63,181 bases of DNA from Clostridia bacterium (GCA_045651205.1 JAZRSA010000011.1:1-63181), one strand, 5' to 3'. Positions 1 to 63,181 are shown, counted from the stretch's first letter. The notes: generated by a model from the letters alone, not told the origin. Program-made: numbers and translations.

Positions 1-540
1 GCCTCCGACTTTGACTATGCGGTTACAAGAGAAGCTTTATTTAAAAAAGGAAAAACCGTAGAAGCTTTTACTGTATATAATCCTAAATTATATTATTTTT
101 TAGAATGGTTAAAACAGTTATTTGCAGAAACAGAGGGTAAAATGGGAAAAGGTATTTTGCCAACAATTAATGTTAATACACGTGATTTGCACTCAATGGG
201 TCAATTTTTACAAGATGGAAATCCGATTGTGTTTGAAACAGTTATAGGTATAGAACAAGCAGAAGTAATTAATATTGCAAAATATAATAAAACTTTAAAC
301 GATATCAATAAAATAGCTCAGGAAAAGGTTTGTCAAGCGCATTACGACGGCAAAACCCCTAGTAACGTTATAAATATAGATTATTTAGATGAATATAATT
401 TAGGAATGTTAGTGAGGTTTTTTATAACTGCTGCCATTAGTAGTGCATTATTGATAGATGTTGATCCGTTTAATCAACCTGGAGTAGAAAAATATAAAAA
501 ATTGATTGCGGATTCATTGAATAATATTTTTATATTTTAA
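1..540 (+). CDS. pgi: glucose-6-phosphate isomerase, C-terminal part (5' end lies outside the window)
   Basis: Frame 1 is open from base 1 (ASDFDYAVTREALF...) and runs into the listed ORF. HSMGQFLQDG and DPFNQPGVEKYKK resemble the conserved PGI C-terminal motifs (DQPGVE). A hairpin plus T-run follows. Confidence 0.8.
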   Translation, partial: ASDFDYAVTREALFKKGKTVEAFTVYNPKLYYFLEWLKQLFAETEGKMGKGILPTINVNTRDLHSMGQFLQDGNPIVFETVIGIEQAEVINIAKYNKTLNDINKIAQEKVCQAHYDGKTPSNVINIDYLDEYNLGMLVRFFITAAISSALLIDVDPFNQPGVEKYKKLIADSLNNIFIF

Positions 541-563
541 AGACAGTTTTGCTGTCTTTTTTG
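541..563 (+). terminator. rho-independent terminator after pgi
   Basis: AGACAG-ttttg-CTGTCT followed by TTTTTT. Confidence 0.6.
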
Positions 564-601
564 TTTTCTAAATGATATACTTATAGTAAGGAGGTCTATA
601 T

Positions 602-1345
602 ATGTTAGCTATTTTTATTTTTATTGTTGTTATTTTGTTATCATCAATAAAACAAATAAACGAATATGAAAGGGGAATAAAGTTTACTTGTGGTAAGTTT
701 TCTGGAATTGTGCAACCAGGATGGAGATTAGTTATTCCAATTTTTCAAACCCTTAAAAAGGTTGATATAAGAACTAAAGCAGTAGATGTGCCAGAACAAG
801 ATGCTATCACAAAAGATAATGTTTCAATTAAGATTAATGCTGTAATATACTACAAAATTTTTGATGCATCTAAAGCTATATTAGCCGTAGAAAATTATTA
901 TTACGCAGTTGGTCAATTAGCACAAACAACAATGAGAAATATTGTTGGTTCAGTTTCTCTAGACGAGCTATTAACAGAAAGAGAAAAACTAAGCCAAGAA
1001 ATATGTAACATAGTTGACGCAGCTACAGATCCATGGGGTATAAAAGTTGAAAACGTTGAGCTTAAAGACGTAGCTCTTCCAGAAGAAATGAAAAGAGTTA
1101 TGGCTAAAGTTGCAGAAGCAGAAAGAGAAAAACAATCTGTTATAACTAAAGCTTCTGGTGAAGTTGAAGCTGCAACTAACCTTGCAATGGCTGCAAATAT
1201 AATGGGTACTACTCCAGGTGCATTACACTTAAGAACTTTATCTACATTAAACGACTTAAGTAGTGATCAATCTAATACAGTAATATTCGCTATTCCTGTA
1301 GAATGTTTAGATGCTCTACGTGGACTTGGCCAAGGTAAGAAATAA
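602..1345 (+). CDS. SPFH/band-7 (stomatin/prohibitin-like) membrane protein
   Basis: N-terminal TM helix, then an SPFH-type core (VDIRTKAVDVPEQDAITKDNVSIKINAVIYYKI...) and an EAEREKQ helical tail. RBS AAGGAGG lies upstream. Confidence 0.8.
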   Translation: MLAIFIFIVVILLSSIKQINEYERGIKFTCGKFSGIVQPGWRLVIPIFQTLKKVDIRTKAVDVPEQDAITKDNVSIKINAVIYYKIFDASKAILAVENYYYAVGQLAQTTMRNIVGSVSLDELLTEREKLSQEICNIVDAATDPWGIKVENVELKDVALPEEMKRVMAKVAEAEREKQSVITKASGEVEAATNLAMAANIMGTTPGALHLRTLSTLNDLSSDQSNTVIFAIPVECLDALRGLGQGKK

Positions 1346-1395
1346 TAACTTAATTAAAATTTAGTTAATTAAAAGTTGTTAAATTTTAAACAAAT

Positions 1396-1432
1396 AAAAA
1401 CACAAATTGTATTATTACAATTTGTGTTTTTT
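1396..1432. terminator. bidirectional terminator hairpin
   Basis: ACACAAATTGTA-ttat-TACAATTTGTGT flanked by an A-run and a T-run, between convergent genes. Confidence 0.7.
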
Positions 1433-1452
1433 ATTTATCTTTAAAGCAACTT

Positions 1453-2847
1453 TTATATCATCTTTTTACTTTTAGTTTTCTTTTCCTTAATTATACTTAC
1501 ATCTTCTATCTTCATAGTATCAACAAATTCTTCTTTGGATTTTTCATCAGTTTCTTCTTTAACAGTTTCAACTTTTGGAGTTTCTACTTTCTCTTCAGGT
1601 TTCTCCTCTGTTTCTGCTTTGTTAACCTCTTTTACTTCCTCTATTTTTACCTCTTCATTTTTCACTACTTTTTTATAGTCGAGCTTTGGAAGTTCTGTTT
1701 TTTCCTCATCTGCTTGACTTTCCTTTTCTATTTGATTTGTAACTTCGCTTATAAACTTTATTATATTGTAATATGTGAATAACAGCTTCTTATCTATAGA
1801 GTTACCAAAAACTTTAGGTTCAAACATAGACGGAGTAAAGAATCTCATAAATATAATATTTTCTTTAAACATCACTTCAAATCTAAGATCATAATCCTTA
1901 TAGAATCTAGTAAGTATTTCTCTCATTTCACTTTGTATTACTTGATGCGCTACAGATCTATTGTCTGTATATATATCAAATATCTTTTCAAATGCAATAT
2001 CATCTGTTTCTAATTTGTTTTTAGAAATAAAGAATTTGAATCCGTTTTTAGTTACCTTTACCCAAGCACCCAAATCTTTCTCAGATCTAATTACCGCAAA
2101 CATACCTTTAAATAAATCTTCTCTAAATCTACGTTTTTTCTTTTTAAAAGCATAGTCTACATCTAGTTCTGCTATTTCAGTATATATTTTTCCATCTATC
2201 TTACCATCAACATAATCTTCTGATGAAAATCTATTGAAGGCTTTCTTTTCAAAATCCGATACAAGATATTTATTCTTCATATCATCGCCAACTCTACCAT
2301 ACATACTATATCTAAGATTATTATCTACAAGTTTTATAAACTTGCTTATTATTTGTTCTTTATATATTTTCTTGTACATTCTTCTTTGTTTTATACCAAA
2401 GAATATCATACCTCCTAACAAAAACGGAGACACTAATGCTAATGTTTTTATTGTATTATCTACACTTTCAGAAATAGCTGCTCCCGGCATTTTTGCAAAT
2501 GCAATTCCTAATACCATAATGCATGCCAATGCTATATCTATCATAGCAGAAATATTAGCAAGTGATTTCATTTTTCTTAAATCTTCATTTTGAATATTTA
2601 AAAGTTCATCATATATTTTTTCAAATTCTTCTCTTGCATTTCTAAGCTTTATATTTTTAGTAAACACATGGCCTTTAGTAGCTCTACTAAGTATAACAAC
2701 TATTGGAATTATTGTTATTGCTATTAAAGCTTGATATATTTGACCTATGTTTGCCGCTATTATTTCTGGAGATACCATCAATGTTGCTACTAACATAGCA
2801 ATTAACAAAATTATTGGTATTACTATTCCAGCAAATACTATTATCAT
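1453..2847 (-). CDS. membrane protein, DUF3137-like paralog 1 of 4, with Lys/Glu-rich C-terminal tail
   Basis: N-terminal TM helices. The C-terminal domain ends in the shared motif IIFMRFFTPSMFEP seen in all four paralogs. The low-complexity tail contains EEVKIEEVKEV/ETPKVETVKEE. Confidence 0.6.
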   Translation of the reverse strand: MIIVFAGIVIPIILLIAMLVATLMVSPEIIAANIGQIYQALIAITIIPIVVILSRATKGHVFTKNIKLRNAREEFEKIYDELLNIQNEDLRKMKSLANISAMIDIALACIMVLGIAFAKMPGAAISESVDNTIKTLALVSPFLLGGMIFFGIKQRRMYKKIYKEQIISKFIKLVDNNLRYSMYGRVGDDMKNKYLVSDFEKKAFNRFSSEDYVDGKIDGKIYTEIAELDVDYAFKKKKRRFREDLFKGMFAVIRSEKDLGAWVKVTKNGFKFFISKNKLETDDIAFEKIFDIYTDNRSVAHQVIQSEMREILTRFYKDYDLRFEVMFKENIIFMRFFTPSMFEPKVFGNSIDKKLLFTYYNIIKFISEVTNQIEKESQADEEKTELPKLDYKKVVKNEEVKIEEVKEVNKAETEEKPEEKVETPKVETVKEETDEKSKEEFVDTMKIEDVSIIKEKKTKSKKMI

Positions 2848-2860
2848 ATGTTCCTCCTAT

Positions 2861-4042
2861 TTAATTCGTTTGTACATCTCTTACAATCGCTGCCATCTTT
2901 AACATTAGTTCAACGATTAGTTTTAGTGTTGCATAATCTTTTAACAATACATTCTTGTTCATCGAATCTTCCAGTATGTCTGGTTCAAACATATCTCCGG
3001 TATAAACCAAGAAGTATATGTTGTTATTTTTTATAGCGATATCTAGTGTTATTCCCAGCTTATCTCTATAATCAAATAATTCTGTCATTACTTCACTTGT
3101 AAGTATTCTTGTTGCTAACATTCTGTCGTTTGTTTCAACAACAAAATTATTTTCAAACTCTTTACTATCTAGTTTTAATTTACTCGTCATATATTCATAT
3201 ATTTCCGCTCTATTTTTAATACCAACTGCAGATATTTTCAATTTAAACTTAGAATCTATACCTAGAGGAAGCATTGCAAAATAGCCATTAAAAATGTCAA
3301 TCTTTCTTACTTTTCCCTCTTCTGTCATCATATTATTACCAAGTTTTAGCTCAACCATATCAATATATTCTTCGTTTATCTCACCTTCTATAGCATCCAA
3401 ACATTCATACATATTATGTTCTAACAAACCAAAATTAGCCATTTCATATTCAGAAAGAACCAATTGTTCATTATTAACTGTAGTAGAATATCTTAACATT
3501 GGTCCTAAATGTTTTACTAAACTACTAATTATCCTGCTTTTGTATTCAGCTTTGTACTCCCTAATATCTTTTTCACTACCAAAAGATGAAAATATTAATG
3601 CCACTACTGCCAATAGAAGAATTAGTATTAAATCATATGCAGCTACAGCGTCACCGCACAACAAATAAAATGCTGCTAACGCAATAGCGGCGCCTAAAAT
3701 TCCTAAAACAGAATACCTAAATACCATTCTCTCTTTAGGTTTCTTCCTTTTTTCTTCTAAAGCTGCTCTATGTCTTCTACACAACTCATTATATATTCTA
3801 TCAAATTCAACTGAATTTACTAACCTCTTAGCCGCCTCATTTTTTTTAATTCTCGCTTTTTTACCTTTAGTAATTATTAAGTACCACCATAACCATGCAA
3901 TTGAAATAATAGATCCTGTCATAACTATTCCGTTTAAAACAGGTATTGATCCATATACCTCATTAGAAACATTAAGCATTTCAGATAAAAGAGCCGCTAG
4001 CGCTAGTGTTATTAATACTTTTTCACTAATCTTTTCGCGCAT
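2861..4042 (-). CDS. membrane protein, DUF3137-like paralog 2 of 4
   Basis: Same architecture (charged helix, TM pair, C-domain) with motif IYFLVYTGDMFEP. It sits 13 nt downstream of paralog 1. Confidence 0.6.
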   Translation of the reverse strand: MREKISEKVLITLALAALLSEMLNVSNEVYGSIPVLNGIVMTGSIISIAWLWWYLIITKGKKARIKKNEAAKRLVNSVEFDRIYNELCRRHRAALEEKRKKPKERMVFRYSVLGILGAAIALAAFYLLCGDAVAAYDLILILLLAVVALIFSSFGSEKDIREYKAEYKSRIISSLVKHLGPMLRYSTTVNNEQLVLSEYEMANFGLLEHNMYECLDAIEGEINEEYIDMVELKLGNNMMTEEGKVRKIDIFNGYFAMLPLGIDSKFKLKISAVGIKNRAEIYEYMTSKLKLDSKEFENNFVVETNDRMLATRILTSEVMTELFDYRDKLGITLDIAIKNNNIYFLVYTGDMFEPDILEDSMNKNVLLKDYATLKLIVELMLKMAAIVRDVQTN

Positions 4043-4096
4043 CCTTTTACACCTCTAAAAAATCATATCACATAACAAAAAAATTGTACAGTAGTA

Positions 4097-4130
4097 TAAA
4101 AAAGAAAAAGAATGGATTTAATTCCATTCT
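4097..4130 (-). terminator. rho-independent terminator of pflBA
   Basis: On the minus strand, AGAATGGA-attaaa-TCCATTCT followed by a T-rich run, directly after the pflA stop. Confidence 0.65.
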
Positions 4131-4847
4131 TTACTCAATTCCAAGTATTTGTTCTGCTTTTTTTACATCTTCGCTACTAGCTTCAGGAATTCCTTCTAGC
4201 ATAAACTTATCTCCTATCATTTCCCACTTTTCACTGCCTAAAGTATGGTAACCTAACACCTCTACTTTTTCTACGGTTTTAAGTGTAGAAACAAATTCTT
4301 TAAGTTTACTCAAATGTTCCTCTTTATCTGTTATTGTAGGTACAAGAACATGCCTAATCCACATAGGTACACCTTTATCTGAAATATGTTTTGCAAATTC
4401 TAATATTTTTGCATTATCTACTCCAATAAGATCTTTATGTGTATCGTTATCCATTTCTTTTAAATCTAGGATTACTAGATCTGTATAATCTAGCAAATCT
4501 TTTAATTTGTCTACATCTACAAAACCTGATGTGTCTATTGCTGTGTGTATTCCTTCCGCTTTAAGTCTCTTAAATAGGTCTATTACAAAGTCTATTTGAA
4601 GAAGTGGTTCACCACCGCTTACAGTAACTCCACCGTTTTCACCCATATATTCTCTGTAATTAAGCATTTTTTCTACAACAGATTCACTATCGTGTACTTC
4701 TCCTAAATGTACATCTCTAGTATCTCTATTGTGACAATACTTACACCTTAAAGGACAGCCTTGGAGAAAGATAACATATCTTACCCCAGGGCCGTCTACT
4801 GTACTAAAGCTTTCAAAGGAATGTATTCTCCCTGTTACTTTTTCCAT
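4131..4847 (-). CDS. pflA: pyruvate formate-lyase activating enzyme (radical SAM)
   Basis: CPLRCKYCHN is a CxxxCxxC radical-SAM cluster. Glycyl-radical activase length, and 8 nt downstream of pflB. Confidence 0.9.
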   Translation of the reverse strand: MEKVTGRIHSFESFSTVDGPGVRYVIFLQGCPLRCKYCHNRDTRDVHLGEVHDSESVVEKMLNYREYMGENGGVTVSGGEPLLQIDFVIDLFKRLKAEGIHTAIDTSGFVDVDKLKDLLDYTDLVILDLKEMDNDTHKDLIGVDNAKILEFAKHISDKGVPMWIRHVLVPTITDKEEHLSKLKEFVSTLKTVEKVEVLGYHTLGSEKWEMIGDKFMLEGIPEASSEDVKKAEQILGIE

Positions 4848-4855
4848 ATTACTCC

Positions 4856-7102
4856 TTATATTTTTTCATGTATTGTTCTATTTATTACGTCTAATTGTTG
4901 TTCTTTAGTTAATTTAACAAAGTTTACTGCATATCCAGAAACTCTTATTGTTAGTTGTGGATATTTTTCCGGATGATTCATTGCATCTATTAATAGCTCT
5001 CTGTTAAATACGTTAACATTTATGTGATGCCCAGTTCTTGCAAAATATCCATCAAGCATAGATATTAAGTTTGAAACTTGTGTAGTCTCACTATCTCCAA
5101 GCGTACTTGGTGTTATTGAGAATGTATATGAAATACCATCTTCTGAATGTTCGTATGGAAGTTTTGCAATTGAGTTCATAACTGCAAGTGCCCCATTAGT
5201 ATCTCTACCATGCATTGGGTTTGCACCTGGTCCAAATGGTTCTCCTGCTTTTCTTCCATCCGGAGTATCTCCAGTGTTTTTACCATAAACAACATTTGAT
5301 GTTATTGTAAGAACAGACATTGTTGGTTTAGAATTTCTGTATGTTTTTTGCTTTCTTACTTTATTCATAAAGCGTTTTAGAACATCTACAGCTATTGAGT
5401 CTACTCTATCGTCATCATTTCCGTATTTAGGGAAATCTCCTTCGATTTCGTAGCTTGTTACTAAACCTTGGTCATTTCTTATTGCTTTAACTTTAGCGTA
5501 TTTTATTGCAGATAATGAGTCTGCTACAACAGATAATCCTGCAATACCAGTAGCCATAGTTCTTAAGATTTCATCATCATGTAACGCCATTTCTATTTTT
5601 TCGTATGAATATTTATCATGCATATAGTGGATTGCATTTAATGCTTTAACATAAACCATTGCAACATAATCCATCATATTATCGAATTTAGCAAGTACAT
5701 CATCATAGTATAAATAATCTGTTGTTACACCTTCAAACTTAGGTGCTACTTGTTTACCAGATATTTCATCGCGTCCACCATTTATTGCATAAAGTAGTGT
5801 TTTAGCAAGGTTACATCTAGCTCCAAAGAATTGCATTTGCTTACCTATTCTCATTGCAGATACACAACATGCTATACCATAGTCATCTCCCCAGAATCCT
5901 CTCATAAGGTCATCATTTTCATATTGGATTGATGATGTTTTTATAGACATCTTAGTTGCATATTCTTTAAATCCTCTTGGTAAATTATTTGACCATAATA
6001 CAGTTAAGTTTGGTTCTGGTGCAGGTCCTAAGTTAGATAGTGTGTGTAGTATTCTAAATGAGTTTTTAGTTACTAATGTTCTACCATCTATACCCATACC
6101 ACCAATACTTTCAGTTACCCATACTGGATCTCCACTAAATAGTTCATTGTATTCTGGTGTTCTTAAGAATCTTACAAGTCTTAATTTCATTACTAAATGG
6201 TCTATTAATTCTTGTGCTTCTTCTTCTGTTAAAGTTCCTTCTGCTAAATCTTTTTCAATGTATATATCTAAGAATGTGCTTATTCTACCAATACTCATTG
6301 CAGCACCATTTTGGTCTTTTATTGCTGCTAGGTATCCAAAGTATGTCCATTGAACAGCTTCCTTAGCGTTTGCAGCTGGTTTAGATATGTCTAAATCATA
6401 TTTAGCTGCCATTTCTTTAAGTTCACCTAAAGCTTGGATTTGATCATAAGTCTCTTCACGAGCTCTTAATATATTTTCATCAAAATCTCTTCTATCTAAT
6501 GCTTCTAAAGATTTCTTCTTATCTGCTATTAATGCATCTATACCATAAAGAGCTACTCTTCTGTAGTCTCCTATAATTCTTCCACGTCCATAACCATCTG
6601 GAAGACCAGTTATTAAGTGTGAGCTTCTTGCTGCACGTATATCTGGTGTATATACACTAAATACTCCATCGTTATGTGTTCTTCTTATTGTATGGAATAT
6701 TTCAGATACTTTAGGATCCATTTGTCTATCGTAAGCTTCGCAAGATTTTTCTACTATTCTTACTCCACCAAAAGGCATAATTGCTCTTTTTAATGGTTTG
6801 TCTGTTTGAAGACCTACTATTTTTTCTAATCTCTTGTCTATATATCCTGCGTTATGTGCTGTTATTGTAGATACTGTTTTAACATCTACATCTAGCACTC
6901 CACCATTTTCTTTTTCTTTTTTGTATAAATCTAACACTTTATCCCATAGTTTTATTGTGCTATTTGTTGGTCCTTTAAGGAATTCATCTGTTCCTTCATA
7001 AGGTGTATAGTTTAGTTGAATAAAGCTTCTTACATCGATTTCTTCTTGCCATTTTCCGGCTTTAAATTTTTTCCATTCTTCAAAGTTCATTACTTTCTTC
7101 AT
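4856..7102 (-). CDS. pflB: formate C-acetyltransferase (pyruvate formate-lyase)
   Basis: 748 aa with active-site GIACCVSA (Cys-Cys) and the C-terminal glycyl-radical motif [11 protein letters not shown]. Confidence 0.95.
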
Positions 7103-7137
7103 CCTTTCGTTATTATATTCATTATATTACATTTTTC

Positions 7138-7165
7138 ATTATATCATTAAAGAATATTTTTGCAA
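7138..7165 (-). promoter_or_regulatory. predicted sigma-A promoter of pflB
   Basis: Minus strand reads TTGCAA, 16 nt spacer, TGATATAAT (extended -10), about 35 nt upstream of the pflB ATG. Confidence 0.45.
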
Positions 7166-7210
7166 ATAGTTTGTGAAGTTTAATATAAAAAAATTCATAG
7201 GTGTGCAAAT

Positions 7211-7239
7211 TTGCTTTTTTATGTCTCCTATGGTATAAT
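7211..7239 (+). promoter_or_regulatory. predicted sigma-A promoter of the GC-rich NUDIX gene
   Basis: TTGCTT, 17 nt spacer, TGgTATAAT (extended -10), then RBS GGAGGTG and ATG at 7270. Confidence 0.5.
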
Positions 7240-7269
7240 GTTTTCGTTAATTTAAAACGGAGGTGTCTT

Positions 7270-7689
7270 ATGGATAAATTCAGAGGTATTAGACCAATTG
7301 CACTTGGAATAGTAGTGCGCGACGGCAAGGTTTTGGCAAGCGAAGGATATGACAAAGTTAAGGGCGTTCATTTCTGGCGTGCTATCGGAGGCGGCATCGA
7401 ATTCTTAGAAAAGAGTAACGAAACTCTTAAAAGAGAATTCATGGAGGAAATCGGAGCTAACGTAACAGTTGGTGATTTCCTTGGTGTAGATGAAAACATC
7501 TTCACTTTCGATGGCAAGCAAGGACACGAACTTATCTTCCTTTACAGAGTAACTCTTGATGAAAAAGATTACAAGGAAGTTTACTTCGAAGAAGGAGATA
7601 CTGCTTACCCTATTCGTTGGGTAGACCTTGAGGACCTTAAGTCTGGCAAGGAAATTATCTATCCTACTTCTGTCGTGAAATATCTATAA
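7270..7689 (+). CDS. NUDIX hydrolase (compositional outlier)
   Basis: Nudix box GGGIEFLEKSNETLKREFMEEIG. Start moved to the ATG preceded by GGAGGTG. Markedly higher G+C and C-ending codons than the flanks. Confidence 0.8.
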   Translation: MDKFRGIRPIALGIVVRDGKVLASEGYDKVKGVHFWRAIGGGIEFLEKSNETLKREFMEEIGANVTVGDFLGVDENIFTFDGKQGHELIFLYRVTLDEKDYKEVYFEEGDTAYPIRWVDLEDLKSGKEIIYPTSVVKYL

Positions 7690-7722
7690 AAAGCAGTGTA
7701 ACAAAAACATTATGACACAAGC

Positions 7723-7755
7723 AAAAGCTGATGAATTAAATATTCATCAGCTTTT
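7723..7755. terminator. bidirectional terminator hairpin
   Basis: AAAAGCTGATGAAT-taaat-ATTCATCAGCTTTT between convergent genes. Confidence 0.7.
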
Positions 7756-7782
7756 AACTTATTCTATATTATTTATTCTATA

Positions 7783-8817
7783 TTATTTTTTATTTGCATT
7801 ATCTAATTCTTCTGCTAAATCTTCTAATAGTTTTATTGTGTTATAGCAAACCTTCAATAATTCTTTATTTCTATTTTCTTCGTTAATTGGTTCAAAAAAA
7901 GCCACTTTATGCATTCTAATAAATACATTATTTCCTTTGAATGCAATATCTGTTCTTATATTAGACGCTTTATCCATTTCTTTAACAACCGCACCTAACT
8001 CTTCTGTTACATAAGCCTCTACCTTTTCTGGTTGTTCAGAATACACTTCCAAACCTCTCCAGCTTTCAGATTTAGCAAGGAAAAAACCTCTGCCTTCTTT
8101 TTTAGTTCTATCTTTTTCATATCTATTTTTTATTAAAGGATCTCTTGTGAATACACTAAAATCTACAGGTACTGCACTCGGAATATTCATATGAATAAAC
8201 AGACCATTAAACAAATCTATTCTTTGTGTAGATTCTGTCATTCTTCCATCTACCATTTTTCTTATTTTTTTAACTTCGTCAACATTAATTTCTGACATCT
8301 TTACAGGCATACCATCTAGAACCGTACCGTCAACATAGTTTTTTGTTCTCATTTCAATATCTCTTCTTACACCAGAAAATATTTGTCCTAAGCTCATTAT
8401 TGTTAATTCATCTAGCCCTGCCATCTCATAATATCTTTTAATATCGCTGCCGTTATCTGTACTTGTTTCGCTAAATGTAAATTTATCGTTTGCTCTAGTT
8501 ATAACATCTGCTAACACTGTCTTTTTATATCCTTTTCTATAGTTACTTTTAAGTGACGATGCATAAGCCACTAAAACAACTACTATAAGTATAACCGCAA
8601 TTAGTATCGCATAGAACGTTGCTTTGTTTGTCGCTAATAGCGTTTTAAATGGTGTAACAAATACTATTGCAAGAACTATTAAAAGAAACCCTATCAATAT
8701 GCCATATAATATTTTAGATAGTTTTACATCTTTCTTCCATTTTTCGATTTTATCTTGATATTTTCTACAAATATCTGTGTATAACTCTTTAAATTCTTCA
8801 TCATTTACTTTTTTCAT
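7783..8817 (-). CDS. membrane protein, DUF3137-like paralog 3 of 4
   Basis: Charged N-terminal helix, two TM helices, C-domain with DLFNGLFIHM and VFIRMHKVAFFEP motifs. Confidence 0.6.
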   Translation of the reverse strand: MKKVNDEEFKELYTDICRKYQDKIEKWKKDVKLSKILYGILIGFLLIVLAIVFVTPFKTLLATNKATFYAILIAVILIVVVLVAYASSLKSNYRKGYKKTVLADVITRANDKFTFSETSTDNGSDIKRYYEMAGLDELTIMSLGQIFSGVRRDIEMRTKNYVDGTVLDGMPVKMSEINVDEVKKIRKMVDGRMTESTQRIDLFNGLFIHMNIPSAVPVDFSVFTRDPLIKNRYEKDRTKKEGRGFFLAKSESWRGLEVYSEQPEKVEAYVTEELGAVVKEMDKASNIRTDIAFKGNNVFIRMHKVAFFEPINEENRNKELLKVCYNTIKLLEDLAEELDNANKK

Positions 8818-8874
8818 ATGTTATCTCCTTTATATATAGTTATGTTATCACAAAAATTATTTTATTGTCTATAA

Positions 8875-10080
8875 CTAAATTTCCACTTCAGATATTATTT
8901 TATCCAATTCTATAGATACATCTGTTATTAATTTTATTACTTCATAATATGCTCTTACTCTATCTTTTTCTCTAGATTCATTAAATATAGCCGGTTCAAA
9001 TAGTTCTGTTGTAAAGAAACGCATAAATATTTCTGTTCCAGATACCATTACTTCATAATGTATTCCAAGTCTTGTTTCAAACTCAACCATTTTTTGCATT
9101 ATATCACTAGTAAGAACTCTCATTGCTACAACAGAATTGTCTGCATAAACATTAAATAAATTCTCAAATTCCGTACTATCCATTTTCACTTGTGCCAAAT
9201 TTTGTGTGTTTTTTTCCTTCATTTTGTTGTTATTATTTAATATTTTTAGCGTTCCTTTAAATTCATTTATGCCATGTACATAAACAAATAATCCGTTAAA
9301 TACATCTATAGTTGTTCTATTCCTTCTACCACCTACAACTTCATCTAAATCTAATTCTCCCATAGATAAAGTTATCTTATCTGTAAGCTTTCCAGTTATA
9401 AAATCCTCTCTTCTGTCTCTATTAAAACGATATGTATCAAAAGCAGCCAGTTCGTACTTTTCCAAAAGCTCCTTGCCATAATCTTCACTTTTCATACTAT
9501 ATGTAAGTCCTCTGTTTGCCTTATTTACTATATCAGCTACAACACCTGTTTTATATTTCTTATCATAATCCGTTTTCCTAAAAGAATAGAAACAATATGC
9601 TCCAAAGAAAAGCAACATTGTAATTACTGGTATTACTGTTATCATAGTTTGGTTATTAATTATAAATCCAAAATATTTCTCCATATTAGTTTCTGCTATT
9701 TTCATCCAAGCAAACATAATAACTATTGCTGCACCAAGCAATGATACAATAATCGTTATAGGTCTTAGTCCTTTTCTTATCTTTGCTAAATCTTGTGAAT
9801 ACTTTTCACGAATTTCTGTATATATTAAATCGAATTTGCCATCTTCTTTTAAATTAGCTGTAGATATTTTGTTATTCTTAATCTTTCCATTCCTAAACGA
9901 AATGAATAAAGGTATCCCATAAGTTAATATAATCATTATTATTATAGCTACTAAATAGAATGTAAGCTCCTTAGTAATGAATAAATCTAAACCTTCAAAC
10001 ATATTAGCATACGCCATTATCACGCCAACAGCTATCATTAAAGATATTGCTAATGTTATTATTCTTAAATCTCTTTTCAT
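8875..10080 (-). CDS. membrane protein, DUF3137-like paralog 4 of 4
   Basis: Multiple TM helices, C-domain with DVFNGLFVYV and IFMRFFTTELFEP motifs. Confidence 0.6.
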   Translation of the reverse strand: MKRDLRIITLAISLMIAVGVIMAYANMFEGLDLFITKELTFYLVAIIIMIILTYGIPLFISFRNGKIKNNKISTANLKEDGKFDLIYTEIREKYSQDLAKIRKGLRPITIIVSLLGAAIVIMFAWMKIAETNMEKYFGFIINNQTMITVIPVITMLLFFGAYCFYSFRKTDYDKKYKTGVVADIVNKANRGLTYSMKSEDYGKELLEKYELAAFDTYRFNRDRREDFITGKLTDKITLSMGELDLDEVVGGRRNRTTIDVFNGLFVYVHGINEFKGTLKILNNNNKMKEKNTQNLAQVKMDSTEFENLFNVYADNSVVAMRVLTSDIMQKMVEFETRLGIHYEVMVSGTEIFMRFFTTELFEPAIFNESREKDRVRAYYEVIKLITDVSIELDKIISEVEI

Positions 10081-10097
10081 AATACCTCCTAAAACTA

Positions 10098-10970
10098 TTA
10101 TATTTTTAGTTTCTTAAATATCCATGGACCAATTCCAAGTGCCACGAATATTAATACTCCATAACGGAATGCATCAAACATAAGATCCATTCTTAATGAA
10201 TCAAATACATTTAATAGTTTTACTCCTTCTTTTATAGCTAGGGCTAAAACTACTCCTATTACTACTCTTAATACTTTCTTGCCTTTAGATACATTGTATT
10301 CTAATGGCGCATGTTTTTCTTCAAATATAACTGCTAACAAGAAACCTATTAACATTCCATACACTTTAAAGAAATCTTCAAAATGTTCATCTGGATTTAC
10401 TAAAAACATTATTGCAAATGGTGTTAATACAAGTATTGTTATTAAATATAATAAGTTTTTGTTTTTTACCTTATCCCATACAGTTGTCATTATAAGAGCA
10501 TATATAATTCCAAGCGCCGCTCCTACTACAACATCACTTGGGTAATGTGCTCCAAGATACATTCTAGATACCGCTACTGAAACTATTAATATTGCAACTA
10601 GAATCCATATTAAGGCTTTTTTTAACTTTTTAGCAATAGATGTACTCATCGTAGCAAAAGTTTGTGTATGACCGCTAGGAAACGAATACCCCGTAGCTGT
10701 ACCTTCTCTTACACATGTTATTTTCCCTGTTGCAAATGGTCTTGGAAATTTAACTAAGTTTTTAATTATTCCATTTAACCCTATAGAAGAAACTGTAACA
10801 TAAAACAGCTTTTGTGCATATTTTTTATCCACTCCAAAGTATAACGCTGCTATTAGAAGTACCATTAGTACTTCTTCACCAAGCATAGTTATTCCTTGCA
10901 TAATTACATTTAACCATTCTGTTCTTAAGTTCTGTATAAACAAAAGAACATCTAACTCAAACCCAAACAT
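10098..10970 (-). CDS. PAP2-family lipid phosphatase
   Basis: KxxxxxxRP, SFPSGHT and SRMYLGAHYPSDV acid-phosphatase motifs in a polytopic membrane protein. Start set at MFGF... with RBS AAAGGGGA. Confidence 0.8.
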   Translation of the reverse strand: MFGFELDVLLFIQNLRTEWLNVIMQGITMLGEEVLMVLLIAALYFGVDKKYAQKLFYVTVSSIGLNGIIKNLVKFPRPFATGKITCVREGTATGYSFPSGHTQTFATMSTSIAKKLKKALIWILVAILIVSVAVSRMYLGAHYPSDVVVGAALGIIYALIMTTVWDKVKNKNLLYLITILVLTPFAIMFLVNPDEHFEDFFKVYGMLIGFLLAVIFEEKHAPLEYNVSKGKKVLRVVIGVVLALAIKEGVKLLNVFDSLRMDLMFDAFRYGVLIFVALGIGPWIFKKLKI

Positions 10971-11079
10971 ATATTTTTCCCCTTTATTTTTAAAAATTAT
11001 ATCACATAATGTAAAATGTGCAAATAAAATGGCGAGAAACATATTCTCGCCTTTTTTATTTTATATATCTTTTTATTAA

Positions 11080-11664
11080 TTATTTTTTAGTTTTCTTCTT
11101 TAAACAAACTGCTACTACTATTCCGGCTACAACTATAACAGCTGGTATTAACACCATTGCTAAAGAATCTGTTTTACCTGTAGCTTGTTCTTTTGTTGGC
11201 CCTATAAGCGCTCCTATTGTTGTAGTATCTTCTCTATCTATAGGTCCTGTAGTAACAACTCCTGTAGTAGGTATTTTATCTGTATTTGGTTTAGCTGTAC
11301 CATCTCCACCTTTTGTAGTAAATGTGGTTAAAGCATAACCGTCTACATATACAATAGTAAGCTCATGTTTACCATCTTTTAATGTTTTTAGAAACTCTGG
11401 TTTTATCTTAAACATCCCATTGTCTCCACCCATTACATAATCTTCACCTATTTCTAGTTTAATAAGGTCAACATATATTCCTTCATAATCTACACCATCA
11501 CCATCTGTTAAAAACGTTAATGTTTCTTTACCTGTAAATGTGGCGTTTGCTCCCTTTGTTACGTTATATTTAGGTGCTGTAGCTCTTGAAGAAGATGCAT
11601 ACACATTTGCACAAACAAACATTAAGGCTACTAGCATCATACTTAATATTCTTTTTAGTTTCAT
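11080..11664 (-). CDS. secreted, C-terminally anchored surface protein
   Basis: Signal peptide MKLKRILSMMLVALMFVCANVYA, Thr/Gly-rich stalk, C-terminal hydrophobic helix plus a KKKTKK tail. RBS AGGAGTG. Confidence 0.6.
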   Translation of the reverse strand: MKLKRILSMMLVALMFVCANVYASSSRATAPKYNVTKGANATFTGKETLTFLTDGDGVDYEGIYVDLIKLEIGEDYVMGGDNGMFKIKPEFLKTLKDGKHELTIVYVDGYALTTFTTKGGDGTAKPNTDKIPTTGVVTTGPIDREDTTTIGALIGPTKEQATGKTDSLAMVLIPAVIVVAGIVVAVCLKKKTKK

Positions 11665-11713
11665 AAAAAACTCACTCCTATCTAGTACATATATTTTATA
11701 CCACAAATACACA

Positions 11714-12169
11714 CTAGTTACAAGGATACATCTCTACTGTTTCTTCTTTGAAATATACCTCTTTATTAATAGCAGATTCCAAAACTTTTCTTAATTCTTC
11801 TTTATTACCATACCATTCAATAAGATTTACATACTCAGCTATATCCAGCCATTTGTGCTCTATACTTTCTTCATTTAAAACAACAGCATCGCCAGATACA
11901 AACGAAACAAATGCATACTCTATACAATCTACACCAAGCGAGTTATATTTGAATATCCAATTAAGATATATGCATTCTGTTATATCTAGATTTGTTTCCT
12001 CTTTTACCTCTCTTTTTACTGTATCTGCTAATGATTTATCCCCATCTTCCACACCGCCTGTAACAGTATACCAAAACGATTTATTATATTGCGGATCATG
12101 TGGACTACCTAGAAGCAAAAGTAGCTTATTTGTGTTTTTATTTATTACAAATGTTAATATTTTGTTCAT
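11714..12169 (-). CDS. NUDIX hydrolase
   Basis: Nudix box GGVEDGDKSLADTVKREVKEETNL. Confidence 0.8.
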   Translation of the reverse strand: MNKILTFVINKNTNKLLLLLGSPHDPQYNKSFWYTVTGGVEDGDKSLADTVKREVKEETNLDITECIYLNWIFKYNSLGVDCIEYAFVSFVSGDAVVLNEESIEHKWLDIAEYVNLIEWYGNKEELRKVLESAINKEVYFKEETVEMYPCN

Positions 12170-12236
12170 TGTTATACCTCGTTATTTTACTCACACACTG
12201 AAAATATGTTGTTTTTTCAGTGTGCAAGTTTAAAAT

Positions 12237-13172
12237 TTAGCCTAAGCAAAGTTCAATTAGTTTAATATATTGATCTTGTGCATTTAAACAAGTATCTATT
12301 AAATATCCCTTTTCTCTTCCAAATTGATATTCTTTTAATCCCCTATAATAGAACAGCTTATCTTTATCTAATATTATGAAAGGAATTATATTATTCTTTA
12401 AGCATTCCTTAAACATTATTATTCTTCCTATTCTTCCGTTACCATCTTGGAATGGATGTATCTTTTCAAATTTAGCATGGAATTCTATTATATCTCTAGC
12501 TTCTACTTTTTCTAATGAGTTATACCATTCTAATAATTTCTTCATGTCCTTTTCTACATTCTTAGGTTCCGTTGTTGGTAGTTCACCTGCAGAATTAGCT
12601 AAACTTTTATAATCTCCAACATTAAACCATGATTTAGTGCTATCCATTGTTCCTTCTTTCAATATCTTATGGAATTTCTTTATGCATTCTTCTGTCAAAG
12701 TTTCATCTGCAATATCTAACATATAGTCTACTAGTTTAAAGTGATTTGCTGTTTCTAATATATCGTCTACACTAGCTACAGTATTTGCTTCAAATAGAAT
12801 AGTATTAGTTTCATAAATATGTCTGGTTTGGTCTTCTGTTAATCTACTTCCCTCAATATGATTTGTGTTATATGCAAACATTATTTGAGTTCTGTAATAC
12901 AAATTACCTTTTAACTTCATTTCCTTTTGTTCTCTTAATACTTCTAACACATTTACATTAGATATATCCAACTTTTTTTCTTCCGCTATTAATTCATCTA
13001 CACTTATCTTAAATGTATCTGCTAGTCTTCTTAAAGACTCTATATTAGGTTCTGCTAAACCTAATTCATATTTAGATACAGCTTTTGCTTCTACACCTAG
13101 TATTTCTGCTACTTCCTTTTGTGTCATTCCAGCTTTTTCCCTATATTCTTTTATTCTGTTTCCAATGCTCAT
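12237..13172 (-). CDS. XRE-type HTH + Fic domain protein (AMPylase family)
   Basis: N-terminal HTH (IKEYREKAGMTQKEVAEILGV) and the canonical Fic motif HPFQDGNGRIGR. Start set at MSIGNR with RBS AAGGAG. Confidence 0.85.
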   Translation of the reverse strand: MSIGNRIKEYREKAGMTQKEVAEILGVEAKAVSKYELGLAEPNIESLRRLADTFKISVDELIAEEKKLDISNVNVLEVLREQKEMKLKGNLYYRTQIMFAYNTNHIEGSRLTEDQTRHIYETNTILFEANTVASVDDILETANHFKLVDYMLDIADETLTEECIKKFHKILKEGTMDSTKSWFNVGDYKSLANSAGELPTTEPKNVEKDMKKLLEWYNSLEKVEARDIIEFHAKFEKIHPFQDGNGRIGRIIMFKECLKNNIIPFIILDKDKLFYYRGLKEYQFGREKGYLIDTCLNAQDQYIKLIELCLG

Positions 13173-13342
13173 ATATTTCTCCTTAAGTATCCATTTTAGA
13201 TACATCACATTAATATTATACCACATTGTATCTAAAAAAGATACTTTTGTGTGCAAAAAAGTATCTTAGAAATACATAAATGTAACAAAATAGACTCAAG
13301 AAGCAAAATACTTTTTGAGTCCACTTTATTCTTGCAGTTATA

Positions 13343-13585
13343 CTACATAGTTTTCTTTAATTCTTTATCTAGAATGAAATCTTCTACTCTATGATATTCT
13401 TTATCATGGCTTCTATTGATTTCTTCTTTTACTAACGCATGACCTTTTTCGCCAGATTTAGTTATTACAGCAGCAACATCTAGATTATCGTGCTTTTTAG
13501 CAGCTGGATTTGCTTTCAAATATGCTTGAATATAAGCATCTTCATTTTTAGGCGAAGGTCTATTCTTAGCAATTCTGTTAGCCAT
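13343..13585 (-). CDS. small hydrophilic hypothetical protein (80 aa)
   Basis: ORF with RBS AAAGGAGGG upstream; no recognisable motif. Confidence 0.5.
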   Translation of the reverse strand: MANRIAKNRPSPKNEDAYIQAYLKANPAAKKHDNLDVAAVITKSGEKGHALVKEEINRSHDKEYHRVEDFILDKELKKTM

Positions 13586-13753
13586 ATCTCTTCCCTCCTT
13601 TTCTTAAAATATACATTTACAAGTATTTTTTCCTTTCTGCCCCTTGTAAATTAAAGAAGAAATATGCTATAATCAAATCAATAAAAAGAGTGTCAATTTT
13701 TTATTCGTTCAATGCTAGCATTGGGCGTTTTTTCTTCCCCTAAATACAATCCA

Positions 13754-13795
13754 ATTGTACCTTTTTTAGAACGTTTGTGCTGTTGCAAATGCAAC
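13754..13795 (-). promoter_or_regulatory. duplicated copy of the nrdD-type promoter/operator (GTTGC-N4-GCAAC palindrome plus TACAAT)
   Basis: Palindrome GTTGCAAATGCAAC at 13782-13795. Read on the minus strand, TACAAT lies exactly 22 nt downstream of it (13754-13759), the same spacing as at 57685-57726. Confidence 0.45.
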
Positions 13796-13848
13796 TTTTT
13801 TGTGATATTATTTAAATAATTTTAGAGGTCATTTTATTACGGTAAACT

Positions 13849-13990
13849 GCGTCCTACTCAAATGTTTGCAAGAACAAGCTTTTCAAAAAACTTACAATTA
13901 TTTTTATATTAGAAATATTTTTTCAAGAAAGAGCAAACGATTTTATCTAATATAAAAAGCGTTGGAACCGTTGATGCTGTACAAAAAAAT
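13849..13990 (+). pseudogene. decayed 5' fragment of a Crp/Fnr-family regulator gene (duplicate of 57770..)
   Basis: Aligns by eye with 57770-57920. ATG is replaced by ACG. It translates TVNCVLLKCLQEQAFQKTYNYFYIRNIF... versus MVNCDLFKQLTEQEFQKIYKCFEIRNIF..., then a stop. Confidence 0.7.
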
Positions 13991-14024
13991 CAGACCCCTA
14001 CTTCAATAATTTAGATGTCTGATT
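13983..14024 (-). terminator. possible terminator after the 14.0-14.7 kb gene pair
   Basis: AATCAGAC ... GTCTGATT stem (21-nt loop) followed on the minus strand by TTTTTTT. Confidence 0.35.
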
Positions 14025-14035
14025 TTAATACAAAC

Positions 14036-14155
14036 TTACCCACGTTTTTCAGTTTTCTTATCCTTATTTGGCTCATAGCTGTTTTGATGTATCCCTGTAG
14101 GTATTGGCGGACATGGGTTTGTATCCGTTTTTTTCTTATCCTTATCTTCTGCCAT
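14036..14155 (-). CDS. small hydrophilic ORF (39 aa), apparently coupled to the upstream membrane-protein gene
   Basis: Not in the ORF track (<60 aa). MAEDKDKKKTDTNPCPPIPTGIHQNSYEPNKDKKTEKRG. The GGAGGG RBS overlaps the stop of the upstream gene. Confidence 0.3.
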   Translation of the reverse strand: MAEDKDKKKTDTNPCPPIPTGIHQNSYEPNKDKKTEKRG

Positions 14156-14167
14156 CTATTTCCCTCC

Positions 14168-14707
14168 TTAAAACAATTTGAATATTATGCTAATGCACCA
14201 CAGCACAATTTCTACAATAGTTAAAACAACTCCTAAATTAAATACTTTATGTTTATTTTCCAGCACTTTCTCATTATTTTTTGCTATATCCTTATAACCT
14301 TCTAATAATCTTTTCTTAAAATATATATTGTCATTATTGTAATATACTTCATCACATATTGCTTCTGGAATATATTTAATATTTCTTGAAAGTAAACTAC
14401 ACATAAATGTTACAATAGCGGCGATGGCTACTAATAATAGTAACACAAATATTATTGTAGCTGCTACTGTTATGACAATTTGTGGCATACTTTCAATAGC
14501 ATTATGAATCATTTTATTTATCGTTTCAAAATCTAAAACAAATGCTATTAGCGCTGCATGAAAGGCTATAAAGAATCCACTTTTACTATCCAAACTTTGT
14601 GTTCGCTCATAGTGCTGATTATACCCGTTCTTCATTATATCTAATATTAAATCCAAATTTTCTTTTAAATCATCTTTTTTTGTTTCTATTTCTTGTTTAT
14701 CTTCCAT
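14168..14707 (-). CDS. membrane protein of unknown function (N-terminal helix, 2-3 TM helices)
   Basis: Start set at MEDKQ (AAGGAG 9 nt upstream). Hydrophobic segments FFIAFHAALIAFVL, IVITVAATIIFVLLLLVAIAAIVTF and LGVVLTIVEIVLWCISIIF. Confidence 0.6.
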   Translation of the reverse strand: MEDKQEIETKKDDLKENLDLILDIMKNGYNQHYERTQSLDSKSGFFIAFHAALIAFVLDFETINKMIHNAIESMPQIVITVAATIIFVLLLLVAIAAIVTFMCSLLSRNIKYIPEAICDEVYYNNDNIYFKKRLLEGYKDIAKNNEKVLENKHKVFNLGVVLTIVEIVLWCISIIFKLF

Positions 14708-14847
14708 ATCACCATCTCCTTGCATTGGAATTATTATACCATATTTTACATTTTTTACAATATTTTTGGACTTATTTCGACATTTTCAAAAAAATTATTA
14801 AATCCCAAAAGAGATATATTTAGTTGCACTAAATATATCTCTTTTAT

Positions 14848-15729
14848 CTATATCTCTATTAAATCATATTCCTTAGAACCAAAACCAAGTTTAGCTGCTA
14901 CATCTATTGTATGAGTACCATGTCTAGAATTAATTCTTTCAAGTAAATGTTCCTTACCAATATCTTCAGAGTTCTTTACTAAGTCTATACAAGCCATATC
15001 TATAGCTATAGGATCTAATGATGCAAGTACACCTATATCTTTCATGCAAGGATCTTCTGCTTTAGCACAACAATCACAATCTACAGACATATTACACATA
15101 ATGTTAATATATACAATATTACCATTAAAGTAATCTACTACAGAAGATGCACTCTCTGCCATTGCTTCTAAAAACTTATCTTGAGGTGCTGTATTCTTCC
15201 ATACAAGATTTACATCATTTGTAACACCCGCCGAATGAATCCAAGCTTTACCAGCAGATGATGCAAGCCCAATAGATAGTTGTTTTAATGCACCACCATA
15301 TCCACCCATAGGATGTCCTTTGAAATGTGAAACTACAAGCATAGAATCATAATTCTTAATATTCTTACCAACATAGTTTTTGTTAATAACAGAACCTTTA
15401 TTAATATCTAATACTAAATCTGGTCCTTCACTATCTAATATATCTACATCAAAACATTTACTCCATCCATGCTCATCCATTAACTTAGTATGTTTATCTG
15501 TAGTATTTCTTGCACCATTATATGCAGTATTACACTCAACAATAGTACCACCTACATAATCTACTAAATCTTTCAAAAACTCTGGTCTTAAATAATTCTG
15601 ATTACCTTTTTCTCCAGAATGAACTTTAACTGCTACTTTTCCAGTTAATTCTTTACCTACTGCTTTATATATTTCCACCAAGCCAGATGGTGTTATTTCT
15701 CTTGTAAAGTATACTTTTGATTTATTCAT
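14848..15729 (-). CDS. DUF362-like protein (uncharacterised Fe-S-associated family)
   Basis: N-terminus KVYFTREITP...VAVKVHSGEKGN and a Cys-rich CNMSVDCDCC segment resemble DUF362/COG2768 proteins, judged from memory. Confidence 0.5.
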   Translation of the reverse strand: MNKSKVYFTREITPSGLVEIYKAVGKELTGKVAVKVHSGEKGNQNYLRPEFLKDLVDYVGGTIVECNTAYNGARNTTDKHTKLMDEHGWSKCFDVDILDSEGPDLVLDINKGSVINKNYVGKNIKNYDSMLVVSHFKGHPMGGYGGALKQLSIGLASSAGKAWIHSAGVTNDVNLVWKNTAPQDKFLEAMAESASSVVDYFNGNIVYINIMCNMSVDCDCCAKAEDPCMKDIGVLASLDPIAIDMACIDLVKNSEDIGKEHLLERINSRHGTHTIDVAAKLGFGSKEYDLIEI

Positions 15730-15833
15730 TAGTTGCCTCCGCTATAATATTTATAAATACCATTCTTAACTTTGAACAGTACTGTTTTATTATTAAATTA
15801 TATCCTATGCATATGATTATATCATATATATAC

Positions 15834-16478
15834 TTATGGTTTCATCAAATTATTACCATTAGAAATATCTTTCCATTCATTTTTTAGTAAAAGTAAAACA
15901 AATTTTGATATTTCTATAAATGAATTGGCATTTTCTTTAATATGTATTTTGAATCGTGTATAATCCTTTGATAATGATAGTTCAATAATATCATCATCTA
16001 GTGCTTGCGTTGAAGAAAAAACCGCACTATCTGAAAAATGAACAAATCTACAATAAAATTTATACATTTCTTCTATTCTCATACCATATTTTCTATTTAA
16101 TTCAGAGATAATATATGTATCATATAATTTTTGTTTTCCTATTTTATATTCACTTAGTTTTTTGTTTTCGCTCAAAATTGCAACTCCTAAAGTATCTATA
16201 TCCAGTCCAGATTTTATTAACATAGATATACCATAAATAAAGATACAATTATCAATTTGCAATCTAGATAATGAATTTAATGTCATTAAATTATTACTTT
16301 TTAATAGTGTTTTATACCCTTCGATTAACGCCAAACTTCGATTCAATACACTAGCGATTAATATTCTTTTATAATCGATTATTTCTAGTCCATCTAAATA
16401 ATTAAGCAAAAAACTTTTATACGCCTTAAAAAGCTCATCCATTTTATCTTTTAATTCTTTGTAGTCTACATTACACAT
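15834..16478 (-). CDS. helical hypothetical protein, paralog B of the pair flanking the PHP-ATPase
   Basis: Start set at MCNVDYK (GAGGTG RBS). Shares LNSLSRLQ and MYKFYCRFVHFS motifs with the protein at 19061-19948. Confidence 0.6.
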   Translation of the reverse strand: MCNVDYKELKDKMDELFKAYKSFLLNYLDGLEIIDYKRILIASVLNRSLALIEGYKTLLKSNNLMTLNSLSRLQIDNCIFIYGISMLIKSGLDIDTLGVAILSENKKLSEYKIGKQKLYDTYIISELNRKYGMRIEEMYKFYCRFVHFSDSAVFSSTQALDDDIIELSLSKDYTRFKIHIKENANSFIEISKFVLLLLKNEWKDISNGNNLMKP

Positions 16479-16517
16479 ATAACACCTCATTTATTTTGTA
16501 TATCAAAAATATATAAA

Positions 16518-16820
16518 TTAAGAAGCTGCTGTTTCATCAATTATATTTAGTTTTTGACTTACAATCGATGAAATTTCAGTTTTTAAATGTTCCACATATT
16601 TTTTTGCAACATCATAAAACAAATCTGTTCTATCAGTTTCATTAAATTTTATATCGATGTTTTGATTTTCAATTTTCTTTAATAAATCTTGGAAGAAATT
16701 TTTTAAATCCTCAACATTGTCACTAGTTAAATCTAGCGATAATGCTTCATCAAAATTAAATACAAGTATTTCTTTTTCATCTTTCGTGATTAAATCAACC
16801 GTTATTTCTTGATTATTCAT
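16518..16820 (-). CDS. small acidic hypothetical protein (100 aa)
   Basis: Start MNNQEITV with RBS GAGGGGAG. Its ATG overlaps the stop of the PHP-ATPase by 8 nt (tatATGaaTAA). Confidence 0.6.
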   Translation of the reverse strand: MNNQEITVDLITKDEKEILVFNFDEALSLDLTSDNVEDLKNFFQDLLKKIENQNIDIKFNETDRTDLFYDVAKKYVEHLKTEISSIVSQKLNIIDETAAS

Positions 16821-18951
16821 ATAAATCTCCCCTCTCTGCAAACGCTTCTATTCCACCTTCTAAATATTTTATACTTTGTTCTTTCCAACTTAATACATCT
16901 TCTTCATTTTCAATATTTACAAGCTTATCAGTAAACATGTTTCCTATATAAGTCTTATAACGATTATTATCTATGGTTTTTAGTATGCTATTCAACGGAC
17001 GTGTTCTAACTGCAATATTAGCATCATGTGTTGCGACAACTAATATTTTTTGTGCTCTAGACAAATCTTTGAATAACGGAACTATTACTTCATTAATATA
17101 AGTACTTCCTAAACTCAAATCAGGTTCATCTACTAAAAACACTTTCTTTCCATTTTTTGATATTAACTCATGTTGTAATGCTAATATTGATTTTTCCCCT
17201 TTAGATGGTTTATAACCAACCGAATCAATAGTAAAATCTTTTTTTATTGATATAAAATCCGTCATGGATTTTATCCCCTTATCATATAGTTCTTTAATCT
17301 CTTTAATTATTCTTGGTATTTCGTGTGATGTATAAGATGACTTTATATTTTGCACATTTGTTACAAAACATTTTAAATCACCTTTATTATGTTTTAAAGT
17401 TTTATGATCAATTGATGATTTATTCGTAGAATTAATAAACGAATAATTAATAGTTAAGTTTACTTTGCCTTTAGAGCCCAAATTTCCTATATATTCATCT
17501 ACATTATTAACCTCCTCATTTAATTCATTTAATATTTTTTCAGCATTATTTCTTATTTTCAATCGGTTTTTAGCAAACACTGCAAATCCTGTTTCAACCG
17601 GTGGTGTTGGTTCGCCGATGTTTTCAGAAACATATATAGGAATTTTTGTAGCAAAGTCATCAATTAAATATTCGGACTTTTGATTGTACCACTCATCAAT
17701 TGCATCCTTGTAAGAAGCTACTGATAATTTAGTTAATAATTTTAGCATCACTTTATTTTCTGCAGATGTTAATAGGGCTTTTGCATTTAAACTTTTATAT
17801 TCTCTTAAGAAATTTGTAATCTTCTTATATTCGCTATACTTTTTATTATATTTATCTTCATTATATAAATGTCTTTTATCTATTAGCAAACACTTCATTT
17901 TGTCTTTACTGGCTTTTTTTAATTGTTTTTTGAAATATTCTATATAATTTTTTATATTTGTAGGAGTAGTATCAATAAAATTCGCTATTTGGCTTAATTC
18001 CGTTTCATTATTGTTTACAGTTGGGATATTTTTTATATCATATTCATCAGGATTAATACTAATTAAATTCGAATACCACATCTCTTTATCGCCACCTGTA
18101 TAATAGATAGGTTCTTCATTTTTTTCCAATGTATAATAATCCCTTAGTGATTCCAATATTTCACTTTTTCCGCTTCCTTTATCTCCAAAAATAACATTTA
18201 CATCGTTATATATTGGTATATCAAATGGAAATTCTTTGGTGTTATTTTTTCCATATACTCTAACTTTTTCACTTAATTCTTCTTCCGCTAAATCTTTTAG
18301 AAACGTTACATCTTTTTCTATTATTTTAATAAAAGATATATAATCCTTTATTTCGAATTTTAATTCACCAAAATTATATTTTTCATATTTATTCCAATCA
18401 ATAACGTCAGTTCCAACAACAACTCTATGTTTATTGGATTGTAACACAGTAATTGATGTCAACGAACTTGGTTCTTTAAAAAGTCTTTTTTTATTTATCA
18501 TAATATTTTCGAATGTCTCTATATCATCTAATGATAATTCTTTTTTCTTAAAACAATGAACAACATAAACTAAGTCTAAATCTTTTACTTTTTCATATAA
18601 TTCGTCTAATTTTATTTCAAATTCATCTTGCGTAACACCATTCAATAATTCACTCATTTTTACAGAAAACATTTCAACATCTTCTGGATTAGAAATAAGA
18701 ATTAAATGTCCTTTTTTACCACTTGCGCCAATAACATCTAACTCAATTCCAGGCCATACCTGGCAGATATCTTTAACATTTTCTTTAAATAATAGGTATT
18801 GCTCTTTATCAAATAAATTATGATTAGTTATTGCTATTATTTTTACTTCGCTTAATAGAACTTTTTCTCGAAACACTTCCAATGATACGTTTCTTGTTTC
18901 AGCTTCATCATTTTTAGTTTTTATTGTATGGCAATGAAAATCAATCTTCAT
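16813..18951 (-). CDS. PHP-domain phosphoesterase fused to an ABC/SMC-type ATPase (Gao Ppl-like defence candidate)
   Basis: N-terminus MKIDFHCHT...ITNHN is a PHP His motif. Walker A GDKGSGKS, signature-like PSKGEKS, Walker B VFLVDEPDLSLG, H-loop VVATHD. RBS AAGGAGG. Confidence 0.7.
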   Translation of the reverse strand: MKIDFHCHTIKTKNDEAETRNVSLEVFREKVLLSEVKIIAITNHNLFDKEQYLLFKENVKDICQVWPGIELDVIGASGKKGHLILISNPEDVEMFSVKMSELLNGVTQDEFEIKLDELYEKVKDLDLVYVVHCFKKKELSLDDIETFENIMINKKRLFKEPSSLTSITVLQSNKHRVVVGTDVIDWNKYEKYNFGELKFEIKDYISFIKIIEKDVTFLKDLAEEELSEKVRVYGKNNTKEFPFDIPIYNDVNVIFGDKGSGKSEILESLRDYYTLEKNEEPIYYTGGDKEMWYSNLISINPDEYDIKNIPTVNNNETELSQIANFIDTTPTNIKNYIEYFKKQLKKASKDKMKCLLIDKRHLYNEDKYNKKYSEYKKITNFLREYKSLNAKALLTSAENKVMLKLLTKLSVASYKDAIDEWYNQKSEYLIDDFATKIPIYVSENIGEPTPPVETGFAVFAKNRLKIRNNAEKILNELNEEVNNVDEYIGNLGSKGKVNLTINYSFINSTNKSSIDHKTLKHNKGDLKCFVTNVQNIKSSYTSHEIPRIIKEIKELYDKGIKSMTDFISIKKDFTIDSVGYKPSKGEKSILALQHELISKNGKKVFLVDEPDLSLGSTYINEVIVPLFKDLSRAQKILVVATHDANIAVRTRPLNSILKTIDNNRYKTYIGNMFTDKLVNIENEEDVLSWKEQSIKYLEGGIEAFAERGDLYE

Positions 18952-19060
18952 ATAATAAACCTCCTTATGAACATTTTTGTATAGTAGAGAAAATGCAACA
19001 ATAAGGCTTATCTACCATCTTATAATCTTTCATCACGTTAAATTCTCCTTTATACTCTAA

Positions 19061-19948
19061 CTAATATTGAAATATCTTTTTGTAACAATCTCTTCCACAA
19101 TATTTTTCTAAACGTCTACTTATATTTATGGTTATGTCATTTATTTCCTCATTTGAAAAATTCTCGATTGTTTTCAAATCATCTTTCATCATATTTTGCA
19201 ATTCTAATATGAATTGTTGTTCTTTATAATTGTAAATTTGATTTGCCTCAATAGACAAATCTATTATGTATTTATATTTTTTTAATTTACTCAATTCTTC
19301 ATTTTTGCTCCACTCTACTAATACGGATGAAAAAATATAAGAATAGAATAAAATTGTGTTTTCAGATTCTTTTAACTTATTTATTTTTACACTCGTTGCA
19401 TCCATATAAAATACCACCATAACATATACATAAAAAACACACACCGCTTGTCTAGCGACAACTTCCTCTTTCTCTATTTTATATAGAGTTTCCATTATTA
19501 TAGATGCATGAGAAAATTCACACAAGTTATCATATAAATATGTTAATACCCCTTTATTGAATATTCTATCAAAGAGTTCATCCTTTTTTATCACATAAAA
19601 ATACTCACTGAATTTTTCAGCTATAAAATATCTTATTTCACTTGAGCTATCTTTTTCTTCTTTTTTAGCTTTATTTATCATTTTGTATGCTTTTAACATT
19701 TCAGGATTTTTATCTAATACTATTCCTTTAAGCATCATTTCATATACATTACGGAGCAAAGAAAGTGACTCTAAAGTTTCTCCTCTTTTATACATATTTA
19801 TACTACTTATTAGCAATTCTCCTGCCATTGATAAATTATTTTTTACTTCTTCAATTAAGTTAGTCTCATTTATATATTTAATCTGCTTTTTAATGTTCTT
19901 TATAAACACTTTGTTTGCAATATTTATTCTTTCCTCTATGCTTTGCAT
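19061..19948 (-). CDS. helical hypothetical protein, paralog A of the pair flanking the PHP-ATPase
   Basis: Start MQSIEER (GAGGAG RBS). Motifs LESLSLLRNVYE and LYDNLCEFSHAS parallel those of 15834-16478. Confidence 0.6.
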   Translation of the reverse strand: MQSIEERINIANKVFIKNIKKQIKYINETNLIEEVKNNLSMAGELLISSINMYKRGETLESLSLLRNVYEMMLKGIVLDKNPEMLKAYKMINKAKKEEKDSSSEIRYFIAEKFSEYFYVIKKDELFDRIFNKGVLTYLYDNLCEFSHASIIMETLYKIEKEEVVARQAVCVFYVYVMVVFYMDATSVKINKLKESENTILFYSYIFSSVLVEWSKNEELSKLKKYKYIIDLSIEANQIYNYKEQQFILELQNMMKDDLKTIENFSNEEINDITINISRRLEKYCGRDCYKKIFQY

Positions 19949-20122
19949 ATAATCTCCTCTCACTATATTTCTTAGATGAATTTTACCATTTTTTTACTAT
20001 TAATTCAACCAAACGAGTACATTTTATTTCCATTTTTATACATTTGCCGATATATTTCGACCTATTATGACAAAAAAATAAAACCCAGATTAATTCTAGG
20101 TTTTATTTAGATATCTATTTGT

Positions 20123-22102
20123 TTATTTATAATCTATTTCTATATTTTCAGCTATCATTAGATTATTAGCGACATACTCATCTTCTTCAAACGAATAAGT
20201 AAACTCATTTGTTTTATTTATTCTACTTCTTAGATAATCCGCTAAAGCCTCGTCTTCACAATATATATAACAACCTTTTTGTCCTCTTGTCATTAATGTT
20301 CTATATGTGTTTTTAATAATCTCATCTGCTATTTTTAACGCTTTTTTAGGATCGTTTTTATATATTGTTTTTATTCCTTTTAGCGAGTTATCTGTTTTAG
20401 CTCTCTTTGTAAAATCCGTTACTATTTTACCATTTTCATATCTTAAGTCTTGTCCAATAATTACGCCTACATAATCGAATTCTAGGCCTTGAGATGTATG
20501 TATACAACCAACTTCATTAATTGAATTTTCATTTATTGCAAATGGTGTCGAATATGATTCTAAATTCCATCTCATAGCAAAATTATACTCTGGAAAAGTT
20601 ATATCATATACATCCTCTTTACTTTTACCTTTACTAATCCAGTTGTAACAATACCCTGCTAATAATCTTGCTTTATTATTTACTTCATTCAACTTAAATA
20701 TCTTTTCTTTTAATTCAGTTGGATTATCTAATATTTGAATATCATAATCTATATCAAAGCCATCACTATTTGCTGTTTCTCTTATTTGTAACACATCATC
20801 TATCCAAGCCAAATAGCCATCCGAACCATTACATCTAAATTGAGATTCTAGCTCTAGTATTTTTCTTTCTTCTCCTACTACATTAAACTCATCTAGATAT
20901 TTTTCAATTTCTGCTATTGAACCTATATCATAAATGTCTATTCTTTGAGTTTCATCAATAAAGAATACTGAAAACTTAGCAGCATTAATAATCTCTTTGA
21001 TTTGATTCTCTCCTTGATTCTTAAACATACCAGATTTTGCATTCAATCTATGTGCTTCATCTGCTAATATAACACCAACATCATCTTTTCCAGCTTCAGT
21101 ATAAATTCCTGAACCTTTAAACATGTTATCTATTTTAGATATTCTTTCTTTTCCTTTTAACTTTGCTTTAAACACACTTCTTGGTGCAGCATTCTTAGTT
21201 ACATAGTGGCATACCATTTCATATGGTTTGTTCGTTAAGTCTGCAAGCAAATTTATTGCTAAAACGGTTTTCCCTGTTCCCGGTCCACCTTTAACAATTA
21301 AACATCTCTTCTTACCATCTTCATTAGATTTTCTAGCCATTTCCATAGCAGTTTCATATACTACTTTTTGATTATCTAATAATATGAATTCAGAGTTTTG
21401 TTTAACCATTGAAGCTATACAATCTTGTAATGATTTAGAAGGTTTTATTTTACCATTCTCAATCATATATAATGTTTCTTTATCATCACCTTGTTTTACA
21501 TACTTATTTATAAATTCTCTTAGTTTGTATACATCTCCACTTATAAATACTGGTGCTTTTTCTATATAATCTTTATATTTTTCTGATAATACTGTTTTAG
21601 GTTCTACATCTTCATAATTATGCAAGTACGCACATGGATATAGCTTAACATTGTTGCGTTGCACATTCTCATTAAAATCTTCAATATATGCTGCATATGA
21701 CCAAGCTTGATAAGATGGATGTGGCACTTCTCTTAAAGATCCACCTGTAAATGTTTTAACTATTCCATCTTGACCTTCAACAATATCTGCCTCTGTCCAT
21801 TGTTTTAATTCTATTATTACAGCTATATTTCTTCCTTTATCATCTCTACCTGTTATAATAAAGTCTACTCTTTTTGAAGTATATGGGATTTTAAACTCAA
21901 TTGCTATTCCACTATTATTAGGAACAGTAACATCATTTAAAACATTACTCATATACATCATAGAGTTTTTCCAAGCTTCTTTTTCTCTAGGATTTACGTT
22001 TTGTCCTACTCTTAATCTATATAGTTGTTCTATTCTATTTGCTATATTATTCTCTATTACATCCTTTACAAACAATTCTTTTGTTGCTTCATATACTATC
22101 AT
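20123..22102 (-). CDS. DUF2075-type nuclease-helicase (PD-(D/E)xK-like N-domain + SF1 ATPase)
   Basis: KRVDFIITG...VIIELKQW (D...ExK), Walker A GGPGTGKT, Walker B ILADEAHRL, C-terminal IHTSQGLEFDYVGVIIG. Confidence 0.75.
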   Translation of the reverse strand: MIVYEATKELFVKDVIENNIANRIEQLYRLRVGQNVNPREKEAWKNSMMYMSNVLNDVTVPNNSGIAIEFKIPYTSKRVDFIITGRDDKGRNIAVIIELKQWTEADIVEGQDGIVKTFTGGSLREVPHPSYQAWSYAAYIEDFNENVQRNNVKLYPCAYLHNYEDVEPKTVLSEKYKDYIEKAPVFISGDVYKLREFINKYVKQGDDKETLYMIENGKIKPSKSLQDCIASMVKQNSEFILLDNQKVVYETAMEMARKSNEDGKKRCLIVKGGPGTGKTVLAINLLADLTNKPYEMVCHYVTKNAAPRSVFKAKLKGKERISKIDNMFKGSGIYTEAGKDDVGVILADEAHRLNAKSGMFKNQGENQIKEIINAAKFSVFFIDETQRIDIYDIGSIAEIEKYLDEFNVVGEERKILELESQFRCNGSDGYLAWIDDVLQIRETANSDGFDIDYDIQILDNPTELKEKIFKLNEVNNKARLLAGYCYNWISKGKSKEDVYDITFPEYNFAMRWNLESYSTPFAINENSINEVGCIHTSQGLEFDYVGVIIGQDLRYENGKIVTDFTKRAKTDNSLKGIKTIYKNDPKKALKIADEIIKNTYRTLMTRGQKGCYIYCEDEALADYLRSRINKTNEFTYSFEEDEYVANNLMIAENIEIDYK

Positions 22103-22125
22103 AATAATCCCCCATAATTATTATT

Positions 22126-22443
22126 TTAAAGTTTATTGTATTTTGTGCTTACCCCTTTAGCCTTTTCTACTGGATATTTTTTTCTTGTCTTGTCTAATTT
22201 TTTACGTATTATTTCTTCAGGTTCAACGCCTAATTTCATAGCCATTTGAATACAGTATGTAAATACATCGGCTAACTCTTCGCACACTTCTTCTTTATCA
22301 TAGTTTTCTCCATTCCATTGAAAACATTCTAATAGCTCGCCCGCTTCAATAGATATAGACTTTGCTAAATTTTCTGGAGAATGAAATTTGTCCCACTCTC
22401 TTTCTTCATTAAACTCTTTTATTTCTTCCATTAATTCTTTCAT
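22126..22443 (-). CDS. MazG-like nucleoside triphosphate pyrophosphohydrolase
   Basis: EREWDKFHSPENLAKSISIEAGELLECFQW...EELADVFTYCIQMA is typical of small MazG/dCTPase-like proteins. Confidence 0.75.
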   Translation of the reverse strand: MKELMEEIKEFNEEREWDKFHSPENLAKSISIEAGELLECFQWNGENYDKEEVCEELADVFTYCIQMAMKLGVEPEEIIRKKLDKTRKKYPVEKAKGVSTKYNKL

Positions 22444-22624
22444 AGTATCACCCTTATTCGTATGTATAATTTATATCATAGTTTCCACTTTTTCTCAATT
22501 AATTTGTCGCATTTTGTTGTAATGGCTATATAAATAATCCTAAAAGCGAGCATCTCTACTCGCTTTATTCATATATTTTATTCCACCCACACTATTAGCG
22601 TGGATTTTATACACACATAATGTG

Positions 22625-23056
22625 TTATTTGTTTTGTTTATCTAATATCTCTATAGTCTTTTCATCTAATTTACCATTGTAGTATTTATCTAGTACTTGC
22701 TTAAAGATTTCTTCTTTAGGATTAGTTAGATGGAATAATGTCATTGAAGAACATAGTTTATAGTCGTCTGGATAACCTACTACTTCTGTTATATTATTTG
22801 TATTTAGTTTTAGTAGTTCTTTACATATTTCTATTAAATGGTTATATAGATATTCATTATCTATATATGCTTTTGCTTCTTCTATATTTTTTATTCCATA
22901 ATATTTAGATGTACTACTTGTTCCTAATCTACCTATTTGCGGAAATATATACCACATCCAATGTGTTTTCTTTTTACCATTCTTTATTTCTTCTAATGCT
23001 TGTTCATATTCTCTTTTATGTGCTTCTATATATCTTTCTAAATTAACATTGTTCAT
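22625..23056 (-). CDS. DUF1810 family protein
   Basis: HWMWYIFPQIGRLGTSSTSKYYGI motif. Confidence 0.6.
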   Translation of the reverse strand: MNNVNLERYIEAHKREYEQALEEIKNGKKKTHWMWYIFPQIGRLGTSSTSKYYGIKNIEEAKAYIDNEYLYNHLIEICKELLKLNTNNITEVVGYPDDYKLCSSMTLFHLTNPKEEIFKQVLDKYYNGKLDEKTIEILDKQNK

Positions 23057-23117
23057 TTGTTTCTCATATGCTTATCCCCACAATACACAAGTGTATTGTG
23101 GGGATGAAATATTAATA

Positions 23118-24287
23118 TCATTTTTGTTCATCTTTTAATTTTATCTTTAAATTCATAGGTATTATTTTATTTTCTTCCTCTTCTTCTAATTTTAGTCTTC
23201 CTTCTTCTAATCCAAATAAAATTTCAACTTCTCTCGGATTCATTGGCAATCCTCTTTTTTCAAATTCTTTCATTAAAGTTTTGCTTGTAAAAACATCATT
23301 CTCTAACAACATCTCAATCGAATTTTTTAACAGTTGTGGTTGCGGAATATTAATAATTCCATCTAAAGGCTCATTCTTCCTATAATTAAGTATATTATAT
23401 TGTTTAATTAAATATTTAAACTGGTTATCTGTTATAACACCTAGGTTTAATGCCTTCATCATCATTGCCAAAATAGAAACATGCCATTTATTCTTTAGCA
23501 TTTCATAACATTTTAAGTTTGTAGGATGTATTAGATCTTTTATAAATTCATCAGAGGGTAATAAAAATTCGGAAGCAAAAAGATTTGCTTGTCTTTCTAT
23601 TTCTCTAAATTCTTTTCTATCTACTTCATCCATATTAACTGTAGTAGAATGTAATATAATATGTCCCAATTCATGTGCTGCGCTAAACTGTCTTCTTACT
23701 GCTGAAGTTTTTTCTTCTTCCAATACGACACATAAATATCTAATTCCATCTATATCTATATATTGGGTAAATGCATCTATGCTTTGTGTATGAGTATCTA
23801 AACTTTTTACCAAAATTCCATTTTTTTCCATAACATAAACCATATCTTTTATAGGTTTAGTACTTAATCCCCAAAATTCTCTTAATTCTCTTGCTATTTC
23901 TACTATATCTTTATCCGACCTTATATTTATTTTCATATTTGGTAAATTAATTCTCGGAAATTCTACATATTCATTTATTATTTCAAAAATTCTTAATAGC
24001 ATCTCTATTTTATATGTTTGCGCTGTTTTTTCTTTTTTTGTTGTTGATAGTAATGCTCTATAAAATGTATTTTCCATTTTTACAGTTTTATTATCATCAG
24101 TGTAAAAAAAAGCGAATGGGAAATTTAATTGCCTTGAAATACTAAACATTGCCTTTAGCGGTGGTTCATTCCCGTTTTCATAAAATGATATTGTTTGTTT
24201 GGTTAAACCTACTTTTTCGCCAAGTTCATCACACGTCATAGCATTATATATTCTTGCAAATTTTAACCTTTCGCTATTAAATTTCAT
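23118..24287 (-). CDS. XRE HTH + ImmA/IrrE-type zinc metallopeptidase fusion
   Basis: N-terminal HTH (LKFARIYNAMTCDELGEKVGLTKQTISFYENG) and the HEXXH motif AAHELGHIILH. Start at MKFNSE with RBS GGAGGGG. Confidence 0.8.
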   Translation of the reverse strand: MKFNSERLKFARIYNAMTCDELGEKVGLTKQTISFYENGNEPPLKAMFSISRQLNFPFAFFYTDDNKTVKMENTFYRALLSTTKKEKTAQTYKIEMLLRIFEIINEYVEFPRINLPNMKINIRSDKDIVEIARELREFWGLSTKPIKDMVYVMEKNGILVKSLDTHTQSIDAFTQYIDIDGIRYLCVVLEEEKTSAVRRQFSAAHELGHIILHSTTVNMDEVDRKEFREIERQANLFASEFLLPSDEFIKDLIHPTNLKCYEMLKNKWHVSILAMMMKALNLGVITDNQFKYLIKQYNILNYRKNEPLDGIINIPQPQLLKNSIEMLLENDVFTSKTLMKEFEKRGLPMNPREVEILFGLEEGRLKLEEEEENKIIPMNLKIKLKDEQK

Positions 24288-24343
24288 AGTTTCCCCTCCA
24301 TAATAAGTAGAATAAGTAGGGCACCATATCATGCCCCCTTACC

Positions 24344-25045
24344 TTAATTTGTTTTTCGGTCCTTGTCCTTGTTGACTATAGATAGGTTTTGATTAGGTCT
24401 TATCATTTCTTTTGCTTTAGTTGTTAAGCCTAAACCTATAGCTTGCTTTTCTTCAGATTCTAATTTGTCATTATCTCTTAAGTTGTATTGAATTGTTTCT
24501 TCGTCTTTAATGTATTCTCTTTTTACAATTTCCAGGTCTTCATTAATTGTAGCTATACTTATTACCGGATTGCTGCGATTTGAATCATCTATAATAAACG
24601 TTTCATAGCCATCAGGAACAAATCCAAATATTTGCATAAGTTCTTCTTCTCGATTCATCTGTATATCAGCGGCTTCATCAAACAAAGATTGCTGTTTTTG
24701 TTGCGCTTCCATACCTTTATTTACACTAGCCAAGCTATATAAATAATGTCGTTTGTTTTTCTTATTTCTAACACGAACAAGATTTTTCTCCGTAATTATA
24801 CTACACACTAAGCAATCATTTTCATCGACTACTAATGCCATCTTAAATATTCCACGATCACAATCTACTATTTTTAACGAAGATTCCGCCAATTCATTGC
24901 GCACATTGCTAAAAATATAGTCCCATTTTAGCATATGTCTTCCGTTACCGTATCTTAAACCAGTTTCGAAATAAAACTCAGGAACATCTGTTGTTATGGC
25001 CGTCTTAATCGCTTTAGATATTATTTTTATCTCTTCTTTAGTCAT
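24344..25045 (-). CDS. hypothetical protein upstream of HTH-ImmA/IrrE (possible partner)
   Basis: 233-aa ORF with RBS AAGGAGG, 56 nt upstream of the ImmA gene on the same strand; no recognisable motif. Confidence 0.55.
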   Translation of the reverse strand: MTKEEIKIISKAIKTAITTDVPEFYFETGLRYGNGRHMLKWDYIFSNVRNELAESSLKIVDCDRGIFKMALVVDENDCLVCSIITEKNLVRVRNKKNKRHYLYSLASVNKGMEAQQKQQSLFDEAADIQMNREEELMQIFGFVPDGYETFIIDDSNRSNPVISIATINEDLEIVKREYIKDEETIQYNLRDNDKLESEEKQAIGLGLTTKAKEMIRPNQNLSIVNKDKDRKTN

Positions 25046-25150
25046 ATTAACCTCCTTCTTATTTAAGTATGTTAAAGTACTTGAAATAAAAATTAGGATA
25101 TGCTAATATTATCTTGGAAACAGCACTTTAACATCTAATTAAAGTATAAC

Positions 25151-25179
25151 AAAACGCTTGATTTTTGTCAAGCGTTTTT
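25151..25179 (-). terminator. rho-independent terminator
   Basis: AAAACGCTTGA-loop-TCAAGCGTTTT downstream of the rhodanese gene. Confidence 0.6.
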
Positions 25180-25210
25180 CTCTTTTTTCTTGTTTTTGTC
25201 AAATAAATAT

Positions 25211-25609
25211 CTATTCTATCTCCCACTCCCAGTCAATGATGCCACCAAATTCTACTAGGTTGGTGTAGCCAAGTTGTTGAAGTTTTAGTGCTGCTTGTTT
25301 GCTTCTGTTTCCACTTCTACAGTAGATTAGGATAAGTTGGTCTTTGTTAGGTATCTGCTTTGTTACTGTTTCATCTATTGTTTCATTTGGTATGCATATA
25401 GCGTTTGGTATATGTCCTTCGTTATATTCTTCTATTGTACGTGCATCTAGTATAATGTAGTTTGTGTTTTCTTGCATTATTGTTGTTATTTCTTCCATAG
25501 ATACATATTGTATTGAGTTAGTTGTTTCTTTTTCTGTGTTTTTATTTAACATTATTACTCCTCCTATTATTACTACTAGTATTATTAGTATGATTATTAC
25601 TTTTTTCAT
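25211..25609 (-). CDS. membrane-anchored rhodanese-domain protein
   Basis: N-terminal TM helix and the rhodanese active-site loop YCRSGNRS. Confidence 0.8.
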   Translation of the reverse strand: MKKVIIILIILVVIIGGVIMLNKNTEKETTNSIQYVSMEEITTIMQENTNYIILDARTIEEYNEGHIPNAICIPNETIDETVTKQIPNKDQLILIYCRSGNRSKQAALKLQQLGYTNLVEFGGIIDWEWEIE

Positions 25610-25619
25610 AGGTTCTCCT

Positions 25620-26243
25620 TTATTTGTTTAGGTTTCTTTTTTCTATTCTATTTTTTGCATAAGAACAGTCTGCTACTATTCTTTTGTTTTGTTCTTCTGC
25701 ATATGTTATTACCCTATCTACTAGTTTACCTGCTATTCCTTTTCCTTGATAGTTTTCATCTACTTCTGTGTGTACTATGTTTATTTCTTCTTTTGTAGTT
25801 ACATATACACATTCTCCTACTTGTTTGTTATCTATATATGCTAGTACTGTATTTGTTTCTTCATCTAATGTTATTTCTACTTCTTGTTGTTTTAAGTATG
25901 CATTTATTGCTTCATGTGTATATAATGCAGTTCCATCTCCTCCTGCTCTATCTATATTTGCTTTAAATGCATCTGTTATATACATTTCTCCTAATGCTTT
26001 TAACGTTTCATTTGTACAAATATAATAATGGTTTGTGATAAATGTTTTTAGTTCTTGTATTTTATTTTGAACCTCTTTAGCTTCTGGATTTATATTCTTT
26101 AGTTTACCAATATCCTTAAATATTTGCATTAATTGTTCTCCACTGTTTAGCAATTGTTGGTTGGTTAAATTCTTATCCTTAAACTCTTTATATTGTTCCG
26201 TGTTACCCCACATTTCTTCTGCTTGTTTTTCTAAGTTTTCCAT
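25620..26243 (-). CDS. TipAS-like domain fused to a small GNAT (YjdJ-type) acetyltransferase
   Basis: N-terminus EEMWGNTEQYKEFKDK is TipAS-like. C-terminus QGKGIAGKLVDRVITYAEEQNKRIVADCSYA is GNAT-like. Confidence 0.6.
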   Translation of the reverse strand: MENLEKQAEEMWGNTEQYKEFKDKNLTNQQLLNSGEQLMQIFKDIGKLKNINPEAKEVQNKIQELKTFITNHYYICTNETLKALGEMYITDAFKANIDRAGGDGTALYTHEAINAYLKQQEVEITLDEETNTVLAYIDNKQVGECVYVTTKEEINIVHTEVDENYQGKGIAGKLVDRVITYAEEQNKRIVADCSYAKNRIEKRNLNK

Positions 26244-26340
26244 ATATTATCTCCTTTTTATGTATGCGTTTATTATATCACAAAGGAGCAAGGTTTTATA
26301 CTAACCTTACTCCTTTTAATTTGTTATATACTATTTTCTC

Positions 26341-26721
26341 TTATCCTTTCAACTTCTCCACAATAAACAAATCTGCTGGTGCAAATTCAAAATTGTCTAG
26401 CTCTGTATTTGTTACCCATCTGTATGCTTCATGTTCTAACAACTTAATTTCACCACCTGTTTTCGTACATGATAGTGCTATTAAATTTATCTGTTTTTCT
26501 GGATATATAAATGTTTTTTCTGCTAGATATTCATTTACTTCTATATCCATATCTAGTTCTTCTTTTATTTCACGTACTATTGCTTGTTCACGTGTTTCAT
26601 TTGGTTCTATTTTACCACCCGGGAATTCCCATAGTCCACCTTGAGACTTTTTAAGATTTCTTTGTGTTATTAGTATTTTATCTTGTTCGTCTTTTATTAC
26701 TGCTGCTACTACATTTATCAT
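26341..26721 (-). CDS. NUDIX hydrolase, MutT-like
   Basis: GGLWEFPGGKIEPNETREQAIVREIKEELD Nudix box. Confidence 0.8.
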   Translation of the reverse strand: MINVVAAVIKDEQDKILITQRNLKKSQGGLWEFPGGKIEPNETREQAIVREIKEELDMDIEVNEYLAEKTFIYPEKQINLIALSCTKTGGEIKLLEHEAYRWVTNTELDNFEFAPADLFIVEKLKG

Positions 26722-26816
26722 ATGAACCTCCTATATTTTATTTCATTACATCAGATTTTTCTTTTATGTATATAAGTGAAAAGTAGTGAATACTAATTAC
26801 TCACTACCTTTATAAT

Positions 26817-27836
26817 CTAATATCCTTCTATTTCTTCAGCAACCATAAATTCTACTTCAGAACAATCTTCGTTTAAATCGATCATATTAGCATTGCAGAA
26901 TATATTTTCTCTATGATATCTTAAATATTCTTCAGATCCATTTTGTAAACGATATATTTTTCCGTTTTTTAAATTTAACAACTGTCTATTTCTATTAGTT
27001 AGAAACGGAGAAACCATTAACTCACCACTATCTTTAAATGAGATAAATCCTAAATCAAATAGCACATGATATGTTGGTGTCATTGTTATTCCATTTTTAT
27101 AGTCATATTTTTCATTGTCTGAGCAAACTCTATGCGGTTTTATATGGCACGCCTGCAATATTCTATCATCAGTTACGGATGTAAATATACACGCTGGCAT
27201 TTCCATAATTAGTTTTTGGCGATATTCTTGTTGCTTTAGTCTACCTTTCTTTTTAGCCTCAACAACAGCTTGTTCAGCACCTTCATCAATTATATTTTCT
27301 AAAACTTCTTCTTTTCCACTCACTCTATTAAAATAAATAGGTCTCATGTATATATATTTTTTACCATTTCGATCATCAATTAATTTTATAAAACAAAATT
27401 TTGTAACTCTTGGTACACTTATGTTTCTGATATAATTATAGTTTTGGTTATACGTTGGATCTTTTTCTACATCTAAAACTAAATAATACCTGTTTTGAGC
27501 GTCATAAGTTTTTTTAAAGCCGTACTTTATAACCTCTTCTAATATTTCGTTTGTCTCATTTAATTTTTTTGAATATAATTCACTTAAATTTTCTTTATAT
27601 TCTTGAATAGGATTAAAGAATTCTTCTTTTGCCTCATCCAAATATTTTAACAAATCACTTTTATATGAAAAAATATACTCTACATTTTCGAAATCAAAAA
27701 ACTCATCATATCTTTCTTCATCATGACCAATATAAATTCTTTTTTCACCCATTCCAGTTGAATCTTTAAGTTTAAAATCCTTAGAAGCGGCCGAATCTAC
27801 AAAATTTATATCAAATGCATCTATTCTTTTAAACAC
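26817..27836 (-). CDS. HNH-family restriction endonuclease candidate
   Basis: C-terminal ACHIKPHRVCSDNEKYDYKNGITMTPTYHVLFDLGFISF (HNH_2-type). The ATG abuts the stop of the upstream methyltransferase gene. Confidence 0.65.
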   Translation of the reverse strand: MFKRIDAFDINFVDSAASKDFKLKDSTGMGEKRIYIGHDEERYDEFFDFENVEYIFSYKSDLLKYLDEAKEEFFNPIQEYKENLSELYSKKLNETNEILEEVIKYGFKKTYDAQNRYYLVLDVEKDPTYNQNYNYIRNISVPRVTKFCFIKLIDDRNGKKYIYMRPIYFNRVSGKEEVLENIIDEGAEQAVVEAKKKGRLKQQEYRQKLIMEMPACIFTSVTDDRILQACHIKPHRVCSDNEKYDYKNGITMTPTYHVLFDLGFISFKDSGELMVSPFLTNRNRQLLNLKNGKIYRLQNGSEEYLRYHRENIFCNANMIDLNEDCSEVEFMVAEEIEGY

Positions 27837-29021
27837 TCATATGCCCCCTTTTATATCGTCATCAAACACGCCGGTATCAAATATAGATCTCAACACTGCC
27901 ATCATTACATCCACAACTATAGAGTTACCTGCCTGTTTCTTTGTTTGCATTGGCGATACAACTATTTTAAACGAATCCGGAAATCCCATTAAGCGCAAGC
28001 ACTCGCGTTCTGTTAAATGTCTTAATATTCTTTTACCTTCTTTGTCAAAACCTAAAGTTATATAATTATCCACTCCCGCACGATGATGTTGAGTCATTGT
28101 TTTTAGAAGCGTTCTAGCAATTTTTAAATCTGTTTGTGTGGATGTTCTAAAATTTTTCGTTCCATTAGTTAAAACATAATCTCTAACCTTCGGTGTCAAA
28201 GTATGTTTTGCTTCTACTTCTCCAGAAACTTTATTTATATACAATTCTCCATTTTCTTTATAATTATAATTGTAATTTTCCTCATCATACTTGCAATTTT
28301 CTTCTAGGATATCTTGCATGTAAAATGGTAATTTTTCACTTCCTAAAGCTTTTGGATATACAAAATCTTTTGTTTTTAAATCCTCTCTAATACCTATTAC
28401 AAACAATCTTCTTCTTGTTTGTGGTATTCCATAATCTGCCGCATTTAGCACTTGTGGTTCTGTTATTCTATAATGTAATGTCTTTGTAAATACTTCCTGC
28501 ATTTTTTTCCACGTTTTACCGTTATCATGCGTTGTTAGGCCTCTTACATTCTCAAATATAAAAACCTTTGGCTGAACTTCATCTATTAGTCTAGCATATT
28601 CATAAAACAAAGTTCCTCTTACATCTTCCAAGCCACCTTGAAATCCAACTGTAGAAAAAGATTGACATGGGCTCCCGCCTACCAACAAATCTACTTTACC
28701 TTTATAATCTTTTCCATCTAGCAATCTAACATCTAAATGGAAATCGTCCTCATTTATATCATAATTAGCCAAATAACTTTGCTTTACAAAATTATTTTTT
28801 CTTGATTTTTTTTTATACAAATCATCTACATATTTCTTTTTGTCTACCTTATTATTTAAACTTTTTATTATTTCATTTTCTTTTTGAACATCTATATCTA
28901 TTTCTATCTCACCATTATCACAAGCAAATACCAATTGATAATCAATATTCAAACGTTTTAACGCTTGTTCTACAGCTCCAATGCCGCTAAATAACGTTCC
29001 TACCTTTAACATTCTCCCCAT
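27837..29021 (-). CDS. DNA (cytosine-5)-methyltransferase (second of two)
   Basis: FSGIGA (I), GGSPCQSFS (IV), ENVRGL (VI), QTRRRLFVIG (VIII), GNSIVV (X). Confidence 0.9.
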   Translation of the reverse strand: MGRMLKVGTLFSGIGAVEQALKRLNIDYQLVFACDNGEIEIDIDVQKENEIIKSLNNKVDKKKYVDDLYKKKSRKNNFVKQSYLANYDINEDDFHLDVRLLDGKDYKGKVDLLVGGSPCQSFSTVGFQGGLEDVRGTLFYEYARLIDEVQPKVFIFENVRGLTTHDNGKTWKKMQEVFTKTLHYRITEPQVLNAADYGIPQTRRRLFVIGIREDLKTKDFVYPKALGSEKLPFYMQDILEENCKYDEENYNYNYKENGELYINKVSGEVEAKHTLTPKVRDYVLTNGTKNFRTSTQTDLKIARTLLKTMTQHHRAGVDNYITLGFDKEGKRILRHLTERECLRLMGFPDSFKIVVSPMQTKKQAGNSIVVDVMMAVLRSIFDTGVFDDDIKGGI

Positions 29022-37498: not shown

Positions 37499-40400
37499 TT
37501 ATCTAGGCCCCCTTTCTTCATTTTCTTTCTTAATCACCGCAAGTAATTCTTCTACTTTTGCTCTATCCACTTCAGGTAAGCCGTCTATATCTAGAACTCT
37601 CTTGCCATTTGCAGTTATTTGTCTTAATGTTTTCTTTAATTGATAATCTATGTGCTCTCTTGCTTGTTTTTGTTCTTCTTCAGTTAAATCCTCTTTTACT
37701 GGTGCTGTAAATACACTAGCCATTTTAACTGGTCCTACTTCCTCTGCACTATACACTACAGCCATTCTTGAAGTAGCTGCAACTTTTGTTATTTCTGGAT
37801 TTAAATAATACTCTCTAGCTATACTTGCCATAATCTCATCTGATGGTTTACTTATTCCATCTCTTATAACTGAAACATATTCTAAATCGTCTCTACCTGC
37901 CGCACTTTCCATCTTCTTCATCATAGTCACTGCTGTAACTGGTATATTTGTACTATCATAAACAGGGATTGTATCCTCGTGTACATGTAAGTTTTCCATT
38001 TCTGAATCTACTAATCCATCTCTTTCAGTTATTATATATTGTTCTCTTGCATCCGTGTATGGATGTGGTACTCTTCCACCCGTTATAACTCCGCGAGGTT
38101 TTGCATCTCTATGCATTTCTGTATCTGATTGTATAGCGTCTTTTATATCATTATACCCAAGACCTATAGTTACTTTGCCTAGTCTTAGTGCATCATATTG
38201 TTCCTGAGTTATAGTACCGGCTTCTAAAAGCTCAGTATATACTCTTTCATCTTCTTGCATTAAATCAACTGTAGCTTGTTTGTATACCCCAAGAACTGCT
38301 TTTGTTAAACCACTTCTTCCTTCTTCAGGATGTTCTCTTTCATATGTAGTAAATATCTTGTTTGGTATTTCTATATTATCGAAACAACCAGTATATTGAT
38401 TTCTCCAGAACCAGCTTTGTGCAACTATTCTTCCTTCAGCATCTCTTACAACAAACACTCTACCATCCTTAGATAGCACACTATGTTCCATGCTAGTTTG
38501 ACCAGCACCACCAATTTCTTGGCAACAATCTGTTAATGTACCAATAGATAAAGCTAATGGATCATCACATCTTAACATTTCATATGTATAACCATTTTTT
38601 TCTCCTGCTACTCTTGGAATACTTGAATAATCTCTCATTTCGCCTTCATTATACATTACTTGTAGTTTTTCAAAATCTTGTTGGCTATATCCAGCAATCT
38701 TAGCTTGTTCTGCTAAACCTTCATTTCCAATTTCTACTTTTTCATAGTTGTTATTACGAATATATTCTGCTGCAAGCTCTAATGTTAATGTTCTACCCGC
38801 ATTATCTCTTGTTATTTCAGAGAATCTTCTTTGTATTAAAGAAATATCTTTAATATAATCTGGATTAGACATTATCTCTTCTTGATGCTTCATAAAAAAT
38901 TCCACGAACTTCGGATCATATGTCATACTAAACGAGTCAAACATTTGATGCGCTTTAGCAGGTGTTAATACATTACTTACATTCGCCGTTTCTAATGCTA
39001 AACGTATATCTTGTACTTTACCATCCGCTAGCTTCTTTGCTTGTTTTTGATCGACACCTTCACCACGTTCTACAGCTGGCGCTTTATATGTATATCTTCC
39101 ATCTTCACCTTGTATATATGAACCTTGTATTAAAGCTAATTTTTCAGGATTATCCGCAAATTTAGCCATAACCTTTTCATAATCTTCTGCTAAAATACTG
39201 TCAGGTGGCAATGTTAACATATCTACCACTCTTTTAAATCCCGCGTCATTTCCATTAAATACACCCATTGAATATGCTAATTTTAATGTCGCTGTTTTTC
39301 CTTCATCATTAAAATTAAACCTATCTATTCTTGTAAGTCCAGACCATTTCTTTCCGTTAGTTAAGAAATTATCCATCTCACTTTCAGGGAAATTTAACAT
39401 TACTGTATGGTGAGGTATAAACTTTCCTCCTGTTGCTTTATACCAGTTAGAAAGTGTTTCTTCTTTGTGCTGTCCAACCATTTTATCTAGGCTTTCCCCG
39501 CTTCTTCCAGATAATTTCATTGCTTGTTCTAGCCCAAGTACTTCAAATAGTCTAAAATATCCTTCTGACATTGCTCTTGGGATGTTTTTACCTTTTAAAA
39601 ACTCTGCCCATTCTCTGTGCTCACCTATAGCTTTAAATGTTAATCTGTAATTTGAACTATGATGGTTTTCATATCCTTCAGCTTTAGATAAATAGTCGTC
39701 ATAGAAAGCTAATTTTAATTCTTCTGGTGCATCAGGAGCTAAAAACATTTCTGGATGTGCTTCTTTGAAAAAGTCCGGTGCATCTTCTCCGTACCTTATA
39801 CCACGAGATAGTATTTCCATTTCAACTTTACGTTTCAATATTCCTTGCAATTCTTCTAAACTCTTAGGTTCAGTCATACGCAAATAATCTCTTCTTTTAT
39901 TTAGGTACCTTATAGTTCTTACATTATCCATTATGAATGTACGCAACTCTTCTTTGCCAAAACTTCCTTCTAGCGTCGAATAAATATCCCTATCTCGTCC
40001 TTCAAAGTACACATTAGGTCTTTCCAAACACATATCTAAATTTGCTTCAGATAAATAACTCATATATTCCTGATGTTCTTCTATATCTTCTAATTTTATT
40101 CTTGTTTTATAAAATTTGTCTTGTAATTCTTCCGGTGCATCATAAGATATAAACAAATCTGGATTAGCTTCTCTAAAAGGTCCTTGTATATGCCTATGAT
40201 CCAACCTTTCTTTTGCATTACCATCACTCGGTCCATAAATGATTATTCTACGCATAACCTCGTTGAATTCTTCCCTAGTATATGGTCTATCTCCTGCGTC
40301 ATATGGTTTTATATATAGATTCGCTGGACTGTCATATCCTCTATTTCCAGCATAATGCAAATATGCGCTATTTATGTATTTTAAATTCTTAAATTCATTT

Positions 40401-41464
40401 TCAGAAAATATTGGTCCGTTTTCTCTTTCAAATTCCATTATTGGAGTAATACCAAATCTCTCTATTACATCAAAAACTTGCCAAGCATCTCTTTTTTCCA
40501 TAACATCAATTGGAATGTATCCTATTAATGTCTTTTCGTCTACTTCTTGTAAAAGTTTCGGTATGCTATTCTCCTTGATTCCCGTTGAAATAGTATCTGA
40601 CCATTCTAATAATTCTTGAAGAGACGCATAATTTAATGCCACCTTTGCATTTGCGCTATTTATGCCTTGTCCTGTATAATATTCTGCCATTTTCGCTTTA
40701 TTTTCTTCAGGTGCAAGCGCAACATCTATACCTTTAGATGCTCTAACCATCTCTAAAACACCTGAATCTAGTAATTCTGGCATATGAGTAATAATGTATT
40801 CATACTTTTCTTCAGTTAATCCATTTCTTTCTACAAAATCACTCAAACCATCATCTAATCTAGTCATCCATCTTTTTCCCACAAACAATTCTCTGTTTGC
40901 ATTAACCTGTTCTAATGTTAAATTTGATGTAAAAAACGCCTCTTCTAGCTCTTCCATACCTTCAGGGAATTCTACAATGTATTGTGGTAAATTTTCTCTA
41001 GTTATTGCTAACTTAGTTAGCGCTGTATATTCACCTTCACGTGTATATCTATATCCTAGTCGTTCTTCAATACCTGCTACAACTACTGATTTTATTTCTT
41101 CTGCAGAAGATTCAGATGTTAACTCAGACTCTTCAATCATATCTTGCATTTTATATCCCAAATGCGAATATGCTTCTACATCTATATTAGCTAAGTTGCG
41201 TATTCCTATTTTTTTGGCAATTTGTTGCGCTCTATATTCAAGTTCAGTAACAGAAATATCGTCATACAAATTATATTTAACAACATCTTCAATAGTTAAA
41301 TCTCTGTTATAATATCTATTTCTTACTTCCTCATCTGTTATATCCGGCCTGAAGCCATCACGTCTCGCTCTTTCTCTTCTTATCGAAGGAGAAAACACCG
41401 CAACTACTGCACTTTTAAATCTAGAACTATATAATCCCGAATCTCCTAAACTATATTTTTTCAT
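37499..41464 (-). CDS. very large hypothetical cytoplasmic protein (1321 aa)
   Basis: Uninterrupted ORF 11 nt after the upstream gene, with no TM helix or signal peptide. Internal repeat F(R/K)EA(N/H)P(D/E)(L/M)F..DAPEEL...FY and a Cys-Cys-containing domain TLTDCCQEIGGAGQTSMEH. Confidence 0.8.
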   Translation of the reverse strand: MKKYSLGDSGLYSSRFKSAVVAVFSPSIRRERARRDGFRPDITDEEVRNRYYNRDLTIEDVVKYNLYDDISVTELEYRAQQIAKKIGIRNLANIDVEAYSHLGYKMQDMIEESELTSESSAEEIKSVVVAGIEERLGYRYTREGEYTALTKLAITRENLPQYIVEFPEGMEELEEAFFTSNLTLEQVNANRELFVGKRWMTRLDDGLSDFVERNGLTEEKYEYIITHMPELLDSGVLEMVRASKGIDVALAPEENKAKMAEYYTGQGINSANAKVALNYASLQELLEWSDTISTGIKENSIPKLLQEVDEKTLIGYIPIDVMEKRDAWQVFDVIERFGITPIMEFERENGPIFSENEFKNLKYINSAYLHYAGNRGYDSPANLYIKPYDAGDRPYTREEFNEVMRRIIIYGPSDGNAKERLDHRHIQGPFREANPDLFISYDAPEELQDKFYKTRIKLEDIEEHQEYMSYLSEANLDMCLERPNVYFEGRDRDIYSTLEGSFGKEELRTFIMDNVRTIRYLNKRRDYLRMTEPKSLEELQGILKRKVEMEILSRGIRYGEDAPDFFKEAHPEMFLAPDAPEELKLAFYDDYLSKAEGYENHHSSNYRLTFKAIGEHREWAEFLKGKNIPRAMSEGYFRLFEVLGLEQAMKLSGRSGESLDKMVGQHKEETLSNWYKATGGKFIPHHTVMLNFPESEMDNFLTNGKKWSGLTRIDRFNFNDEGKTATLKLAYSMGVFNGNDAGFKRVVDMLTLPPDSILAEDYEKVMAKFADNPEKLALIQGSYIQGEDGRYTYKAPAVERGEGVDQKQAKKLADGKVQDIRLALETANVSNVLTPAKAHQMFDSFSMTYDPKFVEFFMKHQEEIMSNPDYIKDISLIQRRFSEITRDNAGRTLTLELAAEYIRNNNYEKVEIGNEGLAEQAKIAGYSQQDFEKLQVMYNEGEMRDYSSIPRVAGEKNGYTYEMLRCDDPLALSIGTLTDCCQEIGGAGQTSMEHSVLSKDGRVFVVRDAEGRIVAQSWFWRNQYTGCFDNIEIPNKIFTTYEREHPEEGRSGLTKAVLGVYKQATVDLMQEDERVYTELLEAGTITQEQYDALRLGKVTIGLGYNDIKDAIQSDTEMHRDAKPRGVITGGRVPHPYTDAREQYIITERDGLVDSEMENLHVHEDTIPVYDSTNIPVTAVTMMKKMESAAGRDDLEYVSVIRDGISKPSDEIMASIAREYYLNPEITKVAATSRMAVVYSAEEVGPVKMASVFTAPVKEDLTEEEQKQAREHIDYQLKKTLRQITANGKRVLDIDGLPEVDRAKVEELLAVIKKENEERGPR

Positions 41465-41475
41465 TTATATCCCTC

Positions 41476-41910
41476 TTATTTTTTAAATAGTTTCTTTATC
41501 TTGTTAATTATTTTTGCTATATATCCTTCATCTTCTTTAACTGTTAATGCATTTATTTCTTCTTCACTTACTGTTTCTTCTTTCTTTATAAATATGTTTC
41601 TTGGATCAAAGCCTATTTTACTTTGTTCTTCACTTCTTAAAATTTCTTCATCTTCATCCAAAAGTTCTTCTTTTTTAGCTGGAGAACAAAAATACTCTCT
41701 GTATATGATTGCCATTAATTCCTTTGTTTCTTTACCGACAGTCTGCTTGTTTAAAGGAATCTTTGGATTTATATTTGAAACATAATCTTTATCTTTGTTT
41801 ATGTTTATAAAATATATAAACTCCGGAGAAAGCTTGTTTCTTAAACTTTCAGGCATCATCTCAATAATTAAGCTTATGTCCGTATAAGCTTTGGAATTAA
41901 TTTTACTCAT
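41476..41910 (-). CDS. hypothetical protein (144 aa)
   Basis: ORF overlapping the stop of the upstream 864-aa gene by 8 nt; acidic central region. Confidence 0.65.
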   Translation of the reverse strand: MSKINSKAYTDISLIIEMMPESLRNKLSPEFIYFININKDKDYVSNINPKIPLNKQTVGKETKELMAIIYREYFCSPAKKEELLDEDEEILRSEEQSKIGFDPRNIFIKKEETVSEEEINALTVKEDEGYIAKIINKIKKLFKK

Positions 41911-44497
41911 ATACTACTTCACCTTCTTTTGTTCTTTCCATTTCCATATCTTTAAGCATAGCTTCATACCTTTCTTTTCTATCTCTTGCCGTCGTTTCCC
42001 TATATGCTGCTTCAAAATCTTCCATAGAAACCAACTCCGGTCCTGCTTTACATCTATCTATGCTTTCAATATGTTCTCTCATTGTTTTGTTGTATTCTTC
42101 TACAGGAGTACCCATTATATGCCCTGTAGATTGTTCTACAAAATGCTCTGCCATATATCCTAAATACTCTAAGGCAAGCTTCTTTTTACCTTCTGGCAAA
42201 GTATCATTTGTAGTTATTGTTTCTATTAAACTTGGCATTTCTGCAACCACTTTGTAATATGGTTCTCTATACATTATCTCCCTAATACTGTCTGGAGATA
42301 ATGTTTCTTTAAATTCTCTTCTTGCTTCTTCTGCCCTTTCGTTATTCAAATCTAGATATTGTTGTCTATCTATCATAACGACAGGTATACCATGTGCTTT
42401 TGCTGCTTTAATAGCATTCTCATTCATATTTCCATCAAAGCAAACTATACAAGATGGCATAAGTTTATCTGTTCCCGTTTTTGCTCTTAAGTCTTCTGCT
42501 TTAGAAATGTCTGTTTCTTTTCTTTTTTGAACAAGTTCATTCCAATATGTAGGGTCTGTCCAATACGCTAAATCTTCTGTACCTCTCATTCTACAGTTCA
42601 TACTCTTAGTCTCCATATGACCTGCGCCATGTTCCACCATCATATCTGTAGAATCCATTTTAATTATTCCATCGTCTGCAAGTTCAGTAAACCCATAAAA
42701 CACTGCGTCCGGGTCAATTTCTTTTAGCGCTTCACCTTCATACACTGCTAAATCTGCAGCTTGTCCTGCTTCAGCGTATGCTTTTGCAGTCGCTTCATCT
42801 TTTAACATTACAAGTTCAGCACCATCTCTTGTTTTCATACTTCTAAAAAGTCCCGCTATCTTTTTATCTGTTATTAGCGTAGTTGAAATTGTATTGCTTC
42901 CTTCAGTTTTTGACCACATAGTTGGATCTTCTATTATTCTATTTGCAATACTGTTCATATTGAAATCAAAATTAAAAATTCTATGTATGCATAAATTAAA
43001 GCTTTGACCATTAAGTTTTATAACTTCTACACCATCTACACTTTCTCTATCTAACGAATCATCTGTTAAATCTAACATCTCTTGGTTATATGTCTTAGAA
43101 TACATGCTAGATATTCTTTGCTTTGTTTCAGCTACATCCGAAATAACTGTTGACATAGCACCAAATTGCGCCCTTAACTCATCTATATTATCTATCCCAG
43201 CCATTTGTTCAAGGAGTGTTAGTCTTCTTCTAAATTCGTCAGTTATTGGCGCCTCAACATTATGCGCTTTAGCATATTCATAAAGTTCTTCCATATTGAA
43301 GTTGCAATACTCTTCATCGAATGCTTGCATTTCTTCAGGACTTGCGTTAAACAACATCTCCGAATATATTCTTCTAACCTCATCTGGAGTTTCCGCCTCA
43401 TCTAATCTTGCGTCGTAATATTCTCTTACTATTTCTTCATAATTGCTCAAATCTTCTATGCTTGTTATTCCAAACTTATTTCCTGTTGCAACTAATGTTT
43501 TAAACATATCTTCTGGCATATTTATTCCATCCAACCCATTTGTGCTATTTACAAGTTCACTTAAATTTGTGTATGAAGATATTGCTCCTTGAATGCTTGG
43601 AAGTGTTTCACCGTACACTCCTTTATATTTTTCTATATATGCTTCTAGCGATTCTAAATTACCTGCTTTACTTGCTTCTATTACCGTATCTACTGCTCCA
43701 GTACTATACTCCAACAAGCTATTTAATGTATTTATATCCATACTGGATATTCTTTCGTCACATAAAAGCTCATATCTTAAGTTAGGATTTTCTAATGTTA
43801 GTTCAGGTCTAATTGTTTTTATTCTTTCATACGATGCATAAAATCTTTGCATTGTTGCATTATTCTCTGGAAACTGTTTGTAATTTGCAAAATTTTGTTT
43901 AATTACAGCTTCCACCAGCTCTTCTGGGAAATATCCTTCAAGCTTGTCCTTGAAAGCAGTAAATTCTTTAGGATTCGCTGTAACATATGCTGCCATATAT
44001 TCTTTGCTATCTCTTATTTCTGGTATTTTTATTCTTTTGTAATTATTTATATCTTTTTCCACTAAATATGTTGCAAGCTCTACATCGTCTGCTATGTATT
44101 TAGGAGCCATTCCATATATTACCCCATGTCCAGCCTTACTAAGTCTTGACCCTTCTTCAGGAATTATCTCTCCGCGTATATATCCATTAAATTGTTCTTT
44201 TAAGAAATCGCTTTGTACTTTAGAGCCTTTTAATCTAAGTAGTAGATCTGGATTCTTACCTATACAATCTTTTATTACTTCTTCGTCTGTAAATATTCCG
44301 TCCATATCTGCATATTCTGCATATTTTTCATCAAGAATAATTACTTTCTTTTGTACTTCAAGAGGAAAACTTTCCATAAACATAGAATCTATGTCTAATA
44401 CATCTGCCACAAAATCCATATCTGTTAAATATTCTTCTGGTATTGGTGGTAACTCATAATTTTCTTCTGCGTATTTTAATATTTCAGACTTGTCCAT
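41903..44497 (-). CDS. large hypothetical cytoplasmic protein (864 aa)
   Basis: Start set at MDKSEILKY (RBS AAGGGGAGG). No TM helix or signal peptide. The N-terminal helical repeats are loosely reminiscent of DUF4116 (low confidence). Confidence 0.8.
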   Translation of the reverse strand: MDKSEILKYAEENYELPPIPEEYLTDMDFVADVLDIDSMFMESFPLEVQKKVIILDEKYAEYADMDGIFTDEEVIKDCIGKNPDLLLRLKGSKVQSDFLKEQFNGYIRGEIIPEEGSRLSKAGHGVIYGMAPKYIADDVELATYLVEKDINNYKRIKIPEIRDSKEYMAAYVTANPKEFTAFKDKLEGYFPEELVEAVIKQNFANYKQFPENNATMQRFYASYERIKTIRPELTLENPNLRYELLCDERISSMDINTLNSLLEYSTGAVDTVIEASKAGNLESLEAYIEKYKGVYGETLPSIQGAISSYTNLSELVNSTNGLDGINMPEDMFKTLVATGNKFGITSIEDLSNYEEIVREYYDARLDEAETPDEVRRIYSEMLFNASPEEMQAFDEEYCNFNMEELYEYAKAHNVEAPITDEFRRRLTLLEQMAGIDNIDELRAQFGAMSTVISDVAETKQRISSMYSKTYNQEMLDLTDDSLDRESVDGVEVIKLNGQSFNLCIHRIFNFDFNMNSIANRIIEDPTMWSKTEGSNTISTTLITDKKIAGLFRSMKTRDGAELVMLKDEATAKAYAEAGQAADLAVYEGEALKEIDPDAVFYGFTELADDGIIKMDSTDMMVEHGAGHMETKSMNCRMRGTEDLAYWTDPTYWNELVQKRKETDISKAEDLRAKTGTDKLMPSCIVCFDGNMNENAIKAAKAHGIPVVMIDRQQYLDLNNERAEEARREFKETLSPDSIREIMYREPYYKVVAEMPSLIETITTNDTLPEGKKKLALEYLGYMAEHFVEQSTGHIMGTPVEEYNKTMREHIESIDRCKAGPELVSMEDFEAAYRETTARDRKERYEAMLKDMEMERTKEGEVVYE

Positions 44498-44531
44498 ATT
44501 TCCTCCCCTTTGATACATTTATACAAAATAA

Positions 44532-44540
44532 ATTATATCA
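44532..44540 (-). promoter_or_regulatory. extended -10 element (TGATATAAT) upstream of the five-gene operon
   Basis: Minus strand reads TGATATAAT about 35 nt upstream of the ATG at 44497; weak -35. Confidence 0.4.
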
Positions 44541-44604
44541 CATATTTTTAAGATTTTAGCAAGTTTTAGTCACACTTTTCTAAATCTTTTTTATACCCTT
44601 TTAT

Positions 44605-44633
44605 TTGACAATTTTACTTCCCGCTTGTATACT
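44605..44633 (+). promoter_or_regulatory. near-consensus sigma-A promoter of the pseudouridine synthase gene
   Basis: TTGACA, 17 nt spacer, TATACT; the ATG at 44643 lies only 9 nt after the -10. Confidence 0.5.
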
Positions 44634-44642
44634 TTATGTATT

Positions 44643-45521
44643 ATGAAATTAGAGTATAAAAACACAGAATCTAAGGGTTATTTAACCGTTTTTAACGTTC
44701 TTAAAAACGAGTTCCATTTATCTGATAGATTAATACTAAAACTAAAAAGAGAAAAACAAATATATATTAATGGTGAAACAACTCATGTAAAGAAAGAATT
44801 AACAGCTAACGACATCATTTCTGTAAATATTAATTTTAGCGAAGAATCTGAAAACATTGTTCCTACAAAAATGGATCTAGATATTCTTTACGAAGATGAT
44901 GGATTGCTAATTATTAACAAAGGGCCAAATACTCCTGTTCATCCATCAATAAATCACTATGAAGATACACTTTCTAACGGAGTTAAATATTACTTTGAAA
45001 GTATAGGCCTTAAGAAAAAAATCCGTCCTATTAATAGACTAGACAAAGACACTTCAGGCATAGTTCTTTTTGCAAAGAACGAATACATACAAGAAAGCCT
45101 TACCGGGCAAATGAAAACAAATATATTTAACAAGGAGTACTTTGCTTTTGTTAATGGCAGGTTAGAAGAATCTCCTCTAAGACTAGTTGCAAACATTAAA
45201 AGAAAAGCCGAAAGCATCATTGAAAGATGCGTTGCAGATGATGGTGATTATGCCGAAACAATATTTGAAACAATACAAGAATTTGATAAATATTCTTTAA
45301 TTAAATGTACACTAAAAACAGGTAAAACACATCAAATACGCGTACACACAAGTTACATTGGCCATAGTATATTAGGCGACACATTGTATGGACAAGCTTC
45401 AGATTTAATTAATAGGCAAGCTTTACACGCATACAAAGTTAGATTTATACATCCAATTACAAAAGAGAATATTGAAATTGTTTGTGATTTACCGGAAGAT
45501 ATGCGTAAGCTTTTAACTTAA
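44643..45521 (+). CDS. RluA-family 23S rRNA pseudouridine synthase (RluD-like)
   Basis: S4-like N-terminus, RLDKDTSG catalytic Asp motif, KTGKTHQIRVH motif. Confidence 0.85.
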   Translation: MKLEYKNTESKGYLTVFNVLKNEFHLSDRLILKLKREKQIYINGETTHVKKELTANDIISVNINFSEESENIVPTKMDLDILYEDDGLLIINKGPNTPVHPSINHYEDTLSNGVKYYFESIGLKKKIRPINRLDKDTSGIVLFAKNEYIQESLTGQMKTNIFNKEYFAFVNGRLEESPLRLVANIKRKAESIIERCVADDGDYAETIFETIQEFDKYSLIKCTLKTGKTHQIRVHTSYIGHSILGDTLYGQASDLINRQALHAYKVRFIHPITKENIEIVCDLPEDMRKLLT

Positions 45522-45588
45522 GTTCAAACTTAACTATATTTATTTACAAAATTCGACAATTTATGTTATACTATTTGCGAGGTGCAAT

Positions 45589-46677
45589 ATGAAGAAATTA
45601 TTAACAATACTAATAGCTTTAGTTATACTAGTTGTTATAGCAGTTACAGTACCACTTGTTTGGTATACTAATGCTATAGGGCCTATGAGTGATGAAGCTA
45701 AAGACATTAACGTAACTATTGAAATGGGCTCTGGTTCAAGTACAATAGCAACGAAATTAAAAGAAGCTGGTGTTATATCTAGCGATGTAGCATTCAAAAT
45801 ATATGTAAAACTAAATAATATATCTGGATTCCAAGCCGGAGAATATGTATTATCTCCAAGCATGAATCTTGAAACAATAACAAAAGCTCTTAAAGAAGGT
45901 AAGGTTTTTGAAGAACAAGTAAAAATAACATTTGTTGAAGGTAAAAACATGATGTGGATAGCAAAAAGAATTGCAGAAACAACAGATAATACTGAACAAG
46001 ATGTTTATGATTTACTTAAAGATAAAACATATCTTCAAAGTTTAATCGATGAATACTGGTTCTTAACAAAAGATATATTAAATAAAGATATATATTATGC
46101 ATTAGAAGGATATCTTGCTCCTAATACATATCATTTTGCTAAAAACGATTTAAGCGTTAAAACAATATTCAAGACAATGCTTGATCAAACCGAAAAGATA
46201 CTTGAAGATTACAAAGATACTATTGCAAAGAGCAAATATACTGTACACGAAATCATGACAATGGCATCAGTTGTTGAGCTTGAATGCCCACCTTCTAAAG
46301 ATAACGAAAACAGAAAAAACACAGCAAGTGTATTTTACAATAGACTTAAAACAGACATGGCTTTAGGAAGTGACGTTACAACATACTATGCATTTAAAGT
46401 TAGTATGGCAGATAGAGATTTAACTGTAACCGAACTTAATACTTATAATCCATACAACACAAGAGGCCCTAAGATGGGTGGTAAACTTCCAATCGGACCA
46501 ATATGTTCAGCATCTAAGACTTCTATAATAGCCGCAATAGAACCTAATAATGGTGATGATTTGTACTTTGTTGCAGACAAGAATGGAAAAATATACTTTA
46601 CAGAAACATATTCTGAACACGTAAATGTTGTTAACAAGCTAAAAAAAGAAAATATGTGGTATGAATACGAGAAATAA
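45589..46677 (+). CDS. mltG: endolytic murein transglycosylase MltG (YceG-like)
   Basis: N-terminal TM anchor and YceG-type core (EGYLAPNTY, ASVVELE, VFYNRL, YNTR). Confidence 0.85.
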   Translation: MKKLLTILIALVILVVIAVTVPLVWYTNAIGPMSDEAKDINVTIEMGSGSSTIATKLKEAGVISSDVAFKIYVKLNNISGFQAGEYVLSPSMNLETITKALKEGKVFEEQVKITFVEGKNMMWIAKRIAETTDNTEQDVYDLLKDKTYLQSLIDEYWFLTKDILNKDIYYALEGYLAPNTYHFAKNDLSVKTIFKTMLDQTEKILEDYKDTIAKSKYTVHEIMTMASVVELECPPSKDNENRKNTASVFYNRLKTDMALGSDVTTYYAFKVSMADRDLTVTELNTYNPYNTRGPKMGGKLPIGPICSASKTSIIAAIEPNNGDDLYFVADKNGKIYFTETYSEHVNVVNKLKKENMWYEYEK

Positions 46678-46727
46678 CATATAAGTAAAAATACAGACTA
46701 AAACCTAGTCTGTATTTTTATTTCTTT

Positions 46728-47588
46728 TTAGTTTTTTAATTCATATATTTCATTTGCAATTTTTGCAAAAGTTTCTACACTTACCTCTTCTGCTCTAACC
46801 GTTTCTTTTAATTCTACTTTTTTAATAATTTCTTCGATTTCGGCTTTAGTTAATCCACACAATCCACAATTTGCTAGTGAATTGGCCATTTTCTTTCTTC
46901 TTTCTGAGAAAGCCTTCTTAACTAATTCTTCAAAAATCTTTCCATCTTTAATTCCAAGTGTCTCCTCTTTTTCTTTATTTGGAGTTATCTTAATAACTGC
47001 AGAAGTTACATTCGGAGCTGGTATAAATGAAGTGTTTGGAACTACAAATATTTTTTCAACATCCGCTTGGTAATTTGTATTTATTGTAAGAACCCCAAAC
47101 TCCTTAGAACCCGGTTTTGATGCAATTCTGTCCGCAACTTCTTTTTGTACCATAACCGTTATACTTGCTATATCTTCTTTGTATTCTAAAAGCTTAAATA
47201 TTATTGGAGTTGTAATATAATATGGTAAATTTGCTATTACTCTAACTTTACCTTTTACATCTTTAATATATTCTTCTAAGTTTACTTTAAGTATATCCAT
47301 ATTAACTATTTCTAGATTATTATGTGCCGCAAATCTTCCATTTAATATTTCTATCATATCCGTATCTATTTCAAATGCTAATACTTTTGCTCCTGTTTGT
47401 AATATATATTCTGTTAAATTTCCCAGCCCTGGGCCTATTTCTATTACTAAATCCTCTTTTTCAACATCTGAGTTTTCTACAATTCCAGATAGAATATTAT
47501 CATCTACAAGAAAGTTTTGACCAAAACATTTCTTTGCAAACAACTTGTTACTTCTCATTATTCTATTTGTTATTTCTAATGTATTCAT
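46728..47588 (-). CDS. rsmA: 16S rRNA (adenine1518/1519-N6)-dimethyltransferase
   Basis: FGQNFLVD, EIGPGLGNLT SAM motif, NLPYYITTPI. Confidence 0.9.
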   Translation of the reverse strand: MNTLEITNRIMRSNKLFAKKCFGQNFLVDDNILSGIVENSDVEKEDLVIEIGPGLGNLTEYILQTGAKVLAFEIDTDMIEILNGRFAAHNNLEIVNMDILKVNLEEYIKDVKGKVRVIANLPYYITTPIIFKLLEYKEDIASITVMVQKEVADRIASKPGSKEFGVLTINTNYQADVEKIFVVPNTSFIPAPNVTSAVIKITPNKEKEETLGIKDGKIFEELVKKAFSERRKKMANSLANCGLCGLTKAEIEEIIKKVELKETVRAEEVSVETFAKIANEIYELKN

Positions 47589-47648
47589 TATATCTCCTTA
47601 TATTTTATCTTATTATAAATTAAGAGTGCTTAAAGCACTCTTAAACTA

Positions 47649-48731
47649 TTATAACCCGCCATTTTTAGCTATTTTATTTGCATATTTTAATACTCTTGTA
47701 CCATAATACCAAGAATATGCATCTCTTCCTGATTCAGCTTTTAGATATTTTCTATATCTACCTTCACCCCAGTTATATGAGTTAAGTGCATGCAAGTCTA
47801 ATTCTTCACCACTTGCTGAACCTTTCCAAGATTTATAATATCTACTTAACCAATACACACCTGCGTGTATGTTTTGATATGGATCAAATAAATCTGTTGT
47901 TCCTATTTTTTTCTTTAAGTAAGATAAATTTGATGGATTTATTTGACACATTCCATAACCTGTTTTACTTTTAGCCTCTACTCTATAGTTACTTTCAACC
48001 TTCATAAGTCCTAGAAATACTAGGTATGGTACATTGTATTTTTTACACATATTATACGCAAACTTTTGAAGATTTAAAGATAAGTTTATATTATATTTTT
48101 TAAAATTAGCATCTACTTCTAAATCCTTAGCTGTTATTCTTTCTTTGCTATATCTAGATGTAGATATTACTTTTGTTCCTACTTCTATTATTTGATCAAC
48201 AGGAACTTTTTCAACAACTTCTGTTATTATATTTGTTGAAACCAACTTTAGATCAGTATCATATCTTGCTGTATATAATACTCTCTTTTGTCCTTCTTCG
48301 CCTTTTTGTAAAGTTGTTTTTGTACCTCTATATACACTTGCATTAGATTTTTCAATCTTTTCATAGTCTATATATTGGATTTCTTCTATTATTCTTTCAG
48401 TCTGACCGACTGTTACTTTCGCTCTATATTCCGAAAGATCGAGCATTGCTACTTCATTTTCGGAATATATTTTAATTTCCATGTTATCTTTAAGGATTGT
48501 TTCTGTATTTGGGTATACAATAGATTTTTCATCTATTATTATATTATTTTGCATTAACATTCCTTCTACAGTGTTAGACATTGTGTTAACCGTCATTTTT
48601 TCTCCATAATAATCTATTGTTACAGATTTTGTTTGGAAGTTAACAACAACTAAACCTACTGTTACAAACACCACCATACAAGTAAACATTACAGTGAGTT
48701 TTCTTAACATGTAAAGTTTATCCTCTTTCAA
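47649..48731 (-). CDS. DUF348/G5-domain protein with C-terminal lytic transglycosylase (SLT) domain
   Basis: TM anchor, G5-like block (TTLQKGEEGQKRVLY...EVGTK), SLT motifs GLMKVESNYR, GMCQIN, SYNWG. TTG start with RBS AGGAGGAG. Confidence 0.75.
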   Translation of the reverse strand: MKEDKLYMLRKLTVMFTCMVVFVTVGLVVVNFQTKSVTIDYYGEKMTVNTMSNTVEGMLMQNNIIIDEKSIVYPNTETILKDNMEIKIYSENEVAMLDLSEYRAKVTVGQTERIIEEIQYIDYEKIEKSNASVYRGTKTTLQKGEEGQKRVLYTARYDTDLKLVSTNIITEVVEKVPVDQIIEVGTKVISTSRYSKERITAKDLEVDANFKKYNINLSLNLQKFAYNMCKKYNVPYLVFLGLMKVESNYRVEAKSKTGYGMCQINPSNLSYLKKKIGTTDLFDPYQNIHAGVYWLSRYYKSWKGSASGEELDLHALNSYNWGEGRYRKYLKAESGRDAYSWYYGTRVLKYANKIAKNGGL

Positions 48732-48766
48732 TAAGACTCCTCCTTACGACATAGTCGTACGATATT

Positions 48767-48795
48767 ATTATACTATTTTTTGTATATATTGTCAA
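48767..48795 (-). promoter_or_regulatory. consensus sigma-A promoter of the G5/SLT gene
   Basis: Minus strand reads TTGACA, 17 nt spacer, TATAAT, about 35 nt upstream of the start codon. Confidence 0.6.
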
Positions 48796-48955
48796 TTACC
48801 CGTTATTTCACACAATTTAATATGAAGCTGAAAACGCGTAACAAGCTCTAATACTAGTATATTATGCATTTTATATATTATGTACAAGTACACCTTAATA
48901 TATTGCATTTTATTTTTTTTAATGATAAAATGTAAGCATTAGGAGGTATATTCAT

Positions 48956-49519
48956 ATGATAGGATGGATTATATTTGGTGTAGTTGTTGTCGCAATAATA
49001 TTATGGTATGTTGGCGTTTACAACAAACTTATATCTCTTCGTGAAAGAGTTAATAATGCATGGGCACAAATTGACACACAATTAGTAAGAAGATTCGATT
49101 TAATACCAAACTTAGTTGAAACTGTTAAAGGTTATGCTAAGCACGAATCTGACACTTTAGAAAAAGTTATTGCTGCCAGAACTCAATATATGTCTGCAAA
49201 TGGCAATGTTGAACAAATGGCTCAAGCGGAAAACGTTCTTTCTGGAACTTTAAAAAGCATCTTTGCTTTAGCTGAAGCTTATCCAGAATTAAAAGCAAAC
49301 GTTAATTTCCAACAATTATCTACAGAATTAACAGGGACTGAAGATAAAATAGCTTACGCTAGACAATTCTATAATGATACAGTTCAAATGTTTAATGTAG
49401 AAATAGAAAAATTCCCTAATAATATTGTAGTTTCTATTTCTGGTGCAGATAAATTTGCTAAACGTACATTCTTTGAAGCAGCTGCTGAAGAAAAGAAAAA
49501 CGTAAGGGTACAATTCTAG
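48956..49519 (+). CDS. lemA: LemA family protein
   Basis: N-terminal TM helix and LemA-type sequence (YNKLISLRERVNNAWAQIDTQLVRRFDLIPNLVETVKGYA). Confidence 0.85.
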   Translation: MIGWIIFGVVVVAIILWYVGVYNKLISLRERVNNAWAQIDTQLVRRFDLIPNLVETVKGYAKHESDTLEKVIAARTQYMSANGNVEQMAQAENVLSGTLKSIFALAEAYPELKANVNFQQLSTELTGTEDKIAYARQFYNDTVQMFNVEIEKFPNNIVVSISGADKFAKRTFFEAAAEEKKNVRVQF

Positions 49520-49528
49520 AGGTGAATT

Positions 49529-50398
49529 ATGATACTAAAAAGTGTACAAGATAACAAAAGATCTTCGTTCTTTATAGTATCACTGTTTATTGTAATTATT
49601 ATGGTAGGCGTATACTTTGTTTGCTATGCTTTGGATTTAGGTTTTTTATCTATTCCAATTGCTGTAGTAGGTGCTATAGTGCCTGCCATAATTTCATATA
49701 ACAACTGTGATAAAATAGTATTATCATTAAACGGTGCTAGACCAGCAACAAGAGAACAAGATTTATTATTAAGTAATTTATTAGACAACTTATGTATTGC
49801 TTCTGGTTTACCAAGACCAAAGCTTTATGTTATAAACGATGCAAGTCCTAACGCATTTGCCACTGGTAAAAATCCAGAAAACGCAGTTATATGTGTTACA
49901 ACAGGACTTTTAGAAAAATTAGATAAATATGAACTAGAAGGTGTTTTAGCTCACGAATTATCTCATATAAAAAACTATGATATATTATTATCTACAATAG
50001 TTTCTATATTCGTAGGATTCGTAGTTATCCTTTCAGATTGGTTCACTAGATGGAGTTTTAGACGTAGCAGAGACAGCGATAACAAAAACCCGCTTTTTGT
50101 TCTTATTGGAATATTATTCTTAATATTATCTCCAATATTTGCTACACTTATGAAACTTGCTATATCTAGAAAAAGAGAATTCTTGGCAGACGCTTCTGCT
50201 ATAGAAATGACTAGAAATCCAGATGGATTAATTAGTGCATTACAAAAGATAGCTTTAGATCCAGATCCACTTGAAACAGCGAATAAATCTACAGCACACA
50301 TGTATATATCTAGTCCATTTAAGGATAAGACATCAGATTTATTCTCTACACACCCAAGTACGGAAAAGAGAATCGAAGCACTAAGACACATCAATTAA
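49529..50398 (+). CDS. htpX: M48-family zinc metalloprotease (HtpX-like)
   Basis: HELSHIKN (HExxH) between TM helices. The REFLAD segment supplies the distal Glu. Confidence 0.8.
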   Translation: MILKSVQDNKRSSFFIVSLFIVIIMVGVYFVCYALDLGFLSIPIAVVGAIVPAIISYNNCDKIVLSLNGARPATREQDLLLSNLLDNLCIASGLPRPKLYVINDASPNAFATGKNPENAVICVTTGLLEKLDKYELEGVLAHELSHIKNYDILLSTIVSIFVGFVVILSDWFTRWSFRRSRDSDNKNPLFVLIGILFLILSPIFATLMKLAISRKREFLADASAIEMTRNPDGLISALQKIALDPDPLETANKSTAHMYISSPFKDKTSDLFSTHPSTEKRIEALRHIN

Positions 50399-50411
50399 TT
50401 TGGAGGATAAT

Positions 50412-50873
50412 ATGGAAAGATTAAGAGGATTTGAAATAGCAAAAGGATTCGAAAACCATGGTATTACATTGCCTGTAAGAAAAACAAAAACATCTGCAGG
50501 GTATGACATATGCGCAGCAGAAGACTGCACAATTCCGCCATTTACATTTGGTTCTAAGCCAACACTTGTAAAAACTGGACTTAAAGCATATATGATGGAT
50601 GATGAATATTTAATGCTTTGTAATAGAAGCTCTAACCCATTTAAAAAAGGATTAGTTCTTGCAAACAGCGTTGGTATAATAGATGCAGATTTCTACGGAA
50701 ACCCAGATAATGATGGCGCATTCTGTTTTGCATTCTATAACTACTTTGACACACCACTTGAAATAAAAAAAGGTGATGCAATAGGACAAGCTATATTTAT
50801 GAAGTACTTAATGACAGATAACGATGTTCCAGGCGGCGAAAGACTTGGCGGATTCGGAAGTACAAGTAAATAA
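50412..50873 (+). CDS. dut: dUTP diphosphatase
   Basis: SAGYDI, NSVGIIDADFYG and GGFGST motifs. Start set at the ATG after GGAGGA (the track start at 50400 is TTG). Confidence 0.85.
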   Translation: MERLRGFEIAKGFENHGITLPVRKTKTSAGYDICAAEDCTIPPFTFGSKPTLVKTGLKAYMMDDEYLMLCNRSSNPFKKGLVLANSVGIIDADFYGNPDNDGAFCFAFYNYFDTPLEIKKGDAIGQAIFMKYLMTDNDVPGGERLGGFGSTSK

Positions 50874-50892
50874 TATTAATCAAATATCTAAT

Positions 50893-50923
50893 AAAACCAG
50901 AGAAACTCTGGTTTTATTTTTTT
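50893..50923 (+). terminator. rho-independent terminator after dut
   Basis: AAAACCAGAG-aaa-CTCTGGTTTT followed by a T-run. Confidence 0.7.
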
Positions 50924-51002
50924 AATTGTATTTTAACCCCATCTGTGATATACTTATTTCACCAAACTTAATTAAAATTCTTATGATTAGGAGGGTTCTT
51001 TT

Positions 51003-52073
51003 ATGGTACACAAGAAAATCGGTTGTGCCATTATCGGTTATGGCGGAATGGGTAACTGGCACGCCAACAAAATCACCCACGAGATGGGAGAATTCGCTGA
51101 ACTCATTGGAGTTTACGATACTAATCCCGCACGGAATCAAGTAGCAAGGGAAAAAGGATATCACTTTTACCTTGCCGAAGGCGAATTGCTTGCTGACGAG
51201 AACGTCCAGCTTGTGATTATCGCAACACCTAACGACGTCCACAAAGAAATCGCAATCAGAGCACTTGAAGCAGGAAAGCATATAATCTGTGAGAAACCTG
51301 TTACTATGTGTTCGCACGACCTCGAAGAAATAATTGAAGTAGCAAATAAGACCGGGTTGCTCTTTACTGTACACCAGAACAGACGTTGGGACGAAGATTT
51401 CCTTACGATGAAGAAAATCTTTGATGACAATACTCTCTCGAATGTGTACAGAATCGAATCCAGAGTTCAGGGTTCGCGTGGAATTCCCGGCGACTGGAGA
51501 AACCAGGTAGAGCACGGCGGCGGTATGGTATACGACTGGGGTATTCACCTTCTTGACCAGGCTCTTATGATGACCGGAACAAGAAAAATCCAGACAGTTT
51601 ATACCGAACTTACCAATGTTACAAACGAAAATTGTGATGATGGTTTCCGCACTACGCTTATCTTCGACGATGGCCTTTCCTTCTATGTTGAGGTTACCAC
51701 CAGCAACTTCATCTCTCTTCCCAGATGGTATATGCTCGGCGAGAATGGTACTGCTGTTCTTAACAACTGGTCTTGCAATGGCAAGATTGTTATGGTCTCT
51801 GATTGGGAGAACAAAGATGCTGTACCTATCGTAGCCGGAGCAGGTATTACCAAAACCATGGCTCCCAGAGATAAAGACTCCATCAAGGAATATCCTCTCC
51901 CTGTACAGAAAGAAAACTGGGGCGAGTATTACAAGAATGTATTTGCTTACCTTAGAGGTGAAGCAGATATTATTGTAACTCACGACCAACAAAGAAGACT
52001 CATCAACCTTGTTGAGGCAATCTTTGCTTCTGGTTATTCCGGAAGAGTCGTAGAATTTGAGAACGGACTTTAA
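51003..52073 (+). CDS. Gfo/Idh/MocA-family NAD(P)-dependent oxidoreductase (compositional outlier)
   Basis: N-terminal Rossmann IGCAIIGYGGMGNWH and the EKP motif ICEKPV. RBS AGGAGGG. Much higher G+C than the flanks. Confidence 0.8.
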   Translation: MVHKKIGCAIIGYGGMGNWHANKITHEMGEFAELIGVYDTNPARNQVAREKGYHFYLAEGELLADENVQLVIIATPNDVHKEIAIRALEAGKHIICEKPVTMCSHDLEEIIEVANKTGLLFTVHQNRRWDEDFLTMKKIFDDNTLSNVYRIESRVQGSRGIPGDWRNQVEHGGGMVYDWGIHLLDQALMMTGTRKIQTVYTELTNVTNENCDDGFRTTLIFDDGLSFYVEVTTSNFISLPRWYMLGENGTAVLNNWSCNGKIVMVSDWENKDAVPIVAGAGITKTMAPRDKDSIKEYPLPVQKENWGEYYKNVFAYLRGEADIIVTHDQQRRLINLVEAIFASGYSGRVVEFENGL

Positions 52074-52080
52074 ACAAAAC

Positions 52081-52110
52081 AACACCAGCTGTTTAATTAC
52101 AGCTGGTGTT
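52081..52110. terminator. bidirectional terminator hairpin
   Basis: AACACCAGCTG-tttaatta-CAGCTGGTGTT. Confidence 0.7.
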
Positions 52111-52116
52111 TATGTT

Positions 52117-52692
52117 TTATATATGTTTTATTTCAGATTTTTTATAGAATTTGGGCATTTCATTTTTTTCTGTTATTTCTACTAACACACTATCATTTTT
52201 ATCATCTATCCAAACAACAAATCCTCTTTCACCCGTTTCTTTTATTATGACTTCGTCATGCTCTTTATATTCTTCATCTTCTTTTGCCATTTTATTAAGT
52301 ATATTTGCTCCTACTCTCCCTATTTCATTTTCAAAGCCATCATCACCAATGCCTTTTGTTCTAATTAATTCTTGTATAACTTCAATTACCTCAAACAATT
52401 GTTCATCAGTCATATTTTTATTTACTTCAAAAGGTAATTTTAAGTCTTTTATATACCTTCTTTCTTCAACATTAAAATTATATTCTGTATCTTCTTCAGA
52501 AGATTCTAGTTCAGACAATCTTTGTGCCACTTGTACAACTTCTAGTGCCGATACTGTTTCTTCTCTTATTGAAATTAAATATTTCATCATTGCTTCTTGT
52601 TGGAAGTCCTTTTCCAACATATCACTTAACATTTTCGCAATATCCTCACGCAACCCCTGCGTTAATAATTCGTTTAATATTTTCTCTTGCAT
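52117..52692 (-). CDS. hypothetical protein; long member (191 aa) of the MQEKILNEL paralog family
   Basis: The N-terminal 65 aa are near-identical in pattern to the ORFs at 53184-53396 and 54068-54271, and a C-terminal extension is added. Confidence 0.65.
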   Translation of the reverse strand: MQEKILNELLTQGLREDIAKMLSDMLEKDFQQEAMMKYLISIREETVSALEVVQVAQRLSELESSEEDTEYNFNVEERRYIKDLKLPFEVNKNMTDEQLFEVIEVIQELIRTKGIGDDGFENEIGRVGANILNKMAKEDEEYKEHDEVIIKETGERGFVVWIDDKNDSVLVEITEKNEMPKFYKKSEIKHI

Positions 52693-52737
52693 ATATTACT
52701 CCTTTTCTTATTCTTTTATTTATGATATAATTTTATT

Positions 52738-52897
52738 GCAATGAGGTGGACAATTGGCGCTTCCACATACCTTTATGGTCAAAAGAGATGAACGATAGGC
52801 GCCACGTTCCATTGCGAAGCCTAGTGACTTTGTCACTAGTTTTATCACACCACGTCATATTTGTTGAAACATATAAATATGTCGTGGTGTGTTTTTA
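52738..52897 (+). ncRNA. candidate small RNA of unknown class
   Basis: Extended -10 TGATATAAT at 52723-52731. Relatively GC-rich body with GGCGCC-containing stems. Two tandem hairpin+T-run elements (CTAGTGAC-ttt-GTCACTAG at 52821-52839; 14-bp stem at 52847-52890). No convincing ORF. Confidence 0.3.
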
Positions 52898-53183
52898 TTT
52901 ATACATTTTCTCCCCAATACCAATTAAGAATTATTTCTTCTATCCTTTGATAGAGTCGTTTTAAAATATTCATATTACTTCCTCTTCTTTACTTAATTAA
53001 TATATTGTGTTATAATATTCCACATAAGAACCAGCTGCGGTTGATAATCCCGTACCTCGTTCTTTTTAATAGCAAATCCGCATTTTTTTGCAGACCATTG
53101 AGTCGTTAAGGATTTGTTATTTTTTTATGTTCATTAATACTAGAATATATTAACATCCTATTTTAATATACACATTCCTAAAT

Positions 53184-53396
53184 TTATTCTTCATCTTTTT
53201 CCAAAGATTCTAACTTAGTTAGCTTTTGGGCAAGTTGTATTACATCTAATTCACTTACCGTTTTATCTCTTACCGAAATCAAATATTCCATCATAGTTTC
53301 TTGTTGCACTTTATTTTTCATTAATCTACTTATCATACCAGCTATATCCTCACGCAAACCCTGCGTTAATAACTCGTTTAATATTTTCTCTTGCAT
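53184..53396 (-). CDS. hypothetical small protein (70 aa), MQEKILNEL paralog
   Basis: MQEKILNELLTQGLREDIAGMISRLMKNKVQQETMMEYLISVRDKTV... Confidence 0.6.
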   Translation of the reverse strand: MQEKILNELLTQGLREDIAGMISRLMKNKVQQETMMEYLISVRDKTVSELDVIQLAQKLTKLESLEKDEE

Positions 53397-53419
53397 ATAT
53401 TACTCCTTTTTATTACCTT

Positions 53420-53730
53420 TTAGAAATCTTCTTCTCTTGCTCCCCAATCTACACCTAGTATCCTGGTTAAAAGCTCATTGAATTTGAAAAAGACTTTTGC
53501 TATAGGAGTCATAATTATTATTTCTAATTCCTTTAATGTTTTCATTATGCTAGTTTCTCCATCCACCAATCTATTATTCTTCCTGCTATCTTATTAAATT
53601 TGTGTTTTACAAATAATCTTTTTACTAATTTAGTAACTTCTTTTCTACGTTTTTGCCTCATCGGAACTTTTGCTAATACATCTCCATCTAACCAAGGACA
53701 AATTATTAATTTGCTTCCGTTTCTTTCCAT
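53420..53730 (-). pseudogene. split copy of the MERNGSK-family gene (61-aa ORF plus a 41-aa ORF in another frame)
   Basis: 53545-53730 encodes MERNGSKLIICPWLDGDVL...DWWMEKLA and stops where the intact 123-aa paralog continues. An ATG overlapping that stop (TAATG) opens a 41-aa ORF (53420-53545) loosely matching the paralog C-terminus. Confidence 0.5.
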
Positions 53731-54067
53731 ATTCTTCCCCTTCTACCGTTATATTACCACTTGTTTTTTAGTTTTGCAAGAAAAGATGTTAATGGTATTC
53801 GCATTTAATTTATTAATTAATTAATATAACAAACATAAAAAGAATTAGCCAAAATCGTAGTACATCAGATAAAACCTTCTCTACATCGTTGGCTAATTCA
53901 TCTACTAATAGTATAACACCGCAAAAATCAGCTGTCAACACCAGTAATTATTCTATACGAAAATACTCTTCTTTTCTTTTAATAGTTTAGATATTCCTTT
54001 TATACTAATCAGAATTTACAGTACTCTAAAACTTATTGTGCTCTCGTTGTGTTATTTAATTACATTG

Positions 54068-54271
54068 CTAAGCTTCTTCATGTTCTAATTCAGACAATCT
54101 TTGTGCCATTTGTATTACTTCTACTGAGGATACTGTTTCTTCTCTTATTGATACTAAATACTTCATCATTGCTTCTTGTTGGAAGTCTTGTTTCAATATT
54201 CTAGTTAAATGCCCCGCAATATCTTCTCTTAAGCCTTGTATTATTAATTCGTTTAGTATTTCTTCTTGCAT
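54068..54271 (-). CDS. hypothetical small protein (67 aa), MQEKILNEL paralog
   Basis: MQEEILNELIIQGLREDIAGHLTRILKQDFQQEAMMKYLVSIREETV... Confidence 0.6.
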   Translation of the reverse strand: MQEEILNELIIQGLREDIAGHLTRILKQDFQQEAMMKYLVSIREETVSSVEVIQMAQRLSELEHEEA

Positions 54272-54295
54272 ATATTACCCCTTTTAATTCTCTAT

Positions 54296-54667
54296 TTAGC
54301 AATGAATGCAGCTAATTTGAGAAACAAATTTATACCATTTTCTATATATAATATCTACTACATACATTTCATCTAATCTTTCTAGATTCTCTCCATATTT
54401 TTCTTCGATTTTTTCTATAATTGGGCAAACTACTTTTCCAAGCAATTTCACCATTAAATCTCTAATTGATATAAATGGTTGCATATATTCTTTATCCATC
54501 CACCAATCTATTAACCTAGCTGGTATATGTTTATATTTTCGTTTTGCGAAAGCTTTCCCGATAATATTTGTTAATTCTTCTCTTCGTACGTTTCTTGCAT
54601 GAACTCTTTCTAATACACCATCTTCTAAAAAAGGACAAAATATAAATTTACTTCCGTTTCTTTCCAT
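54296..54667 (-). CDS. hypothetical protein (123 aa), intact MERNGSK-family member
   Basis: MERNGSKFIFCPFLEDGVLERV...LIDWWMDKEY... The conserved leader/promoter block is shared with the copy at 53739-53767. Confidence 0.6.
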   Translation of the reverse strand: MERNGSKFIFCPFLEDGVLERVHARNVRREELTNIIGKAFAKRKYKHIPARLIDWWMDKEYMQPFISIRDLMVKLLGKVVCPIIEKIEEKYGENLERLDEMYVVDIIYRKWYKFVSQISCIHC

Positions 54668-54714
54668 AGATTATTCACCTTCTACCGTTATATTACCACT
54701 TGTTTTGCTCATTT

Positions 54715-54751
54715 GCAATAAAAACACCATATGAGTTTTCTCATACGGTGT
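54715..54751 (-). terminator. rho-independent terminator of the nrdD-nrdG-FTR-like operon
   Basis: Minus strand reads ACACCGTATGAG-aaaa-CTCATATGGTGT followed by TTTTTATT. Confidence 0.65.
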
Positions 54752-54757
54752 TTTATT

Positions 54758-54940
54758 TTAATCTTTAATTGGAATAAATAGTTTACAACAACATTCTCCT
54801 GCTTCTATGAACTTGTCACATGGGCAAAGTGTTGTTTCGTTCTTCTCCACTCTGCAAGGACAGTGTCCATCTTTTTTTAATGTTCCTGTTATTATTTTGT
54901 CTACATATTCTCTATTTGGATTTAATCTATATCCTTTCAT
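54758..54940 (-). CDS. ferredoxin-thioredoxin reductase catalytic-subunit-like small protein
   Basis: GHCPCRVEKNETTLCPCDKFIEAGECCCKLF matches the CPCR...CPC...CxCxLF Cys pattern of FTR beta chains. Confidence 0.65.
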   Translation of the reverse strand: MKGYRLNPNREYVDKIITGTLKKDGHCPCRVEKNETTLCPCDKFIEAGECCCKLFIPIKD

Positions 54941-54951
54941 ATAACCTCTCT

Positions 54952-55518
54952 TTATACTTTTTGTGAAAAAACACTTCTATTTTTTTCTTTTAGATATATT
55001 TCATCTTTTAAAACTACTTCATTCGTTGCTAATGATTCTTGTACGTCAATTATTCTTTGATTTGAAGAACCTCTAAAGAATAGTTTTGGATCCTTGTTTT
55101 CTTCTTCGAATTTTCCATCAACTAAGATATCCACATTCTTTAATAATGCTGGTGTTTCTTCCCACATTGTACACATTTTATCTCTTATTTGTTTGTCGAA
55201 AAGGAAACCTGAATACGCCCAAATTGTTTTATCTGGATATACTTCTCTTACTTTATTAGTTAATTCAACTAACGCAGCTTGGTTTTCTTTTTCGAATGGC
55301 TCTCCACCTAAAAGTGATAGTCCAGTTATATAGTTTGGCTTAAGTGCCTCTAATATTTCGTTTATTGTATCTTCTGTAAACTCTGTTCCGTAATTAAAGT
55401 CCCATGCTTCTTCATTAAAGCAGCCTTTACAATGATGTCTACAACCACTTACAAAAAGCGAAACTCTAACTCCTGGTCCATTAGCTATATCCATTTTTTT
55501 TATTGTAGCGTAATTCAT
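54952..55518 (-). CDS. nrdG: anaerobic ribonucleoside-triphosphate reductase activating protein
   Basis: CRHHCKGCFN radical-SAM cluster; position directly after nrdD. Confidence 0.9.
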   Translation of the reverse strand: MNYATIKKMDIANGPGVRVSLFVSGCRHHCKGCFNEEAWDFNYGTEFTEDTINEILEALKPNYITGLSLLGGEPFEKENQAALVELTNKVREVYPDKTIWAYSGFLFDKQIRDKMCTMWEETPALLKNVDILVDGKFEEENKDPKLFFRGSSNQRIIDVQESLATNEVVLKDEIYLKEKNRSVFSQKV

Positions 55519-55528
55519 AATCTTTCTC

Positions 55529-63181: not shown

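Follow-up and report, generated by a model that had tools for sequence, protein, structure and literature searches.

Does the PHP-ATPase encoded at this locus act within a four-gene system, with a smaller set of partners, or by itself? The locus lies in a 63,181-nt stretch of DNA from a Clostridia bacterium (GCA_045651205.1, JAZRSA010000011.1), hereafter the window, in which four ORFs (A to D) follow one another closely on the minus strand. A preliminary description of the sequence had taken them for a multi-gene variant of Ppl, a system reportedly described by Gao et al. in 2020, with the PHP-ATPase accompanied by a small acidic protein and two paralogous helical proteins. The four ORFs and the motifs quoted for them are all present. 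The functional unit that we favour, with moderate confidence, is the two-gene B-C pair, a divergent member of the PADLOC candidate anti-phage system PDC-M49, situated in a defence island; the locus would then be a diverged form of a candidate system already in the catalogue and not a four-gene Ppl variant. The features of the locus are as follows:

15834-16478, minus strand: gene D, 214-aa all-helical protein (ORF, AF2 model)
16518-16820, minus strand: gene C, 100-aa acidic protein, small partner of B (ORF, conservation)
16813-18951, minus strand: gene B, 712-aa PHP phosphoesterase and SMC/Rad50-like ABC ATPase (ORF, profiles, fold)
16816-18276, minus strand: ABC ATPase part of B (Pfam AAA_21, SMC_N)
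17023-17034, minus strand: H-loop ATHD of B (motif)
17119-17142, minus strand: Walker B VFLVDEPD of B (motif)
17188-17208, minus strand: ABC signature PSKGEKS of B (motif)
18163-18186, minus strand: Walker A of B (motif)
18277-18951, minus strand: PHP domain of B, residues ~1-225 (invariant residues, NCBIfam, Foldseek)
15754-18966, minus strand: B-C-D cassette, 3.2 kb (blastn, ~87% DNA homology)
18965-19036, minus strand: junction between the A block and the B-C-D block (blastn block limits, sequence reading)
19061-19948, minus strand: gene A, 295-aa helical protein from its ATG (ORF reading)
19038-20108, minus strand: A block (blastn, 91% DNA homology to locus L125)
20123-22102, minus strand: neighbour E, 659-aa Schlafen-group-3/DUF2075 helicase (Pfam, PADLOC)

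The genes around the cluster in the window encode HTH-Fic, an SLFN helicase, MazG, XRE-M78 and an m5C restriction-modification system, which places the cluster in a defence island. The SLFN helicase is neighbour E, a separate candidate defence gene (Pfam SLFN-g3_helicase, E 2e-99; PADLOC PDC-S41, E 5e-19). B and C overlap by 8 nt (ATGAATAA), as had been described, and the gap between A and B (109 nt) is close to the 110 nt first given. The gap between C and D is 39 nt with the 214-aa start that is called in the D homologs; the 27 nt given earlier holds only for a 218-aa start at 16490, the ATG of which falls inside the ribosome-binding site GAGGTG.

A strong terminator-like hairpin 3′ of the helicase gene (20076-20108) and a promoter-like site (19980-20008) both lie within the A block, and both are consensus matches only. 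The junction between A and B-C-D contains a micro-ORF of 22 codons that has a good ribosome-binding site of its own and whose stop codon overlaps the ribosome-binding site of B. Since a consensus scan revealed no terminator-like site between A and B, transcription from the putative promoter of A would likely continue into B-C-D.

The PHP-ATPase and its small partner

B combines a PHP phosphoesterase with a complete ABC/SMC-type ATPase in one chain, a reading on which the preliminary description and our motif, profile and fold analyses agree. The motifs DFHCHT, ITNHN, GDKGSGKS, PSKGEKS, VFLVDEPD and ATHD are all found in B, and their columns are invariant across an alignment of 24 homologs. The residues D4, H6, H8, H44, E70, H82, H132 and D182 are likewise invariant among these 24 homologs, and from knowledge of the PHP family we take them to be candidate metal ligands. 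The aligned family has GSDVxDW and so lacks the histidine that ends the canonical PHP D-x-H motif; the catalytic competence of the PHP domain is thus uncertain. The NCBIfam profile TrlF_fam_ATP, which represents a PHP-ATPase family, matches residues 2-103 with an E-value of 4e-14, a match far below the family cut-off.

The AF2 model of B (pLDDT 89) contains a helical arm at approximately residues 365-477, with long helices at 396-445 and 456-477. Foldseek related the N-terminus to the PHP domains of RNase AM (7ug9, TMt 0.65) and Pol III alpha, and the C-terminus to the heads of Rad50/SMC/RecN/JetC. Among solved proteins, AriA of PARIS is the nearest in sequence (E 2.5e-10), and the PADLOC matches of the ATPase half and its family are AriA, PtuA, GajA, AbiLi and HEC-01A. 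We found 621 homologs of B, mostly full length at ~710 aa.

A homologous acidic ORF of ~100 aa overlaps the stop of B in 73 of 79 species-level B loci, which identifies B+C as the conserved unit; in four of the six loci without this ORF, the sequence ends within 270 nt of B's stop. In the window, C has a pI of 4.3, in keeping with its earlier description as acidic. B+C loci span Bacillota, Actinomycetota, Saccharibacteria and one archaeon, and the pair is also found on plasmids of S. aureus and Clostridium. Elsewhere, the genes packed tightly against B-C on the same strand include those for type I restriction HsdR, ResIII/DEAD helicases, SLFN helicases, GmrSD, HNH and Abi_alpha proteins. The earlier proposal that the PHP-ATPase is not alone therefore stands for C; it fails for A and D, neither of which has a homolog beside any of the 79 species-level B loci. 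B, C and D are all under purifying selection, with dN/dS values of 0.10 (B, against an 87% homolog), 0.09 (C) and 0.12 (D) and similar dS values.

Relation to PDC-M49, Ppl and other ATPase-based defences

B matches the PADLOC model PDC-M49A (PDLC04680) with an E-value of 4.1e-33, and the match aligns residues 2-712 with positions 3-670 of the 674 in the profile. A second PDC-M49A model, PDLC04678, matches at 4.4e-27, and all 24 aligned members of the B family match PDC-M49A. The relationship is a divergent one, as canonical PDC-M49A members score 1e-195 to 1e-260, whereas B reaches only 4e-33. PDC-M49 is a two-gene cassette (FAM_00021>>FAM_01695/02682) and one of 145 PDC candidate systems in PADLOC, and its family was selected because it is embedded in restriction-modification and BREX systems (Payne et al., 2024; bioRxiv 10.1101/2024.01.29.577857). 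A multi-gene PHP-ATPase system, which the preliminary description had considered new, has thus already been catalogued as a candidate. A search of the later literature retrieved no report of anti-phage activity for PDC-M49.

The canonical pairs on Phaeobacter and E. faecalis plasmids comprise an M49A of ~675 aa and an M49B of ~98 aa that overlaps the M49A stop. B-C shares this plan: a PHP + ABC ATPase of ~675-710 aa, followed on the same strand by a gene of ~100 aa overlapping its stop, and lying inside or next to restriction-modification systems and defence islands. B-C differs from PDC-M49 in having a clade-specific third gene, D, attached. The small partners are harder to relate. No PDC-M49B match was obtained for C and 29 homologs (30 members, E <= 0.01), while the positive controls from Phaeobacter and E. 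faecalis match PDC-M49B at 4e-31; a comparison of the C family with these two M49B proteins by hhalign also gave no significant similarity. It is thus unproven that the small partners of different clades are homologous, and their resemblance may be one of analogy. Assuming that the PADLOC rule needs both genes, the B-C locus would probably not be called.

The Ppl model (PDLC02208) gave no match to B at E <= 0.1, an outcome that the preliminary description had itself named as speaking against a Ppl affiliation, and PDC-M49A was matched instead. Six of the 24 B relatives match the Ppl model weakly (best E 7.5e-7). Sequence and fold searches with B found no Ppl-like chain in the PDB. What survives of the comparison is the domain content: in both cases a single polypeptide, found in an anti-phage context, carries a PHP domain and an NTPase. 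In a summary of the Ppl work, Ppl is presented as a single-gene system, and the E. coli protein as an NTP-inhibited ssDNA 3′-5′ exonuclease that senses 3′-OH DNA ends (PMC12904381); the mechanism paper is given as Xu et al. (Mol Cell, 2026) in another source (PMC13434339). B differs from the single-gene Ppl in its near-universal small partner. By analogy, an NTP-controlled PHP exonuclease logic common to Ppl and B is plausible.

Closest to the ATPase half of B in sequence are PARIS (AriA/AriB), Septu (PtuA/PtuB), Gabija (GajA/GajB), AbiL (AbiLi/AbiLii) and HEC-01. Like B-C, for which the nuclease is a prediction, these systems combine an ABC ATPase, a nuclease function and a partner protein. 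The predicted nuclease of B is an N-terminal PHP domain in cis, whereas in the others this part is played by a TOPRIM domain, an HNH domain or a separate effector. C, as a 100-aa acidic protein without a recognisable enzymatic domain, is also unlike their partners.

The helical proteins A and D

A belongs to a family of 92 proteins and lies outside the B-C-D homology block as delimited by blastn. A copy that is 91% identical is found in locus L125, where the A block, including the promoter region, is followed by a different ABC-type ATPase gene. More distant A homologs are located upstream of Gabija or of a 230-aa + DEAD pair, or directly after Shedu. Judged by these contexts, A is an independent, self-contained gene of defence islands rather than a partner conserved with B.

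D presents a more complex picture. Copies that are 86-88% identical are found directly 3′ of B-C in every locus of the ~87% clade that we examined. The B-C-D homology, as aligned by blastn with loci L080, L086 and L089, runs from 15 nt upstream of the B ATG to 80 nt past the D stop, and the block occurs with two left contexts and at least six right contexts. In locus L001 (81% DNA identity), blastn homology covers only B-C (window positions 16530-18981). D is absent beside B-C there, at 80% identity, and at the other 78 species-level loci, even when searched for with a superfamily profile; its linkage to B-C is thus limited to the ~87% clade. D homologs at 45-58% identity are located in other defence islands, some of them without a nearby PHP-ATPase, adjoining type III restriction-modification genes or following an SLFN helicase. 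One homolog (58% identity to the window D) shares an island with a different, 827-aa PHP-ABC ATPase and its overlapping 108-aa acidic ORF. Between L080 and L092, a skeleton of restriction-modification genes and D is kept (65-77% identity), with B-C between them in L080, so the older linkage of D may be to the restriction-modification genes. The AF2 model of D is all-helical (pLDDT 87) and had no match in the PDB. Stand-alone proteins of ~210 aa make up the wider family to which D belongs, and a superfamily profile retrieved 595 representatives. Beside B-C, D is either an accessory protein or a neighbour that acts independently.

The suggestion that A and D could be DUF5677-like found faint support, with neither protein reaching the Pfam gathering score. 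A scores 19.9 bits against DUF5677 (PF18928; E 8e-4, residues 44-150), where the gathering score is 27.1 bits, and two of 23 A-family members match at E <= 0.01. D and 21 close homologs gave no match to PF18928, and six of 84 D-superfamily members match weakly at E <= 1e-3 (best 2.3e-6); D would thus be related to DUF5677 at most as a remote superfamily member. DUF5677 proteins, A and D are all helical proteins of ~200-300 aa from defence contexts that share L.R...(E/D) and Y..LC..SH motifs.

The further claim that A and D are paralogs could not be demonstrated. BLASTP gave an E-value of 0.46 and left the quoted motifs unaligned, and hhalign of the family profiles gave a probability of 1.1% over 24 columns around the Y..LC..H.S motif, or 2.8% (E 0.016) over 150 columns with the wider D-superfamily profile. 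Both motifs are also found in a genuine DUF5677 protein from Rhizobium ('...LLRSAMEAHVDL...' and 'YNSLCNDSHNN'), and they therefore look like signatures of a superfamily rather than evidence of local duplication. The short motif alone aligns between the A and D profiles and a true DUF5677 protein. DUF5677 genes are enriched next to serine recombinases in defence cassettes, and when one such ORF was assayed alone in E. faecalis, it did not figure among the active defences (PMC12632615).

Competing readings and a proposed mechanism

We regard it as very improbable that A-B-C-D work as one Ppl-like system of four genes in which the two helical proteins are paralogous partners. The four genes share a strand with short gaps between them, co-transcription is plausible given a terminator before A and none between A and B, and A and D have two short motifs and a faint link to DUF5677 in common. 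The comparative context largely refutes this arrangement, as A sits in its own 91% block ahead of a different ATPase gene, its homologs accompany Gabija, the 230-aa + DEAD pair or Shedu, and none adjoins a B homolog; the A-D comparisons (BLASTP E 0.46, hhalign 1-3%) and the missing Ppl profile match of B also count against it. A three-gene B-C-D system in the lineage of B, with the DUF5677-like D recruited to PHP-ATPase modules as a third subunit (sensor, regulator or second effector), is unlikely. The homology block runs exactly from the ribosome-binding site of B to 80 nt past D in varied contexts, and, with the similar dS and low dN/dS values of the three genes, D could be a real third subunit, which would leave a two-gene statement incomplete for the ~87% lineage. 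The 58% D homolog beside the 827-aa PHP-ABC ATPase and 108-aa acidic ORF points the same way, as does a Rhizobium plasmid on which a true DUF5677 gene follows a canonical PDC-M49 pair after 360 nt. Against such a system stand the absence of D from L001 and the other 78 species-level loci, the lack of any DUF5677 match among 46 tight B-C neighbours, the D homologs near type III restriction-modification or SLFN helicase genes with no PHP-ATPase nearby, the older linkage suggested by L080 and L092, and the lone DUF5677 ORF that was not among the active defences in E. faecalis (PMC12632615).

In principle, a protein that joins an ABC ATPase to a nuclease could work in DNA repair and not in defence. 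B-C might accordingly be a DNA-repair module (for example an SbcCD/Mre11-Rad50-like nuclease that processes DNA ends) or serve mobile-element maintenance, including addiction with C neutralising a toxic B, although we consider this improbable. The fold of B resembles Rad50/SMC/RecN heads, the pair is frequent on plasmids and beside recombinases and transposases, and a small acidic protein overlapping a large gene is reminiscent of antitoxins. However, the neighbours of B-C are overwhelmingly restriction or defence genes, the best ATPase relatives are the defence ATPases AriA, PtuA, GajA, AbiLi and HEC-01A, and the family came to notice through its position inside restriction-modification and BREX systems. 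An addiction-like layout would also fit abortive-infection defence, so it does not offer a clean alternative.

For the two-gene B-C unit, an anti-phage function is inferred, and the following mechanism can be proposed. B would be a metal-dependent PHP nuclease, joined in one chain to an ABC ATPase of the SMC/Rad50 type that probably forms dimers, and nucleotide binding and hydrolysis in the head, together with the short helical arm, could gate the nuclease or direct it onto invading DNA. This gating logic is modelled on Ppl and on the ABC-ATPase defences PARIS, Septu and Gabija. C, presumably coupled to B in translation, would most likely be a stoichiometric regulatory or adaptor subunit that keeps B inactive or connects it to a phage cue. 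D rides with B-C as a 3.2-kb cassette in the closest lineage only. A, unrelated to them, would lie upstream by chance and probably supplies the promoter here.

The B–C pair and its relation to PDC-M49

All four ORFs of the preliminary description were found in the sequence with the motifs quoted for them, and its observation of the locus is largely real:

A, 19061-19948, minus strand, ORF of 295 aa
B, 16813-18951, minus strand, ORF of 712 aa (PHP + ABC ATPase)
C, 16518-16820, minus strand, ORF of 100 aa
D, 15834-16478, minus strand, ORF of 214 aa

A and B are separated by 109 nt, and the stop codon of B overlaps the ATG of C by 8 nt. Measured to the start codon of the 214-aa form of D, C and D are 39 nt apart; the 27 nt given earlier leads to an ATG inside the ribosome-binding site of D.

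B has 621 homologs, most of them ~710 aa long. In an alignment of 24 homologs with identity down to 34%, the invariant residues include those of the PHP domain (D4, H6, H8, H44, E70, H82, H132, and D182), Walker A (G256-K262), the ABC signature (S583, G585, and E586), Walker B (D608 and E609), and the H-loop (H642). Pfam places AAA_21 and SMC_N in the protein, while NCBIfam relates residues 2-103, below threshold, to the N-terminal part of the TrlF family ATPase. By sequence, AriA of PARIS is its nearest relative among solved proteins. The AlphaFold model (pLDDT 89) has a helical arm at approximately residues 365-477, and fold searches found that its N-terminus resembles the PHP domains of Pol III alpha and RNase AM and its C-terminus the heads of Rad50, SMC, RecN, and JetC. 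Neither sequence nor fold searches with B returned a solved Ppl-like structure.

B had been proposed to belong to Ppl, a single-gene PHP-NTPase system. This assignment was ruled out, as the PADLOC Ppl model was present in the profile library searched and did not match B, which instead matched PDC-M49A over its full length (E 4e-33 and 4e-27). PDC-M49A was also matched by all 24 of the B relatives scanned with the PADLOC profiles, and the Ppl model, weakly, by six of them. The B family has the domain logic of Ppl, a PHP nuclease and an ATPase in one protein, but differs in carrying a tightly coupled small acidic partner.

That partner was recognised by calling ORFs and clustering neighbours around B in 79 species-level genomic loci. 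A homolog of C, with an ORF of ~100–130 aa, overlaps the B stop in 73 of the 79 and is the sole conserved neighbour family; four of the six loci without it end ≤270 nt past the B stop. C is an acidic protein, with a pI of 4.3 beside a family median of 4.5. The dS values of B, C, and D are alike (0.48–0.65), with dN/dS of 0.09–0.12. Hosts of the pair include Bacillota, Actinomycetota (Collinsella, Eggerthellaceae), Saccharibacteria, one Terriglobales MAG, and one Methanobacteriota MAG, and pairs of the B–C type are found on plasmids of S. aureus, Clostridium, E. faecalis, Phaeobacter, and Rhizobium. PHP-nuclease/ATPase fusions form a small area of bacterial immunity that has been understood only recently; the B family comprises >600 proteins, chiefly from gut Bacillota and Actinomycetota.

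PDC-M49 comes from a "guilt-by-embedding" screen and is defined in the supplement of that study as the two-gene cassettes FAM_00021>>FAM_01695 and FAM_00021>>FAM_02682; all 145 PDC systems are stated there to be untested candidates (Payne et al., 2024; bioRxiv 10.1101/2024.01.29.577857). Canonical pairs from Phaeobacter and E. faecalis scored 1e-260 and 1e-195 for M49A, the large gene, and 4e-31 for M49B, the small gene, in PADLOC, and the S. aureus large protein had no M49A match at all. The B–C pair has the large-then-small architecture of PDC-M49, but its small subunit is not recognised by current M49B profiles. C was dropped as a member of PDC-M49B or any other family: its family matched no PADLOC M49B model, hhalign against M49B proteins gave nothing significant, and PADLOC, Pfam, and NCBIfam gave no match of value. 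Because M49A is matched and C escapes the M49B profiles, B–C would represent a divergent clade of this architecture. Judged by profile comparison, the locus is thus a divergent variant of the already catalogued two-gene candidate PDC-M49, with a putative defence role. Since its small partner is missed by the profile now available, present-day defence finders would probably overlook the locus. Treating B and C as a defined unit would improve annotation, for example through a new small-subunit profile, and would provide a clean two-gene construct for testing. Our literature search found no report on PDC-M49 or PHP/ABC-ATPase defence systems.

Ppl is described as an NTP-inhibited PHP 3′-5′ exonuclease responding to 3′-OH ends (PMC12904381), and its mechanism was published in 2026 (Xu et al., cited in PMC13434339). 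By analogy with Ppl, PHP exonucleases generally, and ABC-ATPase defence complexes, B is most likely an ATP-controlled nuclease acting on foreign DNA, and C would serve it as a regulatory or adaptor subunit in fixed stoichiometry.

Genes A and D beside the pair

The locus had also been interpreted as a four-gene unit with A and D as paralogous helical partners. That interpretation is partly right on the architecture, but the four-gene unit is contradicted by comparative neighbourhoods. Across all ORFs of the 79 loci, searches with phmmer, tblastn, and family and superfamily HMMs found no A homolog beside any B homolog, and D homologs beside B only in the clade of ~87% B identity; jackhmmer from a Rhizobium DUF5677 protein added nothing.

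The A family comprises 92 proteins with no Pfam assignment. Its members in comparison loci from other genomes follow Shedu (L099), or lie between an AAA_14/DUF4143 gene and either a pair of a 230-aa protein and a DEAD protein (L100) or Gabija (L104), with TnpV next in both. In L125, the A copy is 91% identical, DNA homology with the window covers only 19038-20108 (A and its upstream region), and a different ABC-type ATPase gene lies downstream of the A block. As A accompanies Shedu, Gabija, the DEAD pair, and another ATPase, it is a self-contained module repeatedly located upstream of varying defence cargo, and its distribution argues that A is an unrelated neighbour of B–C. In L100-L106, the family occupies a fixed position between the AAA_14/DUF4143 ATPase gene and variable cargo, followed by TnpV; together with the L125 copy, this pattern is reminiscent of a mobile-element defence hotspot.

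In contrast to A, a copy of D with 86–88% identity directly follows B–C in every examined locus of the ~87% clade, in at least 24 places and at least six different downstream contexts. DNA homology to these loci spans 15754-18966, from 15 nt 5′ of the B ATG to 80 nt past the D stop. D is absent beside the B–C pair of L001 (80% protein identity), where DNA homology extends no further than C. D homologs of 45–58% identity have other surroundings: in L092 the gene is divergently oriented to an m5C MTase/NgoFVII-type restriction enzyme pair, in L096 it lies within a type III restriction-modification island, and in L098 it starts 4 nt after an SLFN helicase. L080 and L092 share a skeleton of restriction-modification genes and D at 65–77% protein identity, with B–C located between these two parts in L080. 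A D-family profile search returned 595 representatives, mostly stand-alone proteins of ~210 aa. The structure model of D is a confident helical bundle, and its fold search gave no PDB match with E < 0.1. Found beside B–C only in the ~87% clade, with homologs in other settings, D is co-transferred with B–C at shallow depth rather than being a general partner, and is on this distribution a lineage-specific hitch-hiker or accessory. That D is instead a working third component in this lineage, with PHP-ABC ATPase modules recurrently teaming up with DUF5677-type proteins, we regard as unlikely; this reading draws on three independent co-occurrences (this cassette, the L092 island, and a Rhizobium plasmid) and would, if true, provide the first functional context for the DUF5677 superfamily, as a sensor or regulator of a nuclease-ATPase.

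A and D were rejected as duplicates. BLASTP between them gave E 0.46, hhalign between the families a probability of 1.1% with only the Y..LC..H.S motif aligned, and the 84-member D-superfamily alignment against A 2.8% (150 columns, E 0.016). Paralogy is therefore not demonstrable from these comparisons; a remote common superfamily is possible. The suggested DUF5677 likeness finds faint support in weak Pfam matches: A itself scores 19.9 bits against a cut-off of 27.1, and two of the 23 A-family members and six of the 84 in the D superfamily also match. A genuine DUF5677 protein of Rhizobium (3e-18) has both motifs shared by A and D.

Related clades and the surrounding defence island

Further PHP-ATPases were observed in two comparison loci:

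L092, 956-3749, minus strand, 827-aa PHP-ABC ATPase and overlapping 108-aa acidic ORF
L110, 3995-7408, Rhizobium hidalgonense plasmid pPR19E03, 677-aa PHP-ATPase and overlapping 98-aa ORF

The 827-aa protein has an N-terminus homologous to the PHP domain of B (hhalign probability 96%), followed by an ABC ATPase. As it does not match PDC-M49A, it and its small ORF seem to form a third clade, not yet catalogued, with the PHP-ATPase/small-protein architecture. Its island also holds the D homolog and the m5C MTase/NgoFVII-type pair. The L110 pair is PDC-M49-like in layout, and 360 nt on, on the same strand, is the genuine DUF5677 protein (Pfam 3e-18).

Elsewhere, close same-strand neighbours of B–C include type I HsdR, ResIII/DEAD, SWI2/SNF2 and SLFN helicases, GmrSD, HNH nucleases, DUF6602, DUF4268, and Abi_alpha. 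The 12–33 kb region of the window is a defence island, containing A-B-C-D, MazG-like and DUF1810 genes, and the following:

11714-12169 and 26341-26721, NUDIX genes
12237-13256, minus strand, HTH_3-Fic/DOC fusion of 339 aa at the island edge
20123-22102, minus strand, Schlafen-group-3/DUF2075 helicase beside the cluster (PADLOC PDC-S41, E 5e-19)
23118-25045, minus strand, XRE-HTH/M78 (ImmA/IrrE-like) peptidase fusion of 404 aa, then a DUF5986 protein
26817-32968, minus strand, HNH_2 endonuclease, two m5C DNA methylases, and a 904-aa SNF2-family helicase

In E. faecalis, a Schlafen-domain ORF is reported to have acted as a potent defence (PMC12632615). SLFN helicase homologs lie next to B–C in L044, 4 nt from the D homolog in L098, and near the A homolog in L099. 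The XRE-M78 and DUF5986 proteins are possibly a regulator or sensor pair, and the HNH_2/m5C/SNF2 group probably makes up a module for restriction-modification or a related form of defence. Its two methylase genes are adjacent and paralogous, with DNA repeats of 71–79% identity 1.1 kb apart. No convincing repeats marking the island boundaries were found.

Downstream of the helicase gene there is a terminator-like hairpin, and the A–B gap contains no such site, so B-C-D is probably transcribed from the promoter of A in the window. The adjacency of A and B-C-D seems to reflect a recent joining at a 70-nt junction rather than shared function, and illustrates that genes resembling operon partners in a defence island can belong to separate modules brought together recently. 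This junction, between two independently mobile blocks, is occupied by a 22-codon micro-ORF (MKDYKMVDKPYCCIFSTIQKCS; 18965-19036, minus strand) with an AAAGGAG ribosome-binding site and a stop overlapping the ribosome-binding site of B. It may encode a leader peptide or have arisen by chance in AT-rich DNA. Outside the island, a skipping-rope sRNA match (41 bits) lies at 52736-52817 on the plus strand, and the end of the window (62490-63181, minus strand) carries a tRNA, 5S rRNA, and the 3′-end of 23S rRNA.
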